A program made the translations under genes and the position numbers. Shown in pieces: positions 1-39,649 of a stretch of 39,649 nucleotides of DNA. Origin of the DNA: a virus. How positions within the stretch are numbered: position 1 is the first letter of the stretch; each line of letters begins with the position of its first letter. The notes under the pieces were generated by a model. It did not search any database. It saw nothing but the letters and a program-made list of their open reading frames with translations, and was not told the DNA's origin. The stretch lies in the IMG/VR virus record IMGVR_UViG_3300045988_106623; one strand, given 5' to 3'.

Positions 1-23
1 TTCTTCAGCAAGTTGAAGGACGC
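1..23. repeat. attL core (direct repeat of 39627..39649)
   Basis: ttcttcagcaagttgaaggacgc is identical at both ends. It reads FFSKLKDA in frame and is followed by LS-stop (tga at 31..33). Confidence 0.8.
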
Positions 24-50
24 ACTGAGCTGAGAACGGGTTGGAAAATG

Positions 51-90
51 GCCGCTTTGCCTTGCGGGAGTAGGGCTGAGCGGCTTTTTT
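51..90 (+). terminator. Rho-independent terminator following the reconstituted 3' end of the interrupted host gene
   Basis: Stem 51-63/72-84 (about 12 pairs including wobbles, 8-nt loop) followed by T6 at 85..90. It lies 18 nt after the tga at 31..33. Confidence 0.6.
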
Positions 91-91
91 C

Positions 92-129
92 GTTTTAACC
101 AGTTTTAACGGTTTTTAACCTGTTTTTAC
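92..129. repeat. Four phased GTTTT(T)A(A)C tracts at 10-11 bp spacing (candidate bent DNA or accessory-protein sites in the P' arm)
   Basis: gttttaac at 92 and 102, gtttttaac at 111, gtttttac at 122. The inverse motif GTTAAAAC recurs at 38340..38383. Confidence 0.5.
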
Positions 130-131
130 GG

Positions 132-158
132 AAAATGTGGGCAAAATGTGGGCAAAAA
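132..158. repeat. Tandem 2 x 11-mer AAAATGTGGGC; candidate integrase arm-type sites (P' arm)
   Basis: The 27-mer aaaatgtgggcaaaatgtgggcaaaaa is identical to 39537..39563 on the other side of the att core, in the same orientation. Confidence 0.5.
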
Positions 159-193
159 TCGAGCCCGCGAAGCCCTCTGCCACAACGCGAAAT

Positions 194-253
194 CGGCCCC
201 GTCCGGCAGCAGTCAAGCTCTGTGCGAGCTGTCTGCGATGCCGGACGGGGCCG
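194..253 (-). terminator. Long GC-rich stem-loop downstream of the holin (possible end of the late transcript)
   Basis: The 15-bp arm cggccccgtccggca (194..208) pairs with tgccggacggggccg (239..253). There is no clear U-run. Confidence 0.3.
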
Positions 254-265
254 AACTATGTGTGG

Positions 266-577
266 TCATGCGGCGCGGTCGAGGCGTTGTTTGATGGCGC
301 TGACGCCGATGAGCGCGCCGGCGAGGATGCCGAGCGCGTTGAGCGTGGTCACTATCGCGTCCACGTGAGTCCAACCCCATGCGGGGCCGACCGTGCCCAC
401 GAACACGGCGAGTGCGGGCAGGACGATGAGGCCGAGCCATTTGAGGATGTCGTAGACGCGGCTGGGGATGAGCCAGTCGGGCACGTCATGGGTGACGTCG
501 GCCGTCTCGGGGCAGTCGCTCACATCGACGCCGGGAAGCGTTTCGCCGGTGTCGGTCGTGTTTTTGTTGTCGGTCAT
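266..577 (-). CDS. Holin (two predicted transmembrane helices, charged C-terminus)
   Basis: 103 aa. Hydrophobic stretches WLGLIVLPALAVFVGTVGPAWGW and LNALGILAGALIGVSAI. Lies next to the endolysin. RBS ggagc precedes the ATG at 577. Confidence 0.6.
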   Translation of the reverse strand: MTDNKNTTDTGETLPGVDVSDCPETADVTHDVPDWLIPSRVYDILKWLGLIVLPALAVFVGTVGPAWGWTHVDAIVTTLNALGILAGALIGVSAIKQRLDRAA

Positions 578-605
578 GTTTTGCTCCGATCAAAAAAATG
601 GTGGT

Positions 606-635
606 GATGCCGCCATCGGGAGTAATGGCGGCATC
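606..635 (-). promoter_or_regulatory. Hairpin plus U7 between endolysin and holin (possible attenuator)
   Basis: 11-bp stem gatgccgccat/atggcggcatc with an 8-nt loop. On the minus strand it is followed after 9 nt by ttttttt, then the holin RBS. Confidence 0.3.
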
Positions 636-643
636 GGTTGGTT

Positions 644-1753
644 TTAGCGGCAGGTCACCACGTCACCGGGATAGTAGACGTTGATGTTGCCGGAGGGTAC
701 CGTGCATTGGCTGACGTTGTAGCCGTGGGAGGTGGCGAACTCCCATACGGTGTCGCCCCATTGAAGAACCTTGGAGACTCCGTGGGACGGCGCGGTTGTG
801 GAGCCGCCGCCGTAGGTTACGACATCGCCCACGTAGTAGCGGTTGATGTCACCGCTCGGCGTATGCCATGCGGACAGGGGCCAAGCATCATAGGCTACGG
901 CGAGTCCCCAGATGGTCTCGCCCCACTGCATGACGTGGCTGATGCCACCCGTGTTGGTGTCGGCCGGGGGAGTGCTCGGCTGCACGGGCGCGGGCGTTGC
1001 CGGGGCCGGGGCTGTGGAGCCGGTGGGGTTGGCGTACAGATCCCACTGCCATGCCTCGCCACGGAAAATGTTGAGGTCGATGGGACTCCACGTGTTGACG
1101 ACACCGGTGCCGCTGTACTGTCGCATGGCCTCGCCGTACGCGCCGATCATCCACGGATTGGCCTGATAGCCGGTCGGGCTCATGTTCGCGTATTGGGCGA
1201 TCCACAAACCGTATCGGTCGCGGATGTCCTGCGGGATGGTGCCGGCGACCGGGCCGGTGTACAGCAATGGGCGCACGCCGCCCGAGAGCCGTTCGCACTC
1301 CGCCATGAATCGGCGTACCCAACCCCAATCGCCCCACGCCGGATTATCGTCCATCTCCCAGTCGAGCGCCACGATGCCGTGACGCCAATAGTTGCTGGTG
1401 TTGCGATAGAAGAATTGGGCTTCCGCCTCCGGGTTGCCGCCCATCGCGTAATGGTAGAGGCCGAACTTTTTGCCGCTGGCCTGTGCCTGGGCGATCATGC
1501 GGTTGGCGTCCGTGTTGACGCCGGACACGAGGCAGTTGTTGTTGACTTGGCCCGTGCCCCATGTGGTGCCGACCACGATGAAATCGGCCTGCATGTTGTA
1601 CACGTCCGCGCCGCACTGCCAGTTGCTCATGTCCACGCCCTGCATGTCCGCGTGCGCGGTCGCCGGGAGCAGCATCATGCACACGGCGGCTGCCAGCGCG
1701 GTACCCTTGGCGAGCAGACGCTTCCACAACGGCTTGTCCTTGTTATTGACCAA
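644..1753 (-). CDS. Endolysin: signal peptide + GH25 muramidase + two C-terminal LysM-like repeats
   Basis: GVDMSNWQ... and ...LYHYA... are GH25-like motifs. There are two repeats of the V(M/L)QWG(E/D)T(I/V)W type, and the N-terminus is KRLLAKGTALAAAVCMMLLPATAHA. TTG start at 1753 was chosen because the homologous leader at 4835..4892 has ATG at that position. GTG at 1795 is the alternative. Confidence 0.8.
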   Translation of the reverse strand: MVNNKDKPLWKRLLAKGTALAAAVCMMLLPATAHADMQGVDMSNWQCGADVYNMQADFIVVGTTWGTGQVNNNCLVSGVNTDANRMIAQAQASGKKFGLYHYAMGGNPEAEAQFFYRNTSNYWRHGIVALDWEMDDNPAWGDWGWVRRFMAECERLSGGVRPLLYTGPVAGTIPQDIRDRYGLWIAQYANMSPTGYQANPWMIGAYGEAMRQYSGTGVVNTWSPIDLNIFRGEAWQWDLYANPTGSTAPAPATPAPVQPSTPPADTNTGGISHVMQWGETIWGLAVAYDAWPLSAWHTPSGDINRYYVGDVVTYGGGSTTAPSHGVSKVLQWGDTVWEFATSHGYNVSQCTVPSGNINVYYPGDVVTCR

Positions 1754-1810
1754 TGTTTTCCCCTTTCTCGGGATGGATTGTTGTTTGTGGCCCACGGTCG
1801 TGGGTCAGGA
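1751..1810 (-). repeat. Leader/translation-initiation block, copy b (homologous to 4835..4892)
   Basis: Shares the perfect 29-mer tgtttgtggcccacggtcgtgggtcagga, the RBS and the first codons (M)VNN with copy a. Confidence 0.7.
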
Positions 1811-1837
1811 TTATCGGGGCCCACTCGGGGCCGTCAA
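1810..1837 (-). promoter_or_regulatory. Sigma70-like promoter for the lysis genes (TTGACG-16-GATAAT on the minus strand)
   Basis: On the + strand, cgtcaa at 1832..1837 and attatc at 1810..1815 with a 16-nt spacer, directly after the terminator at 1840..1869. Confidence 0.45.
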
Positions 1838-1839
1838 TG

Positions 1840-1869
1840 GAAAAGCCCCACACGGAATGGTGTGGGGCT
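1840..1869 (-). terminator. Rho-independent terminator after the distal tail locus
   Basis: 10-bp stem agccccacac/gtgtggggct (1844..1853 / 1860..1869) with a 6-nt loop, followed on the minus strand by UUUU (1840..1843). Confidence 0.65.
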
Positions 1870-1873
1870 AGAA

Positions 1874-2206
1874 TCAGTCGATCTTGTACAGGCGGGGAGT
1901 GAACGTCTTATCGACCTCGCCCGTGGTGTTGACGAAAATGTTGCATTGGAGAGTGCCGGCCTTCAAGGTTTTCGGCCCATAGTTACGAGGTCCGAACACA
2001 TTTGCTCCTTCGCTCCCGTCGTCGTGGGAGATATGGGCTTGTATGCCCATCAGCCATGAATTGTTGCCCAGCGGCCAGTCCGTGGCGTCCATCGTGTACG
2101 TGCCCGCGTCCACATGGACGGAACATGTCAGGCTATCCCACGAGTCAACCTTTTGTGTGGTGGAGCCTTTGAACCGGTACGTGCCCGGCGATGGTTCCGT
2201 GACCAT
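1874..2206 (-). CDS. CBM-like beta-sandwich module C. No visible RBS; probably expressed only as a -1 fusion to 2266..2796
   Basis: The 110-aa ORF's frame is open upstream to the TGA at 2285..2287, which abuts the G8 tract. The upstream linker in that frame contains LANLYP, resembling SRNLLAYGP in the neighbouring module. Confidence 0.5.
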   Translation of the reverse strand: MVTEPSPGTYRFKGSTTQKVDSWDSLTCSVHVDAGTYTMDATDWPLGNNSWLMGIQAHISHDDGSEGANVFGPRNYGPKTLKAGTLQCNIFVNTTGEVDKTFTPRLYKID

Positions 2207-2265
2207 AACACCCGGGTCGGTGCCTAATGTTTTAGGCAGTCCGGTGACACGCGGATACAGGTTCG

Positions 2266-2796
2266 CTAGCTCATAGCCCCCCCCTCAAGGCTTGTGACAT
2301 CGGGTTTCATCCACTCGTGCGCGGTGTTCCCGAGTTCGAGTTGGATTTTCAGGTTGCCCGACACGCTGCCGGCCGTGACGCCGCCACGCAAGATGCGCAG
2401 CTCGACGCGTGTGGTCCCCTTGGGGATGGTGACCACGGTGTTGTTTTTCCCCTGATAGACGCCGCCGAGGCTATTCGCGTTGGCGTAGAGGCTGATGACC
2501 AGGTTTCCGGGCACATCGCCCGTGTAGGAGATGATGAGAGGCACGCCAACGATGCCTTCGGGCACGTCGAACTCCCAGCGCACGCCCTTGTGCAATGGCA
2601 CCGATTCGGTGCCGCTGCTGAAATCAAGCGACCCGTCCTGCGCCACGGTGACGGTCAGACCGTTGCCCTCGGCGGGACCGTAGGCGAGCAGGTTACGCGA
2701 CAATACGGTAATCGGCACGGTTTTCGTAATCTTGCCGGCGGTCAGTTTCAGACTCGTGGACCCCGGTTTGATACCGGTTATTGATAGTGCGCCCAT
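2266..2796 (-). CDS. C-terminal half of a Big_2 Ig-like domain + CBM-like module B
   Basis: Starts MGALSITGIKPGSTSLKLTAGKITKTVPITV (the second half of Big_2). Strong RBS aaaggagg. The G8 tract lies in codons 171-174. Confidence 0.7.
   Translation of the reverse strand: MGALSITGIKPGSTSLKLTAGKITKTVPITVLSRNLLAYGPAEGNGLTVTVAQDGSLDFSSGTESVPLHKGVRWEFDVPEGIVGVPLIISYTGDVPGNLVISLYANANSLGGVYQGKNNTVVTIPKGTTRVELRILRGGVTAGSVSGNLKIQLELGNTAHEWMKPDVTSLEGGAMS
2277..2284 (-). repeat. G8 homopolymer (C8 on the + strand) in slippery register G_GGG_GGG
   Basis: The minus strand reads ctt gag ggg ggg gct atg agc tag. The 12-mer TAGCCCCCCCCT is shared with 3265..3276. Confidence 0.9.
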
Positions 2797-2839
2797 ATTG
2801 GGGCCTCCTTTTTATGGTGAAGGCCCCAATATCGGGGCC
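2795..2839 (-). promoter_or_regulatory. Two mutually exclusive hairpins around the RBS/AUG of 2266..2796
   Basis: ggcccc(2822..2827)/ggggcc(2834..2839) forms a local hairpin after the upstream stop. Alternatively ggccccaatat (2822..2832) pairs with atattggggcc (2795..2805), covering part of the SD and the AU of the AUG. Confidence 0.35.
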
Positions 2840-3298
2840 TTAGTTGAGTTTCCTGAGAATTGGGGTGATGGTTGCGTCCACGGTCTTGCCGGGCGAGACA
2901 CTGACGAGCATCTGGTAGTCGCCCGCCGGGAGCGTCGCCTTGACCTTGCCATGCGAGAACAGGTCGATCCTGCCGTCCGTGGATTTGAGCTCGCAGAACG
3001 GGCCGACACCGTCGGCGATCGTGTGTTCGAGCGTGTACTCGCCGGCCGGCAGGTCCTGGGTGACGAGGATGGTCGCCCAGTCGGTCGCTGTGCCCTTCGC
3101 GTGTACCATGCCGTCGCCGGCTGCGGTGAACGTGATTCCGTTGCGCGTGGCGGGCAGGGTGGGCAGCACCCATTTGTTTCCCCATACACTGACCGGGATG
3201 GTCTTTACGATGCTGCCTGCGGTGATGGTGATGGAGGTGTCGCCCTCCTTGAGGGCGCGGACACTAGCCCCCCCCTTAAACGCTGTTGTTGTTGGCAT
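2840..3298 (-). CDS. C-terminal half of a Big_2 Ig-like domain + CBM-like module A
   Basis: MPTTTAFKGGASVRALKEGDTSITITAGSIVKTIPVSV followed by a domain of about 110 aa. ATG at 3298 with RBS aagggg. The longer 240-aa track ORF is an upstream shadow extension. Confidence 0.65.
   Translation of the reverse strand: MPTTTAFKGGASVRALKEGDTSITITAGSIVKTIPVSVWGNKWVLPTLPATRNGITFTAAGDGMVHAKGTATDWATILVTQDLPAGEYTLEHTIADGVGPFCELKSTDGRIDLFSHGKVKATLPAGDYQMLVSVSPGKTVDATITPILRKLN
3268..3275 (-). repeat. G8 homopolymer (C8 on the + strand) in codons 8-11 of 2840..3298
   Basis: The minus strand reads ttt aag ggg ggg gct agt. G7 or G9 would truncate the protein. Confidence 0.9.
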
Positions 3299-3309
3299 GA
3301 TATTGCCCC

Positions 3310-3861
3310 TTACTGTTGTCTGACTGATGCGAGACTCACATCCTTGATGGATGCCGTATACTCCTGCGATGCCGCATCGGGCAGGATCGTCACCTTGAGG
3401 TTCTTGCTCTCGCCGACGCGCAGGGTGATGTTGTCGATGGGTTTGCCGGAATCGTCCGTGACCTTGATGGACTCGGGCGCGTAGGCCGCGCTGATGGACA
3501 CGGCGGCGGAAGTGAAACCGTTGACCGTGGCCGTCACCAATATGGTTCCGCCATGCCGCCACGTGAGCGTGTTGCCCGAAACCGTGGCGGTGGAAGTGTC
3601 CCTGCTCGCGAACGTCACGTCCTTGGTGGTGAGCAGGTCGCCAACATGACCGTCCGCATACGTGGCTTTCGCCCCCAGTTTCAGGGTGCCGGATACGGCC
3701 AGAGACTTGGGCAACGGCTTGCCCTTATCATCCGTGATATTGACGGAGACGACCGTGTCCTTGTCGAGGGGCCACACGAGCTTGCCATTGAACATGGCGT
3801 TGTACGTGTGGCCTCCCATCAACGGTTTGCCGACACGTTTGCCGGCGTATAGGGCTGGCAT
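3310..3861 (-). CDS. Tail-associated protein: N-terminal segment + one complete Big_2 domain + N-terminal half of a second Big_2 domain
   Basis: The complete domain ends ...TATVSGNTLTWRHGGTILVTATVNGFTSAAVSISA. The second stops at ...LKVTILPDAASQEYTASIKDVSLASVRQQ*, in the middle of the fold. Confidence 0.65.
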   Translation of the reverse strand: MPALYAGKRVGKPLMGGHTYNAMFNGKLVWPLDKDTVVSVNITDDKGKPLPKSLAVSGTLKLGAKATYADGHVGDLLTTKDVTFASRDTSTATVSGNTLTWRHGGTILVTATVNGFTSAAVSISAAYAPESIKVTDDSGKPIDNITLRVGESKNLKVTILPDAASQEYTASIKDVSLASVRQQ

Positions 3862-3863
3862 GG

Positions 3864-4730
3864 TCAGGCTCCCTTCACGGTGGCCTTCTTGGCCTTGGCT
3901 GGCGTGGAGTCCTTGCCGGGTTCCTCCGTGGTTTCCTCGGTGGTGCCGGTGTCGGTGGTGCCTTCGGTGGTGCCGGTGGAAGGCAGTACGGTGGTCGCAG
4001 CCTCCGCCTTGTCCTTGACCGCCTGCACCGTCGAATCGATGGCGGCGATGGCCGTCTCGCCCTTCGCCGCGACCATGGAAGCGGTGTCGGCCACGGTCTG
4101 CGAATCGTTGGCGACGCTAGCCGCCAACGTGTTGGCGTTCGACGCGAGGATATTAAGGTCGGACTGGGTGGCGGTCGCGGAATCAGCCAAGGACTGTGCG
4201 CTCAGCATGGCGCTCCTAGCCAACGCGGCGTTCGTCTGCGCTTCGGCCGTGATGGACTCCAACGTGCTCATGGCCATAGCGGCCTTCATGGTCGTGGCGG
4301 TCTCGTCGAAGAGCACCACCGCATCCGGGTATCGGGCGGAAAGCGTCTCAGCCTCCGACTGGGTGGAAGCGTGGCGAACCTTCAGCAATTGGGAGCCCTG
4401 CATGTCCTTCGGGACGAACGTGCCCGCGTCAACCTCCACGAGGTCGGCGTATTCGACCTTGGTCTTGGAGTCCGGCACTTCGACGTAGCGCGTGTACGCT
4501 TGCGGCGAATCAGCCAACTCCACAACCTGCCACACGAAAGCGGGCGTCGTAGGCAGCAGGTCAACCGTCAGCTCACCCGTCTCGGACAAGTCCGCGTCGA
4601 ACGAGGCCGCGATGATGAGGTTCTTGTCCGCGTCGAAATGGCGACGTACCGGACGGAATCGCATCAGGCCGGTGACCGGGTCCAGGCCGCCGGTCTTCGG
4701 CTTCCTGATGCTGATATGGATTTGGGTCAT
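3864..4730 (-). CDS. Putative tail fibre/structural protein (Ala-rich coiled-coil centre, Thr/Glu-rich C-terminus)
   Basis: 288 aa with strong RBS aaggagg. Call rests on position in the distal tail region. No catalytic motif recognised. Confidence 0.4.
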   Translation of the reverse strand: MTQIHISIRKPKTGGLDPVTGLMRFRPVRRHFDADKNLIIAASFDADLSETGELTVDLLPTTPAFVWQVVELADSPQAYTRYVEVPDSKTKVEYADLVEVDAGTFVPKDMQGSQLLKVRHASTQSEAETLSARYPDAVVLFDETATTMKAAMAMSTLESITAEAQTNAALARSAMLSAQSLADSATATQSDLNILASNANTLAASVANDSQTVADTASMVAAKGETAIAAIDSTVQAVKDKAEAATTVLPSTGTTEGTTDTGTTEETTEEPGKDSTPAKAKKATVKGA

Positions 4731-4735
4731 GATTA

Positions 4736-4837
4736 TTACTCCTCCTTAATGGATTCGGTTATGGTTTCGGGGGCTACGTCCGGGCGAAGCTCGTCCGGCA
4801 GCGAGGGCTTGGGATGACGTTTCAAATTGTTGACCAT
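4736..4837 (-). CDS. Small ORF (33 aa) starting MVNN, behind leader copy a
   Basis: ATG at 4837 with RBS aaaaggg. The first four codons and the leader are homologous to the endolysin start. Below the ORF-track cutoff. Confidence 0.35.
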   Translation of the reverse strand: MVNNLKRHPKPSLPDELRPDVAPETITESIKEE

Positions 4838-4892
4838 GTTTCCCTTTTCTCTGGGATGGATATTGTTTGTGGCCCACGGTCGTGGGTCAGGA
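4835..4892 (-). repeat. Leader/translation-initiation block, copy a (homologous to 1751..1810)
   Basis: Same 29-mer plus flanking similarity. Contains the small hairpin cccac-ggtc-gtggg and overlaps the stop of 4887..5192. Confidence 0.7.
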
Positions 4893-5192
4893 CTGTCGTG
4901 GCGCTATCGGCGCGGATTGGATGTCATTGTTGAGCGATGTCCCGTGGCCGTTGCCGCCCAGGCTGTGATAGCTGTCGTAGAGGCGTTGGGAGCGTGATTT
5001 GAGGTCCTCGTCCGCCACTCCGTCGTGCTCGATGACCATTTCGCGGCGCAGGTCCTCCAACTGGCACAGCAGGAGCTCGCGCAGCCCGTTGACCATGGCT
5101 TTGCCCCATCGCCACATCAGGCCCAAAACCGTGGCCACTCCGCCACAGATAAAAGGCACGAGCCAATCGACGACGTGAGCGAGCAAAGACAT
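4887..5192 (-). CDS. Membrane protein (single N-terminal TM helix); function unknown, possibly lysis-related
   Basis: 101 aa. N-terminus WLVPFICGGVATVLGLMW. RBS aaaggag. Confidence 0.4.
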   Translation of the reverse strand: MSLLAHVVDWLVPFICGGVATVLGLMWRWGKAMVNGLRELLLCQLEDLRREMVIEHDGVADEDLKSRSQRLYDSYHSLGGNGHGTSLNNDIQSAPIAPRQS

Positions 5193-5214
5193 GGAAAAGC
5201 TCCTTTACGTTGGG

Positions 5215-5265
5215 AAAACCCACACGTTCGTCCCCGTTGGATAGGCCAACGGGCGTGTGGGTTTT
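5215..5265. terminator. Nested, bidirectional-looking stem-loop filling the gap between 4887..5192 and the recombinase gene
   Basis: Outer 12-bp stem aaaacccacacg/cgtgtgggtttt and inner 8-bp stem cccgttgg/ccaacggg. A/T runs are part of the outer stem on both sides. Confidence 0.5.
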
Positions 5266-5277
5266 CGGAGGTTGAAA

Positions 5278-6147
5278 ATGCTGTTACAAGAGTTTTGGAA
5301 CGACCGGTTTTGGCCGCATTGCACGCGGAATCTGCGTGAGAGCACGCGCGTGGGCTACGAGTCCGCGTGGCGGCTGCATGTCATGCCATGCTTCGGCGGC
5401 ATGGGTATGGACGCGATAAGCGTGGAGCTAGTGGACAAATGGCTTGCGAATTTCGACACTGCGGGCGCGGCACGCAAGGCATGGGCCGTATTGCGCGCGA
5501 TACTCAGGCGGGCTATCCGCTGGAACCTGTTGGACGTGGACATCACCAGACGCGACATCCAACTGCCGGCCAAACCTCATTACGAGCCGCGAATATTGAC
5601 CCTCCGTCAGCAGCGTGCACTGTTGCGGGGCTTTTACGGTCATCCGCTTGAGGCGTGGCTTATCTGTGCCGTCTCATGCGGACTCCGCACCGAAGAGGGC
5701 TACGGGCTTGAATGGTCGGATATTGACCTGCGCTCAGGTGTCCTGCACGTGGAGCGTGGCCTGCAATGGGTCGCCGGGCATGAGGCCGTCGTGCCGCCGA
5801 AAACCGAACTGTCCCGCCGCACGCTCCCGTTGCCGCGCTTCGCGGTCAAACGATTGCGCGAGCTCAGGCCACGCGAGGGGGGCCGACTCATCGGCACCCT
5901 CACCCCGCCGCAAGCCGCACGCCAATACAAGGCCTACTGCAAGCGGCATGATCTGCCGCATGTGCCCGCACGCAACCTGCGCCACTCATGGGCGACGAAC
6001 ACTCTGGCCGCCGGGGCTGACATCGCCATCGTGAGCAAAATGCTCGGCCACAGCGACATCAAAACCACCGCAAAGTACTACCTCAAACCGGATATCTCAG
6101 CCCTGCGAGACGCGCAACGCCTCTGGGAACGAGCCTTAACGGCCTGA
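5278..6147 (+). CDS. Tyrosine site-specific recombinase (shufflon invertase, Rci/Rin-like role)
   Basis: Shows ...CGLRTEEG..., NLRHSWATN and LGHSDIKTTAKYY (the R..HxxR..Y catalytic pattern). ATG at 5278 with RBS ggagg. Opposite strand to the tail genes and directly next to the repeat sites. Confidence 0.85.
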   Translation: MLLQEFWNDRFWPHCTRNLRESTRVGYESAWRLHVMPCFGGMGMDAISVELVDKWLANFDTAGAARKAWAVLRAILRRAIRWNLLDVDITRRDIQLPAKPHYEPRILTLRQQRALLRGFYGHPLEAWLICAVSCGLRTEEGYGLEWSDIDLRSGVLHVERGLQWVAGHEAVVPPKTELSRRTLPLPRFAVKRLRELRPREGGRLIGTLTPPQAARQYKAYCKRHDLPHVPARNLRHSWATNTLAAGADIAIVSKMLGHSDIKTTAKYYLKPDISALRDAQRLWERALTA

Positions 6148-6149
6148 AC

Positions 6150-6164
6150 GGGATTCCCTAACCC
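6150..6164 (+). repeat. Recombination site A (gggattccctaaccc), inverted relative to B, C and D
   Basis: Perfect 15-bp inverted repeat of 7462..7476. Confidence 0.8.
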
Positions 6165-6469
6165 AGACCGAAGTGCTGACGCTGATTAACTCCACTTACG
6201 GTACCGTCAAAGGCTACCGTCGCGGCTCGCTCGTCACGTTGCGCATCGACTGGAAGTCGTCGGCGTCCGGCGCGTGGAACACCGGCAATTTCGGAACCCT
6301 GCCCGAAAGCTGGCGTCCTCCAATGGACTTGAACTTCTCCTACGGCGGACGCGACGGCGCGAACCAGAAGATCATCAACGTAAACGCGAACGGAACCATG
6401 ACCTACGCCAATCAGGGCGGCACGCAGGGCACGGACGCGTTCGGCATGACCGTCTCATACGCGCTATGA
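6155..6469 (+). other. Silent RBP C-terminal cassette A' (104 aa from the SLT codons)
   Basis: tcc cta acc in the site is in frame with the track ORF 6173..6469. Contains LPESWRP, resembling IPKGFRP in the expressed cassette. Confidence 0.65.
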
Positions 6470-6520
6470 CCCGTGGGGTCACTGCAAGACAGTGCAACCG
6501 CCTGAGCCAGTGTCCCGAAG

Positions 6521-6847
6521 CTATGCGGCGGGCATCGGGTCGGCGGTCCTCCATACGCCGGTGCATCCCGCGTACGCGCTGTTCGGATTGCCAAGCATCG
6601 TGACGGTGCCATTGGCCTCGCCGTAACAGATGAATGTCGTTTCACCACCGAAAACGGCCACGGGCGTATTGACGGTGACGGGTCGATACCCTTCGGGGAG
6701 CTTCTCCTGAGCCTTCGTGTAATTGTTCTGCCCGCTACTGTTGAATTTTACGTTGCCACCCATGAAACAGATATCACCGATGCGCGTAAGCAAAATGCTG
6801 TCGCTGCTGTAAGGTACTCGCCACGTCGTAAAACGCTGGGTTAGGGA
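6521..6847 (-). other. Silent RBP C-terminal cassette B' (108 aa from the SLT codons)
   Basis: The frame is open from the site codons (6847) through track ORF 6521..6793. Contains LPEGYRP. No RBS or ATG of its own. Confidence 0.65.
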
Positions 6848-6848
6848 A
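6838..6848 (-). repeat. Recombination site B (core gggttagggaa)
   Basis: Shares ctgggttagggaa with the reverse complement of site A. Confidence 0.7.
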
Positions 6849-6850
6849 AA

Positions 6851-7144
6851 CTATTGCCTGTTCCAGATTGCGATCCAGCTTCCGAATATCGCGACCCTCC
6901 CGCACCAGCGGTTGTCTTTGGTGTTCCACAGGCGGAAGCGTATCTGGTTTACGTCGCTGGTATCCCAACGTTGTGCGGTGTACTCGCCGGCCTGGCCGAA
7001 ACCAGTGCCGAACGGCCCAATCGTGTAGGCCGCGTAATCGGCTTTCTTCCCGTTTGGGGATTGGACGTTGATGTAGAATGTGCCGTCATCATTCGTGGTG
7101 ATGGTATGGCCTCCGCACAGAATATACGGCATTCGGGTTAGGGA
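6851..7144 (-). other. Silent RBP C-terminal cassette C' (97 aa from the SLT codons), unrelated in sequence to the others
   Basis: The site codons tcc cta acc (7144..7136) are in frame with track ORF 6851..7132. Confidence 0.6.
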
Positions 7145-7145
7145 A
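7135..7145 (-). repeat. Recombination site C (core gggttagggaa)
   Basis: Lies 2 nt after the stop of the expressed RBP gene and immediately 5' of cassette C'. Confidence 0.7.
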
Positions 7146-7147
7146 AG

Positions 7148-7963
7148 CTACGCGGTAATCCAACAGCCGGATATACCGACGAATCGGCTGGTATATCCGG
7201 TGCCGTTCAACACCATTTTCCCCTCCGGCGTGCCGTAAAGGTAGAAACTGGTCGCGCCGCTGTTGTCGGTGCCGCGCATGACCGCGCGGGAATCGCCGGA
7301 CGGTCTGAAACCCTTCGGGATTGTCTCGTTGACGGATGTGTTGCTGGTCTGATTGAAATTGCTTGTCAGCGTGATATACGCGCAGGCGGTGACGATACGG
7401 CCGACACGAACCAGAGTGATATGCCTGTCGGAATACGGCATCTTGACTTGGCCCGTGACAGGGGTTAGGGAATCCCACACGTCGCTCATCGGCTTCAACA
7501 CGTTGAACAATGCGACTGGTGTGCCGATGGTGATGCCGTCCAGCGGGATGCGGTACAAGGGCATGTCGTAGGTGGTGCCCCCGTCCAACGGGCTGGTGGT
7601 GTTCACGGCGGGGTCGGTGGGCGTGCCCGTGGTGGGCGTGCCCCTGACCACGACCAGTTTCGCGCTCTCAACCGACTGCGAGCCCTTCGCATAGCGGCAT
7701 ACGATGAGATCGTTGCGTTTCTGACCCTGCGACCCGTTGGTGACGATCAGGTCCTCGGGCGTGCCCTGGCTGACGTGACGGCCCTGCATGACCAGTTCGC
7801 CCGTGCCGATGGTCACCTTGTTCGCCGAAACGACCGTAAGCTCGAACTTGTCGTGCACGTCGAGCACATAATCATCCAAGCCGAGAATGCCGGCGTTCAA
7901 ACCAGCGGCCTGTTCCGCCGTGGCGTGAGCCTTGTTCGCGTGCCCGGTGACGAGTTCAACCAT
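7148..7963 (-). CDS. Receptor-binding/tail fibre protein: constant N-terminal part (7963..7472) joined at site D to the expressed cassette D'
   Basis: 271 aa. Site D encodes WDSLTP inside the ORF. Last gene of the tail block. Confidence 0.65.
   Translation of the reverse strand: MVELVTGHANKAHATAEQAAGLNAGILGLDDYVLDVHDKFELTVVSANKVTIGTGELVMQGRHVSQGTPEDLIVTNGSQGQKRNDLIVCRYAKGSQSVESAKLVVVRGTPTTGTPTDPAVNTTSPLDGGTTYDMPLYRIPLDGITIGTPVALFNVLKPMSDVWDSLTPVTGQVKMPYSDRHITLVRVGRIVTACAYITLTSNFNQTSNTSVNETIPKGFRPSGDSRAVMRGTDNSGATSFYLYGTPEGKMVLNGTGYTSRFVGISGCWITA
7462..7476 (-). repeat. Recombination site D (gggttagggaatccc) inside the RBP gene
   Basis: In frame (tcc at 7471..7469). Perfect inverted partner of site A. 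Confidence 0.8.
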
Positions 7964-8201
7964 TCTGCTTGCCTCCGTTCTTCTTCCATGATTCGAAGCT
8001 GTTGTCGGCGTCCCTGAGACGGTTGACGTATTCCTGGTGGCAGTTGGAGCAGAAGTAGTAGTCGTGTTGGTTGCCGTCGGCGTCGAGGCGTTGCACGTCC
8101 CACCAGTCGTTTTTCAGGGCGTCCGCGTTCGATGGGGTGTACCAGGCGAATCTTCCGCATCGGTCGCATTCGGCGACGATGCAGTCGTCGTTCTTGGCCA
8201 T
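7956..8201 (-). CDS. Small Cys-rich (zinc-ribbon-like) protein in the tail module
   Basis: 81 aa with CDRCG ... CSNCH. Overlaps the RBP start by 8 nt. Confidence 0.5.
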   Translation of the reverse strand: MAKNDDCIVAECDRCGRFAWYTPSNADALKNDWWDVQRLDADGNQHDYYFCSNCHQEYVNRLRDADNSFESWKKNGGKQNG

Positions 8202-8212
8202 GACGTTCCTTT

Positions 8213-9181
8213 CTATGAGGCCTCGTAATCGACGCTTAGGACGCCGTTGGAGACTTTGACGATTTTCTTGGTTATCGAGGCGTTGACGGTGATGCCGGTG
8301 AGATTATCCCTTGCGGTCACGGTGTCGCCCACGTCGAACACCACATTCGCGTCGTCACGGACGGTGACCCTCACATCACCCTCGGATTGCAGATCCTGTA
8401 GTTTCTCACGGGTCTTCTGGTTCAGTTCGGCGGTTTCGGCGCTGGAATAGTCGTAGACCTGCGTTATCTCATCCACACCGCGCAGTGATTGCGTCTGGCT
8501 CACGGTGCCTTTCGCGTCCGCATACCAGTGGACGACCACACGGGCCGCCAAATCGCCCTTGCCCAGGCCGATGAGATGGTTCGGTTTGCGCCACGTGCGC
8601 GTCGCGTCGAAATCGATGAGGTCGCTGTCAATCGAGTCGCCGTAATGCGCAACCGGCTCAGCCCAGATGTTGACCCGGCCAGACGCATAGGCAAGCCTGA
8701 GTTTCAGTCCGTTGGCCTCGCACATCTTCCTCAAACCCGTATAGCAGTCCGTGTAGCGGTCGAACCGGTAGCTTTTGATGGTCTGCGCGCCGGCAGTGGG
8801 CGAGTCCACCGCGTCGAACACGCCGTCAAGCCCTACGCGACTGATGAGCGAGCCGATGACCGTGCTGGCCGTACCGCTCACTGTGAGATAATCCCTGCCC
8901 CTATCCGGCTCGAGGATCTTGTTCGCGAGCACGCCGTGCCACGTGCGCCCCGAGTAGGTGAGGGTGCTGACGCCGGCAGTGAGCTGGTCTTCCATCGCAT
9001 CGACCACGCCACCGCATTCGCTGCCGTCGATGTAGATATAGGCACCCGCATCGATGGTGGACGCGCCGCTCACGACAAGTTCGAAATCGTTTTCCTCCTT
9101 GCCCCACGCGCAATCCAGAGTGTAGTCGACGGCGAAACGGACATCGACGTGCTTGGAATCGGTGATAATCAGATCCACCAT
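8213..9181 (-). CDS. Tail-tip/baseplate protein (Tal-like position)
   Basis: 322 aa, directly after Dit and overlapping it by 13 nt. The call is by position only. Confidence 0.45.
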   Translation of the reverse strand: MVDLIITDSKHVDVRFAVDYTLDCAWGKEENDFELVVSGASTIDAGAYIYIDGSECGGVVDAMEDQLTAGVSTLTYSGRTWHGVLANKILEPDRGRDYLTVSGTASTVIGSLISRVGLDGVFDAVDSPTAGAQTIKSYRFDRYTDCYTGLRKMCEANGLKLRLAYASGRVNIWAEPVAHYGDSIDSDLIDFDATRTWRKPNHLIGLGKGDLAARVVVHWYADAKGTVSQTQSLRGVDEITQVYDYSSAETAELNQKTREKLQDLQSEGDVRVTVRDDANVVFDVGDTVTARDNLTGITVNASITKKIVKVSNGVLSVDYEAS

Positions 9182-10038
9182 GACGGCGTGCTCCTCTCCT
9201 GGATCACTGTCAGGTCAAAGCCGAACCCGTTCCACTGCACCTGGTGTTCCCCGGCCGGCAACGGCTGGAAAATATAAGTGCCGCCGTTGAGGCCGCTGCC
9301 TCGTTCGCCCTTGTCGAACACGTTCGTGGTGTCGCCGTTTTCGGCGGTCATGACGATGCTGCGTTGCCCCTCCACGCTGTTGACGGTCACATACGAGCCC
9401 GAGGGGATGTCCACGTCGAGCGCGTACCGGTTGCCGCCGATGATGATGGCCGGCTGTGAGACCGGCCCGTAGACCACCAGTTCGAACGGCATCGGCGAGA
9501 CGGCATCGTTCACGACCGAAGCGTTTCGTGCCGTTGGCAGGTAGTCGTGAGGGTAATCGTGCGGGTAATCAAGGTCGAGGCCCGGTTGCAGCGCATCCGA
9601 CCAGAAATGCTGCACGTCGTCACGCTTGTGCCACAGGCCGTCAAGCAATGCGACCGTGAGCGCGTACTTCGCGGGGCCGGGCGGATCATAGGATGGTTCG
9701 ATGCCGGTGATGAGCGCGGTCTGCGACCAGCCGTCCACGGTGAGCAGGCCGGCGTCGTCCTTGCTGCGGGATGACGCCACGGCCTTGACGTCCGCGTCGA
9801 ACAGTTCGCTCGCCACGTCCAGCACGTTGAGGTCGGCGCATGTGGCCTCCAATTGGACGCTTGACGCGTTGAGGGAGGCGGAGTCAATGCCGTGCGCGGC
9901 CAACTCCACCTCCCACGCGTGCGTGCGCAGGCTCTCGATGCGTTTGACCATGAGACCGGCCGGGTCGATGAGATCAACGGCCCCAGCCGAAACGGCGCGG
10001 CTTGATCCTCCGCCTCGCCGGTAGGTCATCGACTGCAT
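9169..10038 (-). CDS. Distal tail protein (Dit-like)
   Basis: 289 aa, immediately downstream of the tape measure gene. RBS aggagg. Confidence 0.55.
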   Translation of the reverse strand: MQSMTYRRGGGSSRAVSAGAVDLIDPAGLMVKRIESLRTHAWEVELAAHGIDSASLNASSVQLEATCADLNVLDVASELFDADVKAVASSRSKDDAGLLTVDGWSQTALITGIEPSYDPPGPAKYALTVALLDGLWHKRDDVQHFWSDALQPGLDLDYPHDYPHDYLPTARNASVVNDAVSPMPFELVVYGPVSQPAIIIGGNRYALDVDIPSGSYVTVNSVEGQRSIVMTAENGDTTNVFDKGERGSGLNGGTYIFQPLPAGEHQVQWNGFGFDLTVIQERSTPSWWI

Positions 10039-10053
10039 GACTGTCCTCCTGTT

Positions 10054-13000
10054 TTAGACGAGACCAAGCCTGCGCTTCTCCTCGCGGATGGTCATGGATG
10101 GCGTGTACTTAGCGATGGTCGGCCCCAAATCACCGTGCAATGCCTGCAGGTCGGAGCGCAGGCCGCGAAGCTCCACAAGCATCGACGCGAGGTCTGCGAA
10201 CCCATTCCCGGTTTCAGGCAATGGGGCGGAGCCCTCCACACCAATGGCGGAGCGCAACGTCATCGGCTGGAATGCCGACTGTGCGGCGGCCGTGACACCC
10301 TGCATCCGCTTCGCGATGTCACGCTGCAATGCGGGGGTGGCCTTGTCAATGCCCTCGCTGATACCGGGCGGGATGTAGCGGCCGACTTCGTCGCGGAACA
10401 CGCGGGACGGCGAATGGATGCCGAGCGCTTCCTTCGCCTTATCGACCAGTCCGGAAAGCGCGCCCTTGATCTTGTCGTACAATCCGCCGATGGCACCGCT
10501 GATGCCGTTCCACAGACCACTGATGAGCTGCGAGCCGGCGTTTTTGAGCAGCGAGCCAGCTCCGGCGAACACGCCCTTGATGGCGCTCACGATGCCCGAC
10601 ACCAAGCCGCCGACCGCTCCGGCCGCGTTGGAAAGAATCGATTTGAAACTGTTCCAAGCTCCCGACCAGTTGCCGTTGATGAGGTTGGTGACCATGCTGA
10701 TGACACCGGAAATAACGCCGACCACGCCCTGGATTACGCCTTGTATGCCGTCGATGACACCCGACACATATGGGAGCATCGCCTGCACCGCAGGCAACAA
10801 CGTACCGGTGATGAATCCGATGATTGCGCTCACTACCGAGCCGACCACGCTGATGATGCTCTGGATGACCGGCATCAGCTGTTGGATGATGCCTGTGATG
10901 CCCGAGACCGCATCGGTTATGACTGGCACGAGCTGTTGGATGAGCGGCGTGATGGCGGTGACCAGCTGGCTAACGAAATCCATGACCTGCTGGATTACCG
11001 GGACGAGCGCGGAGGCGAGCTGGCTGATGACTTGGCCTATCATCGACACGATCTGCGAGGCGACCGGCAGCAGCGCGGCGATGATGTCCGCCAACGGTGG
11101 CAGCAGGCTGGACACGAGCTGGCCGATGAGCGGCATGAGCGATCTGAGCGCGTTCATGAGCGGTTCGATGATCGTCGGGATGAGCGGTGCCAGCGACTGG
11201 AGTATGTCGCCGAACACTGGGATGAGCTCCGCGACAGAAGCGGTGATCACCGGCATGACCTGTTTGAACATGTCCTGCAGGCTTTTGCCGAACGCATCGA
11301 ACGTCGGCTTCATTCCCGCGATCGTGTTCTTGAACAGGTTGAACGCGCCGGTGACCTGCGTGCCGAAGGCGTTGCGCAGTTCCGGCACCGTGGCGATGAG
11401 CGTGCCCAACGCTGCGACGACGATGCCGATGGGTCCGCCCAACGCGCTCAACGGGCCGGACAATCCGCCGAGCACCCCGCCGAGCAACGGAATCTTGGAC
11501 AGCAATGGTGCGATGCCGCCTGCTCCGAGGGCCATGAATGCAGCTATCAGAGGGGCGATGGCGCTCTGCACGGGTTTGAATATCTCGCCGAGCCCGTTGA
11601 ATACGCTGCCGATGGCGTTGATCGCGTTCTGGAACGGTTCAGGCAGGAGCGTCACCAGATCCGAGAACAGGCTCGGGATGGCTTTGACGACGCTCTGGGC
11701 GATGACCTTCACGCGGGGCAGGATGTTCTTCAACGCAGTGCCGATGGAGTCGGCGAGCTGCTGGCTGAGAGCGCCCATGTCGGCGTTCTCGTTGCCCAGT
11801 CCGGCGAGCCAGTTCTGCCATGCGGCCTTCATCGAGTTCACGGACCCCTCGATGGTGGTCGCCGCCTCCTTGGCGGTCGTGCCGCTGATGCCGAGGCTCT
11901 TCTGCACTCGGCTGATGGCCTCGGTCACGTCGGCGAACGAATCGATGGAAAGGTCGTTGCCTTCCTTCATCACGCCCGGCAGCTTGTTCGCGTCGGCGAT
12001 GAGCCGCTGCATTTCCGTCTTGGTGCCGCCGTAGCCGAGCTTGAGGTTGTCCAGCATCGCGTAATTGCCGCGAGCAAGCGACTGATACGTCTGTTGGATG
12101 GTCTGGATGTCGGTGCCCATCTTGTTGGCGTTGTCCGACATGTCGATGATGGCCTGATTGCCCATCTCTGCGGCCTTGGCGGTGTCCCCGCCAAGCGAAC
12201 TGACCAACGAGGCCGCGAAGCTCGTGACCTGGTTCATATAGTCGTTCGCGCCGACGCCGGCCGTCTTGTACGCTTCGGCCGCGTACTTCTGCACAGTGCC
12301 GGAAGCGCCCTTGAACAGGGTGTCGACGCCGCCGACCGCCTGCTCCCACGTGGCATACGCGCCCAACGCCTGCTTGCCGGTGGCCACCAGCGTGCCGCCG
12401 ATGGCTGCCACACCTGCTCCGATGGCGGCGACCGCTCCCGTGGCGAGGCCCTTGATATGGGCGACCGCGTTTTGGGCGAGGTTTTTGAACGAGTTGCCTG
12501 CGCTGGAGGCGAGGTTGCCGAGCGTGCTGCCGATTGCCCCGGCGGCGGTCTGTGCTCCGGCTGGGAGTTTGGACCATACGGCTCCGGCGGCGGTGGCGAT
12601 GTTGCCGAAGTAGTTCTTGGCTACGTTGGCTACCGGTGCGAGTTTCTGCCCTACTTTTCCTGCGGCATCTCCGATGGCGGAGCCGATTTTGCCGCCGAAT
12701 GAGCGGATGGGTGCGGTCCAAGTAGCGACTGCCGTTTTGATGGTGTTGCCGGTTCTGCTTCCCCAGTCGCGAATCGGTTGCGTCCATGCGGTGATTGCCG
12801 CGCCGATTGGTTTGGCGATGCCTGACACGGTGGCTGCGATGCTGCCGCCCCAGCCTTTGAGGGTTTGCTGGGCGGCGCTGATGGCTCCCTTGAGTCCGGT
12901 TTGGATTTTCGCGCCGACCTGCACGGCGAAACCGCTCAATGAGGATACGGCCTTGTTCGCGAATCCGGCTATCTTGGAGCCGAGCGGTTTCCAAATGGCG

Positions 13001-13644
13001 TCTACGCCGAGCAGGCTACGCACGAGGCTGCCGAGCACTCCAGAGAGTCCGGTGAAGGTGGATTGGCCCCGGCTGATGCTCGAGAATCCAGCCGAGAACG
13101 AGCTTGCCATCGTCTTCATGGAACCGGATACGGTGTTGGTGCCCTTGGCGAGTTCGTCCTCGGCGGCCTTGAGCGCCTTCTTCGCGTCCGCGAGCCGTTC
13201 GGCGGCGTCGTTGGACTTGTCGAGAGCGGCGGCCTGACGCAACTGGGCTTTTTCGAGATTGATGGAGGCGGTCTGCGCCTGAGTCGAATCCGACCCGTAT
13301 CTGGCGATGGCCGAGTTGAGCCTCTCCTGCGCCTGCTGCACGTTGACCGTGGCCTGACGGTAGTTCAGGAGCGCGGCGCTGGCCTTGGAGGACGCCTGCG
13401 CCGCGTCACGCTTCAACGGTTTCAGCACATCGTCGGCGACGCCCCGGGCACTCGAACCGAATGCCTTTTTGAAGCTGCCGCCGAACGATTTGCCGATTTT
13501 CGAACCGTTGCCGAACGCCTGGGAGAAACGGTTGGAACCGGACTTGCCGGCCCCCCGCATCTCCTTGTCGACCGCGCTGCGGAAGCCCTTCATCGAGGGG
13601 AATATCGACACGTGGCCGGTTCCCACTTCCGATCCGAAAGCCAT
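10054..13644 (-). CDS. Tape measure protein
   Basis: 1196 aa, Ala/Gly/Ser/Ile-rich with repetitive helical segments. Lies after the G/GT chaperone. Confidence 0.85.
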   Translation of the reverse strand: MAFGSEVGTGHVSIFPSMKGFRSAVDKEMRGAGKSGSNRFSQAFGNGSKIGKSFGGSFKKAFGSSARGVADDVLKPLKRDAAQASSKASAALLNYRQATVNVQQAQERLNSAIARYGSDSTQAQTASINLEKAQLRQAAALDKSNDAAERLADAKKALKAAEDELAKGTNTVSGSMKTMASSFSAGFSSISRGQSTFTGLSGVLGSLVRSLLGVDAIWKPLGSKIAGFANKAVSSLSGFAVQVGAKIQTGLKGAISAAQQTLKGWGGSIAATVSGIAKPIGAAITAWTQPIRDWGSRTGNTIKTAVATWTAPIRSFGGKIGSAIGDAAGKVGQKLAPVANVAKNYFGNIATAAGAVWSKLPAGAQTAAGAIGSTLGNLASSAGNSFKNLAQNAVAHIKGLATGAVAAIGAGVAAIGGTLVATGKQALGAYATWEQAVGGVDTLFKGASGTVQKYAAEAYKTAGVGANDYMNQVTSFAASLVSSLGGDTAKAAEMGNQAIIDMSDNANKMGTDIQTIQQTYQSLARGNYAMLDNLKLGYGGTKTEMQRLIADANKLPGVMKEGNDLSIDSFADVTEAISRVQKSLGISGTTAKEAATTIEGSVNSMKAAWQNWLAGLGNENADMGALSQQLADSIGTALKNILPRVKVIAQSVVKAIPSLFSDLVTLLPEPFQNAINAIGSVFNGLGEIFKPVQSAIAPLIAAFMALGAGGIAPLLSKIPLLGGVLGGLSGPLSALGGPIGIVVAALGTLIATVPELRNAFGTQVTGAFNLFKNTIAGMKPTFDAFGKSLQDMFKQVMPVITASVAELIPVFGDILQSLAPLIPTIIEPLMNALRSLMPLIGQLVSSLLPPLADIIAALLPVASQIVSMIGQVISQLASALVPVIQQVMDFVSQLVTAITPLIQQLVPVITDAVSGITGIIQQLMPVIQSIISVVGSVVSAIIGFITGTLLPAVQAMLPYVSGVIDGIQGVIQGVVGVISGVISMVTNLINGNWSGAWNSFKSILSNAAGAVGGLVSGIVSAIKGVFAGAGSLLKNAGSQLISGLWNGISGAIGGLYDKIKGALSGLVDKAKEALGIHSPSRVFRDEVGRYIPPGISEGIDKATPALQRDIAKRMQGVTAAAQSAFQPMTLRSAIGVEGSAPLPETGNGFADLASMLVELRGLRSDLQALHGDLGPTIAKYTPSMTIREEKRRLGLV

Positions 13645-13674
13645 AAGGCGACTCCCCTCTTAGTTGATGGTTGT

Positions 13675-14390
13675 TTATCCGAAGAGCTTGCTCATATGCG
13701 TTTCGGCCTCGTGGATCTCCTCGGCGGTGGGCTCGTCCGTTTCGGGTTCGCCGTCCACGTCGCCGAGCAGCGTGGAAGCGCCGAGGAACTGCAATACGGT
13801 GATGTCGGTGGCGCTCATGGGGAACATGAGGCCGATGAGCGAGGCTCCCGTGTAGGAGGACGGGTCGCCGCACAGCGCCGTGTACAGGTCGATGGCGTCA
13901 CGGTAGGGGAGACGCCGGCCGAGATCGTGTTCGATGCTCCACCCGAATCGGGCGAAGTCCGCTCGGACCTTTACTCCGTCATCGGAGTTGAGGATTCGGC
14001 AGAAGTCGGCGATTTTCCCAGTTCGACGCCCTGTGATTTGGCGAGCGTCTCCCCGTAGTCCTGGATGAGGTTGAACGCGACCTGCATGGGTTCGTGTTCG
14101 AGTCGTTCGGCCTGCTCGTCGCCGGCGAAAACGGTGAGGATGCGTTTGACCTGTTCGAGGCTTTCCGTGTCGGTCTGTGTGTTCGACAGGGCCTCGAAGT
14201 CGGCGATGGAAAGATAGAGGGGCAGTTTGTAGACGGTGCCGCCGGGTGTCAGTGCCCAGTATTCGTTGTCCTTGATGACGTGGCGCACCTTGATCTGCTT
14301 GGCGACCTCGGCGATGGCCTCGGCCTCCCTGGTCTCGTCCCAATCCTCGAATTCAGCGATCGAGGGTGCCATATTCTGCTGCTTTGCCAT
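13675..14390 (-). CDS. Tail assembly chaperone GT-like fusion made by a -1 programmed frameshift at 14013..14019
   Basis: The G frame reads ...ELGKSPTS...*. After a slip on G_GGA_AAA the frame reads GKIADFCRILNSDDG... and stays open to 13675. Confidence 0.75.
13971..14390 (-). CDS. Tail assembly chaperone (G-like, zero-frame product)
   Basis: 139 aa, acidic, between the major tail protein and the tape measure. Confidence 0.75.
   Translation of the reverse strand: MAKQQNMAPSIAEFEDWDETREAEAIAEVAKQIKVRHVIKDNEYWALTPGGTVYKLPLYLSIADFEALSNTQTDTESLEQVKRILTVFAGDEQAERLEHEPMQVAFNLIQDYGETLAKSQGVELGKSPTSAESSTPMTE
14013..14019 (-). promoter_or_regulatory. -1 slippery heptamer G_GGA_AAA (G/GT site)
   Basis: The minus strand reads gaa ctg gga aaa tcg, with the heptamer in register X_XXY_YYZ. 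Confidence 0.75.
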
Positions 14391-14436
14391 GATGGTTCTC
14401 CTGTCATACGTGTTTCTCCCGTCGTTGGTGTTGGGG

Positions 14437-14474
14437 CTCCCCGCATGCCGACAGGAGAGAGGTCATGCGGGGAG
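14437..14474 (-). promoter_or_regulatory. Stem-loop after the major tail protein gene
   Basis: 11-bp stem ctccccgcatg/catgcggggag. No U-run. Confidence 0.3.
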
Positions 14475-14484
14475 GGAATCGTTG

Positions 14485-15072
14485 TCAGACCGCCGCGTAG
14501 GACTGCAGGTAGCGGCTGTTGCCGCCGTCTACGGCGGGATCGAGCTGCCATGTGGCGGTCAGCGAGAGGCCGGACACCTCGCCGCGCGTATCCTGCGCCG
14601 GCTCGTTGCCGGTGATCTGGATGACACCGAGGCGACGGCGTTTGCGGCCGGACTTGTAGATGGTCTCCTGATAGGCGAACCATTTGGTGTCCTGGATGAT
14701 GTCCTTGACGTGGTAGACGCCGGTTTCATCGGGCTTTCCGATGGTCATGAGGCGGGTGAGGTCGTTGTCCTCGGCGGCGGTGAACGCGAGCGTCAGCGTC
14801 GGGTCGGCGTTGAGCGTGTAGCCCGGTTGGTGGAATTCGGTGGCGTCGTCGCCGTCGCGGGAGTCCTGCGGTGCTCCGTCGCTGGTGATGAGGCCAACTG
14901 TGGAGGAGGAGGAGCCGAACACGTCGCCGAGTTCGGTGATCGGGTCCGCCACGCTGGGCGCGATCTGCGAGGCGGTCAGCGTCTTGCCTGCCACATAGGG
15001 GGCGACGATGATCTTCGACGTGAGTACGTTCTTGACGGCATTAAGGTCGTTGCCCTGGTTGTCTGCTGTCAT
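14485..15072 (-). CDS. Major tail protein
   Basis: 195 aa from ATG 15072 (RBS gaaagga). Lies immediately before the chaperone genes. The longer track ORF has no RBS. Confidence 0.6.
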   Translation of the reverse strand: MTADNQGNDLNAVKNVLTSKIIVAPYVAGKTLTASQIAPSVADPITELGDVFGSSSSTVGLITSDGAPQDSRDGDDATEFHQPGYTLNADPTLTLAFTAAEDNDLTRLMTIGKPDETGVYHVKDIIQDTKWFAYQETIYKSGRKRRRLGVIQITGNEPAQDTRGEVSGLSLTATWQLDPAVDGGNSRYLQSYAAV

Positions 15073-15090
15073 TCCATGTCCTTTCAAACG

Positions 15091-15118
15091 AAAAGGCCCT
15101 ACACATTGTGTAGGGCCT
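15091..15118 (-). terminator. Hairpin + U-run upstream of the major tail gene (partial terminator or mRNA stabiliser)
   Basis: 11-bp stem aggccctacac/gtgtagggcct with a 3-nt loop, then uuuucguuu on the minus strand. Confidence 0.45.
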
Positions 15119-15140
15119 AGGAAAACGGTTAAGGGATTGG

Positions 15141-15557
15141 TTAGTGTTCGCCGACCGTCGAATATTCGACGATCAGGTAGTAGTGCGCGGTGTCGGAATC
15201 GTCGGACACCGGGTATGGGCCGTTGCACGAGGAATCATCCACAGAAACGATTGGCGAGCCCTTGGCGAGGGCGATGGCCGGATGTTCGGTGAGCGTCGCG
15301 TAGACGCGACGGGCGAGAGTCTTGCACGGCTTCTCGTCCTGACGGCTCCATCCGTACACGTTCACGCCAATCGAACGGTCGAAATGGCCGAGCCCGTCCG
15401 CGTTGCCGCCATCGTCCCGGACGGTGACGAGCGGATACGCGCCCTGATAGTCGGGAGGCTTCTTGCTGCCCACCTGCAAACCATCCACATCGGTGATATG
15501 AGTGCGCAGGTAATCACAGAGGAAAGCCTCCATGTCGGGAGGCAGTATCAATGTCAT
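15141..15557 (-). CDS. Tail completion/terminator protein (by position)
   Basis: 138 aa from ATG 15557, in an ATGA overlap with the upstream stop. Confidence 0.45.
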   Translation of the reverse strand: MTLILPPDMEAFLCDYLRTHITDVDGLQVGSKKPPDYQGAYPLVTVRDDGGNADGLGHFDRSIGVNVYGWSRQDEKPCKTLARRVYATLTEHPAIALAKGSPIVSVDDSSCNGPYPVSDDSDTAHYYLIVEYSTVGEH

Positions 15558-15844
15558 GTCTTCGCCGCCTTCAACGCCTTGCGGAGATTGCCGGTCTTGG
15601 ATTCGACCAGCATGGTCTTCGCGCCGGTGCCGACCACCATGAAGGTGGTGCGGTGCGCGCGTTGGACGGCCTCGACCTGCAGGCCGTCGCGGTAGGCTCC
15701 CGTATCGACGGGCGCGTTGGCCTTGGCCACTCCGAGCGCCTTTTCGGCGGCTCCACGGGTCAGGGCCCTGACGCCGGCCGAGTTGAGGATCTGGTCGAAA
15801 AACGCGTCGTTGAACTTGATGCTGGTCTGTCCGCTTCCGGCCAT
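15554..15844 (-). CDS. HK97 gp10-like head-tail protein
   Basis: 96 aa with APVDTGAYRDGL (the vdTG.lr motif typical of the gp10 family). Confidence 0.6.
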   Translation of the reverse strand: MAGSGQTSIKFNDAFFDQILNSAGVRALTRGAAEKALGVAKANAPVDTGAYRDGLQVEAVQRAHRTTFMVVGTGAKTMLVESKTGNLRKALKAAKT

Positions 15845-15847
15845 CGG

Positions 15848-16231
15848 CTACCCCTTCCACTCGGTGAGCTGGACTTCCAATGTGGGCTGCCAGCCGGTAA
15901 AGGCGTTGGCATCGCGGCTGGGGAAGCCGCTGACCTCCCACATGCGGCCATCGGCCGGTTCGGGTCGGATACGGTCACCAAGCCGGATGTCCGCGTTCGG
16001 GTCGGCCACGGTGAGCACCGCAGTCGACGTGGTCTGCACGTCCAAAACGTCGGGCGTGCGAGTCGAACTGCTCGAAGCCAAAGCTCCTCGCACTTCCAAT
16101 TCGACGGGTTTCGTCCAGTCCTCGGTGGTCTGCGCGGGATTGTACGGGTCGGGTTTGCGTGAGGCGCGCAGACGCACGAACCGTGTGGCCGCCGGCAGGC
16201 CGGAGGCGTTGATGTCATCGATGATGCTCAC
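15848..16231 (-). CDS. Head closure/head-tail joining protein (by position)
   Basis: 127 aa from GTG 16231, in a GTGA overlap with the upstream stop. Confidence 0.5.
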   Translation of the reverse strand: MSIIDDINASGLPAATRFVRLRASRKPDPYNPAQTTEDWTKPVELEVRGALASSSSTRTPDVLDVQTTSTAVLTVADPNADIRLGDRIRPEPADGRMWEVSGFPSRDANAFTGWQPTLEVQLTEWKG

Positions 16232-16755
16232 GGCAATGCTCCCAGCTTGTACCGGTCGAGTTTCGCCAGCTCGTCGGCCATCAGGGTCACGTTGTAGGTG
16301 ACGCTGCTGCCGTTGACCGACTGGGATTGGACGATGCCGGCGGCTGCGCTGCTGGCCCGTTTCGCCGCGTTTATGAGCACCCCCTGTACATCCGGCACCT
16401 CGTCCGGCGCATAACCGGCGTGGATGCGGTAGCGTATCGTGGCCACGCCGGCCGGGAAAACGCCGGCGGTGCATTCCACCAAACCCGTGGCGGGGTCGTA
16501 GGCGTAGTGCAGCCGGTTGCCGGCGATATCGGTCAGCTCATCCACCGACGTGACATGGCGTGCGGGGAGGCGAATCACCTTGCCTCCCAGCGAATTGACC
16601 ACGCCCGACAGTTCGATGTTCGGCGTGATATGCCAGCCGCACGTGCGACGGATGGCCGCCTGCGCCGCCTTGACCCAGAATGTCCCGTCCGCGTCGAACA
16701 CTGTCGGATCCTGGATCATGTCGGGGATTGCCCCCGTGGAGGATACGACGCTCAT
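16228..16755 (-). CDS. Head-tail connector/adaptor protein (by position)
   Basis: 175 aa. Its ATG at 16755 overlaps the stop of the Ig-like ORF. Confidence 0.5.
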   Translation of the reverse strand: MSVVSSTGAIPDMIQDPTVFDADGTFWVKAAQAAIRRTCGWHITPNIELSGVVNSLGGKVIRLPARHVTSVDELTDIAGNRLHYAYDPATGLVECTAGVFPAGVATIRYRIHAGYAPDEVPDVQGVLINAAKRASSAAAGIVQSQSVNGSSVTYNVTLMADELAKLDRYKLGALP

Positions 16756-16919
16756 AGCCCCTCGCTTTCGATGGTTGCGATGCTCGGGTCTGCGATTCGG
16801 GCCGTGAACTCCTGTGACGCTTCGGCTGGGAGGACTGACACCTCGAGTCTCGCCGTCTCGCCGACCCTCATCGCGAGGGCGTCGGGTGTGACGGCGATAC
16901 TCTCGGCGTCAGGCGTCAC
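16752..16919 (-). CDS. N-terminal half of a Big_2 Ig-like domain in the -1 frame of the capsid gene 3' end (likely a capsid C-terminal extension)
   Basis: Reads VTPDAESIAVTPDALAMRVGETARLEVSVLPAEASQEFTARIADPSIATIESEGL*. About 55-60% identical to the truncated half-domain ending 3310..3861. Below the ORF-track cutoff. Confidence 0.6.
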   Translation of the reverse strand: MTPDAESIAVTPDALAMRVGETARLEVSVLPAEASQEFTARIADPSIATIESEGL

Positions 16920-18118
16920 TTCGAGGCTTTTCCCAGTGCGACCTTGACGAAAGCCTTCGGATACTTGACCTGCAGGGCGAGGCGTTCCTTAACTCGGAAC
17001 GTGATCTTGTCGTTGGTGAAGTCGTTCTCATGGCTGTTGGTGGATTCGACGGTAAGACCGCCCTTGCGGTAGATGGTGCCGCCAGCCTTGAACGCGCCGA
17101 CGAGCACGGTGCCCTTGGTCATCGCCTCGGTGACCACGGTGCGCAGTCCCCACAGCGGCGGGTTCTGCATGATGCCGCCGTTGCCGTACTGTCCGGCGAA
17201 GAAGCCACCGCCGAAATACTGGCCGTTCGCGTCCTTGGACAGGCGGATGGCCTGATAGTCCGCCGGATTGATGACCACGGCGTCGGCGGAGAAGCCGGTC
17301 GCGGTGGCGATATCCGTGGTGGCCGCGAAGATGCGGTCGGGGTCGGAATCGTTGGCCTGCGCCTTGGTCTGGATTTCGCGGTTCAGAATGCCATTGAGAT
17401 TCGGGTCGGTGCCATCGCCGGACAGGAGTTGAATCTCCTCCTGCAGCTTCAGGTTGTACTGGGCGTGCTGGTTGATCTCGGACACGACGAAAGGCAGGTC
17501 TTCCGCCATATCGTCTGTGATCTTCCACCATGCGGCGATCTCATGCAGGCTGTCGGACACCCAAGTCGGATCCGGCATGTGAATCTGAGGCTTCTGCCCG
17601 CCTTCGGCGACGGTGGTAGCGTTGCCTTCGAACGCGCCGTAGACCGGGTATTTGATGGTGGTGCCGCTCATGGTGCCGGACGCGAAAAGGTCGGCGATGA
17701 CGAGCGGACGCTCATACGGCCATACGCCGTTCTGGTCGGTCTGGGTGAGATACGGCGCGTAGGCTCCGGACGCTCCGCCTGTGGCCTGAGTGTCGGAAGC
17801 GGCCTTGAATTCCGGAGTGGAGAACAGGCCTCCCTTGGTGGCGAGCACGCTCAAGCCCTTCTCCTGCAGGGACTTGACGTAGAAGTCGCCGAGGGTCTTC
17901 GCCTCGACGCCCTTATGCTCGGTCTTGGACGCTCCGGCGAGCTTGTCGAGTCCTTCGCCGGCCTCCTTGAACAGGTCGATACGCTCCTGCAGCTTCTTCG
18001 CCTCGGCGTAATGATGCTTCAGCTCCTCCTGCTCCTTTTCGGTGATGTTATCCATTCCCTTGGCGAGAATGGACTGTGCCGCCTTCTTCTCGACGGCGAG
18101 ATTGTCCATGAGATTCAT
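16916..18118 (-). CDS. Major capsid protein (HK97 fold family)
   Basis: 400 aa from ATG 18118 (RBS gaaaggag). N-terminal delta-like coiled segment. Follows the prohead protease. Confidence 0.85.
   Translation of the reverse strand: MNLMDNLAVEKKAAQSILAKGMDNITEKEQEELKHHYAEAKKLQERIDLFKEAGEGLDKLAGASKTEHKGVEAKTLGDFYVKSLQEKGLSVLATKGGLFSTPEFKAASDTQATGGASGAYAPYLTQTDQNGVWPYERPLVIADLFASGTMSGTTIKYPVYGAFEGNATTVAEGGQKPQIHMPDPTWVSDSLHEIAAWWKITDDMAEDLPFVVSEINQHAQYNLKLQEEIQLLSGDGTDPNLNGILNREIQTKAQANDSDPDRIFAATTDIATATGFSADAVVINPADYQAIRLSKDANGQYFGGGFFAGQYGNGGIMQNPPLWGLRTVVTEAMTKGTVLVGAFKAGGTIYRKGGLTVESTNSHENDFTNDKITFRVKERLALQVKYPKAFVKVALGKASK
16928..16934 (-). promoter_or_regulatory. Candidate -1 slippery heptamer G_GGA_AAA, 4 codons before the capsid stop
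   Basis: The minus strand reads gca ctg gga aaa gcc tcg aag tga. The 10-mer actgggaaaa is identical to the G/GT site. Confidence 0.6.
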
Positions 18119-18132
18119 GACTCTCCTTTCGG

Positions 18133-18876
18133 TTAATGTTCCAGCGAGAAGAAGTCGCTGATGGTTTGGTATTCCTTGGCCCACTGCGGGTCAAAGCTTT
18201 TCTGGTCTTTCTTCTTCGGGTCATCCGTGGAATCGTCCGGCTGGTCGCTGGAATCATCCGTGGAGTCATCGGTGTCGTCGTCCGGCTTCTTGTTGTCGGA
18301 ATCGATGCCATCCAAGACCTCGTGCAGACTGTCCAACGCGGCACGAAGCTTGCTCTCGTTGGAAGCGCTGATCGCGCGTCCGCTCTTCACTTCAAGCACC
18401 TCGGCACCCTGATTCGCGGCCACCTGCACAAGCGAAATCTCGAACAATTTCACCTGACGAATCTCACGGTATCCATCCCACGCGCTCTTACCGTCCTGCA
18501 CGAACGCGGTCTCCTCGGCGATGTAGCCGATGCTCATCTGGTGGATGAGCCCGCGTTTCAGCAGGTCGTATGCGCGCTTGCCTTCCGGCAGATCAAGGTC
18601 AAGGCGGGCCGTGACCAGCAGGCCATGCTCGTCCTCCACCGCGCTCAACGTCTCGCCGATGATGTCGGTGGGCTTGTCGTCCTTGTGCTGCCAGTGAATC
18701 GGGATGCCCGCGCCGGAACCTTGGAAATCGTTCTGCAAAGTGTCGGCGAAAGCGCCCTTGACGATCACGTCATCGTACAAGTCCTTGTCCCACGTCGAGG
18801 CGTAGCCGCTGAAAACGCCCTCGCCTTGACTGTCATCAAGGGATTTCAGCTCGAAGCCCTTGAAATCAAGCCTCAT
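18133..18876 (-). CDS. Prohead maturation protease (HK97/S78-type) with acidic C-terminal tail
   Basis: 247 aa from ATG 18876, in an ATGA overlap with the portal stop. Lies between portal and capsid. Confidence 0.75.
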   Translation of the reverse strand: MRLDFKGFELKSLDDSQGEGVFSGYASTWDKDLYDDVIVKGAFADTLQNDFQGSGAGIPIHWQHKDDKPTDIIGETLSAVEDEHGLLVTARLDLDLPEGKRAYDLLKRGLIHQMSIGYIAEETAFVQDGKSAWDGYREIRQVKLFEISLVQVAANQGAEVLEVKSGRAISASNESKLRAALDSLHEVLDGIDSDNKKPDDDTDDSTDDSSDQPDDSTDDPKKKDQKSFDPQWAKEYQTISDFFSLEH

Positions 18877-20279
18877 GATGTTTCCTCCTTGGTGAGCGCG
18901 TCCCACTCGGCATGGAATTGCGCGTCATACCGATAAAGCCGTTTAAATTCGGCGAGCATGGCCTTAGCGTCCTCGCCGTTGACCGGATTGTTCTGTTGCG
19001 CGTTCTGCGTCCTGCCGCCGTCCTGCGGGCTTGGTTGTCCGCCCTCGCTGACGTTCAGCGGGGTGATGAGCTGGTCGCCGCCATGAACGCGAGGCATGTC
19101 AAGAATCTGACGTGCCTGATTCGTGGTCATGAACGGCCTGCCGGTAGCAGTGCTGAGCGCCTGATACTGTTCGGCCGTGGTGCCGCGGAGCTTCGCGTCC
19201 ACGTTCGCCCTGATGTAGCAGTCCGGCTCGCCCACAGCCTCTGGAAGGCTGAGATTCAAGGCTTCTTCGAGAGCGACGATGTATGGAATGAGCTCCACGT
19301 TCCAGAGCTTCTCCTTGTAGGCGCTGATATTGGAATTCGTGCCGGTACGAAAGCCGACGTTTTCCGGCGAGATTTGGAAGGCGTTGCATACGGCGATGTT
19401 GATTCGGTCGCGCGCCTCCAAATCGTTGACATCAACAGGTTTGAAGACGTTATCCAGCGGGCGCATCTCCATGCCGTCCTTCAGGACTGGCCAGCCACCC
19501 TCACGGCCACCATTCTGGATGAAATTACGCAATCCATTAGTGAAATCGTCGTAATCATCCTGCGACAGCCACGGCATCTCCTTCGGACGGTAGACGTAGC
19601 CACCGGCCTGCATGCCGTTCTTGGCGATATTGCGGCGGTAGGAAGCCATGGCCTTCGCCTCGGCCAATAATGGCCGGAGCACGTTGGTCACGCTGTCGCC
19701 GAACTGGAGACCGGAAATAAAGCCGACATCCAAATGCACGCGCGGATCCGGCAAATCGAAATGCATGGCCTGTTGACTGTCCATCGTCAGCAGATTCACG
19801 CCGGTAATCTCACCGAAAGCGTTACCCGACAGTTGATAGCAGTCGGACGGTATGCGGCGGAGCGTGAAACGGCCACCATTCACACCGAGCATGAACAGCC
19901 ACCGGTCATCGAGCAGCATGTCACGAAGCAACATGCTGGTGAACCGGTATCTTGTCATTCCAGGAAGAGGAGAAGGCCGCTTCATCAGGTCGGCCAACGC
20001 TCCACTGGTGACCTCCTCCGCATCCCCATCGGCGTTCTTCCGATACACCTTGAATGGCAGCGAGGCGATGTTGCGGGTGATGAAGTCCACCACGACACGC
20101 ACCGCATACTCCCTGCAGTAGGCGCCGGACGCGTACCCGTAAAAGTCCATGTCGGACGGCCAACTGTCGCCGTTGGCGAGTGGAATGCTTGTCGCTGGCG
20201 TCGGATGTGCGTCTGCCTCGGCCATCTTCATGCCGATAGCTGCTGCGTTATTGTGGAGGAGCCGGTCAAGGAATCCCAT
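18873..20279 (-). CDS. Portal protein
   Basis: 468 aa from ATG 20279 (RBS agaggggag). Follows TerL. Confidence 0.8.
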   Translation of the reverse strand: MGFLDRLLHNNAAAIGMKMAEADAHPTPATSIPLANGDSWPSDMDFYGYASGAYCREYAVRVVVDFITRNIASLPFKVYRKNADGDAEEVTSGALADLMKRPSPLPGMTRYRFTSMLLRDMLLDDRWLFMLGVNGGRFTLRRIPSDCYQLSGNAFGEITGVNLLTMDSQQAMHFDLPDPRVHLDVGFISGLQFGDSVTNVLRPLLAEAKAMASYRRNIAKNGMQAGGYVYRPKEMPWLSQDDYDDFTNGLRNFIQNGGREGGWPVLKDGMEMRPLDNVFKPVDVNDLEARDRINIAVCNAFQISPENVGFRTGTNSNISAYKEKLWNVELIPYIVALEEALNLSLPEAVGEPDCYIRANVDAKLRGTTAEQYQALSTATGRPFMTTNQARQILDMPRVHGGDQLITPLNVSEGGQPSPQDGGRTQNAQQNNPVNGEDAKAMLAEFKRLYRYDAQFHAEWDALTKEETS

Positions 20280-20304
20280 CAATACTCCCCTCTTTGTGAA
20301 GAAT

Positions 20305-21897
20305 CTAGAATCTGACCCTCACGCCTTGCGAGGGCTCGTATTTCGGTTTCTCGGGCTCGCCGCTCATCGTCTCGAGCGCGTACAAGGCCTGACTTTCGGC
20401 GATGAGGCCGGAAATGTGCATCGCGCTCTGGTTGCGGTCCCACACCTCGACCTCACCCAATCGTCGGGTCACGGCCACGCTCACCTGTTGTTCGATGGCC
20501 GGCTGGGGGAGGTGCCGGAGCTTGTTTTCTTTCACCCGGTCACGGAAACGGCCGGTCGCGGCTCCCATGCGGAAGCCCTCGATGAGATGCACAGTCCAAC
20601 CGGCTTCCGCGAGCGGATCCGCGAAGTCCACGGCCGGGCAGCCCTTGGACTGCAAGGCGATTTCATGGATGTTCGGCCATCTCTCCTTGAGGAGTCGGAG
20701 GTACTTGGGCACCCAGAGCATGCCGTCGCGGCGCACAATCAGTTCGACGTGCGGCAATCCGTCCTCGCGGTAGCCGGCGGCGGCGATATAGGTGGTTTCA
20801 CGGTCCGCGCTGGTGTCCACGGAGAGCACCACGCGCCCGTCATCGGGGATACAGGACTTCGCATCGATACCACGCTTCCACAGTTTCGGATTGATATACG
20901 GCGTGATATCCGCCGTCACCCACTGGCACAAGACCTCGGTGCGGTACGCGGCTTCGGTCATGCCGTTGATGTCGGCCGCGATACTCCGATACGTCATCGG
21001 CCCGTAACCCATGGAGGGGTTCGCCTGACGAATGCCGTCGAGATCGTCCAGCTCGCATTTATCCGGAGCCGACCACTCAAAATACCCATAGGACGGGTCA
21101 TGTTCATCGGCCCATTCGTCCGGCGACTGCTTGCCGGTTTCGACCGAGGCGTTCCATGATTCAGCCAGGGCACGGCCCTCGTCAACGACTCGGCGCAGTA
21201 CGACGCTACGATAGTCGCCGGCGTTCGAGATGCCCCACAATTGGCTTGACCAGATGGCTTTCGTGGTTTGACTGACTGCGTTCCAGCCATCGTCGGTATG
21301 CTGTTCGCGCAGCTCATCGAACACGACACGGCTCGCGGACTTGGAACGGATGTTCTTATCGGCGCGCACGATATACTGCGCCTTGTTACGGCAGATAATC
21401 GCCTCTTCGCCATGCGAATTGTTGACCCGCTGCACACGCTTCTGCAATACGGGCACCGCAAGCGCGGCCTCGCCCTCGGAAGCCGGATTCGGATTACACC
21501 AATTCAGCACGGCCTGATACGGGGCACGAGCATTGTCCAACGTCTGCGCGGCACCGACCACGAGAAACTTCCAAGCCGGCGACAATTCCGGATGACGGCC
21601 AGAATCAACGAACAGCCACCACGCAACCAGCACGCTCATCAACGTGGTCTTGCCGTTCTGACGGGCAACCTCGGTCACCACGCGGCGGAACCGGTATGAG
21701 CCGTCCGGCAGAAGCTCGAGTCCGTGGATCAGCAGCCATTTCTGCCACGGGTAGAGATGCACGTGGAGGAACTTTTCGGCGAATTCGATGACCGCGAACC
21801 CGTTCGACGTTTCCGGCGTCAATTCGCGCAGCGGGGGAGTGAATATGCGGGGAGTGGTGATGCCGTGGGCGTCGTCATTGATTTCACCGATGCCCAT
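20305..21897 (-). CDS. terL: Terminase large subunit
   Basis: 530 aa with the Walker A-like motif ARQNGKTT and a C-terminal nuclease region. Confidence 0.9.
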   Translation of the reverse strand: MGIGEINDDAHGITTPRIFTPPLRELTPETSNGFAVIEFAEKFLHVHLYPWQKWLLIHGLELLPDGSYRFRRVVTEVARQNGKTTLMSVLVAWWLFVDSGRHPELSPAWKFLVVGAAQTLDNARAPYQAVLNWCNPNPASEGEAALAVPVLQKRVQRVNNSHGEEAIICRNKAQYIVRADKNIRSKSASRVVFDELREQHTDDGWNAVSQTTKAIWSSQLWGISNAGDYRSVVLRRVVDEGRALAESWNASVETGKQSPDEWADEHDPSYGYFEWSAPDKCELDDLDGIRQANPSMGYGPMTYRSIAADINGMTEAAYRTEVLCQWVTADITPYINPKLWKRGIDAKSCIPDDGRVVLSVDTSADRETTYIAAAGYREDGLPHVELIVRRDGMLWVPKYLRLLKERWPNIHEIALQSKGCPAVDFADPLAEAGWTVHLIEGFRMGAATGRFRDRVKENKLRHLPQPAIEQQVSVAVTRRLGEVEVWDRNQSAMHISGLIAESQALYALETMSGEPEKPKYEPSQGVRVRF

Positions 21898-21909
21898 GAC
21901 GCCTCCCGT

Positions 21910-22278
21910 TTAGCTGATTTTCGCCAGATACTCCTCAAGCTCATCCGCCACCGGAGTCGCCTCGGGCTTGGCGGCCTTGCCCCTCGCCGGTTTCGCCGGC
22001 TTCTCCTCCTCGGGAACCAGTCCGAGAGCCGCGCAATATTTCAGGAACGTCGGCAGCGAGGTATTGTCGTTCTGCGGCACAGCCGGACGGGTACCCTTTC
22101 CCTTCGCTTCGGCGTCCGATATGGCCTGTTCCGCCAATTCGTCCCAATGGTCGATTTTCCATGCAAGGGCCCGGGCGGCGGCGACCGTGGCTGCGTCCTT
22201 CGCGCGCAGATGCTTGGCGTTGCGCAGCGAACGCTCCAATGCGTCGGCCACCGTTTCCTGCGGAAACTGTTTCGGCAT
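21910..22278 (-). CDS. terS: Terminase small subunit
   Basis: 122 aa from ATG 22278 (RBS gaaggagg), immediately upstream of terL. Confidence 0.6.
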   Translation of the reverse strand: MPKQFPQETVADALERSLRNAKHLRAKDAATVAAARALAWKIDHWDELAEQAISDAEAKGKGTRPAVPQNDNTSLPTFLKYCAALGLVPEEEKPAKPARGKAAKPEATPVADELEEYLAKIS

Positions 22279-22402
22279 GGAACCTCCTTCGCGCGCGACC
22301 CCGGCCGAATATCGAATATTTTTCGGAGGGAGAGGAAGAGCGGCCATGCGGGTAGTGTCCCGGTGGCGGCCGGTTTTGGGATTTTACCGCCCCTCCCGGT
22401 GG

Positions 22403-22660
22403 TCAGGCTTTGATGGCGTTGGTGAATGCGTTGATTCCTGCGGTGAGGATTCGTGTGAAGCCCACGCTATCAACTTTCGGCATTATCGTGCCGTTGTTGT
22501 TGACGACTTCAACTGTGATTGGTAGGTCTGCGTCGACGCTGGCGAGGTCATAGCTTACGTTGTCCGCGCTGAGGCTGGCGCTGATGTGGAGTGTGATGGT
22601 GCCGGTTGCTTCGCGCAGTGTTTGCCCGCATGCGGTCTTGACCGGTTCGTCGATGTCCAT
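22403..22660 (-). CDS. Hypothetical protein
   Basis: 85 aa from ATG 22660 (RBS aggag). The 248-aa track ORF runs through the HNH gene and the tRNA-like gene and is not credible. Confidence 0.5.
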   Translation of the reverse strand: MDIDEPVKTACGQTLREATGTITLHISASLSADNVSYDLASVDADLPITVEVVNNNGTIMPKVDSVGFTRILTAGINAFTNAIKA

Positions 22661-22673
22661 GATTGTGTTGCTC

Positions 22674-22991
22674 CTATGCTGTTTTGATCCATTGTCTGCT
22701 GAGTGTGCCGATTGGTGTGGCTGGGTCTTTGTTGCCGCGCAGGTTGTTGCATTGTGTGTGTGATGGGCGGAAGCCTGCGGGGTCGTGTTGCAGGTCTGGT
22801 CGTTTGGTGACGGGATAGAAGTGGTCGAGGTTGAAGCTGTCGTCTGTGGTGTTCTGTGGTGCGTCGTAGTCGATGGGCATTCCGCAGAGCCAGCATGGAC
22901 GGTGTTCGCTCTTGCATTCGAGGAAGAATTTCTTGCGGTCTTTTTCGAATTGGCGTCCGCCTTTGCGGACTTGGCGGCTGTAGCTGACCAT
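22674..22991 (-). CDS. HNH endonuclease (terminase-associated, typical of cos-type HK97-like phages)
   Basis: Shows CWLCG...NLDHFYPV...HTQCN. ATG at 22991; TTG at 23009 is the alternative start. Confidence 0.8.
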   Translation of the reverse strand: MVSYSRQVRKGGRQFEKDRKKFFLECKSEHRPCWLCGMPIDYDAPQNTTDDSFNLDHFYPVTKRPDLQHDPAGFRPSHTQCNNLRGNKDPATPIGTLSRQWIKTA

Positions 22992-23026
22992 GATGCCGTC
23001 ACCCCGCAATCATTGGAGAATAGGTG

Positions 23027-23100
23027 TCCCTCGCCTCGGATTCGAACCGAGACTGTATCGGACTTGAATCGGATGCCTCTGCTGGTTGGGCTAGCGAGGG
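23027..23100 (-). tRNA. tRNA-like gene with an irregular D arm and a non-canonical anticodon arm (anticodon ambiguous: CAA or UCA)
   Basis: Perfect 7-bp acceptor stem (CCCTCGC/GCGAGGG) and perfect T arm CTCGG-TTCGAAT-CCGAG. The anticodon stem ATCCG/CCGAT has a C.C mismatch, and the loop is 8 nt (ATTCAAGT), or 6 nt if the A-T closes. No CCA is encoded. Confidence 0.5.
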
Positions 23101-23143
23101 GTTGAAATATCAGGAGTTTTCGGCGTGTTTTGTTGTGCTCTCC

Positions 23144-23178
23144 TTGCATATCTATAGTAGTTGTGTTACTGTAGATAT
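23144..23178 (+). promoter_or_regulatory. AT-rich promoter-like region (TTGCAT-17-TACTGT) overlapped by a 12-bp inverted repeat
   Basis: atatctatagta (23148..23159) and tactgtagatat (23167..23178) match 11 of 12 as an inverted repeat. Located upstream of the + strand cassette and at the head of the late block. Confidence 0.4.
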
Positions 23179-23200
23179 ATCAGCAGAAAGGAGGTATCCG

Positions 23201-23308
23201 ATGAGCCCAAAGGATTGGTTTGATGTCATCAACGGCATCATCGCCAACGTCATCGCCGCAGCCGCGCTAGCCATCGCAGTCAAGCGAAGACCGAAGCACA
23301 AGAAGTAA
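23201..23308 (+). CDS. Small hydrophobic peptide (35 aa, one TM helix, basic C-terminus)
   Basis: MSPKDWFDVINGIIANVIAAAALAIAVKRRPKHKK. Strong RBS gaaaggagg 7 nt upstream. Confidence 0.55.
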   Translation: MSPKDWFDVINGIIANVIAAAALAIAVKRRPKHKK

Positions 23309-23341
23309 AAAAGGTTCCGGCTAGACCTATTAGCCGGAACC
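23307..23341 (-). terminator. Rho-independent terminator active on the minus strand
   Basis: 10-bp stem ggttccggct/agccggaacc with a 9-nt loop, followed on the minus strand by U6 (23307..23312). Confidence 0.55.
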
Positions 23342-23374
23342 TCCCGCCAATCCTATCCCATCGGAGAACGCATC

Positions 23375-23545
23375 ATGAGAACATCACTGATCTTCGGAAT
23401 CGTCGCCGTGGTATTCGGTGCCGTGGCCTTGGTCGGCGCACTGTCCAGCAGCCCGATAGTATCGGGCGGCTTCGGTCTCGCGGCCGGAATCATGGGTCTC
23501 GCGGCCGGAATCATCAACGGCAAGGACGGCGACAATGGCGACTGA
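23375..23545 (+). CDS. Small membrane protein (56 aa) with an in-frame 21-bp tandem duplication
   Basis: MRTSLIFGIVAVVFGAVALVG...GLAAGIMGLAAGIINGKDGDNGD. RBS ggaga. Overlaps the next ATG by 11 nt. Below the ORF-track cutoff. Confidence 0.5.
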   Translation: MRTSLIFGIVAVVFGAVALVGALSSSPIVSGGFGLAAGIMGLAAGIINGKDGDNGD

Positions 23546-23738
23546 ATATCTCGGCGTCAAACAGGTCGCAGAACGCCTTGGCATCACCAGTGGCGGCTTG
23601 CTCAACCTCAAGCTCCCTGAGCCCGACGCCACGATAGGGCGCACGCGCGGCTGGTTGCCTGAGACCATCGATGAATGGAACGCTCAACGTCCGGGACGTG
23701 GTGTCGGAGGGGGGAGACCACGCAAAAACAAAGCATAG
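23535..23738 (+). CDS. HTH_17/excisionase-family DNA-binding protein
   Basis: 67 aa: LGVKQVAERLGITSGGLLNL...GWLPETIDEWN, with a basic tail. Confidence 0.6.
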   Translation: MATEYLGVKQVAERLGITSGGLLNLKLPEPDATIGRTRGWLPETIDEWNAQRPGRGVGGGRPRKNKA

Positions 23739-23745
23739 ATACGCG

Positions 23746-23773
23746 AAAACCCAGCCACATGAGCTGGGTTTTT
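23746..23773. terminator. Bidirectional rho-independent terminator between convergent genes
   Basis: gaaaa-cccagc-cacatga-gctggg-ttttt. Confidence 0.7.
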
Positions 23774-23792
23774 CGATACTAATCCACTGACA

Positions 23793-24569
23793 TTATGCGG
23801 TCACAGTCAGCTCTTTGTCAAGTCCGCCACTGATGACGAGCCGGTAGACGCTGCTGTATGAAATGCCTTGGGGCGTGACATCAAGCTTGCCTCGGGATTT
23901 CCACACGGTGAGCGTATGCCTTTTGACGGTGATTCCCGCGTCCGTGAACACCTTGGCTATCTCAGCCGCAGACCCGCGCCTGGAATCATCCCAACACAAC
24001 GTCTTGAGCCTACGCAGTTTAACCGTCTGCGCTCGCTGTTCCCTCCCGCAGACCGGGCATGTCACCCACTGGTCTGCTGCCCCAGCGGTGAGCATGGTCT
24101 CGCATAGTTCGCAGGTTCCTATCTCGCGGCGTTGCTCCGGCGGGTCCAGCGCAGCATCGACTTTGCGTGCGATGCCGTCAACGACGTGCATGTAGAAGCC
24201 CGCGTCCGCGAACGTGGCGAGCCTGGGGTGGCCTGCGCATGCGATGAGCGTGGCCTTCAGATCCTCGTTGCGTTTGTCTTTGCGCCAGTCCAAGGCGTCG
24301 ATGCCGTCGAGGCAACGCCATAGTTCACGGGCCGTGGCGTCGAGCATGTCGATCAGGTCGAGCACGTCGAGCCTGATTGGAGTCGGGGGAGTGGCGGTCT
24401 GGATTCGCGTGGGCGAATGCCCGCCCGGATGCAGGGTCGCGTCCAACGAGTCATGCAACGGCGTGACGTCGCGCGCCAGTCGCAGGAGCGTGCCGGCGAA
24501 ACGCAGTTCGCACGTCTCGCACAGTGAATATCCCCCTTCGGTTATCGTTTTGCAGTTCTGGCAGTTCAC
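23793..24569 (-). CDS. Zinc-ribbon protein with a C-terminal HTH-like region (candidate regulator at the early/late boundary)
   Basis: 258 aa with CQNC..CETC and CELC..CPVC. GTG start with RBS ggaagggg. Last early gene. Confidence 0.45.
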   Translation of the reverse strand: MNCQNCKTITEGGYSLCETCELRFAGTLLRLARDVTPLHDSLDATLHPGGHSPTRIQTATPPTPIRLDVLDLIDMLDATARELWRCLDGIDALDWRKDKRNEDLKATLIACAGHPRLATFADAGFYMHVVDGIARKVDAALDPPEQRREIGTCELCETMLTAGAADQWVTCPVCGREQRAQTVKLRRLKTLCWDDSRRGSAAEIAKVFTDAGITVKRHTLTVWKSRGKLDVTPQGISYSSVYRLVISGGLDKELTVTA

Positions 24570-24592
24570 GTTGGCCCCTTCCGGCTGGTCGG

Positions 24593-25099
24593 CTAGAATA
24601 ATGTTTGCTTCTCATCGCCCTGGCCGACCATGGTTGGGGCTTTCTCGTATTTGAGCCGCGAATACGGCATATTCCAGATGCGTTTGAATTCGGCTATCTC
24701 CTGTTTCGACAGTCTCGGCCCGCCCCACGGTTTGCCCGGCGGACGGTCTCTTTTCGGCGGCGTGAACGGTTTGACGCTCACCCGAGCCAAATGGCATGTA
24801 TGCCCGGCGAGGTATTGGCCATCCGGCCTGATGCCCGCGCTCCCGCTCACGCTGCGCAACAACGGATAGCCGACTGATGGCAGCCATGTAACGCGCGTCA
24901 ACGGGCGGCCGAGGATTATCGCCACGGTCAGGTCGTCACCCGCCACACACCCGTAATCCCACGACTCCCACACGGTTTCCCGATCCTCGATGACGTACAG
25001 GCCGCACCCCTCGCAGACGGTGACAACGAGGGGACTCGTTTTCGGGATGAACGCGCGAAGCCATGCGGGCTTGCGTTCACGGGCGCGTGGCCTGCTCAC
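24593..25099 (-). CDS. Hypothetical protein
   Basis: GTG at 25099 in a GTGA overlap with the upstream stop. The start is uncertain (the track gives 25159). Confidence 0.45.
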   Translation of the reverse strand: MSRPRARERKPAWLRAFIPKTSPLVVTVCEGCGLYVIEDRETVWESWDYGCVAGDDLTVAIILGRPLTRVTWLPSVGYPLLRSVSGSAGIRPDGQYLAGHTCHLARVSVKPFTPPKRDRPPGKPWGGPRLSKQEIAEFKRIWNMPYSRLKYEKAPTMVGQGDEKQTLF

Positions 25100-25338
25100 C
25101 CCTCCATTGCCTTTCTTCTTGCCGCGTCGAACGCGATTCTGATGATGTTCTCCAACCACGCGCCGGGGAGCGTGATGAACTTTCTGGTTTCGTCCATGGC
25201 GGCGGCAATCTCCTCTTCGGTGATTTCACGTGACGCTCCGGCCTTGTATCCTTGTCCCCACGCCCACTGCAGGCCACTGTCGACGTACGACGGGTCACGC
25301 TGCTTCTGCGCCTCGATTTCACTGCTGATGATGCTCAT
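25096..25338 (-). CDS. Hypothetical protein
   Basis: 80 aa, translationally coupled on both sides. Confidence 0.5.
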   Translation of the reverse strand: MSIISSEIEAQKQRDPSYVDSGLQWAWGQGYKAGASREITEEEIAAAMDETRKFITLPGAWLENIIRIAFDAARRKAMEG

Positions 25339-25514
25339 TCGTTTCCTCCGTTTCGTTGTTGATTGCAGTTTCGATTCGTATGCACAGGTCGAGCGCTTCC
25401 CCGCCAGCCGGCCTGGTAGCCGAGCACATACGCCTCTGCCGGCGACTCGCTGCCCAATCCCGCTGAGGCCAGTGCGCTGAGCGCCCGTTGAATCACGTCA
25501 ATCGGTCCGGCCAT
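25335..25514 (-). CDS. Hypothetical small protein (59 aa)
   Basis: ATG at 25514, 3 nt after the upstream stop. Its stop overlaps the next ATG (ATGA). Below the ORF-track cutoff. Confidence 0.4.
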   Translation of the reverse strand: MAGPIDVIQRALSALASAGLGSESPAEAYVLGYQAGWRGSARPVHTNRNCNQQRNGGNE

Positions 25515-25517
25515 GGG

Positions 25518-25742
25518 TCAGTCCTCCCATTTGATGTCCTGGATTTCATGCAGCACCGCTTCGCAGGCGGTGATGAGTACGCTGAGCATACGGCGGCCGT
25601 GATGTCCTCTCCGGTCAAGGTTGAACAGGACGGGATGGCCTTGACTCCACTGGTCGATGCCGATGGAGGCGATTGGGATGGTTTCGACCAGATTGGTGTC
25701 AGCATCCTCACAGCGGTATTGGATGGTGACGGATTCTTTCAT
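25518..25742 (-). CDS. Hypothetical protein
   Basis: 74 aa with ATG at 25742. Confidence 0.5.
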   Translation of the reverse strand: MKESVTIQYRCEDADTNLVETIPIASIGIDQWSQGHPVLFNLDRRGHHGRRMLSVLITACEAVLHEIQDIKWED

Positions 25743-26110
25743 GCTTCCTCGCTTTCAGTCGTGTAACAGTTCGCGTCGAGCCAGTCGGCGATGACGCGGA
25801 AGTCCTTGGCCCATTGGATGCGGTTTTCCCGCTCCCGCTCGTCCTTGGGAGCTGGTTTCGGCTCATTGAGGTTGAGTAGTCCGTATTCGGGTTTCTTCAG
25901 ATAGTGGCAGCGGGCGCGTCCGCGTCCCTTGCCGGCTTGCTTGTAGTTGATGAGCTGGAGTATGTGCAGCATCTCCAACGCCTTGGTCGGATCGAAGTTC
26001 GGGGTCTCAGAATCCGCATCGAAGCGCTTTCGAAGCTCGGGCGTGGTTCCCTCTCCATTGCCAAGCTCCCATGCGGTCGCTTCGATCTGCTCCCTGAATG
26101 TGAGTGCCAT
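25739..26110 (-). CDS. Hypothetical protein
   Basis: 123 aa from ATG 26110 (RBS aaaggaga). The upstream part of the track ORF covers the iteron region. Confidence 0.5.
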   Translation of the reverse strand: MALTFREQIEATAWELGNGEGTTPELRKRFDADSETPNFDPTKALEMLHILQLINYKQAGKGRGRARCHYLKKPEYGLLNLNEPKPAPKDERERENRIQWAKDFRVIADWLDANCYTTESEEA

Positions 26111-26143
26111 CTTCCGGTCTCCTTTCTGACGTTTTCTTGATTG

Positions 26144-26317
26144 GGAACAACTAGTGTCGTTGACGTGCTTTTTTTGCTGTTCCGGAGGGCCGAGTCGCAG
26201 TTGTTCCCGCACCCACCCACACACGTAGTGTGGGTGGGGAGTGCTGGGAACAGCTGGACATCGCTACTCCAGTTGTTCCCGGAACAACTCGGAACAACTG
26301 GGAACAACGGGAACAAC
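26144..26317. repeat. Iteron cluster (8-mer GGAACAAC, 8 copies) plus an 11-bp hairpin; candidate replication origin
   Basis: Direct copies at 26144, 26281, 26291, 26301 and 26310. One degenerate copy at 26247. Inverted copies at 26200 and 26272. Hairpin cccacccacac/gtgtgggtggg at 26212..26238. Confidence 0.6.
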
Positions 26318-28602
26318 TAGATTTCGAGATGGTTTTCCTTATCCAATTCGCTCGCCTCCTCCCTGCTCATCCGATCCACGAAAGCGTCCGATTTCGGGTC
26401 GTTCATCTGCCGGTATGGTCTGACGCTGGCGTAGATGTTCCGGTTGTTGCGTCCGGAGCGGCTGCTGATCCATTCGCCTTCGAGCAGCCGGTTGATGGCG
26501 GTGAGCACGGTGGTCTTTCGCGCGCTTGACCCGTCATCCTTCAATAGTTCGATGATTTCGGTCTGGTTCGGCTCCTCGGGTGCGTTCTCGATGATTCGGC
26601 TGATTTTCTCCATGAGTCCCGTTGGCCGTTCGAGGCCACGCTGACGCGCGGTCTCCTCGCTGGGCATCATGTTTGGTCTGGCTATATTCACGCGCATGAG
26701 TTTCGGATCCGTGGAGTTGATTTCGATTCGCGCGGCTTCGCGCAGGTGGCTGCCGTCGCTGCTCCAGTTGACGGCGCAATGCTCTTCGATCTCGCTGATT
26801 CGGTCTTTGCCGCTTTTGATGACGATGGTGCCTTTCACTCCTTTGCCGACGGGTTTGGTCATGTCCACGCTGTAGCTGATGCCGTCGATGAGGGCGAGTT
26901 TCTGCATGCTGCCGCCGGCGTAGCGGCCCCGGTTGTCCTTGCTTTTGACGACGTGGTCGATGAGTACGACCGCTGGCCCGCATGCCGAGATGAGTCGGGG
27001 CATGGTGTTGTACCAGGTGGCGATGTCGTCACCGCTGTTGCTGTCGAGGCCGGCGTAGGCGAGGCAGCTGGTGACGCCGTCGATGACGGCGAGCGTGGCG
27101 GTGTCGGCGTAGTCGAGGGTTTCGCGCCAGCCGCCGAGGCTGGTGGGGCTGCTGGGCTTCGCGGACGGGCGCACGTAGTGCAGGTGACCGATGATCTGTT
27201 CGCCGGATACGCCGAGCAGCAGGAGGCGTTTGACCACGTTGCGTGCGGAATCCTCGTAGTCGATGTAGATGACGTCACGGTCTGCCTTCAATTCCTGCGC
27301 GGTGGCGATTTGGGCGATCATGCTTTTGCCGCAGCCGGGTTCGCCGTGCAGGTCGTTGACCGCGCCCCTATAGAAGAGGCCTTGGCCGTCCTCTCGTTGG
27401 AACACGGTGGGCGTGGGCGGCAGTTCAATGCCGGATGCCAACTGGGCGAGGTCTTCGAACTGCCAGCTGGAGGAGGCGTTTTTACTTGCCTCGTGACTTT
27501 CCATTGAACCGTTTTGAACCGATGCGACGGGTGCAGAACCGGCTTGAACCGGCATTGTTCCAGTGTTTTGAACTGCTTCCGGGTGACTTTCCTCCATTTG
27601 ATTCGCAATCGTGTTTTGGGTGAGTTCGTTGAACTCGCCGGGCGTCATGCGTTCGATTTTCGACTGTTCGCACGGGTCCGCGTGCGACTGTATGCCGTTG
27701 ACCTTCTCCATCGCGCCGGAGAGTATCGCCGCCCATTCGCGTGCCGCCTCACGCTCCTTGCCCGGACGGTCGGGTGCTATCTCGGCGATGAACCGTGGTT
27801 TGAGCTGGTTGATGGCGTCGAGCGCGCCGCGATGGCCTTCCTGCGCGAAGTTCACCAATGCCCATACGGCCTGCAACGTGGTGTCGTGGCGACTGCCTTT
27901 GCTGGCCGGGTTTGACAGCGTTTTGTTCAAAAATGTGTTGATGGCTTTGCACATACGGGTGTCGTATGTGCCGGTTTCGTGTGAAATCAGGGTATTGAAG
28001 GCTGGTTTCGGCGTCGTATGCTCCGGTTTGCGCAGGTAGTCCACCCACTTCCACGGCAGGGTAGCCAGATCGCTGATATGGGGGATCTGGCTGGTGGTCG
28101 AGCCGCTGGGAGTGTACCAGCAGTACATCTCGCCGGAAGGGTGAATCGACGGCCAGACCACGCTGTACCTGTGGCCGGGCTGCAGGATGTCGACGCCCTC
28201 GATTGCACCGCCCTTCCACGCGAGCCCTTCGGGCACCTTGTAGAACAGGTGGCGTGCCGGCGAATCGATGCCGTGCGACGTGCTGCTCCACGTGGCCGGC
28301 AATGCTCCCAGCTCCTGGCTGAGTTCGCTGATGCCTTTCGCCCCGTCTGCCTTGACCTGGTGCCCTTGTTCGGCGTCGATGTCCAGAACCAATACGCCTT
28401 CGGGGATGACGATGCCCGTGTTCGCAGTCGGATCCGACTGCGACCAGAACCGCACCTGCTCGTCGGTGACGGGTTTGCGGCTGCGTCCAGTGAAACCGCT
28501 GGGTGGTGGGGTCTTGCGGCCTTCCGGCAGGGGGATGACCTGCATCCAGCCCGCCGCACGGTACAGTGGCGCGGCTGCCGCGTATCCGTAGATGTCGGTC
28601 AT
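26317..28602 (-). CDS. Bifunctional primase-polymerase / RepA(DnaB)-like helicase
   Basis: The N-terminus has the LVLDIDAEQGH prim-pol acidic motif, there is a central Walker A GEPGCGKS, and the C-terminus looks like a winged helix. ATG at 28602 with RBS aaaggag. Confidence 0.8.
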   Translation of the reverse strand: MTDIYGYAAAAPLYRAAGWMQVIPLPEGRKTPPPSGFTGRSRKPVTDEQVRFWSQSDPTANTGIVIPEGVLVLDIDAEQGHQVKADGAKGISELSQELGALPATWSSTSHGIDSPARHLFYKVPEGLAWKGGAIEGVDILQPGHRYSVVWPSIHPSGEMYCWYTPSGSTTSQIPHISDLATLPWKWVDYLRKPEHTTPKPAFNTLISHETGTYDTRMCKAINTFLNKTLSNPASKGSRHDTTLQAVWALVNFAQEGHRGALDAINQLKPRFIAEIAPDRPGKEREAAREWAAILSGAMEKVNGIQSHADPCEQSKIERMTPGEFNELTQNTIANQMEESHPEAVQNTGTMPVQAGSAPVASVQNGSMESHEASKNASSSWQFEDLAQLASGIELPPTPTVFQREDGQGLFYRGAVNDLHGEPGCGKSMIAQIATAQELKADRDVIYIDYEDSARNVVKRLLLLGVSGEQIIGHLHYVRPSAKPSSPTSLGGWRETLDYADTATLAVIDGVTSCLAYAGLDSNSGDDIATWYNTMPRLISACGPAVVLIDHVVKSKDNRGRYAGGSMQKLALIDGISYSVDMTKPVGKGVKGTIVIKSGKDRISEIEEHCAVNWSSDGSHLREAARIEINSTDPKLMRVNIARPNMMPSEETARQRGLERPTGLMEKISRIIENAPEEPNQTEIIELLKDDGSSARKTTVLTAINRLLEGEWISSRSGRNNRNIYASVRPYRQMNDPKSDAFVDRMSREEASELDKENHLEI

Positions 28603-28703
28603 CCTTGAAACTCCTTTGATGTGATGTGAATATGTGTGGTGCCGTGCACGCCTTTGCATGCGTGCCGGCCGCTTGGATACGGCTACGGCGGTCGGGACTG
28701 GAC

Positions 28704-28880
28704 TCAGTCCTTGTCGGAATCCTTGCTCTTGTGCCAGCCCAGGAGCACGAGTCTCACGCTCATGAGCTGGAGGCTTTCCGAGTCGACGTCACGGAAACCG
28801 TCCTGATCGGAGGCGAGGGAATCCATGTCTTTCATCAGCTCGAGCCACTGGTTCTACAGGTGTTTCAGCAGTTCGTCCAT
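28704..28880 (-). pseudogene. Small coupled ORF interrupted by an in-frame TAG at codon 9
   Basis: Reads MDELLKHL*NQWLELMKDMDSLASDQDGF...KDSDKD. Its ATG overlaps the upstream TGA (TGATG). The TAG is at 28854..28856. Confidence 0.35.
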
Positions 28881-29825
28881 CAGAATTCACCGGTTTCCAA
28901 TTGCTGTTCCGAGCCGCCGTGGTTCTGCGGCTGCGCCTGGTCGGTGACGGCCGTCACCGCTTCGACCGGCACGCCCAACAAGGCGGCGATCTCCTGCGGC
29001 GGCTTGCCCAACGCCTTCAACTGGTTGACCTTCATCGGATCCACCTGCTGCTGGCCGAGCTGCACAGGCTGAACAGATTGCTGCTGGCCCTGCTGTGCGG
29101 GCGGGTTCCACGGGTCGGTTGGGGCCGGCTGATACCCCTGATTCGGGGCCTGTGCCGCCTGCTGTGCGGCGTACTGCTGCTGCGGGTAACTTTGCTGGGG
29201 CTGCTGCTGGAAGGGCTGCTGTGCGGGCTGCTGGGGCTGGCCCATGGCGAGATCGGCCGGCGACTGGTGTTCGATCACGTATTCGAACAGTTTCGGCGGC
29301 TGTGGCAGATTGCCCTGCGGCCCGTAGCCGGTGAACGTGGCCGTGAACCGGTGTGGCCGTGAACCGGTCGCCCGGTTTGACCTCACCGGCCTTCTTCAAA
29401 CCGGCGTTGCGCAATGCCTGCAGCCATGCGCGGCGCTGCACGCCCCACCCCTTGATATAGACGGTGCGGCGTCCGTCATCATCCTCCACGTTCGGGTCGA
29501 TGATGCCGGTGTCGATGGTGACCAATACCTGCAGGCGAGGCGAGCCGTCGTTCCAGAACGCCGGCTGCTTGGTCTGGAAGTCACGCACCTGGTTCGCGGT
29601 CACGTTCTCGATGATGCCGGTCACCCTCGTGCCCGGCATGCTGTCCTTCGTGAACGCGGACTTGCCGGACTGCGAGTCGATCTGGTTGAGCATCTGCTCC
29701 GCGCTCATCTTCGGAGCCATCGGAGCCGGCTGATAGCCGCCATACTGCTGCTGGCTGTAAGCCTGCTGTTGCGGATATCCCTGCTGGGGATAGCCGTACT
29801 GTTGCTGTGGTTGTTGACCGAACAT
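28880..29825 (-). pseudogene. Gln/Pro-rich early protein (possible ssDNA-binding role, uncertain) frameshifted by a 16-bp tandem duplication
   Basis: The N-terminal part reads MFGQQPQQQYGYPQQ...GDRFTAT. The C-terminal part continues in another frame as FTGYGPQGNLPQPPKLFEYVIEHQ...Q-rich. Removing one 16-mer gives a 309-aa ORF. Confidence 0.75.
29337..29368. repeat. Perfect 16-bp tandem duplication gtggccgtgaaccggt x2
   Basis: Copy 1 is 29337..29352 and copy 2 is 29353..29368. RFTAT is encoded twice, in different frames. Confidence 0.95.
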
Positions 29826-29839
29826 TGCGTTTCCTTTCG

Positions 29840-30847
29840 TTATTCGGTGAACTGGTATTCGGATTCGATTAGGGGGATGAGTTGGAGCCATTTGTCGGGC
29901 ACGTCCGGCCACGGCTTCTCGTCGAACTCGGGGAGCGCGCTCATGTCCGGCCACACGCGGCCCTTGCATGAGAAGCACTTGTCGGGGCCAGCCGCGGGCA
30001 GTTGCTTTATCCAGCTGTCGCGCACCTCCGCGCCGTCCGCCTGTTCGATGATGTCCATGAGGTTGACGAGCAGTTGGGCTCGGGCCAACGCCCATTTGCC
30101 GGGCTTCGCGTCGAACCTGGTCTCCCATGGCAATGCGTCACCCAACGAGGTCTTGTTGCGGGGCAGGAAGTAGATGCAGTTGCGTTCCACCCGCTCGCCC
30201 TCGTTCTGCAGTCCCATGCCGTAGAGCGAGGCCTGCACCCGATACTGCTGGCTGGGGCCGTGCGCCTTGACCTTCGTGACGGTCGTGTTGCCGACGATCT
30301 TCCAATCGATGGTGCTATGGGTTTTGCGATCCCAGAGGTCGATGCTGCCGGTCACGTCGTAGCCGCCGTGCAAACCCTGCAACCGGCCTACGGTGACCCG
30401 GTACTCCGAGCGCCACCGTTCCACGAGCTCGGTCACGTTGTCCTCGCTCGTGTAGGGGAATTGGAACGCCGGCTCCCCGTTCAGGTCATAGAACATGGTT
30501 TCGAAATGCGCGTGGACGCACGTGCCGATGAACGGCAGCCAGCCCGGGGAGCGACGCTCCGGCCAGCCCGCCAGTTTCGCGGCGAGGCAGTGCACGCAGT
30601 CCGTGCCCAGTTCGGACGGGCCTATCTCACGCTGCAGTTCGCGCGGAGCGTTGGCGATATCCGCTTCGATGAGCTGGCGAATCTCCGGCCACAGTTGCGG
30701 CTCCTCCACGGTGCCGATTTTGGTTTTCGGAGTGACTGGCGGCTTGCCCATATCGGGTGCCGACTGCGTCATGGGCGGTATGTCCACGGGGATCGCATCA
30801 CCCTGTTGGGCTTGTGCGACGGCGAGAATGGCCTCATTCATGCTCAC
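29840..30847 (-). CDS. PD-(D/E)XK nuclease, Cas4/RecB-like, with four-Cys cluster pattern
   Basis: 335 aa with GSIDLWD...TIDWK (D..D.K), QQYRVQASLY (QxxxY), and CVHC near the N-terminus plus CFSC near the C-terminus. Confidence 0.65.
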   Translation of the reverse strand: MSMNEAILAVAQAQQGDAIPVDIPPMTQSAPDMGKPPVTPKTKIGTVEEPQLWPEIRQLIEADIANAPRELQREIGPSELGTDCVHCLAAKLAGWPERRSPGWLPFIGTCVHAHFETMFYDLNGEPAFQFPYTSEDNVTELVERWRSEYRVTVGRLQGLHGGYDVTGSIDLWDRKTHSTIDWKIVGNTTVTKVKAHGPSQQYRVQASLYGMGLQNEGERVERNCIYFLPRNKTSLGDALPWETRFDAKPGKWALARAQLLVNLMDIIEQADGAEVRDSWIKQLPAAGPDKCFSCKGRVWPDMSALPEFDEKPWPDVPDKWLQLIPLIESEYQFTE

Positions 30848-31232
30848 GGTTCTTCACCTCCTTCAAAAACTCGTTGATCTGTTTCTTGATGTCCGTGAGT
30901 GCGGTCCGGCTGAGCCGTGTGATGGCCACCGCCTCGTCCGAATTGTCGAAGCGCAGCGTGTAGGTGCGGTCGCCGTCCTTCGCGATGGTTACCGGCATGC
31001 TGCCGAAGGCCATCGAATGCACGGGGAAGCCGGTCTTGCCTTGCGTCTCCAGTTCGCGTATGGCCTTGTGGATGCGTCTGGCGACGGTGAGGCCCAGCTC
31101 GTCGAGCCGTTCGGAGCGGATGACGTACAGGTCGTCGGTCAGCTCGTTGCCGTCCTCGTCACGCAGGTCGTAGTCGGCGATAACGCTTTCCACGATCTGG
31201 GCGATGCCCAGGCTGGACAGTTCCGCGCTCAT
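30834..31232 (-). CDS. Hypothetical protein
   Basis: 132 aa, overlapping its neighbours. Confidence 0.5.
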   Translation of the reverse strand: MSAELSSLGIAQIVESVIADYDLRDEDGNELTDDLYVIRSERLDELGLTVARRIHKAIRELETQGKTGFPVHSMAFGSMPVTIAKDGDRTYTLRFDNSDEAVAITRLSRTALTDIKKQINEFLKEVKNREHE

Positions 31233-31621
31233 GAGACCACCACCATAGGCTTGCCGCTCATCGCGTAATCGGCCACCGCGTCCGCCGACAGCAGCTTCTC
31301 CAACTGGCTGAGCGGCCGCGGCCGCAACTGGTAGGCTCCGGGATACTTGGTGGCCGGGTAGGCTTTTTCGAACGTGCCGGCGTTGATGCGGCGCGCGCCC
31401 GGCTTGACCTGCACTTTCAGGTTGCCGGCCTGGTAGGTGCCGGCCGGATGCGAGTCGAGGATACGGGCCTTCAGCTCGTCGACCTCCTCCTGACGGGACG
31501 CGATCTCGGCCTGCAGTTCGACGATGCGCGCCGCCTGCGCGGCGAACAATCCTTGGCGCAATTCCCCGTCCGGGTTCACGGCCTCCGTGGTTTCAATGGT
31601 TGACGTGTCATTCGCAGTCAT
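31229..31621 (-). CDS. Hypothetical coiled-coil protein
   Basis: 130 aa with an N-terminal coiled coil (IVELQAEIASRQEEVDELKARI). Confidence 0.5.
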   Translation of the reverse strand: MTANDTSTIETTEAVNPDGELRQGLFAAQAARIVELQAEIASRQEEVDELKARILDSHPAGTYQAGNLKVQVKPGARRINAGTFEKAYPATKYPGAYQLRPRPLSQLEKLLSADAVADYAMSGKPMVVVS

Positions 31622-31793
31622 TTGGTGTGCCTTTCACGATGATTTGGGCGTGGGTGGGATACCACGCCGTCTGATGCTTGGTCTGGTTCGTGTGCCGGTT
31701 GCAGCAGGTGACCGCCTCGTCCAGTCCGGTGGGCTTGCCGAGTGGCCCGCATGTCCTGCAACGCGGCATCCAAAGACGCCGGTCAGGCATCAT
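31608..31793 (-). CDS. Small Cys-rich protein
   Basis: 61 aa with CRTC...CC. Confidence 0.4.
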   Translation of the reverse strand: MMPDRRLWMPRCRTCGPLGKPTGLDEAVTCCNRHTNQTKHQTAWYPTHAQIIVKGTPNDCE

Positions 31794-32139
31794 GCCTGTC
31801 CTTGGAGGTGAGTCGCAGTCCGGCGATGATGTCCGCCGAAGCGTCCGGGTTGCGCAGCAGCTTCGATATGGCCGCGCCTTCCTTGACGGTCAGTTGGGCG
31901 ATGGCGATGGCCGACGTGACGGCCGTATGCTGCTCGTCGGTGAGCATGATCTTGTCGGACAGCAACAGTTTGGTGGCTTTGTCGATGAACGTGCTGGCCG
32001 CGTTCGTGATGCCGTTCGCCGTCGGCACCAGGGCCGCCAGTTCGAAACTCAGATCCTCGTCCGACACCAGCGCCTGCTGCACCATACGCGGCTCGTTGAT
32101 AGGCTTGCTCATGATTGTCTCCTTTCCTCCGGCTCCCAT
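31783..32139 (-). CDS. Hypothetical protein
   Basis: 118 aa. Confidence 0.5.
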   Translation of the reverse strand: MGAGGKETIMSKPINEPRMVQQALVSDEDLSFELAALVPTANGITNAASTFIDKATKLLLSDKIMLTDEQHTAVTSAIAIAQLTVKEGAAISKLLRNPDASADIIAGLRLTSKDRHDA

Positions 32140-32579
32140 TCGGGGAGCGGTTTGATACTGATATAGAGGTGCGGCTCGTACTCATGCCCGCAACACGTGT
32201 ACGGGTCGCCGCTCTTGCGCTTCCGGTAGCGGCCCTTCGACCCGTAGACCCATAGGTCGGGCATCCGCTTGCTGGCGTGGCTTTCGACGACCTGCGCGTC
32301 ATCCGCGTAGGCGACGCCGTTCAGTGAATCGAGCACCAATTTCAGGAGGTTGTCGAGGTCGGGACGGCCGCGATGGCTCATCCAGAATTCGGCCTCCAAC
32401 CTGACCGGGCACTGGTATGGTTTCGCCTGCGGGTATTTCAACCGGAATTCCGCGAACAGGCGTTCCTCCGCCCTGACGGTGCGTTTCGGGGTCATCGCGT
32501 GCCCGTTGTAGACGCGGGGACGCCCCTTCGGCACCGGGTCGCCCGGCAGACAAAGAGTGAACTCACTTGGCTGTTCCAT
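32109..32579 (-). CDS. rusA: RusA-family Holliday junction resolvase
   Basis: Shows PKGRPR..., RPDLDNLLKLVLDSLNGVAYADDAQV (RusA signature). Confidence 0.8.
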   Translation of the reverse strand: MEQPSEFTLCLPGDPVPKGRPRVYNGHAMTPKRTVRAEERLFAEFRLKYPQAKPYQCPVRLEAEFWMSHRGRPDLDNLLKLVLDSLNGVAYADDAQVVESHASKRMPDLWVYGSKGRYRKRKSGDPYTCCGHEYEPHLYISIKPLPEWEPEERRQS

Positions 32580-32829
32580 CAGCGCCCCACTTCAACAGGA
32601 TTCCCACGAACATGAGCGGCAGGATGACCGCCAATGCGAGCGAGCCGGTTATCATCCACTGCGGCGTACCCACCGGACTGGGGATGCGACTATGCGTGCC
32701 GGCGAAACCGACCAGCCAACCCTCGAAGAACGTGAGAGCCAGTAATACGGCCGATTTCTGCCCGTCCGTCAGGCGCGGCTTCGGGCGACGCATACGCCGC
32801 TTTTTACGCCGTAATGCTTCGATGCTCAT
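32563..32829 (-). CDS. Small membrane protein
   Basis: 88 aa with two hydrophobic helices. Confidence 0.45.
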   Translation of the reverse strand: MSIEALRRKKRRMRRPKPRLTDGQKSAVLLALTFFEGWLVGFAGTHSRIPSPVGTPQWMITGSLALAVILPLMFVGILLKWGADGTAK

Positions 32830-33167
32830 TTCACGGCCCTCGACTTCTCCATGGTCACGATGCCGGCCAGATCAACCACGTCGGACTCGACCTGCAACAC
32901 CTTGCGCATGATCTTCAGGTCGCCCTGCATGTAGGCGTCATAGCCGATCTGATGCGCCACATCGAACAGGTCGCCCAGCATGTCCGCATACCGCTGCCAC
33001 TTGTCCGCCTCGGACTGTGGTTCGGGCTTGCGGGTCTCCCCGTCCAAATCCTTCTCCAATTCGACCTCCGTATCATTCAGGAGCTGCTCCATGAGCTCCT
33101 TCAGCGACATGTCCTCCGGAACCTCGACGCCGATGGCGTGGATACCGCTAATCTTGTTGTTTGACAT
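32826..33167 (-). CDS. Hypothetical acidic protein
   Basis: 113 aa from ATG 33167 (RBS gaaaggaag). The longer track ORF is rejected. Confidence 0.5.
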   Translation of the reverse strand: MSNNKISGIHAIGVEVPEDMSLKELMEQLLNDTEVELEKDLDGETRKPEPQSEADKWQRYADMLGDLFDVAHQIGYDAYMQGDLKIMRKVLQVESDVVDLAGIVTMEKSRAVK

Positions 33168-33277
33168 CACTTGTCTTCCTTTCAATGTGATTGGTGATGT
33201 TGGTGCCGGCGTGAACCTTGGACAGTGCGACGCCGGCACCGTTATTTCTTCTCCCCGGCTTTCGAATCCGGGGAAAC

Positions 33278-33511
33278 CTATTTGCCGTAGACCAGCTCCT
33301 TGCGGGTGATGGCGCACCTGTTGTTCCGGTAGTCGATGACCTCGCGTGGATCCCACACCAGCCGACGGCCGATACGCTTCGGGGCCGGCGGATATTTCCC
33401 GCCCCACCGGTCGTAGCAAGACCAGATGTAAAGAGTGCTCTTCGAAAGATTCAGGAATTCCGCCACCTTGCCAATGGGCCAACCGTCCTGTGCTTCTATC
33501 TGCTTGGACAT
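33278..33511 (-). CDS. HTH_17/excisionase-family DNA-binding protein
   Basis: 77 aa: IGKVAEFLNLSKSTLYIW...RRLVWDPREVIDY. Confidence 0.6.
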   Translation of the reverse strand: MSKQIEAQDGWPIGKVAEFLNLSKSTLYIWSCYDRWGGKYPPAPKRIGRRLVWDPREVIDYRNNRCAITRKELVYGK

Positions 33512-33903
33512 GATTCACCACGCTTCTTGGCGAGCAGGCCGCGCCAGTCCACGGTCGACGCCCACTCGAATACCCGCAGGCAGTCCGCAAAAAAAACGCG
33601 GAGAACATCGATGGAATCCAGATAGGAGTGCAATACGTCCTTCGCTTCCTTCAGGTCACCGAACGTCCATTCGCTCCAATCGGAATAGAACGAACCGGTC
33701 ACCCCGTCGAACGTGGAATACGTCAGGTCGAACCACAAGTCGAACATAGGAACCTTCGCTTTGAACACCGTCAGGAACAGGTCGGCCTCATCGTTCGGAT
33801 CACATACCAATTCCATGGGGAAGGAATGTCTGTAAGAGTCCGACACGATAGGGTGGGTGAGAGATAGACGAAGATTTTTCTCAGGGAGAACGCCGGCCAT
33901 CAC
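33496..33903 (-). CDS. Hypothetical protein
   Basis: 135 aa. Confidence 0.45.
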   Translation of the reverse strand: MMAGVLPEKNLRLSLTHPIVSDSYRHSFPMELVCDPNDEADLFLTVFKAKVPMFDLWFDLTYSTFDGVTGSFYSDWSEWTFGDLKEAKDVLHSYLDSIDVLRVFFADCLRVFEWASTVDWRGLLAKKRGESCPSR

Positions 33904-34667
33904 GCACCCGCTTTCTGACTGAGCTCATCCCATGCCCGGTCAAACAAGGGGCGATCTTCTTCCGTGTAGGCGTAGACCTGAATGATGTGACCGTTCGGCA
34001 GTGTCAGATCAGCGCGTTGTGGGTCTCGACCGTTTCGCTCTCGATATGCGGCCTTGAGCTTCTTGCCGAATGTGCCACTCTTCGATCGCAGCTGCTTGGC
34101 GCTCAGATTCTTCTCCCGTAGATAGTCCTGTGTGTACAGGGGACGGGTCTTCGGGTCGAGCTCAGGTAGTTCCCCCAATTCCCGTGCGATCACGATGCGC
34201 GTCTTCGCTTCGAGGAAATCCGGGTGGACGATGCCCTGCGAAGCCTTCAACAGTTCGACTTGCATCATGCGCTCATGGTGAGCCGCCTCAAGCAGGTGTT
34301 GCGGACGCTGCACCTCGTATCTGCCGGTGCGCATTACGGTCGGCACTAGTTCGTGGTTCACCCAACGCTGGAACCGGATGACCATGTTGCGCGTGGCCTC
34401 GTCCTTGACTGCGCCGGGGCGGCGATTGTTCAAGGCGTGGATCAGGCCGGGCAGCGTGATGACGCTCATTTCTTGTTCTCCTCCAAGGGTGGGCACAATG
34501 TGCCTACCCTTTTCATCGGAGTCAAGATTGCGCAACATGTCCTTCGCGCTCTCGTATGCGAGTTTCTTCGCGATGGGGCTGGCGACGAACACCGGCTCGT
34601 CGGTGTTGCAGTCCAGTGCGGTGACCTCCGTATCTTCGAAACGAAGGGTCTGCAATGCGTTGCTCAT
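33900..34667 (-). CDS. Bro-N domain antirepressor-like protein
   Basis: Shows FVASPIAKKLAY...GGEQEMSVITLPGLIHAL...FQRWVNHELVPTVMRTGRYE, which matches the Bro-N pattern. Confidence 0.7.
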   Translation of the reverse strand: MSNALQTLRFEDTEVTALDCNTDEPVFVASPIAKKLAYESAKDMLRNLDSDEKGRHIVPTLGGEQEMSVITLPGLIHALNNRRPGAVKDEATRNMVIRFQRWVNHELVPTVMRTGRYEVQRPQHLLEAAHHERMMQVELLKASQGIVHPDFLEAKTRIVIARELGELPELDPKTRPLYTQDYLREKNLSAKQLRSKSGTFGKKLKAAYRERNGRDPQRADLTLPNGHIIQVYAYTEEDRPLFDRAWDELSQKAGA

Positions 34668-34966
34668 TTGAGACCACCGTCCTCTGCTTCCACGGTTTCT
34701 ACCTGTTCAATGCTTTCGATGTTGTTGAATGGAACGATTGTCGTAAGGGGTCCATCGGAGGAAGACCCGTCTTTGCTGAGCCATTGGACTTCGTAGAACG
34801 CGAAGCCGACACCGGGAAGAACATCCACGTCAGCTGCGAACAGCTGACGGTGCCCCTTGAACCCGGTCTTGATTAACGTCGCCACGCAGGGGAAGTCGTC
34901 GCTCCACCATGAGGGAAGGCCGAGGGTTTCGATTTCCTTGTTGTCGGTTAGAATGGTGCTGTTCAT
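34664..34966 (-). CDS. Hypothetical protein
   Basis: 100 aa. Confidence 0.45.
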   Translation of the reverse strand: MNSTILTDNKEIETLGLPSWWSDDFPCVATLIKTGFKGHRQLFAADVDVLPGVGFAFYEVQWLSKDGSSSDGPLTTIVPFNNIESIEQVETVEAEDGGLK

Positions 34967-34978
34967 TTGAACCTTCTT

Positions 34979-35227
34979 TCATTTGATCCCGGCATCCGTA
35001 GCGGCGGATGCCTTTTTTATTTCCTTGCTGTCCTCGGTCTCCACCGTGTTGGCGGTCAGCCAATCCTCGATGTCGCTTTGTCGGTACAAAACCGTTCGCG
35101 GCGTCGCCTGGATGTAGCGTGGGCCTTTCTTCTGGTAGCGCAGCTGGGCCAGATGATTGGGCTTGAGCCCGTAGTGCTCGAATACCTCCTTGGGGCTGAG
35201 TGTCGGGCTCATGGCGATTGCTGGCAT
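34979..35227 (-). CDS. HTH_17-type DNA-binding protein, first gene of the early operon (Cro-like or excisionase-like)
   Basis: 82 aa: LSPKEVFEHYGLKPNHLAQLRYQKKGPRYIQ...YRQSDIEDWL. Divergent from the repressor gene. Confidence 0.6.
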   Translation of the reverse strand: MPAIAMSPTLSPKEVFEHYGLKPNHLAQLRYQKKGPRYIQATPRTVLYRQSDIEDWLTANTVETEDSKEIKKASAATDAGIK

Positions 35228-35244
35228 TACTGAAACCTCCTTTC

Positions 35245-35307
35245 ACAAGTTGTCGTTATGAGAACGTGATTAACAAGATAGCACAGAGTTCCAATATGAC
35301 AACTTGT
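35245..35307. promoter_or_regulatory. Genetic switch region: two palindromic operator candidates ACAA(G/C)TTGT, 53 bp apart
   Basis: acaagttgtc at 35245..35254 and its reverse complement gacaacttgt at 35298..35307. Lies in the AT-rich 119-bp gap between divergent genes. Confidence 0.55.
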
Positions 35308-35346
35308 ATTTTGCCTTTTGGCGTGTCGTGTTGTTAAATTGAGAAC

Positions 35347-36213
35347 ATGAGAATTAATGAAGCCATCTACGCTTATATAGATTCAATGAGAGCTACCAAA
35401 GGCTTGACGTTGGATCAAATTGCGACTGAAGCGAGACGCTATGGAGCGACTTGGACACCGGGATTCATTTCGGGCATGAAAAGAAATGCTTCTGCAGCCT
35501 CATTGTTCAACATGCTGATTCTTGTCAAGTCGTTGGAGTCGCTGACGGGGAAGCCTCTTGTGCTCTCCGATCTTTTTCCCGGAGAAGGAGAAATTAAACT
35601 AGACGGAGGGGGTTCGATCAGTAGAGAGGAACTCCGCAAGGCGCTGAATGGAAATCATTTTGAATTATTAGGAATTCCGCCCAAAAAAATGTCTGACGAT
35701 CCGGTGATACAGCAGCTTAATCAGGCGTTGCTGAATTCTATTCCGAACATCATGGCAAAAGTGTCAGAATATCTAGTATCGACAGCGCTTAACGGACCAA
35801 GCAAGATACGTAATGAGATGACTCATCATTCTCCCACGTTATCCGAACAAAGAGCAGCTGACAAAGTCGGTATTACAGCACCTGCCTTTGCCGCAATCTG
35901 TCTTCTGCGATATGGTCGTTTTCTTGATGAGGAGACTGCGCGACGCGCTGGGCAGAATTCTTCGCCGCAAAAGCGAGGACGGGAGACCCGTGGAGTCATA
36001 GAAGAAATTGATTTGTGCATTGACCATATGATTAACGATGGGCCAATTGGTTTTCCTGCTTTGCAGGATAGCAACTCCACCGATTTAACAACTCATGATG
36101 ACGAGCAGTCTCGTGTGGCTGAGACTCTCAATAAGCTCAGGCGCGGCGATCTCGATATCGCCGCCTATGAGGACGAGCACAAGTTTGATGGCGATGGAGA
36201 CGACCCCGCATGA
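35347..36213 (+). CDS. XRE/CI-like repressor (N-terminal HTH, long C-terminal extension with a second HTH-like segment)
   Basis: LTLDQIATEARRYGATWTPGFISGMKRN. Followed by, and overlapping, an ImmA-like protease gene. Confidence 0.65.
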   Translation: MRINEAIYAYIDSMRATKGLTLDQIATEARRYGATWTPGFISGMKRNASAASLFNMLILVKSLESLTGKPLVLSDLFPGEGEIKLDGGGSISREELRKALNGNHFELLGIPPKKMSDDPVIQQLNQALLNSIPNIMAKVSEYLVSTALNGPSKIRNEMTHHSPTLSEQRAADKVGITAPAFAAICLLRYGRFLDEETARRAGQNSSPQKRGRETRGVIEEIDLCIDHMINDGPIGFPALQDSNSTDLTTHDDEQSRVAETLNKLRRGDLDIAAYEDEHKFDGDGDDPA

Positions 36214-36638
36214 CGGATCCGCTCCCGTTGTCGCCGCGCATGAGCTACGGGCAGATGCGCATGGCCCTGTACACTGTCGCACCCGACCTGCACGTGGCCA
36301 GCGCCCGCCTGCCCGGCAGATTGGACGGCGTCTACTGCCTCGCCACGAACACGGTGCTCATCGACCGGCGCATCACCTACACGCGCAAACGTTGCGCGCT
36401 CGTGCATGAGCTTGTCCACTGGAGACACGGGGATGATACTAGCAACGGTTGCCGCGGCGGCAAACTCGAGCAGAGATGTCGACGTGAGACCGCGATGCTG
36501 CTTATCAGCCCGGCCGAATACGCCTTGGCGGAACGCATGTATGACAGCAACCCTTACCAGATTGCCGCTGAACTCAACGTGACCGTCCAAGTCATAGAAG
36601 ATTACAAGAACTGGCTGCACGAAAATGTAACCAATTAG
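36210..36638 (+). CDS. ImmA/IrrE-family zinc metallopeptidase (anti-repressor protease)
   Basis: HELVHWRHGDD (HExxH). 142 aa. ATGA overlap with the repressor gene. Confidence 0.75.
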   Translation: MTDPLPLSPRMSYGQMRMALYTVAPDLHVASARLPGRLDGVYCLATNTVLIDRRITYTRKRCALVHELVHWRHGDDTSNGCRGGKLEQRCRRETAMLLISPAEYALAERMYDSNPYQIAAELNVTVQVIEDYKNWLHENVTN

Positions 36639-36655
36639 AGAAAGAGAATCCGAAA

Positions 36656-37024
36656 ATGGAGAAGAAGAAAACAGACTGGACCGGATTCGGCCCTATGATA
36701 ATCGCAATAATCGTAGGCTTGTTTATTTGGGGACTGTGCACGAATTGGTGGTCAAACGACAGAGATTCATCGTCTCAGAGCAACTCATCGACAGTGACGG
36801 ACGGACATGCCCTAGCGGCCTGCAAGAGAAAAGCAAACATCGAAGCCCCGCAGGGATTCGACTACAAGCTCAGCAACGTTGACATCACCAACAACAACGA
36901 CGGAACGACGACCATCGTTTTCAGCGACGTCCTCGTCAACAACGCTGTGACGCAGACGATCCGCTGTGACGTGGGCGGCACGAACGACAATCCATCGGTA
37001 CTTTCATTCGGCGCGATAAATTAG
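36656..37024 (+). CDS. Membrane-anchored protein (candidate superinfection exclusion moron)
   Basis: 122 aa. N-terminal TM helix GPMIIAIIVGLFIWGLC followed by an extracytoplasmic domain. Confidence 0.5.
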   Translation: MEKKKTDWTGFGPMIIAIIVGLFIWGLCTNWWSNDRDSSSQSNSSTVTDGHALAACKRKANIEAPQGFDYKLSNVDITNNNDGTTTIVFSDVLVNNAVTQTIRCDVGGTNDNPSVLSFGAIN

Positions 37025-37034
37025 GAGACAGGAC

Positions 37035-37427
37035 ATGAGTACGGTGAAGAAAATGGCCGCGGTCATGATGTCGGCGTTTTTGCTAGCCTCGTCTGCAGCT
37101 TGCGGCGAATTCGCGAAAACGCATGAGCTCAGCAAACAGTCATTCGTTGACGATTACGGGTATTCGGAAGAATACTGGCCTTGGTCGGCGGACGATACGA
37201 CCGTCGAATGCAAGGACCATAACGCCGTCGTCATGACGATCGATGGAACGACGTATCCGCTCAACGGAATGGCGAAAGATTGGAAATACGCCAACGGCGA
37301 CCTGAACAACGTATGGAAAGACAACCCCGATGTTGACGGGTTGAAGGTTGACGTCAGCGATTACAACCACATAGCACTCGGTTTCTGCGGCATCGATTCA
37401 CCGTCGCTACATGATTCGACCAATTAA
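37035..37427 (+). CDS. Lipoprotein (candidate superinfection exclusion moron)
   Basis: Signal peptide with lipobox LLASSAAC. The pattern W..W...e..veC......v....g..YpLNG recalls DUF2511-type lipoproteins (from memory). Confidence 0.55.
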   Translation: MSTVKKMAAVMMSAFLLASSAACGEFAKTHELSKQSFVDDYGYSEEYWPWSADDTTVECKDHNAVVMTIDGTTYPLNGMAKDWKYANGDLNNVWKDNPDVDGLKVDVSDYNHIALGFCGIDSPSLHDSTN

Positions 37428-37554
37428 AAAGAATTGCCCCGCCGGCGTTGCAGCACCAACAGGGCGAGTGAAGAATCCAGCTTGCTTATTGGAAAGGAGG
37501 ACGCTTCGCCTCCCCATCATAGCCGATAGGCCTGGCGGAGCTATACCCGAAATG

Positions 37555-38112
37555 TCAGAAGAACGCGAGTGTGCTGCCGAAGTAGTTTCCGCGCTCCTGC
37601 GGGGTAAACTCCAGGGACAGCAGATGGTATTCCGGGTCGTCGGGATCCGGCCCCTCGTCCATGAATCCGAATCGTGTGAACAGGTCCATGCTGGGCTTGT
37701 TGCGCGGATCCACCTGGGTGAGCACGAGTGGCGTGCGGTTGAAACGCCAGGCATCGTCACGCAGGCGCACGATAACCGAGGAGAGCAGAGTGTCTCCGAG
37801 ATGTGTGCCACGCACCTTCAAAGCGGTGGCGATATACGAGATCTGGTAGACGCCCTCATGCTCATCGGTCGTTTCCACGGCTACGCCGTATTCGCAGAAG
37901 CCGACCACGTCATCATGCAGGGGAATATCTCCGGATACGACAAGAAGCGTGCGCATGATCCCCTTCGGGGTCTTGCGCACGCTGAGGTCACGTATGTAGC
38001 GTTGCGGGTCCATCGCCCATTCGGGGCCTCCAGGTTCACAGCACAGGAACTGCCTGAGGGCCGTCTGATGGTCTCTGGAGCATTCGCGCTCAATGACGAG
38101 CTTCAGACCCAT
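37555..38112 (-). CDS. GNAT-family N-acetyltransferase
   Basis: 185 aa. ...ATALKVRGTHLGDTLLSSVI... resembles the acetyl-CoA binding motif A. Confidence 0.6.
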   Translation of the reverse strand: MGLKLVIERECSRDHQTALRQFLCCEPGGPEWAMDPQRYIRDLSVRKTPKGIMRTLLVVSGDIPLHDDVVGFCEYGVAVETTDEHEGVYQISYIATALKVRGTHLGDTLLSSVIVRLRDDAWRFNRTPLVLTQVDPRNKPSMDLFTRFGFMDEGPDPDDPEYHLLSLEFTPQERGNYFGSTLAFF

Positions 38113-38269
38113 CGATGGTTTCCTTCCGGGCCTTTGCCCTGCGTTCCATGTAATGGCGGGCGCTGCGGGTCAGCTTCATCCATTTCTCGTCCACGGCGTT
38201 GCGTGGCTTGCCGTCCTCGGGCGGCACGTATGCCGGAATCGGCTTCACGCCGGTATCGGTCATGGTCAT
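38090..38269 (-). CDS. Small basic protein (59 aa) translationally coupled to the GNAT gene
   Basis: MTMTDTGVKPIPAYVPPEDGKPRNAVDEKWMKLTRSARHYMERRAKARKETIDGSEARH. RBS ggaaaggag. Overlaps the GNAT start by 23 nt. Below the ORF-track cutoff. Confidence 0.45.
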   Translation of the reverse strand: MTMTDTGVKPIPAYVPPEDGKPRNAVDEKWMKLTRSARHYMERRAKARKETIDGSEARH

Positions 38270-38339
38270 GGCCGTCTCCTTTCCGATTTTGGCGTAAAGA
38301 GAATATTTTATTAATTTCCCTGTTATCCGTCAAATCTCA

Positions 38340-38383
38340 TTAAAACACATTAATACCAGTTAAAACACGTTAAAACCGAAAAC
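38340..38383. repeat. (G)TTAAAAC repeats upstream of int (inverse of the motif at 92..129)
   Basis: ttaaaacac at 38340, gttaaaacac at 38359, gttaaaacc at 38369 and gaaaac at 38378. Confidence 0.45.
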
Positions 38384-38406
38384 AAGTATGAGCGAGTGAA
38401 AAAATC

Positions 38407-39582
38407 ATGGCGAACATCACCAGATACAGGACGGCCAAAGGCGAAAACAGGTATCGAGTCCGCTATCGGAAACCCGACGGCACGCAAACCGACAAGAGGG
38501 GCTTCCGCCGCAAGATTGACGCGGAGACGTGGGCTGCGGAACACGTCACCATAGCCAAGGCCACCGGCAGCTACATCGACCCGGAAGGCGGCAAACAACG
38601 CATAGGCACGCTGCATGACCAGTGGATTGCCGAAAAGAAGCCGTTTTGGAAGGCGACTTCGGGTTCCAACATGGACAGCGCATGGAAATGCCACTGCGAG
38701 GCCAAATGGGCAGAACGGCAGATAGGCAGCATCACACACGCCGAAGTCCAGGCATGGGTCGGAAGCATAATCGATAAGTCCGGCGCACCATCCGTCAGCC
38801 GCCCATACCAGATCATGCAGGGCATATGCAGCATGGCTGTGCGGGACAAGCTCATCTCCTCCAACCCGTGCGACGGCATCGAACTGCCGAGACTCCCCAA
38901 ACGCAAGGATCGCCGCATCTACCTGACCATTACCAGACTGCTGGCACTCGCCAACGAAGCGTCGAACTGCCGGAAGCTGGGAGAGGAGCGCCGGGCGCTC
39001 ATACTGCTATTGGGCTTCTGCGGGCTGAGATGGGGCGAAGCGGCCGGATTACAAAGATGCGATCTCGACTTCGACGCCGGCATACTGCACGTGCGCCGCA
39101 ACCTCGTATACGTCAACGCCAAATGGGCCGAGGGCACCCCGAAGAACCACGAACGCCGTGACGTGCCCATGCCCCGCATAGTCATGGACGCGCTCAAACC
39201 GATATGCGAGCAACGCGAACACGAGGAGCGCGTGTTCCGTGACGTGCGTGGAGGCCCTATCCGCAAGCAGAGCCTCGCCCGCGAGACGGGATGGTGGACG
39301 CACACGCTCACCCGTCTGGGCTGGAAGCGGGACGATTGGCCGGTGCCTCACGACCTGCGTCACACCGCCGCCTCGCTGGCCGTGCACGCGGGCGCGAACG
39401 TCAAGGCCTTACAGAGGATGCTGGGCCACAAGAACGCGAGCATGACGTTGGATGTGTACGCGGATCTGTTCGACAGCGATTTGATGGATGTTGCCCGTAT
39501 GCTCGATGCTGCGGTGCAGGTGGAGACAAGCATGGAAAAATGTGGGCAAAATGTGGGCAAAAACATTTTGGAGCCCGTATGA
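38407..39582 (+). CDS. int: Tyrosine integrase
   Basis: 391 aa. N-terminal arm-binding-type segment (RYRVRYRKPDG), then CGLRWGEA, HDLRHTAAS and LGHKNASMTLDVYADL. Confidence 0.9.
   Translation: MANITRYRTAKGENRYRVRYRKPDGTQTDKRGFRRKIDAETWAAEHVTIAKATGSYIDPEGGKQRIGTLHDQWIAEKKPFWKATSGSNMDSAWKCHCEAKWAERQIGSITHAEVQAWVGSIIDKSGAPSVSRPYQIMQGICSMAVRDKLISSNPCDGIELPRLPKRKDRRIYLTITRLLALANEASNCRKLGEERRALILLLGFCGLRWGEAAGLQRCDLDFDAGILHVRRNLVYVNAKWAEGTPKNHERRDVPMPRIVMDALKPICEQREHEERVFRDVRGGPIRKQSLARETGWWTHTLTRLGWKRDDWPVPHDLRHTAASLAVHAGANVKALQRMLGHKNASMTLDVYADLFDSDLMDVARMLDAAVQVETSMEKCGQNVGKNILEPV
39537..39563. repeat. Tandem 2 x 11-mer AAAATGTGGGC; candidate integrase arm-type sites (P arm), inside the int 3' end
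   Basis: Identical 27-mer to 132..158. Ends 63 bp before the att core. Confidence 0.5.
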
Positions 39583-39649
39583 AACCCTCAGAAACGTTGG
39601 AATCACGCCATTCCCGTGAATGGTGGTTCTTCAGCAAGTTGAAGGACGC
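39579..39649 (+). other. Short ORF starting on the int stop (ATGA) and running through the att core. In the circular phage it would read MKPSETLESRHSREWWFFSKLKDALS*
   Basis: ATG at 39579..39581. The frame matches the FFSKLKDA reading of the core and runs off the window end. Confidence 0.35.
39627..39649. repeat. attR core (direct repeat of 1..23)
   Basis: Identical 23-mer. The window ends here, so the true repeat could be longer. Confidence 0.8.

Follow-up and report, generated by a model that had tools for sequence, protein, structure and literature searches.

A poly-G tract in a tail-fibre-like gene of a Bifidobacterium prophage as a probable slipped-strand phase-variation locus

Organization of the locus

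The window analysed here is a stretch of 39,649 nucleotides of viral DNA (IMG/VR virus record IMGVR_UViG_3300045988_106623), and the element that it comes from is a dnaJ2-integrated Bifidobacterium longum prophage. A block of genes on the minus strand contains two poly-G tracts, tract A in gene A and tract B in gene B (Table 1). These are the only G/C runs of at least 7 in the 39.6-kb window, and both lie on the coding strand of adjacent genes. The earlier note on this DNA, which was concerned with tract B, makes no mention of the twin G8 tract at 3268..3275.

Table 1. Positions of the genes and sequence features at the poly-G locus
Feature	Position	Strand	Description
Terminator-like hairpin	1844..1869	minus	Intrinsic-terminator-like, 10-bp stem and T run
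Module 2 coding region	1874..2284	minus, -1 frame	133 codons, GGGYELANLYPR...LYKID; fused homologues, PHROG 35108
Gene B, short form	2266..2796	minus	176 aa; N-terminal half of Big_2 Ig-like domain and jelly-roll module 1; PHROG 35081
Poly-G tract B	2277..2284	minus	G8; linker between modules 1 and 2 of the 307-aa gene
TGA closing the -1 frame	2285..2287	minus	Directly 5' of tract B; read in the sequence
Strong hairpin	2789..2838	minus	From gene A stop to gene B start; -32.9 kcal/mol, z = -6.6
Gene A	2840..3298	minus	152 aa; poly-G leader, C-terminal half of Big_2 and jelly-roll module
Poly-G tract A	3268..3275	minus	G8; codons 8-10 of gene A, leader MPTTTAFKGG
183-aa Ig-like protein	3310..3861	minus	C-terminus is only the first half of Big_2
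288-aa gene	3864..4730	minus	First of the block; phrog_28754; weak match to phrog_6614 minor tail protein (3.9e-4)
Rin shufflon	5257..7476		Receptor-binding protein (RBP) gene at 7148..7963

Gene B is located between the RBP/shufflon region and the lysis cassette. Its predicted architecture comprises half of a Big_2 Ig-like domain, a first jelly-roll module, a glycine linker encoded by the poly-G run, and a second jelly-roll module. The annotated 110-aa ORF (1874..2206) corresponds to the 3' part of the module 2 coding region. The terminator-like hairpin sits 5 nt after the module 2 stop, and the transcription unit therefore takes in module 2.

The AlphaFold2 (AF2) model of the gene B fusion has two β-sandwich modules joined by a low-confidence linker (residues 165-177), with pLDDT values of 83-91 for module 2. 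The best Foldseek matches in BFVD are tail fibre, minor tail and receptor-binding proteins, with TM-scores of only 0.2-0.37, and the structural matches in the PDB are tandem CBM, CUB and collagen-binding jelly rolls. At the sequence level, neither the 176-aa nor the 110-aa product has a match in Pfam (the two ORFs being searched separately), nothing significant is found in the PDB, and the PHROGs matched by the modules of genes A and B are families of unknown function. Weak structural similarity and gene position point to a tail-fibre-like gene B product, which may be located in the virion and bind a receptor.

The jelly-roll module of gene A is homologous to module 2 of gene B (PHROG 35108, 1.8e-58). 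Tract A is in frame (ON) in this window. Among relatives it varies from G6 to G11, with 10 copies ON and 16 OFF, and the phase determines whether the gene A product has 152 aa or only 10-31 aa. Upstream of gene A, the 183-aa Ig-like protein is a putative stalk on which cassettes A and B would dock. Its C-terminus alone covers positions 11-50 of the Big_2 profile (PF02368). When this C-terminus is joined in silico to the N-terminus of gene A or gene B, a single match to positions 11-72 or 11-79 of 79 is obtained, at 36-37 bits. A single-sequence AF2 model of the chimera with gene A is uninformative (pLDDT 45). In the strong hairpin between the two genes, bases immediately past the gene A stop are paired with the Shine-Dalgarno sequence and start codon (ATG) of gene B, and translation of genes A and B may be coupled through this structure. 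The identical hairpin sequence is found in about 30 relatives.

Reading frames at tract B

Tract B reads as C8 on the plus strand. The minus strand around it is ctt (2289-2287) gag ggg ggg gct atg agc tag (2268-2266), and the eight Gs are the last base of GAG, GGG GGG, and the first base of GCT. Direct reading confirms the earlier description of a G8 run in register G_GGG_GGG at the end of the 176-aa gene, with a zero-frame stop (TAG, 2266..2268) four codons past the run. It also agrees with the description of the -1 frame as closed by the TGA and then open through the 110-aa ORF. Past the TGA this frame reads GGG GGG GGC TAT GAG CTA GCG AAC CTG... and is free of stops via the ATG at 2206 until the stop at 1876..1874. 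In the window, ATG, GTG and TTG are absent from the -1 frame between the TGA and ATG 2206, and the 18 nt 5' of this ATG (ggcaccgacccgggtgtt) contain no Shine-Dalgarno-like motif, as had been claimed for this ORF. The overlap had been put at 21 nt, which is roughly right if the stops are counted (19-22 nt); strictly, both frames are open over 16 nt.

One extra G at tract B gives exactly 307 aa, the length that had been given for the fusion of the 176-aa gene and the 110-aa ORF and the same length as the public homologues. The allele in the window is the short state, one base below the in-frame length. More than 120 protein clusters in public data have the fused 307-aa form (90-98% identity, 100% coverage). 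The junction in the fused homologues is SLEGGGYELANLYPR, and those in the public 307-aa clusters read SLEGG(G)(G)YELANLYPR. Relatives have V, T or I in place of the Met at 2206, so this residue is not conserved. Judging from these homologues, a single 307-aa gene, split at the homopolymer, accounts for the 176-aa and 110-aa ORFs, and module 2 is apparently expressed only as the C-terminus of the fusion. There is also a cluster of stand-alone module 2 sequences with 669 members.

The junction peptide of the 307-aa fusion is EGGGYELANLYPR, or (K)PDVTSLEGGGYELANLYPR with the preceding residue, and the C-terminus of the short form is ...SLEGGAMS.

Length variation among relatives and isolates

A comparison of tract length in related prophages, which the earlier note had called for, reveals extensive variation covering all phases. 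Among 73 IMG/VR loci, tract B is G6 in 1, G7 in 7, G8 in 14, G9 in 32, G10 in 15 and G11 in 4, although some of these differences could be homopolymer sequencing or assembly errors, above all in the 454-era isolate genomes in IMG/VR. The tract is in frame in 26 loci, 1 nt short in 24 and 1 nt long in 23 (chi-square versus uniform, p = 0.91). The relatives are not permanently fused, so the alternative of a simple mutation or error against a fused background, raised earlier, does not apply. An in-frame tract gives 307 aa, and an out-of-frame tract gives a product of 174-176 aa and leaves module 2 as an orphan. In all 47 of the out-of-frame relatives the module 2 ORF is undamaged (131 or 114 codons).

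Tract length also differs between very close relatives. It is unequal in 7 of 12 pairs with at least 99.5% flank identity, and in 3 of 5 pairs whose 850-nt flanks are 100% identical. The clearest case is a pair of B. longum isolate assemblies, GCA_028315065.1 and GCA_028313635.1, which have no mismatches over 20.5 kb. At tract B they differ by 1 nt (G10 versus G11), which corresponds to 307 aa versus 175+142 aa, and at tract A they also differ by 1 nt (G10 versus G9). The sole further difference is a 706-bp inversion in the Rin shufflon.

A scan of GTDB species representatives finds one locus only, in B. platyrrhinorum, and an exact-pattern scan of JGI metagenomes finds two loci only. INPHARED phage genomes have no match, either by blastn with 1800..3900 or by tblastn with the fused protein, so there is no annotated phage for comparison. 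Apparent fusions to upstream genes at some loci (313-348 codons open upstream) were rejected as out-of-frame, stop-free read-through in GC-rich DNA.

Retention of the poly-G tracts

Long G runs are over-represented here relative to codon usage. Synonymous codon resampling of 17 phage genes (19.5 kb) gives an expectation of 0.08 G runs of at least 8, and the probability of at least 2 is 0.003. GGG makes up 8.7% of the Gly codons, and GGG-GGG occurs in none of the 53 other Gly-Gly dicodons. With this resampling and the rarity of GGG, the earlier suggestion that tract B is a site of the recoding or phase-variation type, not a chance occurrence, is well supported. In 743 kb of related loci, roughly 112 of 118 G/C runs of at least 7 (about 95%) fall at these two kinds of site.

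Fused and truncated forms are also present in B. reuteri, B. platyrrhinorum and Bifidobacterium sp. UTCIF-3. The tract is kept at 46% protein identity in the B. platyrrhinorum prophage, where the locus has four poly-G tracts (G10, G10, G9, G10) and no further G run of at least 6 within 13 kb. Taken at the sequence level, these comparisons show selection on the homopolymer itself, at the nucleotide level, against codon usage and across species.

Proposed mechanism

Tract B is quite probably a DNA-level slipped-strand contingency locus for tail-fibre-like binding modules, rather than a site of programmed ribosomal frameshifting. The features of a contingency locus are found together here: a slippable repeat (about 7 nt or more) within an ORF, clonal length polymorphism, frame switching, and maintenance by selection. 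Three routes to the fusion had been offered in the earlier note. A change of tract length in the DNA is supported (G6-G11, with isolates that differ only in length), whereas a programmed -1 ribosomal slip is not.

In the proposed mechanism, slipped-strand mispairing during replication would lead to the gain or loss of single Gs. In-frame lengths of tract B would give the two-module 307-aa protein. Either out-of-frame length would bring a stop a few codons past the tract and thus the one-module protein, with module 2, which lacks a start of its own, remaining silent. Tract A would be a plain ON/OFF switch for gene A. The two tracts and the Rin shufflon, which lies a few kb from them, would jointly produce a stochastic mix of tail-tip variants in the phage population, possibly a form of bet-hedging on adsorption or host range.

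Switching may be reversible within one culture, and the intact module 2 in all OFF copies lends indirect support to this. Minor slippage by the ribosome or by RNA polymerase on tract B could add to the switch in the DNA. The equal occupation of the three phases gives no sign that the long form is selected for in resident prophages, and a tract that is simply tolerated would show the same pattern.

Alternative explanations

Transcriptional slippage is unlikely as the main mechanism. RNA polymerase would stutter on G8-G11 so that each genotype makes both proteins, with the DNA length tuning their ratio. Runs of 8-11 nt are in principle long enough for stuttering, and the equal tolerance of the three DNA phases and the constant retention of module 2 are what rescue at the RNA level would predict. 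However, one third of the relatives are plainly in frame, and switching at the DNA level is seen directly between identical isolates. Moreover, known transcriptional slippage in bacteria involves mostly A/T runs and a fixed out-of-frame arrangement, which counts against this explanation.

It is very unlikely that tract B is a simple inactivating frameshift in a decaying prophage, with module 2 turning into a pseudogene. The window does carry an out-of-frame allele, prophages often gather such lesions, and the fused form is common elsewhere. Against this, two thirds of the 73 relatives are out of frame, in both directions, and none has a second lesion in the 393 nt of module 2. The homopolymer is kept across species despite codon usage, tract A behaves alike, and the identical isolates differ, apart from the shufflon inversion, at the tracts alone.

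An even smaller likelihood is assigned to a homopolymer artefact of sequencing or assembly, with G9 as the true sequence and the split unreal. Homopolymers are error-prone on several platforms, and some contigs break at the tract (locus L058 begins at its G10, and L028 ends shortly past the tract). On the other hand, the exact G8/176-aa allele, with its 176+110 pair, is present on 12 independent contigs (ENA, JGI, Logan) from varied samples and assemblers, and in the JGI metagenome scan. Six different tract lengths are observed, and errors would not cluster at two sites while 20.5 kb of flank is identical.

The least probable alternative is a programmed -1 ribosomal frameshift on G_GGG_GGG, by which a fixed fraction of ribosomes would make the 307-aa fusion as in G/GT: the zero frame ga-G GGG GGG formally fits X_XXY_YYZ (in the -1-nt allele class only), the rare GGG codon could favour pausing and a zero-frame stop follows four codons on, but there is no stimulatory structure, normally a hairpin or pseudoknot 5-9 nt downstream (the 121-nt stretch starting at the site has a folding energy of -42.2 kcal/mol versus a shuffle mean of -42.3, z = 0.04; no Rfam match in 1..8000), and the phase is not conserved, with 26 of 73 relatives in frame and 23 of 73 in the +1-nt class, which a -1 slip could not rescue.

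A tRNA-like gene at 23026..23100, with an 8-nt anticodon loop and the anticodon UCAA, was considered as a frameshift suppressor because UUGA precedes tract B (in cCTTGAg). It was rejected on three grounds: UUGA lies outside the zero frame, quadruplet (+1) reading would not restore the G8 frame, and UUGA is not conserved, the relatives having CTTAGG, CTTAAG or TTTGAT.

Comparison with known systems

In the polyG contingency genes of Campylobacter, Neisseria and Haemophilus, slipped-strand mispairing in a coding homopolymer causes reversible frameshifts, and the 7C tract in glpK of Mycobacterium tuberculosis illustrates that actinobacteria tolerate and exploit such tracts. Those loci are chromosomal host genes, whereas the tracts here are phage-borne and alter the domain composition of a virion-type protein. 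The tail assembly chaperone of the lambda G/GT type has two overlapping frames in the late operon, with a short and a C-terminally extended product made from a slippery run. Its out-of-frame arrangement and product ratio are fixed, whereas at tract B the phase varies among relatives and a stimulator is absent.

Homopolymer phase variation in phages is already known in Campylobacter and T-even phages. The Fletchervirus phages of Campylobacter have hypermutable polyG tracts (Sorensen et al. 2021, Cell Rep 35:109214, as summarized in PMC12633550). According to that summary, these are G tracts of 7-11 nt within receptor-binding and tail genes, as here, and their length variation gives sub-populations of tail proteins, read as bet-hedging against variable host surfaces. 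The Fletchervirus phages are virulent myoviruses of a low-GC Gram-negative host with polyG switches of its own, whereas here a high-GC actinobacterium carries a temperate prophage of siphovirus-like type. Unlike the whole-gene ON/OFF switches in that description, tract B lies in an inter-domain linker and toggles between a long and a short isoform. Also unlike the Fletchervirus loci as summarized, the tracts here occur alongside split Ig-domain cassettes and a tyrosine-recombinase shufflon, and are known from sequence data.

The contingency loci of coliphages T2/T4 and others (Gomez, Barrick & Waters 2025 preprint, PMC12633550) are likewise homopolymers in phage ORFs, in which polymerase slippage causes reversible frameshifts and population heterogeneity. 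They are mostly short A/T runs of at least 6 nt in defence-evasion or accessory genes, and such repeats are under-represented in tail fibre genes (PMC12633550). In contrast, the runs here are long G runs at fixed positions of tail-fibre-like genes, conserved across species.

The Rin shufflon of dnaJ2-integrated bifidoprophages (Mavrich et al. 2018, PMC6109161) belongs to the same phage group, is present in this window and also diversifies a tail receptor-binding protein stochastically; it is inverted between the same two isolates that differ at tracts A and B. Its mechanism is different, in that a tyrosine recombinase inverts DNA site-specifically at rix sites, and its target is a different gene (the RBP). 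PMC6109161 makes no reference to homopolymer tracts (0 occurrences each of poly, homopolymer, frameshift and slippage), and no description of such homopolymer phase variation in bifidophages was found in the literature.

Combinatorial display and implications

Tentatively, tracts A and B could belong to a conserved system of Bifidobacterium prophages for combinatorial tail-tip display, with split-Ig docking, hairpin coupling and poly-G recombination joints; this wider reading is possible but doubtful. The 183-aa stalk would stop halfway through a Big_2 Ig domain, and each cassette gene would open with the other half of that domain and then encode one or two jelly-roll modules. Complementation of the split Ig domain would allow the cassette proteins to dock on the stalk. 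The poly-G tracts would set stochastically which cassettes are made and with how many modules, and the RBS-sequestering hairpin would couple the translation of adjacent cassettes. The conserved poly-G junctions might double as joints for recombinational module exchange, because mosaic combinations of modules 1 and 2 are observed, as is a tract-to-tract deletion in locus L050. If the display reading is true, one temperate phage would have two mechanistically independent systems of receptor diversification, including the Rin shufflon.

Bifidobacteria are key infant gut commensals, and their phages resist propagation because permissive hosts are scarce (Mavrich et al. 2018, PMC6109161). With a homopolymer switch beside the Rin shufflon, any lysate or lysogen culture would therefore be a mixture of tail-tip variants. 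Such a mixture could account for erratic plaque formation and would shape phage-host dynamics in the gut.

Slipped-strand switching at tract B would add temperate phages of high-GC Gram-positive hosts to the Campylobacter and T-even phages from which phage-borne polyG contingency loci are known. The use of the tract would be unusual as well, since the number of binding modules is toggled through an inter-domain linker. For annotation, hundreds of entries (174-176 aa; 110, 117 or 142 aa) would be phase variants of a single gene. The poly-G sites themselves are situated in the cassette leaders (M-x-x-x-F-R/K-G-G-G) and in one inter-module linker.

The 176-aa gene and the 110-aa ORF

Gene B, the 176-aa gene, ends on the minus strand with ctt gag ggg ggg gct atg agc tag; its G8 tract (tract B) is at 2277..2284. 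The -1 frame is closed just 5′ of the tract by a TGA (2287..2285), and is then open through the ATG at 2206 to the stop at 1874. This frame has no start codon between the TGA and the ATG at 2206, and the ATG itself, the start of the 110-aa ORF, has no Shine-Dalgarno sequence. What the earlier note described, from the G8 run to the ORF lacking a ribosome-binding site, is all present in the sequence.

One additional G in the tract gives a 307-aa product, as had been proposed, and the public homologues are indeed fused. A search with the hypothetical fusion finds more than 120 protein clusters, of 305–309 aa (one of 316 aa), with 90–98% identity and 99–100% coverage. Their junctions have the form SLEGG(G)(G)YELANLYPR. 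In relatives, Val, Thr or Ile often replaces the initial Met of the 110-aa ORF (DPGVVVTEP, APGITVTAP), and a separate start of this ORF is therefore not conserved. The homologues indicate that the 176-aa gene and the 110-aa ORF are one gene, not two.

Chance does not account for tract B. The only G/C runs of at least 7 in the whole window are tract B and tract A (G8, 3268..3275, minus strand), the latter at the start of the neighboring gene A. GGG is rare, at 8.7% of the Gly codons, and GGG-GGG is absent from all other Gly-Gly pairs of 14 genes. Synonymous resampling of 17 genes gives an expectation of 0.08 runs of at least eight G, with a probability of 0.003 for two or more.

Modelled structure of the fused protein

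An AlphaFold2 model was made on a fused homologue with 98% identity (mean pLDDT 70.9). It has an N-terminal β-hairpin, followed by a β-sandwich (module 1), a linker of low confidence around the Gly run (residues 165–177), and a second, confident β-sandwich (module 2, pLDDT 83–91). Foldseek matches from the PDB are tandem jelly-roll binding domains (CBM22 tandem, collagen-binding domains, CUB tandems and SGBP-B), and those from BFVD are tail fibre, minor tail and receptor-binding proteins; TM-scores are low in both (0.2–0.37). In PHROGs, module 1 belongs to phrog_35081, and module 2 as well as the module of gene A to phrog_35108, both families of unknown function.

Variation in tract length

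Related IMG/VR loci (79) were recovered, 73 of which carry the junction tract. Its length is G6 in one locus, G7 in 7, G8 in 14, G9 in 32, G10 in 15 and G11 in 4. The tract is in frame in 26 loci, one base short (the state of the window) in 24, and one base long in 23, such that the three phases are equally frequent (chi-square versus uniform, p = 0.91). The frame of module 2 is fully open in all of the out-of-frame loci, over 131 codons, or 114 in an alternative module-2 allele. Tract B is unequal in length in three of the five pairs of loci with identical 850-nt flanks, and in 7 of the 12 pairs with flanks at least 99.5% identical. Twelve contigs from the ENA, JGI and Logan assemblies carry precisely the window's G8 allele, again split into 176+110 gene calls. 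Stand-alone module-2 products, 110, 117, 141/142 or 85 aa long, form a 90%-identity cluster of 669 members.

The contig of one related locus (L058) starts exactly at its G10 tract (position 1), and the junction of another (L020, at 2557) is G13. Both are compatible with within-sample heterogeneity of the site, at which assemblers would break.

Two B. longum isolate assemblies from NCBI (GCA_028315065.1 and GCA_028313635.1; loci L087 and L088) are comparable over 20.5 kb, where they have zero mismatches and differ at three places only. Tract B is G10+TAT in one, in frame for the 307-aa product, and G11 in the other, giving 175+142 aa. Tract A is either G10, with a truncated product, or G9, with the 152-aa product. 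The third difference is a 706-bp inversion in the Rin shufflon. These differences match what phase variation would predict, and are hard to reconcile with decay or random sequencing error.

Proposed mechanism of switching

Tract B is probably a contingency locus, undergoing phase variation. Transcriptional slippage on the tract may contribute, but the data are explained without it. Programmed -1 ribosomal frameshifting is not supported. G_GGG_GGG in the allele of the window is formally a slippery heptamer, but shuffled sequences fold as well as the 121 nt from the site (z = 0.04), and an Rfam search gives no match. The out-of-frame layout is not conserved: one third of the relatives are in frame, and for another third the shift is of the kind that slipping by -1 would not repair. 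The earlier note had entertained both recoding and phase variation; phase variation is supported, programmed ribosomal recoding is not.

Tracts in gene A and in other species

Phase variation would also involve tract A, which forms codons 8–10 of gene A (leader MPTTTAFKGG) and is in frame in the window. In relatives its length is G6–G11, in frame in 10 and out of frame in 16, and every one of the four joint states of tracts A and B is found. Of the 118 G/C runs of at least 7 in 743 kb of related loci, about 112 are at tract A- or tract B-type sites.

A B. platyrrhinorum prophage, with a gene B homologue only 46% identical, has G9 at the same junction (LAGGGFELANLWP). Three further G10 tracts in this locus are each located 5–6 codons past a cassette gene start, with leaders (MSESFRGGG, MGEAFRGGG, MSETFRGGG) of the form M-x-x-x-F-R-G-G-G. 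The 13-kb locus has no G run of at least 6 beyond these four tracts. Fused and truncated forms are annotated also in B. reuteri, B. platyrrhinorum and Bifidobacterium sp. UTCIF-3. These comparisons indicate that the tract is conserved across species, in several copies. The first leader of the B. platyrrhinorum locus has ATG and GTG starts that overlap in different frames, which may make two of its three tract phases productive.

Prophage and gene neighborhood

A complete prophage of ~39 kb (61% G+C) makes up the window, with the late genes on the minus strand. It is one of the dnaJ2-integrated bifidoprophages of Mavrich et al. 2018 (PMC6109161), as the exact proteins of the tract region are also present in Bifidobacterium longum genomes (and many gut metagenome assemblies) and dnaJ/hrcA adjoin the prophage end.

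Features of the tract region, in minus-strand 5′ to 3′ order, and poly-G tracts of B. platyrrhinorum
Feature	Coordinates	Strand	Remarks
Receptor-binding protein (RBP) gene, Rin shufflon and tyrosine recombinase	7963..5257		first in order
RBP gene adjoining shufflon cassettes	7148..7963	-	
Rin-type shufflon	5257..7476		
Shufflon GGGTTAGGGAA repeats	6838, 7135, 7462		inverted copy 6150-6164
Shufflon C-terminal cassettes	6173..6469, 6521..6793, 6851..7132	+, -, -	
Tyrosine recombinase of shufflon	5257..6147	+	
101-aa gene			3′ of RBP/shufflon block
288-aa gene		-	after 101-aa gene; weak minor-tail-protein match
183-aa Ig-like (Big_2) protein	3310..3861	-	after 288-aa gene
Gene A, 152 aa	3298..2840	-	
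Gene B, 176 aa	2796..2266	-	
110-aa ORF	2206..1874	-	
Terminator hairpin	1869..1844	-	3′ of module 2
GH25 endolysin and holin			beyond terminator hairpin
Poly-G tracts, B. platyrrhinorum SMA15 prophage (L001)	5398, 5998, 6986, 7382		G10, G10, G9, G10; within 2 kb

A 3-kb block with the 288-aa gene, the 183-aa gene and genes A and B is flanked by a 75-nt direct repeat (1757..1831 and 4839..4913, 80% identical). Each copy contains a short hairpin, and the copies are upstream of the endolysin start and the 288-aa gene start. They may represent a duplicated regulatory element or a module-insertion scar.

The C-terminus of the 183-aa protein is the first half of a Big_2 domain (profile positions 11–50), and genes A and B start with its apparent second half. 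Joining the 183-aa protein to gene A or B in silico extends the single Pfam Big_2 match to positions 11–72 or 11–79 of 79. This split leads to the hypothesis of domain complementation, with the 183-aa protein as the docking site for the cassette proteins. In cassettes of the leader type (gene A and the three B. platyrrhinorum G10-leader genes), the stop, ribosome-binding site, start and poly-G leader would be located in a loop of the split Ig domain. Gene B has the same half-domain start, but its leader lacks poly-G.

A very stable hairpin is located between genes A and B (2789..2838, minus strand; -32.9 kcal/mol, z = -6.6). In it, the region just past the gene A stop base-pairs with the Shine-Dalgarno sequence and ATG of gene B. 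The hairpin sequence is also found in about 30 related loci, and the hairpin could couple translation of the two genes.

The alleles of modules 1 and 2 are found in mosaic combinations around the conserved junction in relatives. In one related locus (L050, 2876..2935), a deletion between the poly-G tracts fuses the gene A leader tract to module 2 (MPTTTAFRGG|YELANLYPR), and the tracts may thus also serve as recombination joints. Four other related loci (L010, L027, L055 and L061) have ACTAGAACCCGCC in place of the normal sequence upstream of a tract.

Comparison with known systems

Hypermutable polyG tracts are known in receptor-binding genes of Campylobacter Fletchervirus phages (Sorensen et al. 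2021, as cited in PMC12633550), and a recent report describes homopolymer contingency loci in T-even and other phages (PMC12633550). The Rin shufflon of dnaJ2-integrated bifidophages has also been described, in a paper that does not mention homopolymers or frameshifts (PMC6109161). Full-text literature searches found nothing relevant on poly-G/homopolymeric or slipped-strand phase-variable tracts in Bifidobacterium prophages or bifidophages. The mechanism proposed here is the same as in the known phage loci and is not itself new. On the other hand, the phage lineage and host phylum are different, one tract is in an inter-domain linker and toggles the number of modules, and the tracts are coupled with split Ig-domain cassettes and a shufflon.

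A tRNA-like gene is located at 23026..23100 on the minus strand (32.9 bits to Rfam tRNA). Its anticodon loop has 8 nt (AUUCAAGU), with a 4-base anticodon UCAA by ARAGORN. It was considered as a frameshift suppressor for the poly-G site and judged unrelated; the gene may encode a suppressor, reading quadruplets or UGA/UUG, or a tRNA that has degenerated.

What the first reader, a model, noticed from the sequence alone, without database searches (positions are those of the whole stretch)
2266..3861. Split Big_2 (Ig-like) domain: one protein ends in the N-terminal half and two separate CBM-like proteins begin with the C-terminal half
Seen in sequence:
- The 183-aa protein (3310..3861) carries one complete Big_2-like domain (...ASRDTSTATVSGNTLTWRHGGTILVTATVNGFTSAAVSISA). 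A second domain stops mid-fold at ...ITLRVGESKNLKVTILPDAASQEYTASIKDVSLASVRQQ*.
- The next two genes each have their own RBS and ATG. They begin exactly where the missing half would start: (MPTTTAFKG)GASVRALKEGDTSITITAGSIVKTIPVSV and (M)GALSITGIKPGSTSLKLTAGKITKTVPITV.
- Each half-domain is followed by a different beta-rich module of about 110-140 aa, opening with WGNKWVLP.. or SRNLLAYGP...
- No frame connection exists across the 183/152 junction. A TAA closes the 183 frame, and I saw no slippery site upstream of it.

Inference: the half-domains could reassemble in trans, by strand or fragment complementation. Interchangeable carbohydrate-binding-like heads would then dock non-covalently on one anchor protein. 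The same N-terminal half also appears on a capsid extension (separate finding at 16752..16934). I do not know of a described phage system that works this way.
Basis: partly seen in the sequence, partly recalled or inferred. Interest (0 to 1): 0.85.

Follow-up and report, generated by a model that had tools for sequence, protein, structure and literature searches.

The report
Split Ig domain with poly-G switches
A Bifidobacterium prophage splits one small Ig-like domain between an adaptor protein and several sugar-binding-like "head" proteins, and runs of eight G bases decide which heads are made, which looks like an undescribed plug-and-socket way for a phage to vary its surface.

Summary
The 183-aa protein ends in the N-terminal ~50 residues of a Big_2 domain. 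The 152-aa and 176-aa proteins start with the missing ~30 residues. Pfam scores the halves poorly alone and above threshold when joined.

The split is conserved, not decay or an assembly error. About 85 related prophage loci from six Bifidobacterium species end the adaptor at the same mid-domain point. Head homologues down to about 28% identity start at the C-half.

One distant relative has the domain unsplit. In B. ramosum a G8 tract sits exactly at the split.

- G8 tracts at 3268-3275 and 2277-2284 vary from G6 to G13 among relatives. The first switches the 152-aa head on or off.
- The second fuses the 176-aa head to the "110-aa ORF". Public proteins occur as 176-aa or 307-aa forms, so the 110-aa ORF is not an independent gene.
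- The capsid gene has a GGGAAAA slippery site that leads into the same N-half.

Assembly of the halves in trans is the best-supported reading, but I could not test it.

The parts
3864..4730 (-). 288-aa protein directly upstream of the adaptor. It has an N-terminal beta domain and an Ala-rich coiled coil. It is a likely fibre or shaft that the adaptor attaches to (inferred).
   Evidence: PHROG phrog_28754 at 6e-164 and a weak match to minor tail protein phrog_6614. It is syntenic with the adaptor in L001, L083 and L085.
3310..3861 (-). 183-aa adaptor. Residues 1-35 are a conserved N-terminal motif, residues ~37-125 are a complete Big_2 domain, and residues 126-183 are the N-half of a second Big_2.
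3313..3486 (-). The 'socket': the N-terminal half of a Big_2 domain (profile positions 11-50 of 79). It ends ...SLASVRQQ followed by TAA.
   Evidence: The same end point is kept across the related loci. AlphaFold2 gives pLDDT 39-50 and no secondary structure here.
3296..3312 (-). Junction element TAAGGGGCAATATCATG. The adaptor's stop codon overlaps the ribosome-binding site of head A, which suggests translational coupling.
   Evidence: The same element occurs in a second junction type, read in another frame: CAACAGTAAGGAGTAACCATCATG.
2840..3298 (-). Head A (152 aa). It consists of the leader MPTTTAFK, a poly-G-encoded GG, the C-half of Big_2 (approximately 3182..3271), and a beta-rich module of family phrog_35108.
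3268..3275 (-). Poly-G tract 1 (G8), in codons 8-11 of head A. It acts as an on/off frame switch.
   Evidence: Among 52 related loci the tract ranges from G6 to G11, with 22 in frame with the ATG and 30 out of frame. L002 has a 100% identical adaptor protein but carries G9 here.
2266..2796 (-). Head B (176 aa as assembled here). M1 is followed by the C-half of Big_2 (2704..2793) and then a beta-sandwich module (phrog_35081).
   Evidence: AlphaFold2 gives pLDDT 94.3, with a hairpin at E12-20/E23-31 followed by ten further strands. Foldseek against BFVD matches tail fibre, RBP and CenC-like proteins at E 1.6e-5 to 1e-3.
2277..2284 (-). Poly-G tract 2 (G8), in the linker ..SLEGG. One extra G, or a -1 slip, fuses head B to the distal module.
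   Evidence: Homologues occur as 176-aa or 307-aa forms, and the 307-aa form matches the predicted fusion apart from a few point substitutions. The tract ranges from G6 to G13 among related loci, with 22 fused and 39 split.
1874..2276 (-). Distal module C. It includes the '110-aa ORF' at 1874..2206 and is read in the -1 frame of head B. It is not an independent gene.
   Evidence: Synonymous versus non-synonymous codon differences in the linker are 74/120 in the fused frame, against 22/170 and 23/155 in the other two frames. The ATG is absent in 28 of 63 loci. It belongs to the same family as the module of head A (phrog_35108).
1844..1869 (-). Terminator-like hairpin with a T run, closing the 288/183/152/176(+110) gene block.
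16928..16934 (-). Slippery heptamer G_GGA_AAA in the major capsid gene, 9 nt upstream of its stop codon.
   Evidence: It is conserved, together with the extension, in L094, L096, L103 and L122.
16752..16927 (-). ORF in the -1 frame that would add a second 'socket' (Big_2 N-half, ending ..SIATIESEGL and a stop) to a fraction of capsid subunits.

Best explanation
The locus encodes a modular, phase-variable accessory adhesin or decoration system of a B. longum-type prophage. This is the family that also carries the Rin shufflon.

How it is built:
- The 183-aa adaptor ends in the first ~50 residues of a Big_2 Ig-like domain. I call this the socket.
- A -1 frameshift product of the major capsid protein probably ends in the same socket.
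- The head proteins begin with the remaining ~30 residues, the last three strands of the domain. I call this the plug.
- After the plug, each head continues into carbohydrate-binding-like beta-sandwich modules.

How it most likely works:
- Plug and socket most likely combine non-covalently by fragment complementation, so that exchangeable heads hang on one adaptor.
- Hypermutable G tracts at module junctions choose the output. Tract 1 turns head A on or off. Tract 2 decides whether head B carries a second distal module.

Shown here: the split and its conservation, the poly-G length polymorphism and its effects on reading frame, and the capsid slippery site with its ORF.

Inferred: physical complementation, where the adaptor attaches on the virion, sugar binding by the heads, and within-population switching.
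For: The split itself:
- HMM boundaries fall at the gene ends, and the score is restored when the halves are joined.
- Adaptors across the 80 IMG/VR loci, L001 and five loci from other species stop at the same mid-domain point, despite diverged terminal residues (VRQQ, INSKE, IKQ, TTA, VTKEA). They carry 1, 2 or 3 tandem N-halves.
- Heads at 28-52% identity start at the C-half.

Evidence that the two halves belong to one domain:
- P0311 in L082 is a natural unsplit version, and Pfam calls it Big_2 positions 5-70.
- P0311's two halves are close relatives of the L083 adaptor tail and of head P0308. In L083 these two are separated by an entire 353-aa GDSL-lipase gene.
- In B. ramosum the G8 tract lies exactly at the split. 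G9 would fuse the adaptor to a C-half plus module in cis, and a second head with its own ribosome-binding site follows.
- The adaptor's stop codon overlaps the next gene's ribosome-binding site.
- P0274 has an adaptor-like N-terminus and three such modules in a single chain.

Structure prediction:
- AlphaFold2 leaves the N-half unstructured in the adaptor, at low confidence.
- In the head, the C-half forms a confident hairpin.

Poly-G tracts:
- G-tract replication slippage is already documented in Bifidobacterium breve pilus genes (PMC9187656).
Against: - There is no direct test of binding.
- The adaptor model is poor overall (mean pLDDT 54), so 'unstructured' is weak evidence.
- The head's N-terminal hairpin is predicted with pLDDT ~91-93 without any partner. 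It may pack on the head's own body rather than need a socket.
- Socket and plug numbers do not match one to one. The window has one socket on the adaptor and two plugs. L001 has two sockets and one plug.
- L019 has an adaptor but no plug, after a deletion between the two G tracts.
- Poly-G length differences between assemblies can include sequencing error.
- No curated CBM family matches the heads, and the PDB fold matches are weak.
Confidence: 0.55

Rival explanations
1. The two halves never reassemble. The conserved Big_2 coding sequence, with its poly-G-encoded Gly-Gly turn, is simply a recombination and frameshift hotspot where cassettes are swapped. The N-half tail on the adaptor is then a tolerated stub. 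The heads act on their own, or attach elsewhere, for example by oligomerising through their N-terminal hairpins.
For: - Modules are clearly shuffled at G-tract junctions. P0166 carries a different distal module after YELANL.
- L019 has a deletion between the two tracts.
- The sequence G8-CTATGAGCTAGCGAACCTGT is nearly identical in L083, although its head is only 28% identical at protein level.
- The head hairpin is predicted confidently without a partner.
- Socket and plug counts do not match.
Against: - A useless stub would not be expected to keep its exact end point across six species and across adaptors with 1 to 3 tandem copies.
- It would also not be expected on the capsid through a dedicated slippery site.
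- Heads down to about 28% identity keep the C-half as their very first residues.
- The adaptor stop and the next ribosome-binding site overlap, which suggests co-production.
Confidence: 0.22
2. N-halves and C-halves each associate with their own kind. In a trimeric fibre, the N-halves would interleave as one oligomerisation element, and the hairpins of three heads would form a neck. The Big_2 resemblance would then reflect ancestry, not the present fold.
For: - Phage fibres and receptor-binding proteins are usually trimers (general knowledge).
- Many adaptors carry two or three N-halves in tandem with no C-half between them.
Against: - The natural unsplit protein P0311 scores as an ordinary single Big_2.
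- The N-half shows no predicted structure alone, though the model is weak.
- There is no positive evidence for self-association.
Confidence: 0.12
3. The adaptor and head A are joined covalently by recoding at the junction. Candidates are readthrough of TAA, a short ribosomal bypass from CAACAG-TAA to the downstream CAACAACAACAG, or frameshifting on the G tract.
For: - The 152 ORF is open in the -1 frame back to 3562.
- In 25 of 52 related loci (G10 or G7) head A lies in the adaptor's frame. In the window's junction type only the TAA then separates the two.
- CAACAG is repeated 27 nt downstream.
- In B. ramosum the G tract alone separates the two parts.
Against: - There is no slippery heptamer before the TAA.
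- The second junction type has two in-frame stops before the tract.
- Head B and its homologues are preceded by a hairpin, a spacer and a strong ribosome-binding site.
- In L083 a whole gene lies between the halves.
- No fused adaptor-head protein appeared among the 240 best hits listed.
Confidence: 0.07
4. The split is gene decay, an assembly error, or a Rin-mediated DNA rearrangement state.
For: - Frameshifted one-off variants do exist in public data, such as P0038 and P0111.
- IS30-family insertions hit the head A leader in several loci.
- A Rin shufflon lies 2.3 kb away.
Against: - The same architecture recurs in hundreds of independent assemblies, including complete genomes.
- rix sites (TTCCCTAACCC) occur only at 6154-7472 and none lies in 1800-4900.
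- All cassettes lie on the same strand.
Confidence: 0.03

Closest known systems
Donor-strand complementation in chaperone-usher pili (for example Pap and Fim pilins)
   Same: One polypeptide carries an incomplete Ig-like fold, and the N-terminus of another polypeptide supplies the missing part. This gives a very stable non-covalent link. The mechanism is inferred here, not shown.
   Different: - Here about 30 residues (about three strands, roughly 40% of the domain) are supplied, not a single strand.
- The system is phage-encoded in a Gram-positive host.
- There is no chaperone or usher.
- The supplied piece carries a whole binding module.
- This is an analogue, not a family member.
Ig-like (Big_2) domains appended to phage structural proteins, often by programmed -1 frameshifting (Fraser et al. 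2006, J Mol Biol; cited from memory)
   Same: - A Big_2 sequence sits at the C-terminus of a capsid or tail protein and is reached through an X_XXY_YYZ site. In the window this is G_GGA_AAA in the capsid gene.
- In L082 the sites are CCCAAAA and CCCTTTA, after the tail tube protein.
   Different: In the window only the N-terminal half of the domain is appended. The rest is encoded on separate proteins.
Contingency loci: poly-G phase variation in Campylobacter phages (mentioned in PMC10877375), in T2/T4 (bioRxiv 10.1101/2025.10.21.683753), and in B. breve pilus genes (PMC9187656)
   Same: Homopolymeric G tracts inside coding sequence change length and shift the reading frame of surface or receptor-binding genes.
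   Different: - Here the tracts sit at domain and module junctions, where they encode Gly-Gly linkers.
- Several tracts can occur per locus, up to four cassettes in B. platyrrhinorum.
- They control both on/off state and module composition.
- They are combined with a split docking domain.
Rin shufflon of bifidobacterial prophages (Mavrich et al. 2018, PMC6109161), and the Min, Gin and Cin systems
   Same: The phage family and the apparent purpose are the same: alternative C-terminal binding modules on one constant part. The window carries rin (5257..6147) and four rix sites.
   Different: The mechanism differs. Rin uses tyrosine-recombinase inversion at rix sites. The locus studied here has no rix sites, and all its cassettes are co-oriented.
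Adaptor-plus-receptor-binding-protein baseplates of lactococcal phages (TP901-1 and Tuc2009 BppU/BppL/BppA; cited from memory)
   Same: Separate receptor-binding head proteins attach non-covalently to an adaptor protein.
   Different: In those phages the attachment is through trimeric N-terminal segments inserted into the adaptor. It is not through a domain split between the two genes.

Membership tests
Pfam Big_2 (PF02368) | A match over the whole 79-position profile, above the gathering score, within one polypeptide | tested here: not met
   For the second domain of the 183-aa protein, only positions 11-50 match, at 17 bits against a cut-off of 22.8. The first domain of the same protein is a member. 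The joined halves pass at 33.6-33.8 bits.
Donor-strand / fragment complementation of an Ig-like fold | An incomplete Ig-like fold at the end of one chain, with the missing strands at the N-terminus of another chain | tested here: met
   Met at sequence and HMM level only. The natural unsplit homologue is P0311.
Donor-strand / fragment complementation of an Ig-like fold | A physical complex in which the two chains form one domain | not testable with these tools
Chaperone-usher pilus system | A PapD-like chaperone and an usher encoded with the subunits | tested here: not met
   Pfam and PHROG scans of nine neighbouring proteins show only recombinase, lysin and holin families. The other neighbours have no assigned function or only a weak minor-tail match.
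Simple-sequence contingency locus (phase variation) | A homopolymer of at least 7-8 nt inside, or at the junction of, coding sequence | tested here: met
   The G8 tracts at 3268-3275 and 2277-2284 are the only G or C runs longer than 6 in the 39.6-kb window.
Simple-sequence contingency locus (phase variation) | Tract-length polymorphism among close relatives that switches the reading frame | tested here: met
   - Tract 1 ranges from G6 to G11, with 22 loci on and 30 off.
- Tract 2 ranges from G6 to G13, with 22 fused and 39 split.
- Protein classes of 176 aa and 307 aa both exist.
Simple-sequence contingency locus (phase variation) | Frequent, reversible switching within a clonal population | not testable with these tools
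   This needs error-corrected deep sequencing, as in PMC9187656.
Rin shufflon | rix crossover sites (TTCCCTAACCC) flanking inverted cassettes | tested here: not met
   rix sites occur only at 6154, 6838, 7135 and 7462. The cassettes in 1874-3861 are all on the minus strand.
Programmed -1 frameshift extension of a structural protein | An X_XXY_YYZ heptamer in frame just before the stop, with an open -1 frame encoding a domain | tested here: met
   Met for the capsid gene: G_GGA_AAA at 16928-16934 with a 55-codon ORF in the -1 frame. It is conserved in four relatives. It is not met at the 183/152 junction.
Carbohydrate-binding module (CBM) | Significant match to a curated CBM family or to a solved CBM structure | tested here: inconclusive
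   - Pfam gives no CBM hit.
- PDB Foldseek gives E of 1.6e-3 or weaker and TM of 0.40 or lower.
- BFVD hits include a CenC-like CBM, tail fibres and receptor-binding proteins, at TMq 0.5-0.58.

The most novel reading that the evidence does not exclude
A natural split-domain docking system in a virus. One Big_2 Ig-like domain is divided between a 'socket' and 'plugs'. The socket sits on a tail-associated adaptor and, through frameshifting, on the capsid. The plugs sit on an array of interchangeable binding heads, each gated by its own poly-G contingency tract. A clonal prophage would therefore release virions with combinatorially different surface modules. In some relatives the same G tract would toggle the socket between being filled in cis and being open for a trans plug.
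Probability: 0.45. Interest if true: 0.9.

Novelty: new variant of a known kind. Interest (0 to 1): 0.8.

Why it matters
If the halves do dock, this would be a natural counterpart of engineered split-protein tags such as SpyTag/SpyCatcher or split GFP. Here a gut phage would use it to swap binding modules without changing the virion scaffold.

It would add a third diversification layer to a phage family already known for the Rin shufflon:
- inversion (the Rin shufflon),
- slipped-strand switching at G tracts,
- non-covalent module exchange.

It bears on how bifidobacterial phages track variable cell-surface or mucosal glycans.

It also corrects annotation. The short '110-aa' ORFs are phase-off fragments of a 307-aa gene. 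Adaptors that look truncated are in fact complete.

The socket-plug pair could also be tested directly as a small protein-ligation or display tool.

Tried and rejected
- **Rin-mediated rearrangement:** no rix sites lie in the locus.
- **Assembly error or decay:** rejected by conservation across the related loci.
- **TAA readthrough or bypass from CAACAG to CAACAACAACAG:** attractive in G10 variants, but:
  - the second junction type has two stops,
  - head B has its own ribosome-binding site,
  - L083 has an intervening gene.
- **Recombination between the two G tracts as a regular switch:** seen only once, in L019.
- **blastn of 1800-4900 against INPHARED phages:** no match.
- **Genome scan with the diverse head alignment A2:** it had no stretch conserved enough to search with.
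- **PDB fold search of the head:** only weak beta-sandwich hits.
- **Literature searches for split Ig-like or donor-strand docking in phages:** nothing relevant.
- **Chance expectation for the tracts:**
  - Under simple base composition, about 3.7 runs of at least 8 G or C would be expected in the window. Two G8 runs are therefore not improbable on that model alone.
  - The argument rests instead on their position, conservation and length polymorphism.
  - They are also the only G or C runs longer than 6 in the window.
Full report
**Setting**

The window is a Bifidobacterium prophage with its structural genes on the minus strand. It carries the Rin shufflon described by Mavrich et al. 2018 (PMC6109161). 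The tyrosine recombinase is at 5257..6147, and exact rix sites (TTCCCTAACCC) are at 6154, 6838, 7135 and 7462.

Between the shufflon and the lysis genes lies a co-oriented block:
- 288-aa gene, 3864..4730
- 183-aa gene, 3310..3861
- 152-aa gene, 2840..3298
- 176-aa gene, 2266..2796
- 110-aa ORF, 1874..2206
- a terminator-like hairpin at 1844-1869

The lysis genes that follow are a GH25 lysin at 644..1795 and a holin at 266..577.

**Checking the observation**

Pfam finds Big_2 in the 183-aa protein.
- Its last 58 residues alone match only profile positions 11-50 of 79, at 17 bits, below the 22.8-bit cut-off.
- Joined on paper to the first residues of the 152-aa protein, the match extends to positions 11-73 at 33.8 bits.
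- Joined to the 176-aa protein, it extends to positions 11-79 at 33.6 bits.

Both downstream genes have their own ribosome-binding site and ATG. The 183 frame ends in TAA, with no slippery heptamer before it.

A 55-codon ORF in the -1 frame of the capsid gene (16752..16919) encodes ..LAMRVGETARLEVSVLPAEASQEFTARIADPSIATIESEGL.
- Alone it gives Big_2 positions 3-53.
- Joined to the head B plug it gives positions 3-79 at 46.8 bits.
- It is preceded by the heptamer G_GGA_AAA at 16928-16934, 9 nt before the capsid stop.
- Four related capsid loci keep both the heptamer and the N-half. Other relatives carry a different extension in the -1 frame, or none.

**Is the split conserved?**

A protein search with the adaptor returned 296 relatives.
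- They fall mainly into two length classes, 181-184 aa and 231-234 aa.
- The longer class has two tandem N-halves.
- Of 80 IMG/VR loci, 78 yielded an adaptor ORF. Apart from seven truncated one-offs, these and the B. longum genome CP062943.1 stop at the same mid-domain point.
- Their final residues differ..ASVRQQ..ATINSKE..ATIKQ..ATTA and ..ATVTKEA.

Loci from four further species show the same pattern: B. ramosum, B. platyrrhinorum (two loci), B. reuteri and B. imperatoris. The B. reuteri adaptor is 282 aa, about one N-half unit longer than the two-unit class.

The heads show the mirror pattern.
- The listed close homologues of the 176-aa protein (the best 120 of 1231) cover 97-100% of it and carry no N-terminal extension.
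- Most full-length representatives at 28-52% identity, from a library clustered at 50% identity, still begin with the C-half. Some have a short leader first.

Decay and assembly error are therefore excluded.

The only G or C runs longer than six bases in the window are two G8 tracts, at 3268-3275 and 2277-2284.

Tract 2 lies in the linker ..SLEGG at the end of the 176-aa gene.
- One extra G gives ..SLEGGGYELANLYPRVTGLPKTLGTDPGVMVTEPSPG.., which runs straight into the 110-aa ORF.
- Public homologues occur as 176-aa or 307-aa proteins. The 307-aa form matches this predicted fusion apart from a few point substitutions.
- In the 84 nt after the tract, codon differences among loci are 74 synonymous to 120 non-synonymous in the fused frame. 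In the other two frames they are 22/170 and 23/155.
- The ATG of the '110-aa ORF' is missing in 28 of 63 loci.
- The 110-aa ORF is therefore the distal module of head B, not a separate gene.

Tract 1 lies in codons 8-11 of the 152-aa gene, immediately before the C-half.
- Among 52 related loci it ranges from G6 to G11. In 22 loci it is in frame with the ATG, and in 30 it is out of frame.
- L002 has a 100% identical adaptor protein but has G9 at tract 1 and G7 at tract 2.

In the other Bifidobacterium species, arrays of two to four plug cassettes follow the adaptor.
- Most cassettes have a short leader (MSESFRGG, MGEAFRGG, MSETFRGG, MPTTTEAFRGG, MSDIMQNRLGG) and a G8-G11 tract just before the C-half.
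- The cassettes are in mixed on and off states.
- Many distant head representatives end a few residues after GG or GGG, which fits a tract at that boundary as well.

G-tract replication slippage is documented for B. breve pilus genes (PMC9187656). Poly-G tracts in Campylobacter phages, and contingency loci in T2/T4, are also described. I have not shown switching within a population, and some between-assembly differences could be sequencing error.

**Are the two halves one domain?**

Three natural comparators say yes.
- *An unsplit version.* P0311, in locus L082, has N-half, C-half and module in one chain..DIVSVKSVEGGYSLTAVKDGTATLTV... Pfam calls this Big_2 positions 5-70, and the G run in the DNA is interrupted (GAGGGCGGG). 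The gene sits downstream of the tail tube gene. It appears to be reached by two successive -1 slippery sites, CCCAAAA and CCCTTTA, as read.
- *A widely separated version.* In L083 the adaptor ends ..DIVSVKSVEGGI followed by a stop, and the head P0308 starts NMQLIGKAAGTATLTV... Both are close relatives of the two parts of P0311. A complete 353-aa gene encoding a GDSL lipase fused to a head-like module lies between them. The halves cannot be fused by recoding there.
- *A switchable version.* In B. ramosum the G8 tract lies exactly at the split. G9 would read ..ATIQAVGGGRCRLTALAAGTTTISIQTGTLTTEIPVTS.., which Pfam calls Big_2 positions 3-68 at 34.7 bits. A second head with its own ribosome-binding site and N-terminal plug follows.

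Other relatives carry the same modules in a single chain, behind an adaptor-like N-terminus (P0274) or at the distal end of long fibre-like proteins (P0321, P0289).

**Expression signals**

The adaptor's stop codon overlaps the ribosome-binding site of the next gene. Two junction types share the nucleotides CAACAGTAAGG(G/A)G but read them in different frames. A third type has AAGGAGGCATAACAATG. This looks like translational coupling of two separate polypeptides, which is common for proteins that form complexes.

**Structure prediction**

The 176-aa head folds confidently (pLDDT 94.3, pTM 0.85).
- Residues 1-11 are coil.
- A hairpin follows at residues 12-20 and 23-31.
- A further ten strands follow the hairpin.

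Fold matches place the head among binding modules, but not in a named family.
- BFVD matches are to tail fibres, receptor-binding proteins, minor tail proteins and a CenC-like carbohydrate-binding protein, at E 1.6e-5 to 1e-3 and TMq 0.5-0.58.
- PDB matches are weak.
- Pfam finds no CBM.
- 'CBM-like' therefore remains a lead, not a finding.

The adaptor model is poor (mean pLDDT 54).
- The complete Big_2 domain is recognisable.
- Residues 126-183 have pLDDT 39-50 and no secondary structure.
- This agrees with an N-half that does not fold alone, but it is weak evidence.

**Mechanism I consider most likely (confidence about 0.55)**

The N-half acts as a socket and the C-half as a plug.
- Heads dock on the adaptor, and probably on frameshift-extended capsid subunits, by completing the Ig-like fold in trans.
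- The G tracts set which heads are made and how many modules they carry.
- In B. ramosum-type phages the same tract may choose between a socket filled in cis and an open one.

Rivals:
- The stub is non-functional and the junction is only a recombination hotspot (0.22).
- Each half associates with its own kind in a trimeric fibre (0.12).
- The parts are joined covalently by readthrough, bypass or frameshift (0.07).
- Decay, assembly error or Rin rearrangement (0.03).

Points against my reading:
- There is no binding test.
- The head hairpin is predicted confidently without a partner.
- Socket and plug numbers do not match one to one.
- One locus (L019) has lost both plugs.

**Comparison with known systems**

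The closest mechanistic analogue is donor-strand complementation in chaperone-usher pili. This locus is not a member of that family: there is no chaperone or usher, about three strands rather than one are supplied, and it is phage-encoded.
- It shares the use of Big_2 and -1 frameshifting with the Ig-like decorations reviewed by Fraser et al. 2006 (cited from memory).
- It shares the logic of alternative heads with the neighbouring Rin shufflon.
- It shares the poly-G mechanism with contingency loci.

My searches found no description of a split Ig-like domain used for docking in phages. The Rin paper does not mention poly-G, frameshifts or Ig domains.

I rate it a new variant of known kinds. 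There is a substantial chance (about 0.45) that it is a categorically new docking principle.

Noticed in passing
window 1757-1831 and 4839-4913: A 75-nt direct repeat at 80% identity brackets the whole 288/183/152/176/110 block. Each copy holds a hairpin, a ribosome-binding site and the first ~13 codons of the lysin (MGHKQ..). The upstream copy heads a 43-aa ORF at 4746..4877. This suggests the adhesin block was inserted as a unit just upstream of the lysin.
   Followed up: partly
L011, L022, L042, L050, L051, L055, L064 (junction after the adaptor stop): A ~1.4-kb insertion lies inside the ATGCCAAC(AAC)n leader of head A, at slightly different positions in different loci. In L022 it encodes an IS30-family transposase (HTH_38 plus rve). 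The varying positions suggest repeated independent insertions that knock out head A.
   Followed up: partly
window 16753-16766 versus 2266-2286; also L083 3530-3570: GAGGGGCTATGAGC at the end of the capsid extension (where it overlaps the start of the next gene) resembles GAGGGGGGGGCTATGAGCTAG at tract 2. The stretch G8-CTATGAGCTAGCGAACCTGT is nearly identical in L083, although that head is only 28% identical at protein level. It may be a recombination linker for module exchange.
   Followed up: no
L003, L004, L012, L013, L017, L021, L049: Seven IMG/VR contigs end 71-104 nt after the adaptor stop, just beyond tract 1. This would fit assembly breaks caused by heterogeneity or repeats at this junction.
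   Followed up: no
window 2789-2841: The hairpin GGCCCCGATATTGGGGCC after head A is also complementary to the ribosome-binding site and start region of head B (GGCCCCAATATGGGCGC). Alternative pairing could mask the start of head B.
   Followed up: no
L087-L139, downstream of the capsid gene: Many related capsid genes are followed, in the -1 frame, by a different ~120-aa extension (..KQYRLADASKAKVDASTYIEDVLFVDG..TKAEYDALV..). In L130 this extension appears in the capsid frame itself. C-terminal capsid extensions therefore seem to be exchangeable in this phage family.
   Followed up: partly
L082 5150-6010: In a distant relative the tail tube protein appears to be extended by two successive -1 slippery sites (CCCAAAA, then CCCTTTA). 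The first leads into a 272-aa Big_2-rich ORF and the second into the unsplit Big_2 plus head protein P0311.
   Followed up: partly
L083 1897-2958: A 353-aa protein fuses a GDSL/SGNH lipase-esterase domain to a head-type beta-sandwich module. This hints that these modules target acylated surface polysaccharides.
   Followed up: no
window 5257-7476: A complete Rin shufflon lies here: the recombinase, one rix site at 6154-6164 on the plus strand, and three rix sites on the minus strand at 6838, 7135 and 7462. It matches the published description.
   Followed up: yes

What the first reader, a model, noticed from the sequence alone, without database searches (positions are those of the whole stretch)
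16752..16934. Candidate -1 frameshift adds a half Big_2 domain to the capsid C-terminus, using the same slippery 10-mer as the tail chaperone site
Seen in sequence:
- The capsid gene ends gca ctg gga aaa gcc tcg aag tga. G_GGA_AAA (16928..16934) is in the X_XXY_YYZ register, 4 codons before the stop.
- The -1 frame is open through this point. It reads GK-SLEVTPDAESIAVTPDALAMRVGETARLEVSVLPAEASQEFTARIADPSIATIESEGL*, 58 aa after the slip. Its stop overlaps the next gene's ATG.
- The 10-mer ACTGGGAAAA is identical at the G/GT chaperone frameshift site (14013..14019), where -1 frameshifting is the conserved rule.
- A possible 6-bp stem (gtgacg...cgtcac) starts 8 nt downstream of the heptamer.
- The extension is about 55-60% identical to the truncated N-terminal half Big_2 that ends the 183-aa tail-locus protein. 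It breaks off at the same point in the fold.

Established knowledge: Ig-like domains are often appended to phage structural proteins by programmed frameshifts.

Inference: a fraction of capsid subunits would display a docking half-domain for the same C-terminal-half + CBM proteins encoded at 2266..3298.
Basis: partly seen in the sequence, partly recalled or inferred. Interest (0 to 1): 0.75.

Follow-up and report, generated by a model that had tools for sequence, protein, structure and literature searches.

The report
Capsid frameshift adds half Ig domain
A gut-bacterium prophage very probably uses a programmed ribosome slip at the end of its capsid gene to give some capsid subunits the first half of an Ig-like domain; the missing half sits at the start of separate phage proteins, which suggests (unproven) a plug-and-socket way of decorating the virus particle.

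Summary
G_GGA_AAA (16934..16928, minus strand) is in X_XXY_YYZ register four codons before the capsid stop. The -1 frame reads 58 more codons and ends on the ATG of the head-tail adaptor gene. This extension matches Pfam Big_2 positions 3-53 of 79 only.

Comparative data strongly support a programmed -1 frameshift:
- Among 79 distinct related capsid 3' ends, all 19 with the extension encode Leu-Gly-Lys as CTG GGA AAA. None of the 60 without it do.
- A diverged extension lineage (32% nucleotide divergence) keeps the heptamer and shows dN/dS of about 0.18 in the -1 frame.
- A capsid with no detectable sequence similarity, in a second phage group, carries C_CCA_AAA three codons before its stop, followed in -1 by the same half domain.
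- The GTG at 16919 has no Shine-Dalgarno sequence.

Capsid frameshifts that add Ig-like domains are already known. The new element is the conserved half domain. Its complement (Big_2 positions about 54-79) begins separately translated proteins at 2266..3298 and in more than 1000 homologues.

Docking of those proteins onto the capsid is plausible but untested. "CBM" is unverified.

The parts
16916..18118 (-). Major capsid protein gene of HK97 type. The zero-frame product is 400 aa and ends ...KVALGKASK*.
   Evidence: Pfam Phage_capsid E 8.7e-36. The ORF is listed. A GAAAGGAGA Shine-Dalgarno sequence lies upstream of the ATG at 18118.
16928..16934 (-). Slippery heptamer G_GGA_AAA in X_XXY_YYZ register, four codons before the capsid stop.
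   Evidence: It is conserved in all 19 distinct extension-bearing contexts and absent from all 60 without the extension. It is also present in 10 further metagenome loci.
16752..16934 (-). -1 frame extension. It consists of a linker (SLEVTPDAES) and the N-terminal half of a Big_2 Ig-like domain. Its stop (16754..16752) overlaps the adaptor gene's ATG.
   Evidence: Translation. Big_2 positions 3-53 of 79, E 7.5e-8. dN/dS 0.18 against the L205 lineage.
16916..16919 (-). GTGA overlap of the capsid stop with a -1-frame GTG, the only candidate independent start.
   Evidence: ORF 16752..16919 is listed. Anti-SD pairing is -4.2 kcal/mol, against -9 to -13 for true starts.
16835..16912 (-). Stable 78-nt RNA hairpin that begins 15 nt after the heptamer. 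It is a possible modulator, but its spacing is atypical for a frameshift stimulator.
   Evidence: MFE -51.3 kcal/mol, z -3.9. It is kept in the L205 lineage with 3 compensatory pairs; 2 of 500 shuffles reach that count.
16228..16755 (-). Head-tail adaptor gene. Its Shine-Dalgarno sequence (GAGGGG) lies inside the last codons of the extension.
   Evidence: PHROG head-tail adaptor E 4e-28. SD pairing -12.5 kcal/mol.
14013..14019 (-). G/GT tail-chaperone slippery heptamer. It shares the 10-mer ACTGGGAAAA (14013..14022) with the capsid site.
   Evidence: It is conserved in 36 of 38 related loci, with a 114-codon -1 ORF.
3310..3861 (-). 183-aa structural-locus protein. It has one complete Big_2 domain and then a C-terminal N-half Big_2 (about 3313..3474), here called a 'socket'.
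   Evidence: In relatives the protein ends in one or two N-halves, apart from a few broken ORFs, and is never joined to a C-half.
2840..3298 (-). Cassette 1. It has its own Shine-Dalgarno sequence and ATG at 3298, begins with a C-half Big_2 (a 'plug') and continues into a beta-sandwich domain. A G8 tract lies at 3268..3275.
   Evidence: SD -7.2 kcal/mol. The extension joined to its N-terminus gives Big_2 positions 3-73 at 47.5 bits.
2266..2796 (-). Cassette 2. It has a strong Shine-Dalgarno sequence and an ATG, and begins with a C-half Big_2 followed by a beta-sandwich domain. G_GGG_GGG at 2278..2284 is in register at its end.
   Evidence: SD -12.2 kcal/mol. The extension joined to its N-terminus gives Big_2 positions 3-79 at 46.9 bits. 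There are 1231 homologues, and the 120 listed are about 174-178 or 289-308 aa (mostly 176 or 307); none is long enough to carry an added N-half.
1874..2206 (-). 110-aa beta-sandwich ORF of the same family as the cassette 1 body. It is fused to cassette 2 in the 307-aa forms.
   Evidence: PHROG 35108. The fused forms appear.

Best explanation
This is a programmed -1 ribosomal frameshift site.

Mechanism. While decoding ...CTG GGA AAA GCC... near the end of the capsid mRNA, a minority of ribosomes slip back one base on G_GGA_AAA. The P-site tRNA-Gly re-pairs GGA to GGG, and the A-site tRNA-Lys re-pairs AAA to AAA. These ribosomes read 58 further codons instead of stopping after 'ASK'.

Product. 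The result is a minor capsid isoform, about 6 kDa larger, whose C-terminus carries a short linker and the first five strands of a Big_2 Ig-like domain.

What is shown by sequence and comparison: the anatomy, the coding constraint in the -1 frame, and the obligatory link between the heptamer and the extension.

What is inferred, with my estimates:
- The slip really happens at a useful rate (about 0.7-0.75).
- The extension is displayed on the outside of the capsid. I base this on T7-type 10B display, which is my own knowledge.
- The half domain acts as a socket, completed in trans by the three-strand C-half that begins the separately translated proteins at 2266..3298. Their beta-sandwich modules would then decorate the head as well as the tail (about 0.35).
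For: (1) The heptamer is in register and shares its 10-mer with the G/GT site. Only five in-register heptamers occur in 5717 codons. That gives roughly a 2% chance of one falling in the 23-codon window where a slip would be productive.

(2) Of 79 distinct related capsid 3' contexts, all 19 with the extension use CTG GGA AAA, and none of the 60 without it do (55 CTC GGC AAG, 3 CTT GGC AAG, 1 TTG GGC AAG, 1 CTC GGT AAG). GGA and AAA are minority codons here, at 15% and 32%.

(3) Lineage L205/L234 has 44 differences in 138 nt of the extension. By -1-frame codon position these number 13, 7 and 24. pS is 0.62, pN is 0.21 and dN/dS is 0.18. CTGGGAAAAGC is nevertheless unchanged.

(4) There is an independent equivalent. 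In a second phage group the 315-aa capsid (Pfam Phage_capsid, with no BLASTP similarity to this one) has C_CCA_AAA three codons before its stop. Its -1 frame encodes PKSVTPAPQ...SIATVVSDD*, matching Big_2 positions 3-48. The same phages have C_CCA_AAA at the end of the tail tube gene, leading in -1 to a 150-aa extension that ends in another N-half. Their G/GT site is C_CCA_AAC.

(5) The GTG at 16919 lacks a Shine-Dalgarno sequence: -4.2 kcal/mol against -9 to -13 for true starts.

(6) The extension ORF is open in all 38 loci examined. One of them (L111) ends two codons early.

(7) Precedent exists. Capsid frameshifts that yield Ig-like extensions are described for T3, A2, A118 and A500 (PMC5009743), for MSTV1 (PMC11375127), and in K1F for gene 10b (PMC13370021).

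For the docking step: the extension alone scores 32.7 bits over Big_2 positions 3-53. Joined to the cassette 2 N-terminus it scores 46.9 bits over positions 3-79. The plug proteins always start at the break point, with their own Shine-Dalgarno sequence. Within group-2 genomes, the capsid socket and the tail-tube socket share an identical 57-nt stretch.
Against: - No protein data exist.
- No naturally in-frame capsid-Big_2 fusion was found.
- Extension-bearing sequences form only two extension lineages plus one independent group. The extension and heptamer move as one recombination block, so the 19-versus-60 contrast is not 79 independent events.
- The stable hairpin starts 15 nt after the heptamer, further than the usual 5-9 nt.
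- The GTGA stop-start overlap is conserved, so coupled re-initiation cannot be excluded.
- Docking has no direct support.
- Presence of the plug locus does not distinguish phages with the extension from those without it (6 of 6 against 6 of 7).
Confidence: 0.72

Rival explanations
1. The extension is an independent small gene. After the capsid ORF terminates at TGA, ribosomes re-initiate at the overlapping GTG (GTGA, 16919) and make a free 55-aa half-Ig peptide that is not attached to the capsid.
For: The GTGA overlap is present in every extension lineage, and GTGACGCC is even shared with the group-2 capsid. Gene callers, including PGAP, annotate it as a separate 69-77-aa ORF. The next gene is coupled in the same ATGA style.
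Against: There is no Shine-Dalgarno sequence (-4.2 kcal/mol), whereas essentially every true start here has -9 to -13. This reading does not explain why an in-register slippery heptamer accompanies the extension in every lineage and on two capsids with no detectable sequence similarity to each other, using rare codons. The tail-tube equivalent has CTG, not GTG, at that position, and its -1 extension of about 150 aa has no start at the junction. A free half domain has no evident way to join the virion.
Confidence: 0.15
2. The extension is a non-functional recombination scar. A copy of a socket module landed downstream of the capsid gene and is not meaningfully expressed. On this reading the identical break point reflects descent from the tail-locus copy, not function.
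For: The extension and heptamer behave as one mobile block, nearly identical across capsid clades that differ by about 20% just upstream. Within the main lineage there are several non-conservative changes (L to P, R to M) and one early stop. Counts are 6 synonymous against 9 non-synonymous events, and pairwise pN/pS is 0.37. The slot between capsid and adaptor genes is variable in relatives, holding a 118-aa gene, nothing, or the extension.
Against: dN/dS is 0.18 with a third-position excess across the diverged lineage. The ORF is open in all 38 loci examined. The heptamer is invariant. The same arrangement recurs with a different heptamer on a capsid with no detectable sequence similarity.
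Confidence: 0.07
3. The frameshift is real, but the half domain does not dock the plug proteins. Instead it would pair with half domains of neighbouring capsid subunits, fold with another partner, or act as a flexible adhesive tail.
For: Tail-locus proteins can carry two N-halves in tandem (231-238-aa forms), so N-halves might pair with each other. One extension variant ends in an acidic tail (EEPSADEEQADGSSMVETE) rather than at the loop. No plug gene lies next to the capsid gene. Phages without the extension carry the plug locus just as often.
Against: N-half and C-half together reconstitute one Big_2 profile match, covering positions 3-79 with a score gain of about 14 bits. The plug proteins have no other candidate attachment element, and they begin exactly at the break in more than 1000 sequences. 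Sockets on the capsid and the tail tube of one genome are kept identical over 57 nt.
Confidence: 0.3

Closest known systems
Capsid -1 frameshift products carrying Ig-like C-terminal extensions: Lactobacillus phage A2 gp5A/5B, T3, Listeria A118/A500 (PMC5009743) and the MSTV1-like archaeal viruses (PMC11375127)
   Same: A slippery site lies a few codons before the capsid stop. A minor, longer capsid isoform results, and the added piece is Ig-like.
   Different: As I understand the known cases (Fraser et al. 2006, from my own knowledge; not checked here), the appended Ig-like domain is complete. Here only Big_2 positions 3-53 of 79 are added. The truncation is conserved, and it recurs on a capsid with no detectable sequence similarity and on a tail tube protein.
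T7/K1F gene 10A/10B (PMC13370021; PMC5009743)
   Same: A -1 frameshift near the 3' end of the capsid gene puts an extension on a subset of subunits. The extension tolerates and displays foreign domains.
   Different: The T7 extension is not Ig-like, and it is not known to recruit a second protein.
Lambda-type G/GT tail assembly chaperone frameshift (my own knowledge; Xu et al. 2004 is cited in PMC8008677)
   Same: The same heptamer class is used, and in this phage the identical 10-mer ACTGGGAAAA.
   Different: G/GT makes a chaperone that is absent from virions. Here the product would be structural.
Donor-strand complementation in chaperone-usher pili and engineered split Ig domains such as SpyTag/SpyCatcher (my own knowledge)
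   Same: An incomplete Ig-like fold in one polypeptide would be completed by strands supplied by another.
   Different: In pili a single strand is donated. Here about three strands (roughly 30 aa) would be donated, by a phage adhesin-like protein, and no structure or binding has been shown.
Rin shufflon of bifidoprophages (PMC6109161)
   Same: It occurs in the same phage group, and a complete Rin locus is present in this window (rin 5257..6147, rix sites between 6154 and 7472). It also varies the C-termini of a tail protein using small cassettes.
   Different: Rin joins cassettes by DNA inversion at rix sites. The socket and plug genes have no rix sites, are never inverted in about 80 loci, and each plug has its own start codon.
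T4 Hoc and other Ig-like head decoration proteins (discussed in PMC13370021)
   Same: The expected outcome is similar: Ig-like or beta-sandwich modules exposed on the head of a gut phage.
   Different: Hoc is a separate protein that binds the capsid lattice. Here the attachment point would be encoded in the capsid gene itself through recoding.

Membership tests
Programmed -1 ribosomal frameshift site (X_XXY_YYZ type) | Slippery heptamer in the correct zero-frame register | tested here: met
   G_GGA_AAA at 16934..16928, with codons ctg gga aaa.
Programmed -1 ribosomal frameshift site (X_XXY_YYZ type) | The -1 frame is open from the heptamer and is under protein-coding constraint | tested here: met
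   58 codons, with a Big_2 match at E 7.5e-8. dN/dS is 0.18, with differences by codon position of 13, 7 and 24.
Programmed -1 ribosomal frameshift site (X_XXY_YYZ type) | The heptamer is conserved where the extension exists and not otherwise | tested here: met
   19 of 19 against 0 of 60 distinct contexts. It is kept in a lineage with 32% divergence. A different heptamer does the same job on a capsid with no detectable sequence similarity.
Programmed -1 ribosomal frameshift site (X_XXY_YYZ type) | Stimulatory RNA structure about 5-9 nt downstream, or an upstream SD-like element | tested here: inconclusive
   A strong hairpin (-51 kcal/mol, z -3.9, 3 compensatory pairs) starts 15 nt downstream. 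The 6-bp stem at 8 nt is weak and out-competed. There is no Rfam match.
Programmed -1 ribosomal frameshift site (X_XXY_YYZ type) | Two protein products from one gene are observed | not testable with these tools
   This needs virion mass spectrometry, a western blot or a reporter assay.
Pfam Big_2 (PF02368) Ig-like domain | Score above the family's gathering threshold | tested here: met
   32.7 bits against 22.8.
Pfam Big_2 (PF02368) Ig-like domain | A complete domain, with all strands present | tested here: not met
   Only profile positions 3-53 of 79 are matched, and the ORF then stops. The same holds for L205 (4-49) and group 2 (3-48).
Split or trans-complemented Ig domain (socket and plug) | Two separate polypeptides carry complementary, non-overlapping parts of one domain | tested here: met
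   The extension joined to the cassette 2 N-terminus covers Big_2 positions 3-79 at 46.9 bits. The tail N-half joined to cassette 2 covers 11-79 at 32.1 bits, against 17.2 bits alone. The plug genes have their own Shine-Dalgarno sequence and ATG.
Split or trans-complemented Ig domain (socket and plug) | A physical complex that forms one folded domain | not testable with these tools
The single-chain models had pLDDT 59 and 40.
Rin shufflon variable cassette system | rix crossover sites (TTCCCTAACCC) flank the cassettes, and some cassettes are inverted | tested here: not met
   Exact rix sites occur only at 6154-7472. The plug cassettes are on the same strand in the related loci inspected for cassette orientation.

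The most novel reading that the evidence does not exclude
Bifidobacterial prophages may use a natural split Ig domain as a universal plug-and-socket. On this reading, N-half Big_2 'sockets' are installed in sub-stoichiometric amounts on the capsid and the tail tube by -1 frameshifting, and are also present on a fibre-locus protein. C-half 'plugs' lead interchangeable beta-sandwich adhesin modules, and poly-G tracts toggle the expression and length of those modules. One small set of phase-variable binding modules could then decorate the whole virion.
Probability: 0.3. Interest if true: 0.85.

Novelty: new variant of a known kind. Interest (0 to 1): 0.68.

Why it matters
Frameshift-made capsid isoforms with Ig-like domains are thought to help gut phages adhere to mucus or host glycans. 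A conserved half domain cannot plausibly fold alone, so it points to a second component.

If the half domains are sockets for separately encoded binding modules, three things would follow:
- It would be a new way for phages to attach interchangeable adhesins to both head and tail.
- It would tie three recoding or phase-variation devices (the capsid frameshift, the tail-tube frameshift and the poly-G tracts) into one decoration system, in very common human-gut Bifidobacterium prophages.
- It would offer a natural split-domain tag for phage display.

The hypothesis is directly testable with inducible bifidoprophages.

Tried and rejected
- **Shufflon explanation for the split domain.** Rejected. 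The Rin shufflon is present but lies elsewhere (rix sites at 6154-7472 only). No plug cassette is inverted in the related loci whose downstream ORFs I listed on both strands.
- **Search for a natural in-frame capsid-Big_2 fusion.** None was found, only separately called 69-77-aa ORFs.
- **Search for tail-locus proteins or plugs with a complete domain.** None was found among 296 and 1231 homologues.
- **Modelling the complex.** AlphaFold2 gave mean pLDDT 59 for a 307-aa plug protein and 40 for a tandem-socket protein, so neither is usable for the half domains. The Foldseek hits (collagen-binding, CUB and CBM tandems, TM about 0.2) say only 'tandem beta-sandwiches'.
- **Association of the capsid extension with the plug locus.** Not discriminating: 6 of 6 phages with the extension carry the locus, against 6 of 7 without it.
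- **Transcriptional slippage.** Rejected, because an A4 run is too short (my own knowledge).
- **Assembly error.** Rejected, because 38 independent assemblies show the same frame arrangement.
- **Rfam.** No family matched.
- **First dN/dS attempt.** The event count for the last 615 nt of the capsid gene was unreliable, probably because indels put some sequences out of register. I did not use it.
Full report
**1. The observation**

The structural genes of this window are on the minus strand. The capsid ORF (16916..18184) has Pfam Phage_capsid at E 8.7e-36 and a probable ATG at 18118 behind a GAAAGGAGA Shine-Dalgarno sequence. It ends gca ctg gga aaa gcc tcg aag tga.

GGGAAAA occupies 16934..16928 with codon phase G_GGA_AAA. 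Read from the heptamer in the -1 frame, the sequence gives GKSLEVTPDAESIAVTPDALAMRVGETARLEVSVLPAEASQEFTARIADPSIATIESEGL*. The TGA of this frame overlaps the ATG of the head-tail adaptor gene 16228..16755.

The 10-mer ACTGGGAAAA occurs only twice in 39.6 kb. The expected count is 0.05, and no shuffle out of 100 reached two. The other copy is the in-register site of the G-like chaperone ORF 13971..14390. Its -1 frame continues to 13675, just upstream of the 1196-aa tape measure gene.

In 5717 codons of 14 confident genes there are only five in-register X_XXY_YYZ heptamers with Y = A or T. Only these two are GGGAAAA, and both sit within 16 codons of a stop. The -1 frame is open for only 23 codons upstream of the capsid stop. 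The chance of any such heptamer falling in that productive window is therefore roughly 2%.

The extension matches Pfam Big_2 above threshold (32.7 bits, E 7.5e-8), but only over profile positions 3-53 of 79.

Two details in the finding are off:
- Identity to the half domain that ends the 183-aa protein is 44% by BLASTP, or about 49% ungapped, not 55-60%.
- The gtgacg/cgtcac stem exists as sequence but is not the predicted fold.

**2. Is the extension translated, and by frameshifting?**

I collected relatives from IMG/VR, GTDB genomes and JGI/ENA metagenomes.

*Heptamer and extension go together.* Among 79 distinct capsid 3' contexts, 19 carry the extension, and all 19 encode Leu-Gly-Lys as CTG GGA AAA. 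The 60 without it use CTC GGC AAG (55), CTT GGC AAG (3), TTG GGC AAG (1) or CTC GGT AAG (1), and none has a slippery heptamer. GGA and AAA are minority codons in this phage, at 15% and 32%. Ten more metagenome loci with the extension all have the heptamer.

This contrast is not 79 independent events. The extension is nearly identical across two capsid clades that differ by about 20% in the 100 nt upstream. The heptamer and extension therefore travel as one recombination block, which starts about 15-20 nt before the heptamer.

*A diverged lineage.* Loci L205 and L234 provide a more telling comparison. Their extension is 66% identical in protein, with 44 differences in 138 nt. CTGGGAAAAGC is nevertheless unchanged, and the -1 frame is open. 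By -1-frame codon position the differences number 13, 7 and 24, giving pS 0.62, pN 0.21 and dN/dS about 0.18. Within the main lineage the signal is weaker: 6 synonymous against 9 non-synonymous events, and pairwise pN/pS 0.37, similar to 0.26 for the adjacent adaptor gene.

*An independent second case.* A second phage group (L256, L260, L268, L270, L272, L279) gives the strongest single piece of evidence.
- Its 315-aa capsid belongs to Pfam Phage_capsid but has no BLASTP similarity to this one (E 3.6).
- That capsid ends gcc cca aaa gtg tga, which is C_CCA_AAA in register three codons before the stop.
- The -1 frame reads PKSVTPAPQSIETSPETVTVRAGETTNVTVRVLPEGADQTVTATVADKSIATVVSDD*, again Big_2 positions 3-48 only.
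- In the same group the tail tube gene (Pfam Phage_TTP_17) also ends with C_CCA_AAA three codons before its stop. Its -1 frame runs on for about 150 codons (the N-half motif begins 111 codons after the heptamer) and ends in another N-half Big_2.
- The G/GT site of this group is C_CCA_AAC.

Each phage group therefore re-uses its own chaperone-type slippery motif to reach a half Big_2 domain.

*The rival start codon.* The rival reading is re-initiation at the GTG of the GTGA overlap (16919). Its anti-SD pairing is -4.2 kcal/mol. True starts in this phage, including both plug cassettes, score -7 to -13. The tail-tube equivalent has CTG rather than GTG at that position. Gene callers, including PGAP, do annotate the extension as a separate 69-77-aa 'Ig-like domain-containing protein'. 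No naturally in-frame capsid-Big_2 fusion turned up.

**3. RNA context**

The 98 nt after the heptamer fold into a 78-nt hairpin (16912..16835) at -51.3 kcal/mol, z -3.9 against shuffles. The L205 lineage keeps the same architecture at -50.3 kcal/mol, with three compensatory pairs, two wobble changes and some breaks. Only 2 of 500 column shuffles reach three double changes.

The hairpin begins 15 nt after the heptamer, further than the 5-9 nt typical of -1 stimulators (my own knowledge). The group-2 capsid site has no equivalent hairpin. It arises from Val-Thr codons on both arms. I regard a stimulatory structure as unproven. No Rfam family matches.

**4. The half domain is a conserved design, not an accident**

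*Sockets.* The 183-aa protein (3310..3861) ends in an N-half Big_2. Among about 80 related loci and 296 database homologues, the intact forms end in one N-half (about 183 aa) or two in tandem (231-238 aa); a few ORFs are broken earlier by frameshifts or premature stops. The terminal variants are ...ASVRQQ...ATINSKE...ATIKQ...ATVTKEA...ATTA and ...ASISRKGVNHG. None is fused to a C-half.

*Plugs.* Downstream lie one to three same-strand ORFs. Each has its own Shine-Dalgarno sequence and ATG. Each begins, after a leader of 1-8 residues, with the C-half (for example GALSITGIKPGSTSLKLTAGKITKTVPITV), followed by a beta-sandwich body. Cassette 2 has 1231 homologues; the 120 listed are about 174-178 or 289-308 aa long (mostly 176 or 307), and none is long enough to carry an added N-half.

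*Complementation in the profile.* Joining halves in silico restores a full-length Big_2 match:
- the extension plus the cassette 2 N-terminus covers positions 3-79 at 46.9 bits;
- the extension plus cassette 1 covers positions 3-73 at 47.5 bits;
- the tail N-half plus cassette 2 covers positions 11-79 at 32.1 bits, against 17.2 bits for the tail N-half alone.

*Other supporting observations.*
- In group-2 genomes, the capsid socket and the tail-tube socket share an identical 57-nt stretch.
- Socket types are exchanged between contexts. P0150 carries the group-2 tail-tube socket on the 183-aa-type protein.
- The plug proteins have no other candidate attachment element, and the socket-bearing proteins have no binding module.

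I therefore consider trans-complementation (plug into socket) the best reading of the locus. By extension, the capsid isoform would be a head-borne socket. This step is inference only. The label 'CBM' for the cassette bodies is unverified. There are no Pfam or PDB sequence hits, the PHROG families are of unknown function, and the low-confidence model hits only generic tandem beta-sandwich binding modules. The plug locus occurs about as often in relatives without the capsid extension (6 of 7) as with it (6 of 6).

**5. What was excluded**

The small tyrosine recombinase next to the locus (5257..6147) made a shufflon explanation attractive. It is indeed the Rin invertase of bifidoprophages. The published 11-bp rix site TTCCCTAACCC (PMC6109161) occurs exactly four times, at 6154, 6838, 7135 and 7462. 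These sites flank the small Rv cassettes and cut the 271-aa RBP gene 7148..7963. None lies near the socket and plug genes or the capsid gene, and no plug cassette is inverted in relatives. Transcriptional slippage (an A4 run only) and assembly error (38 concordant assemblies) are also excluded.

**6. Comparison with known systems and verdict**

Frameshift-derived Ig-like extensions of major capsid proteins are established for T3, Lactobacillus phage A2 and Listeria A118/A500 (with +1 in PSA) (PMC5009743). They are predicted for MSTV1-like archaeal viruses (PMC11375127). The T7/K1F 10B isoform shows that such extensions are displayed on a subset of subunits (PMC13370021). As a capsid frameshift site, this is therefore a new member of a known kind.

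What departs from the known kind is that only a conserved half of the domain is appended. The same design recurs on two capsids with no detectable sequence similarity to each other and on a tail tube protein. The other half leads separately translated proteins. I found no description of this in the searched literature.

My estimates are about 0.72 that the frameshift operates and about 0.3-0.35 that the product is a docking socket. Rival readings are a free 55-aa peptide made by re-initiation (about 0.15) and a silent recombination scar (about 0.07).

The host is most probably Bifidobacterium. Named homologues come from B. pseudocatenulatum and B. longum, although the best genome hit was a MAG labelled Collinsella.

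Noticed in passing
window 5257..7963: A complete Rin shufflon, as described for bifidoprophages in PMC6109161. It comprises the armless tyrosine invertase (5257..6147, + strand) and four exact rix sites TTCCCTAACCC (6154-6164 +, and 6838-6848, 7135-7145 and 7462-7472 on the minus strand). It also includes the RBP constant gene 7148..7963 and small variable cassettes 6851..7132, 6521..6793 and 6173..6469 (the last one inverted). Many IMG/VR contigs end at about window 7459, at the rix site inside the RBP gene, as expected for an invertible region.
   Followed up: partly
window 2277..2284 and 1874..2796: A G8 tract at the end of cassette 2 forms G_GGG_GGG in register (2278..2284). One extra G, or a -1 slip, fuses the 176-aa ORF to the 110-aa ORF downstream. 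The database holds both the 176-aa and the 307-aa forms in large numbers at 95-99% identity. This suggests phase variation or recoding that switches between a one-module and a two-module protein.
   Followed up: partly
window 3268..3275 (cassette 1, 2840..3298): A second G8 tract encodes the 'GG' just after the start of cassette 1. In many relatives the ORF is broken right after this tract (for example ...MPTTTAFRGG*). This looks like an on/off switch for that plug protein.
   Followed up: partly
window 1757..1831 and 4839..4913: A 75-nt direct repeat (80% identity) brackets the 3-kb module holding the 288-aa, 183-aa and cassette genes. In group-2 phages the 101-aa gene sits directly next to the lysin gene, and the socket/plug module lies after the tail tube gene instead. 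The module therefore appears to be mobile.
   Followed up: partly
L256, L264, L270, L272 (about 4775..5240); L260 4775..5243: In the second phage group the tail tube gene ends with C_CCA_AAA. Its -1 frame adds about 150 aa ending in an N-half Big_2, followed by plug genes. In L260 a G7 tract in that extension puts it out of frame, which is another homopolymer switch or an assembly error.
   Followed up: partly
window 16486, 8738, 7313 (minus strand): Three other in-register heptamers (GGGTTTG, GGGTTTG, GGGTTTC) lie inside the adaptor gene, the 322-aa gene and the RBP gene. They are far from the gene ends, and their -1 frames were not examined.
   Followed up: no
L134 about 4650..5954: A 434-aa transposase-like ORF on the opposite strand interrupts cassette 1 in one relative, which looks like an IS insertion into the plug gene.
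   Followed up: no
slot between capsid and adaptor genes in relatives (e.g. L002 4201..4559; L001 1393..1788): Relatives without the extension carry other content here. Some have a 118-aa gene (VKQYRLADASKAKVD...), some a 131-aa gene, and some have nothing but an Ala/Lys-rich capsid tail (...KAAAKAAAKAE). The slot is a variable head-decoration position.
   Followed up: no
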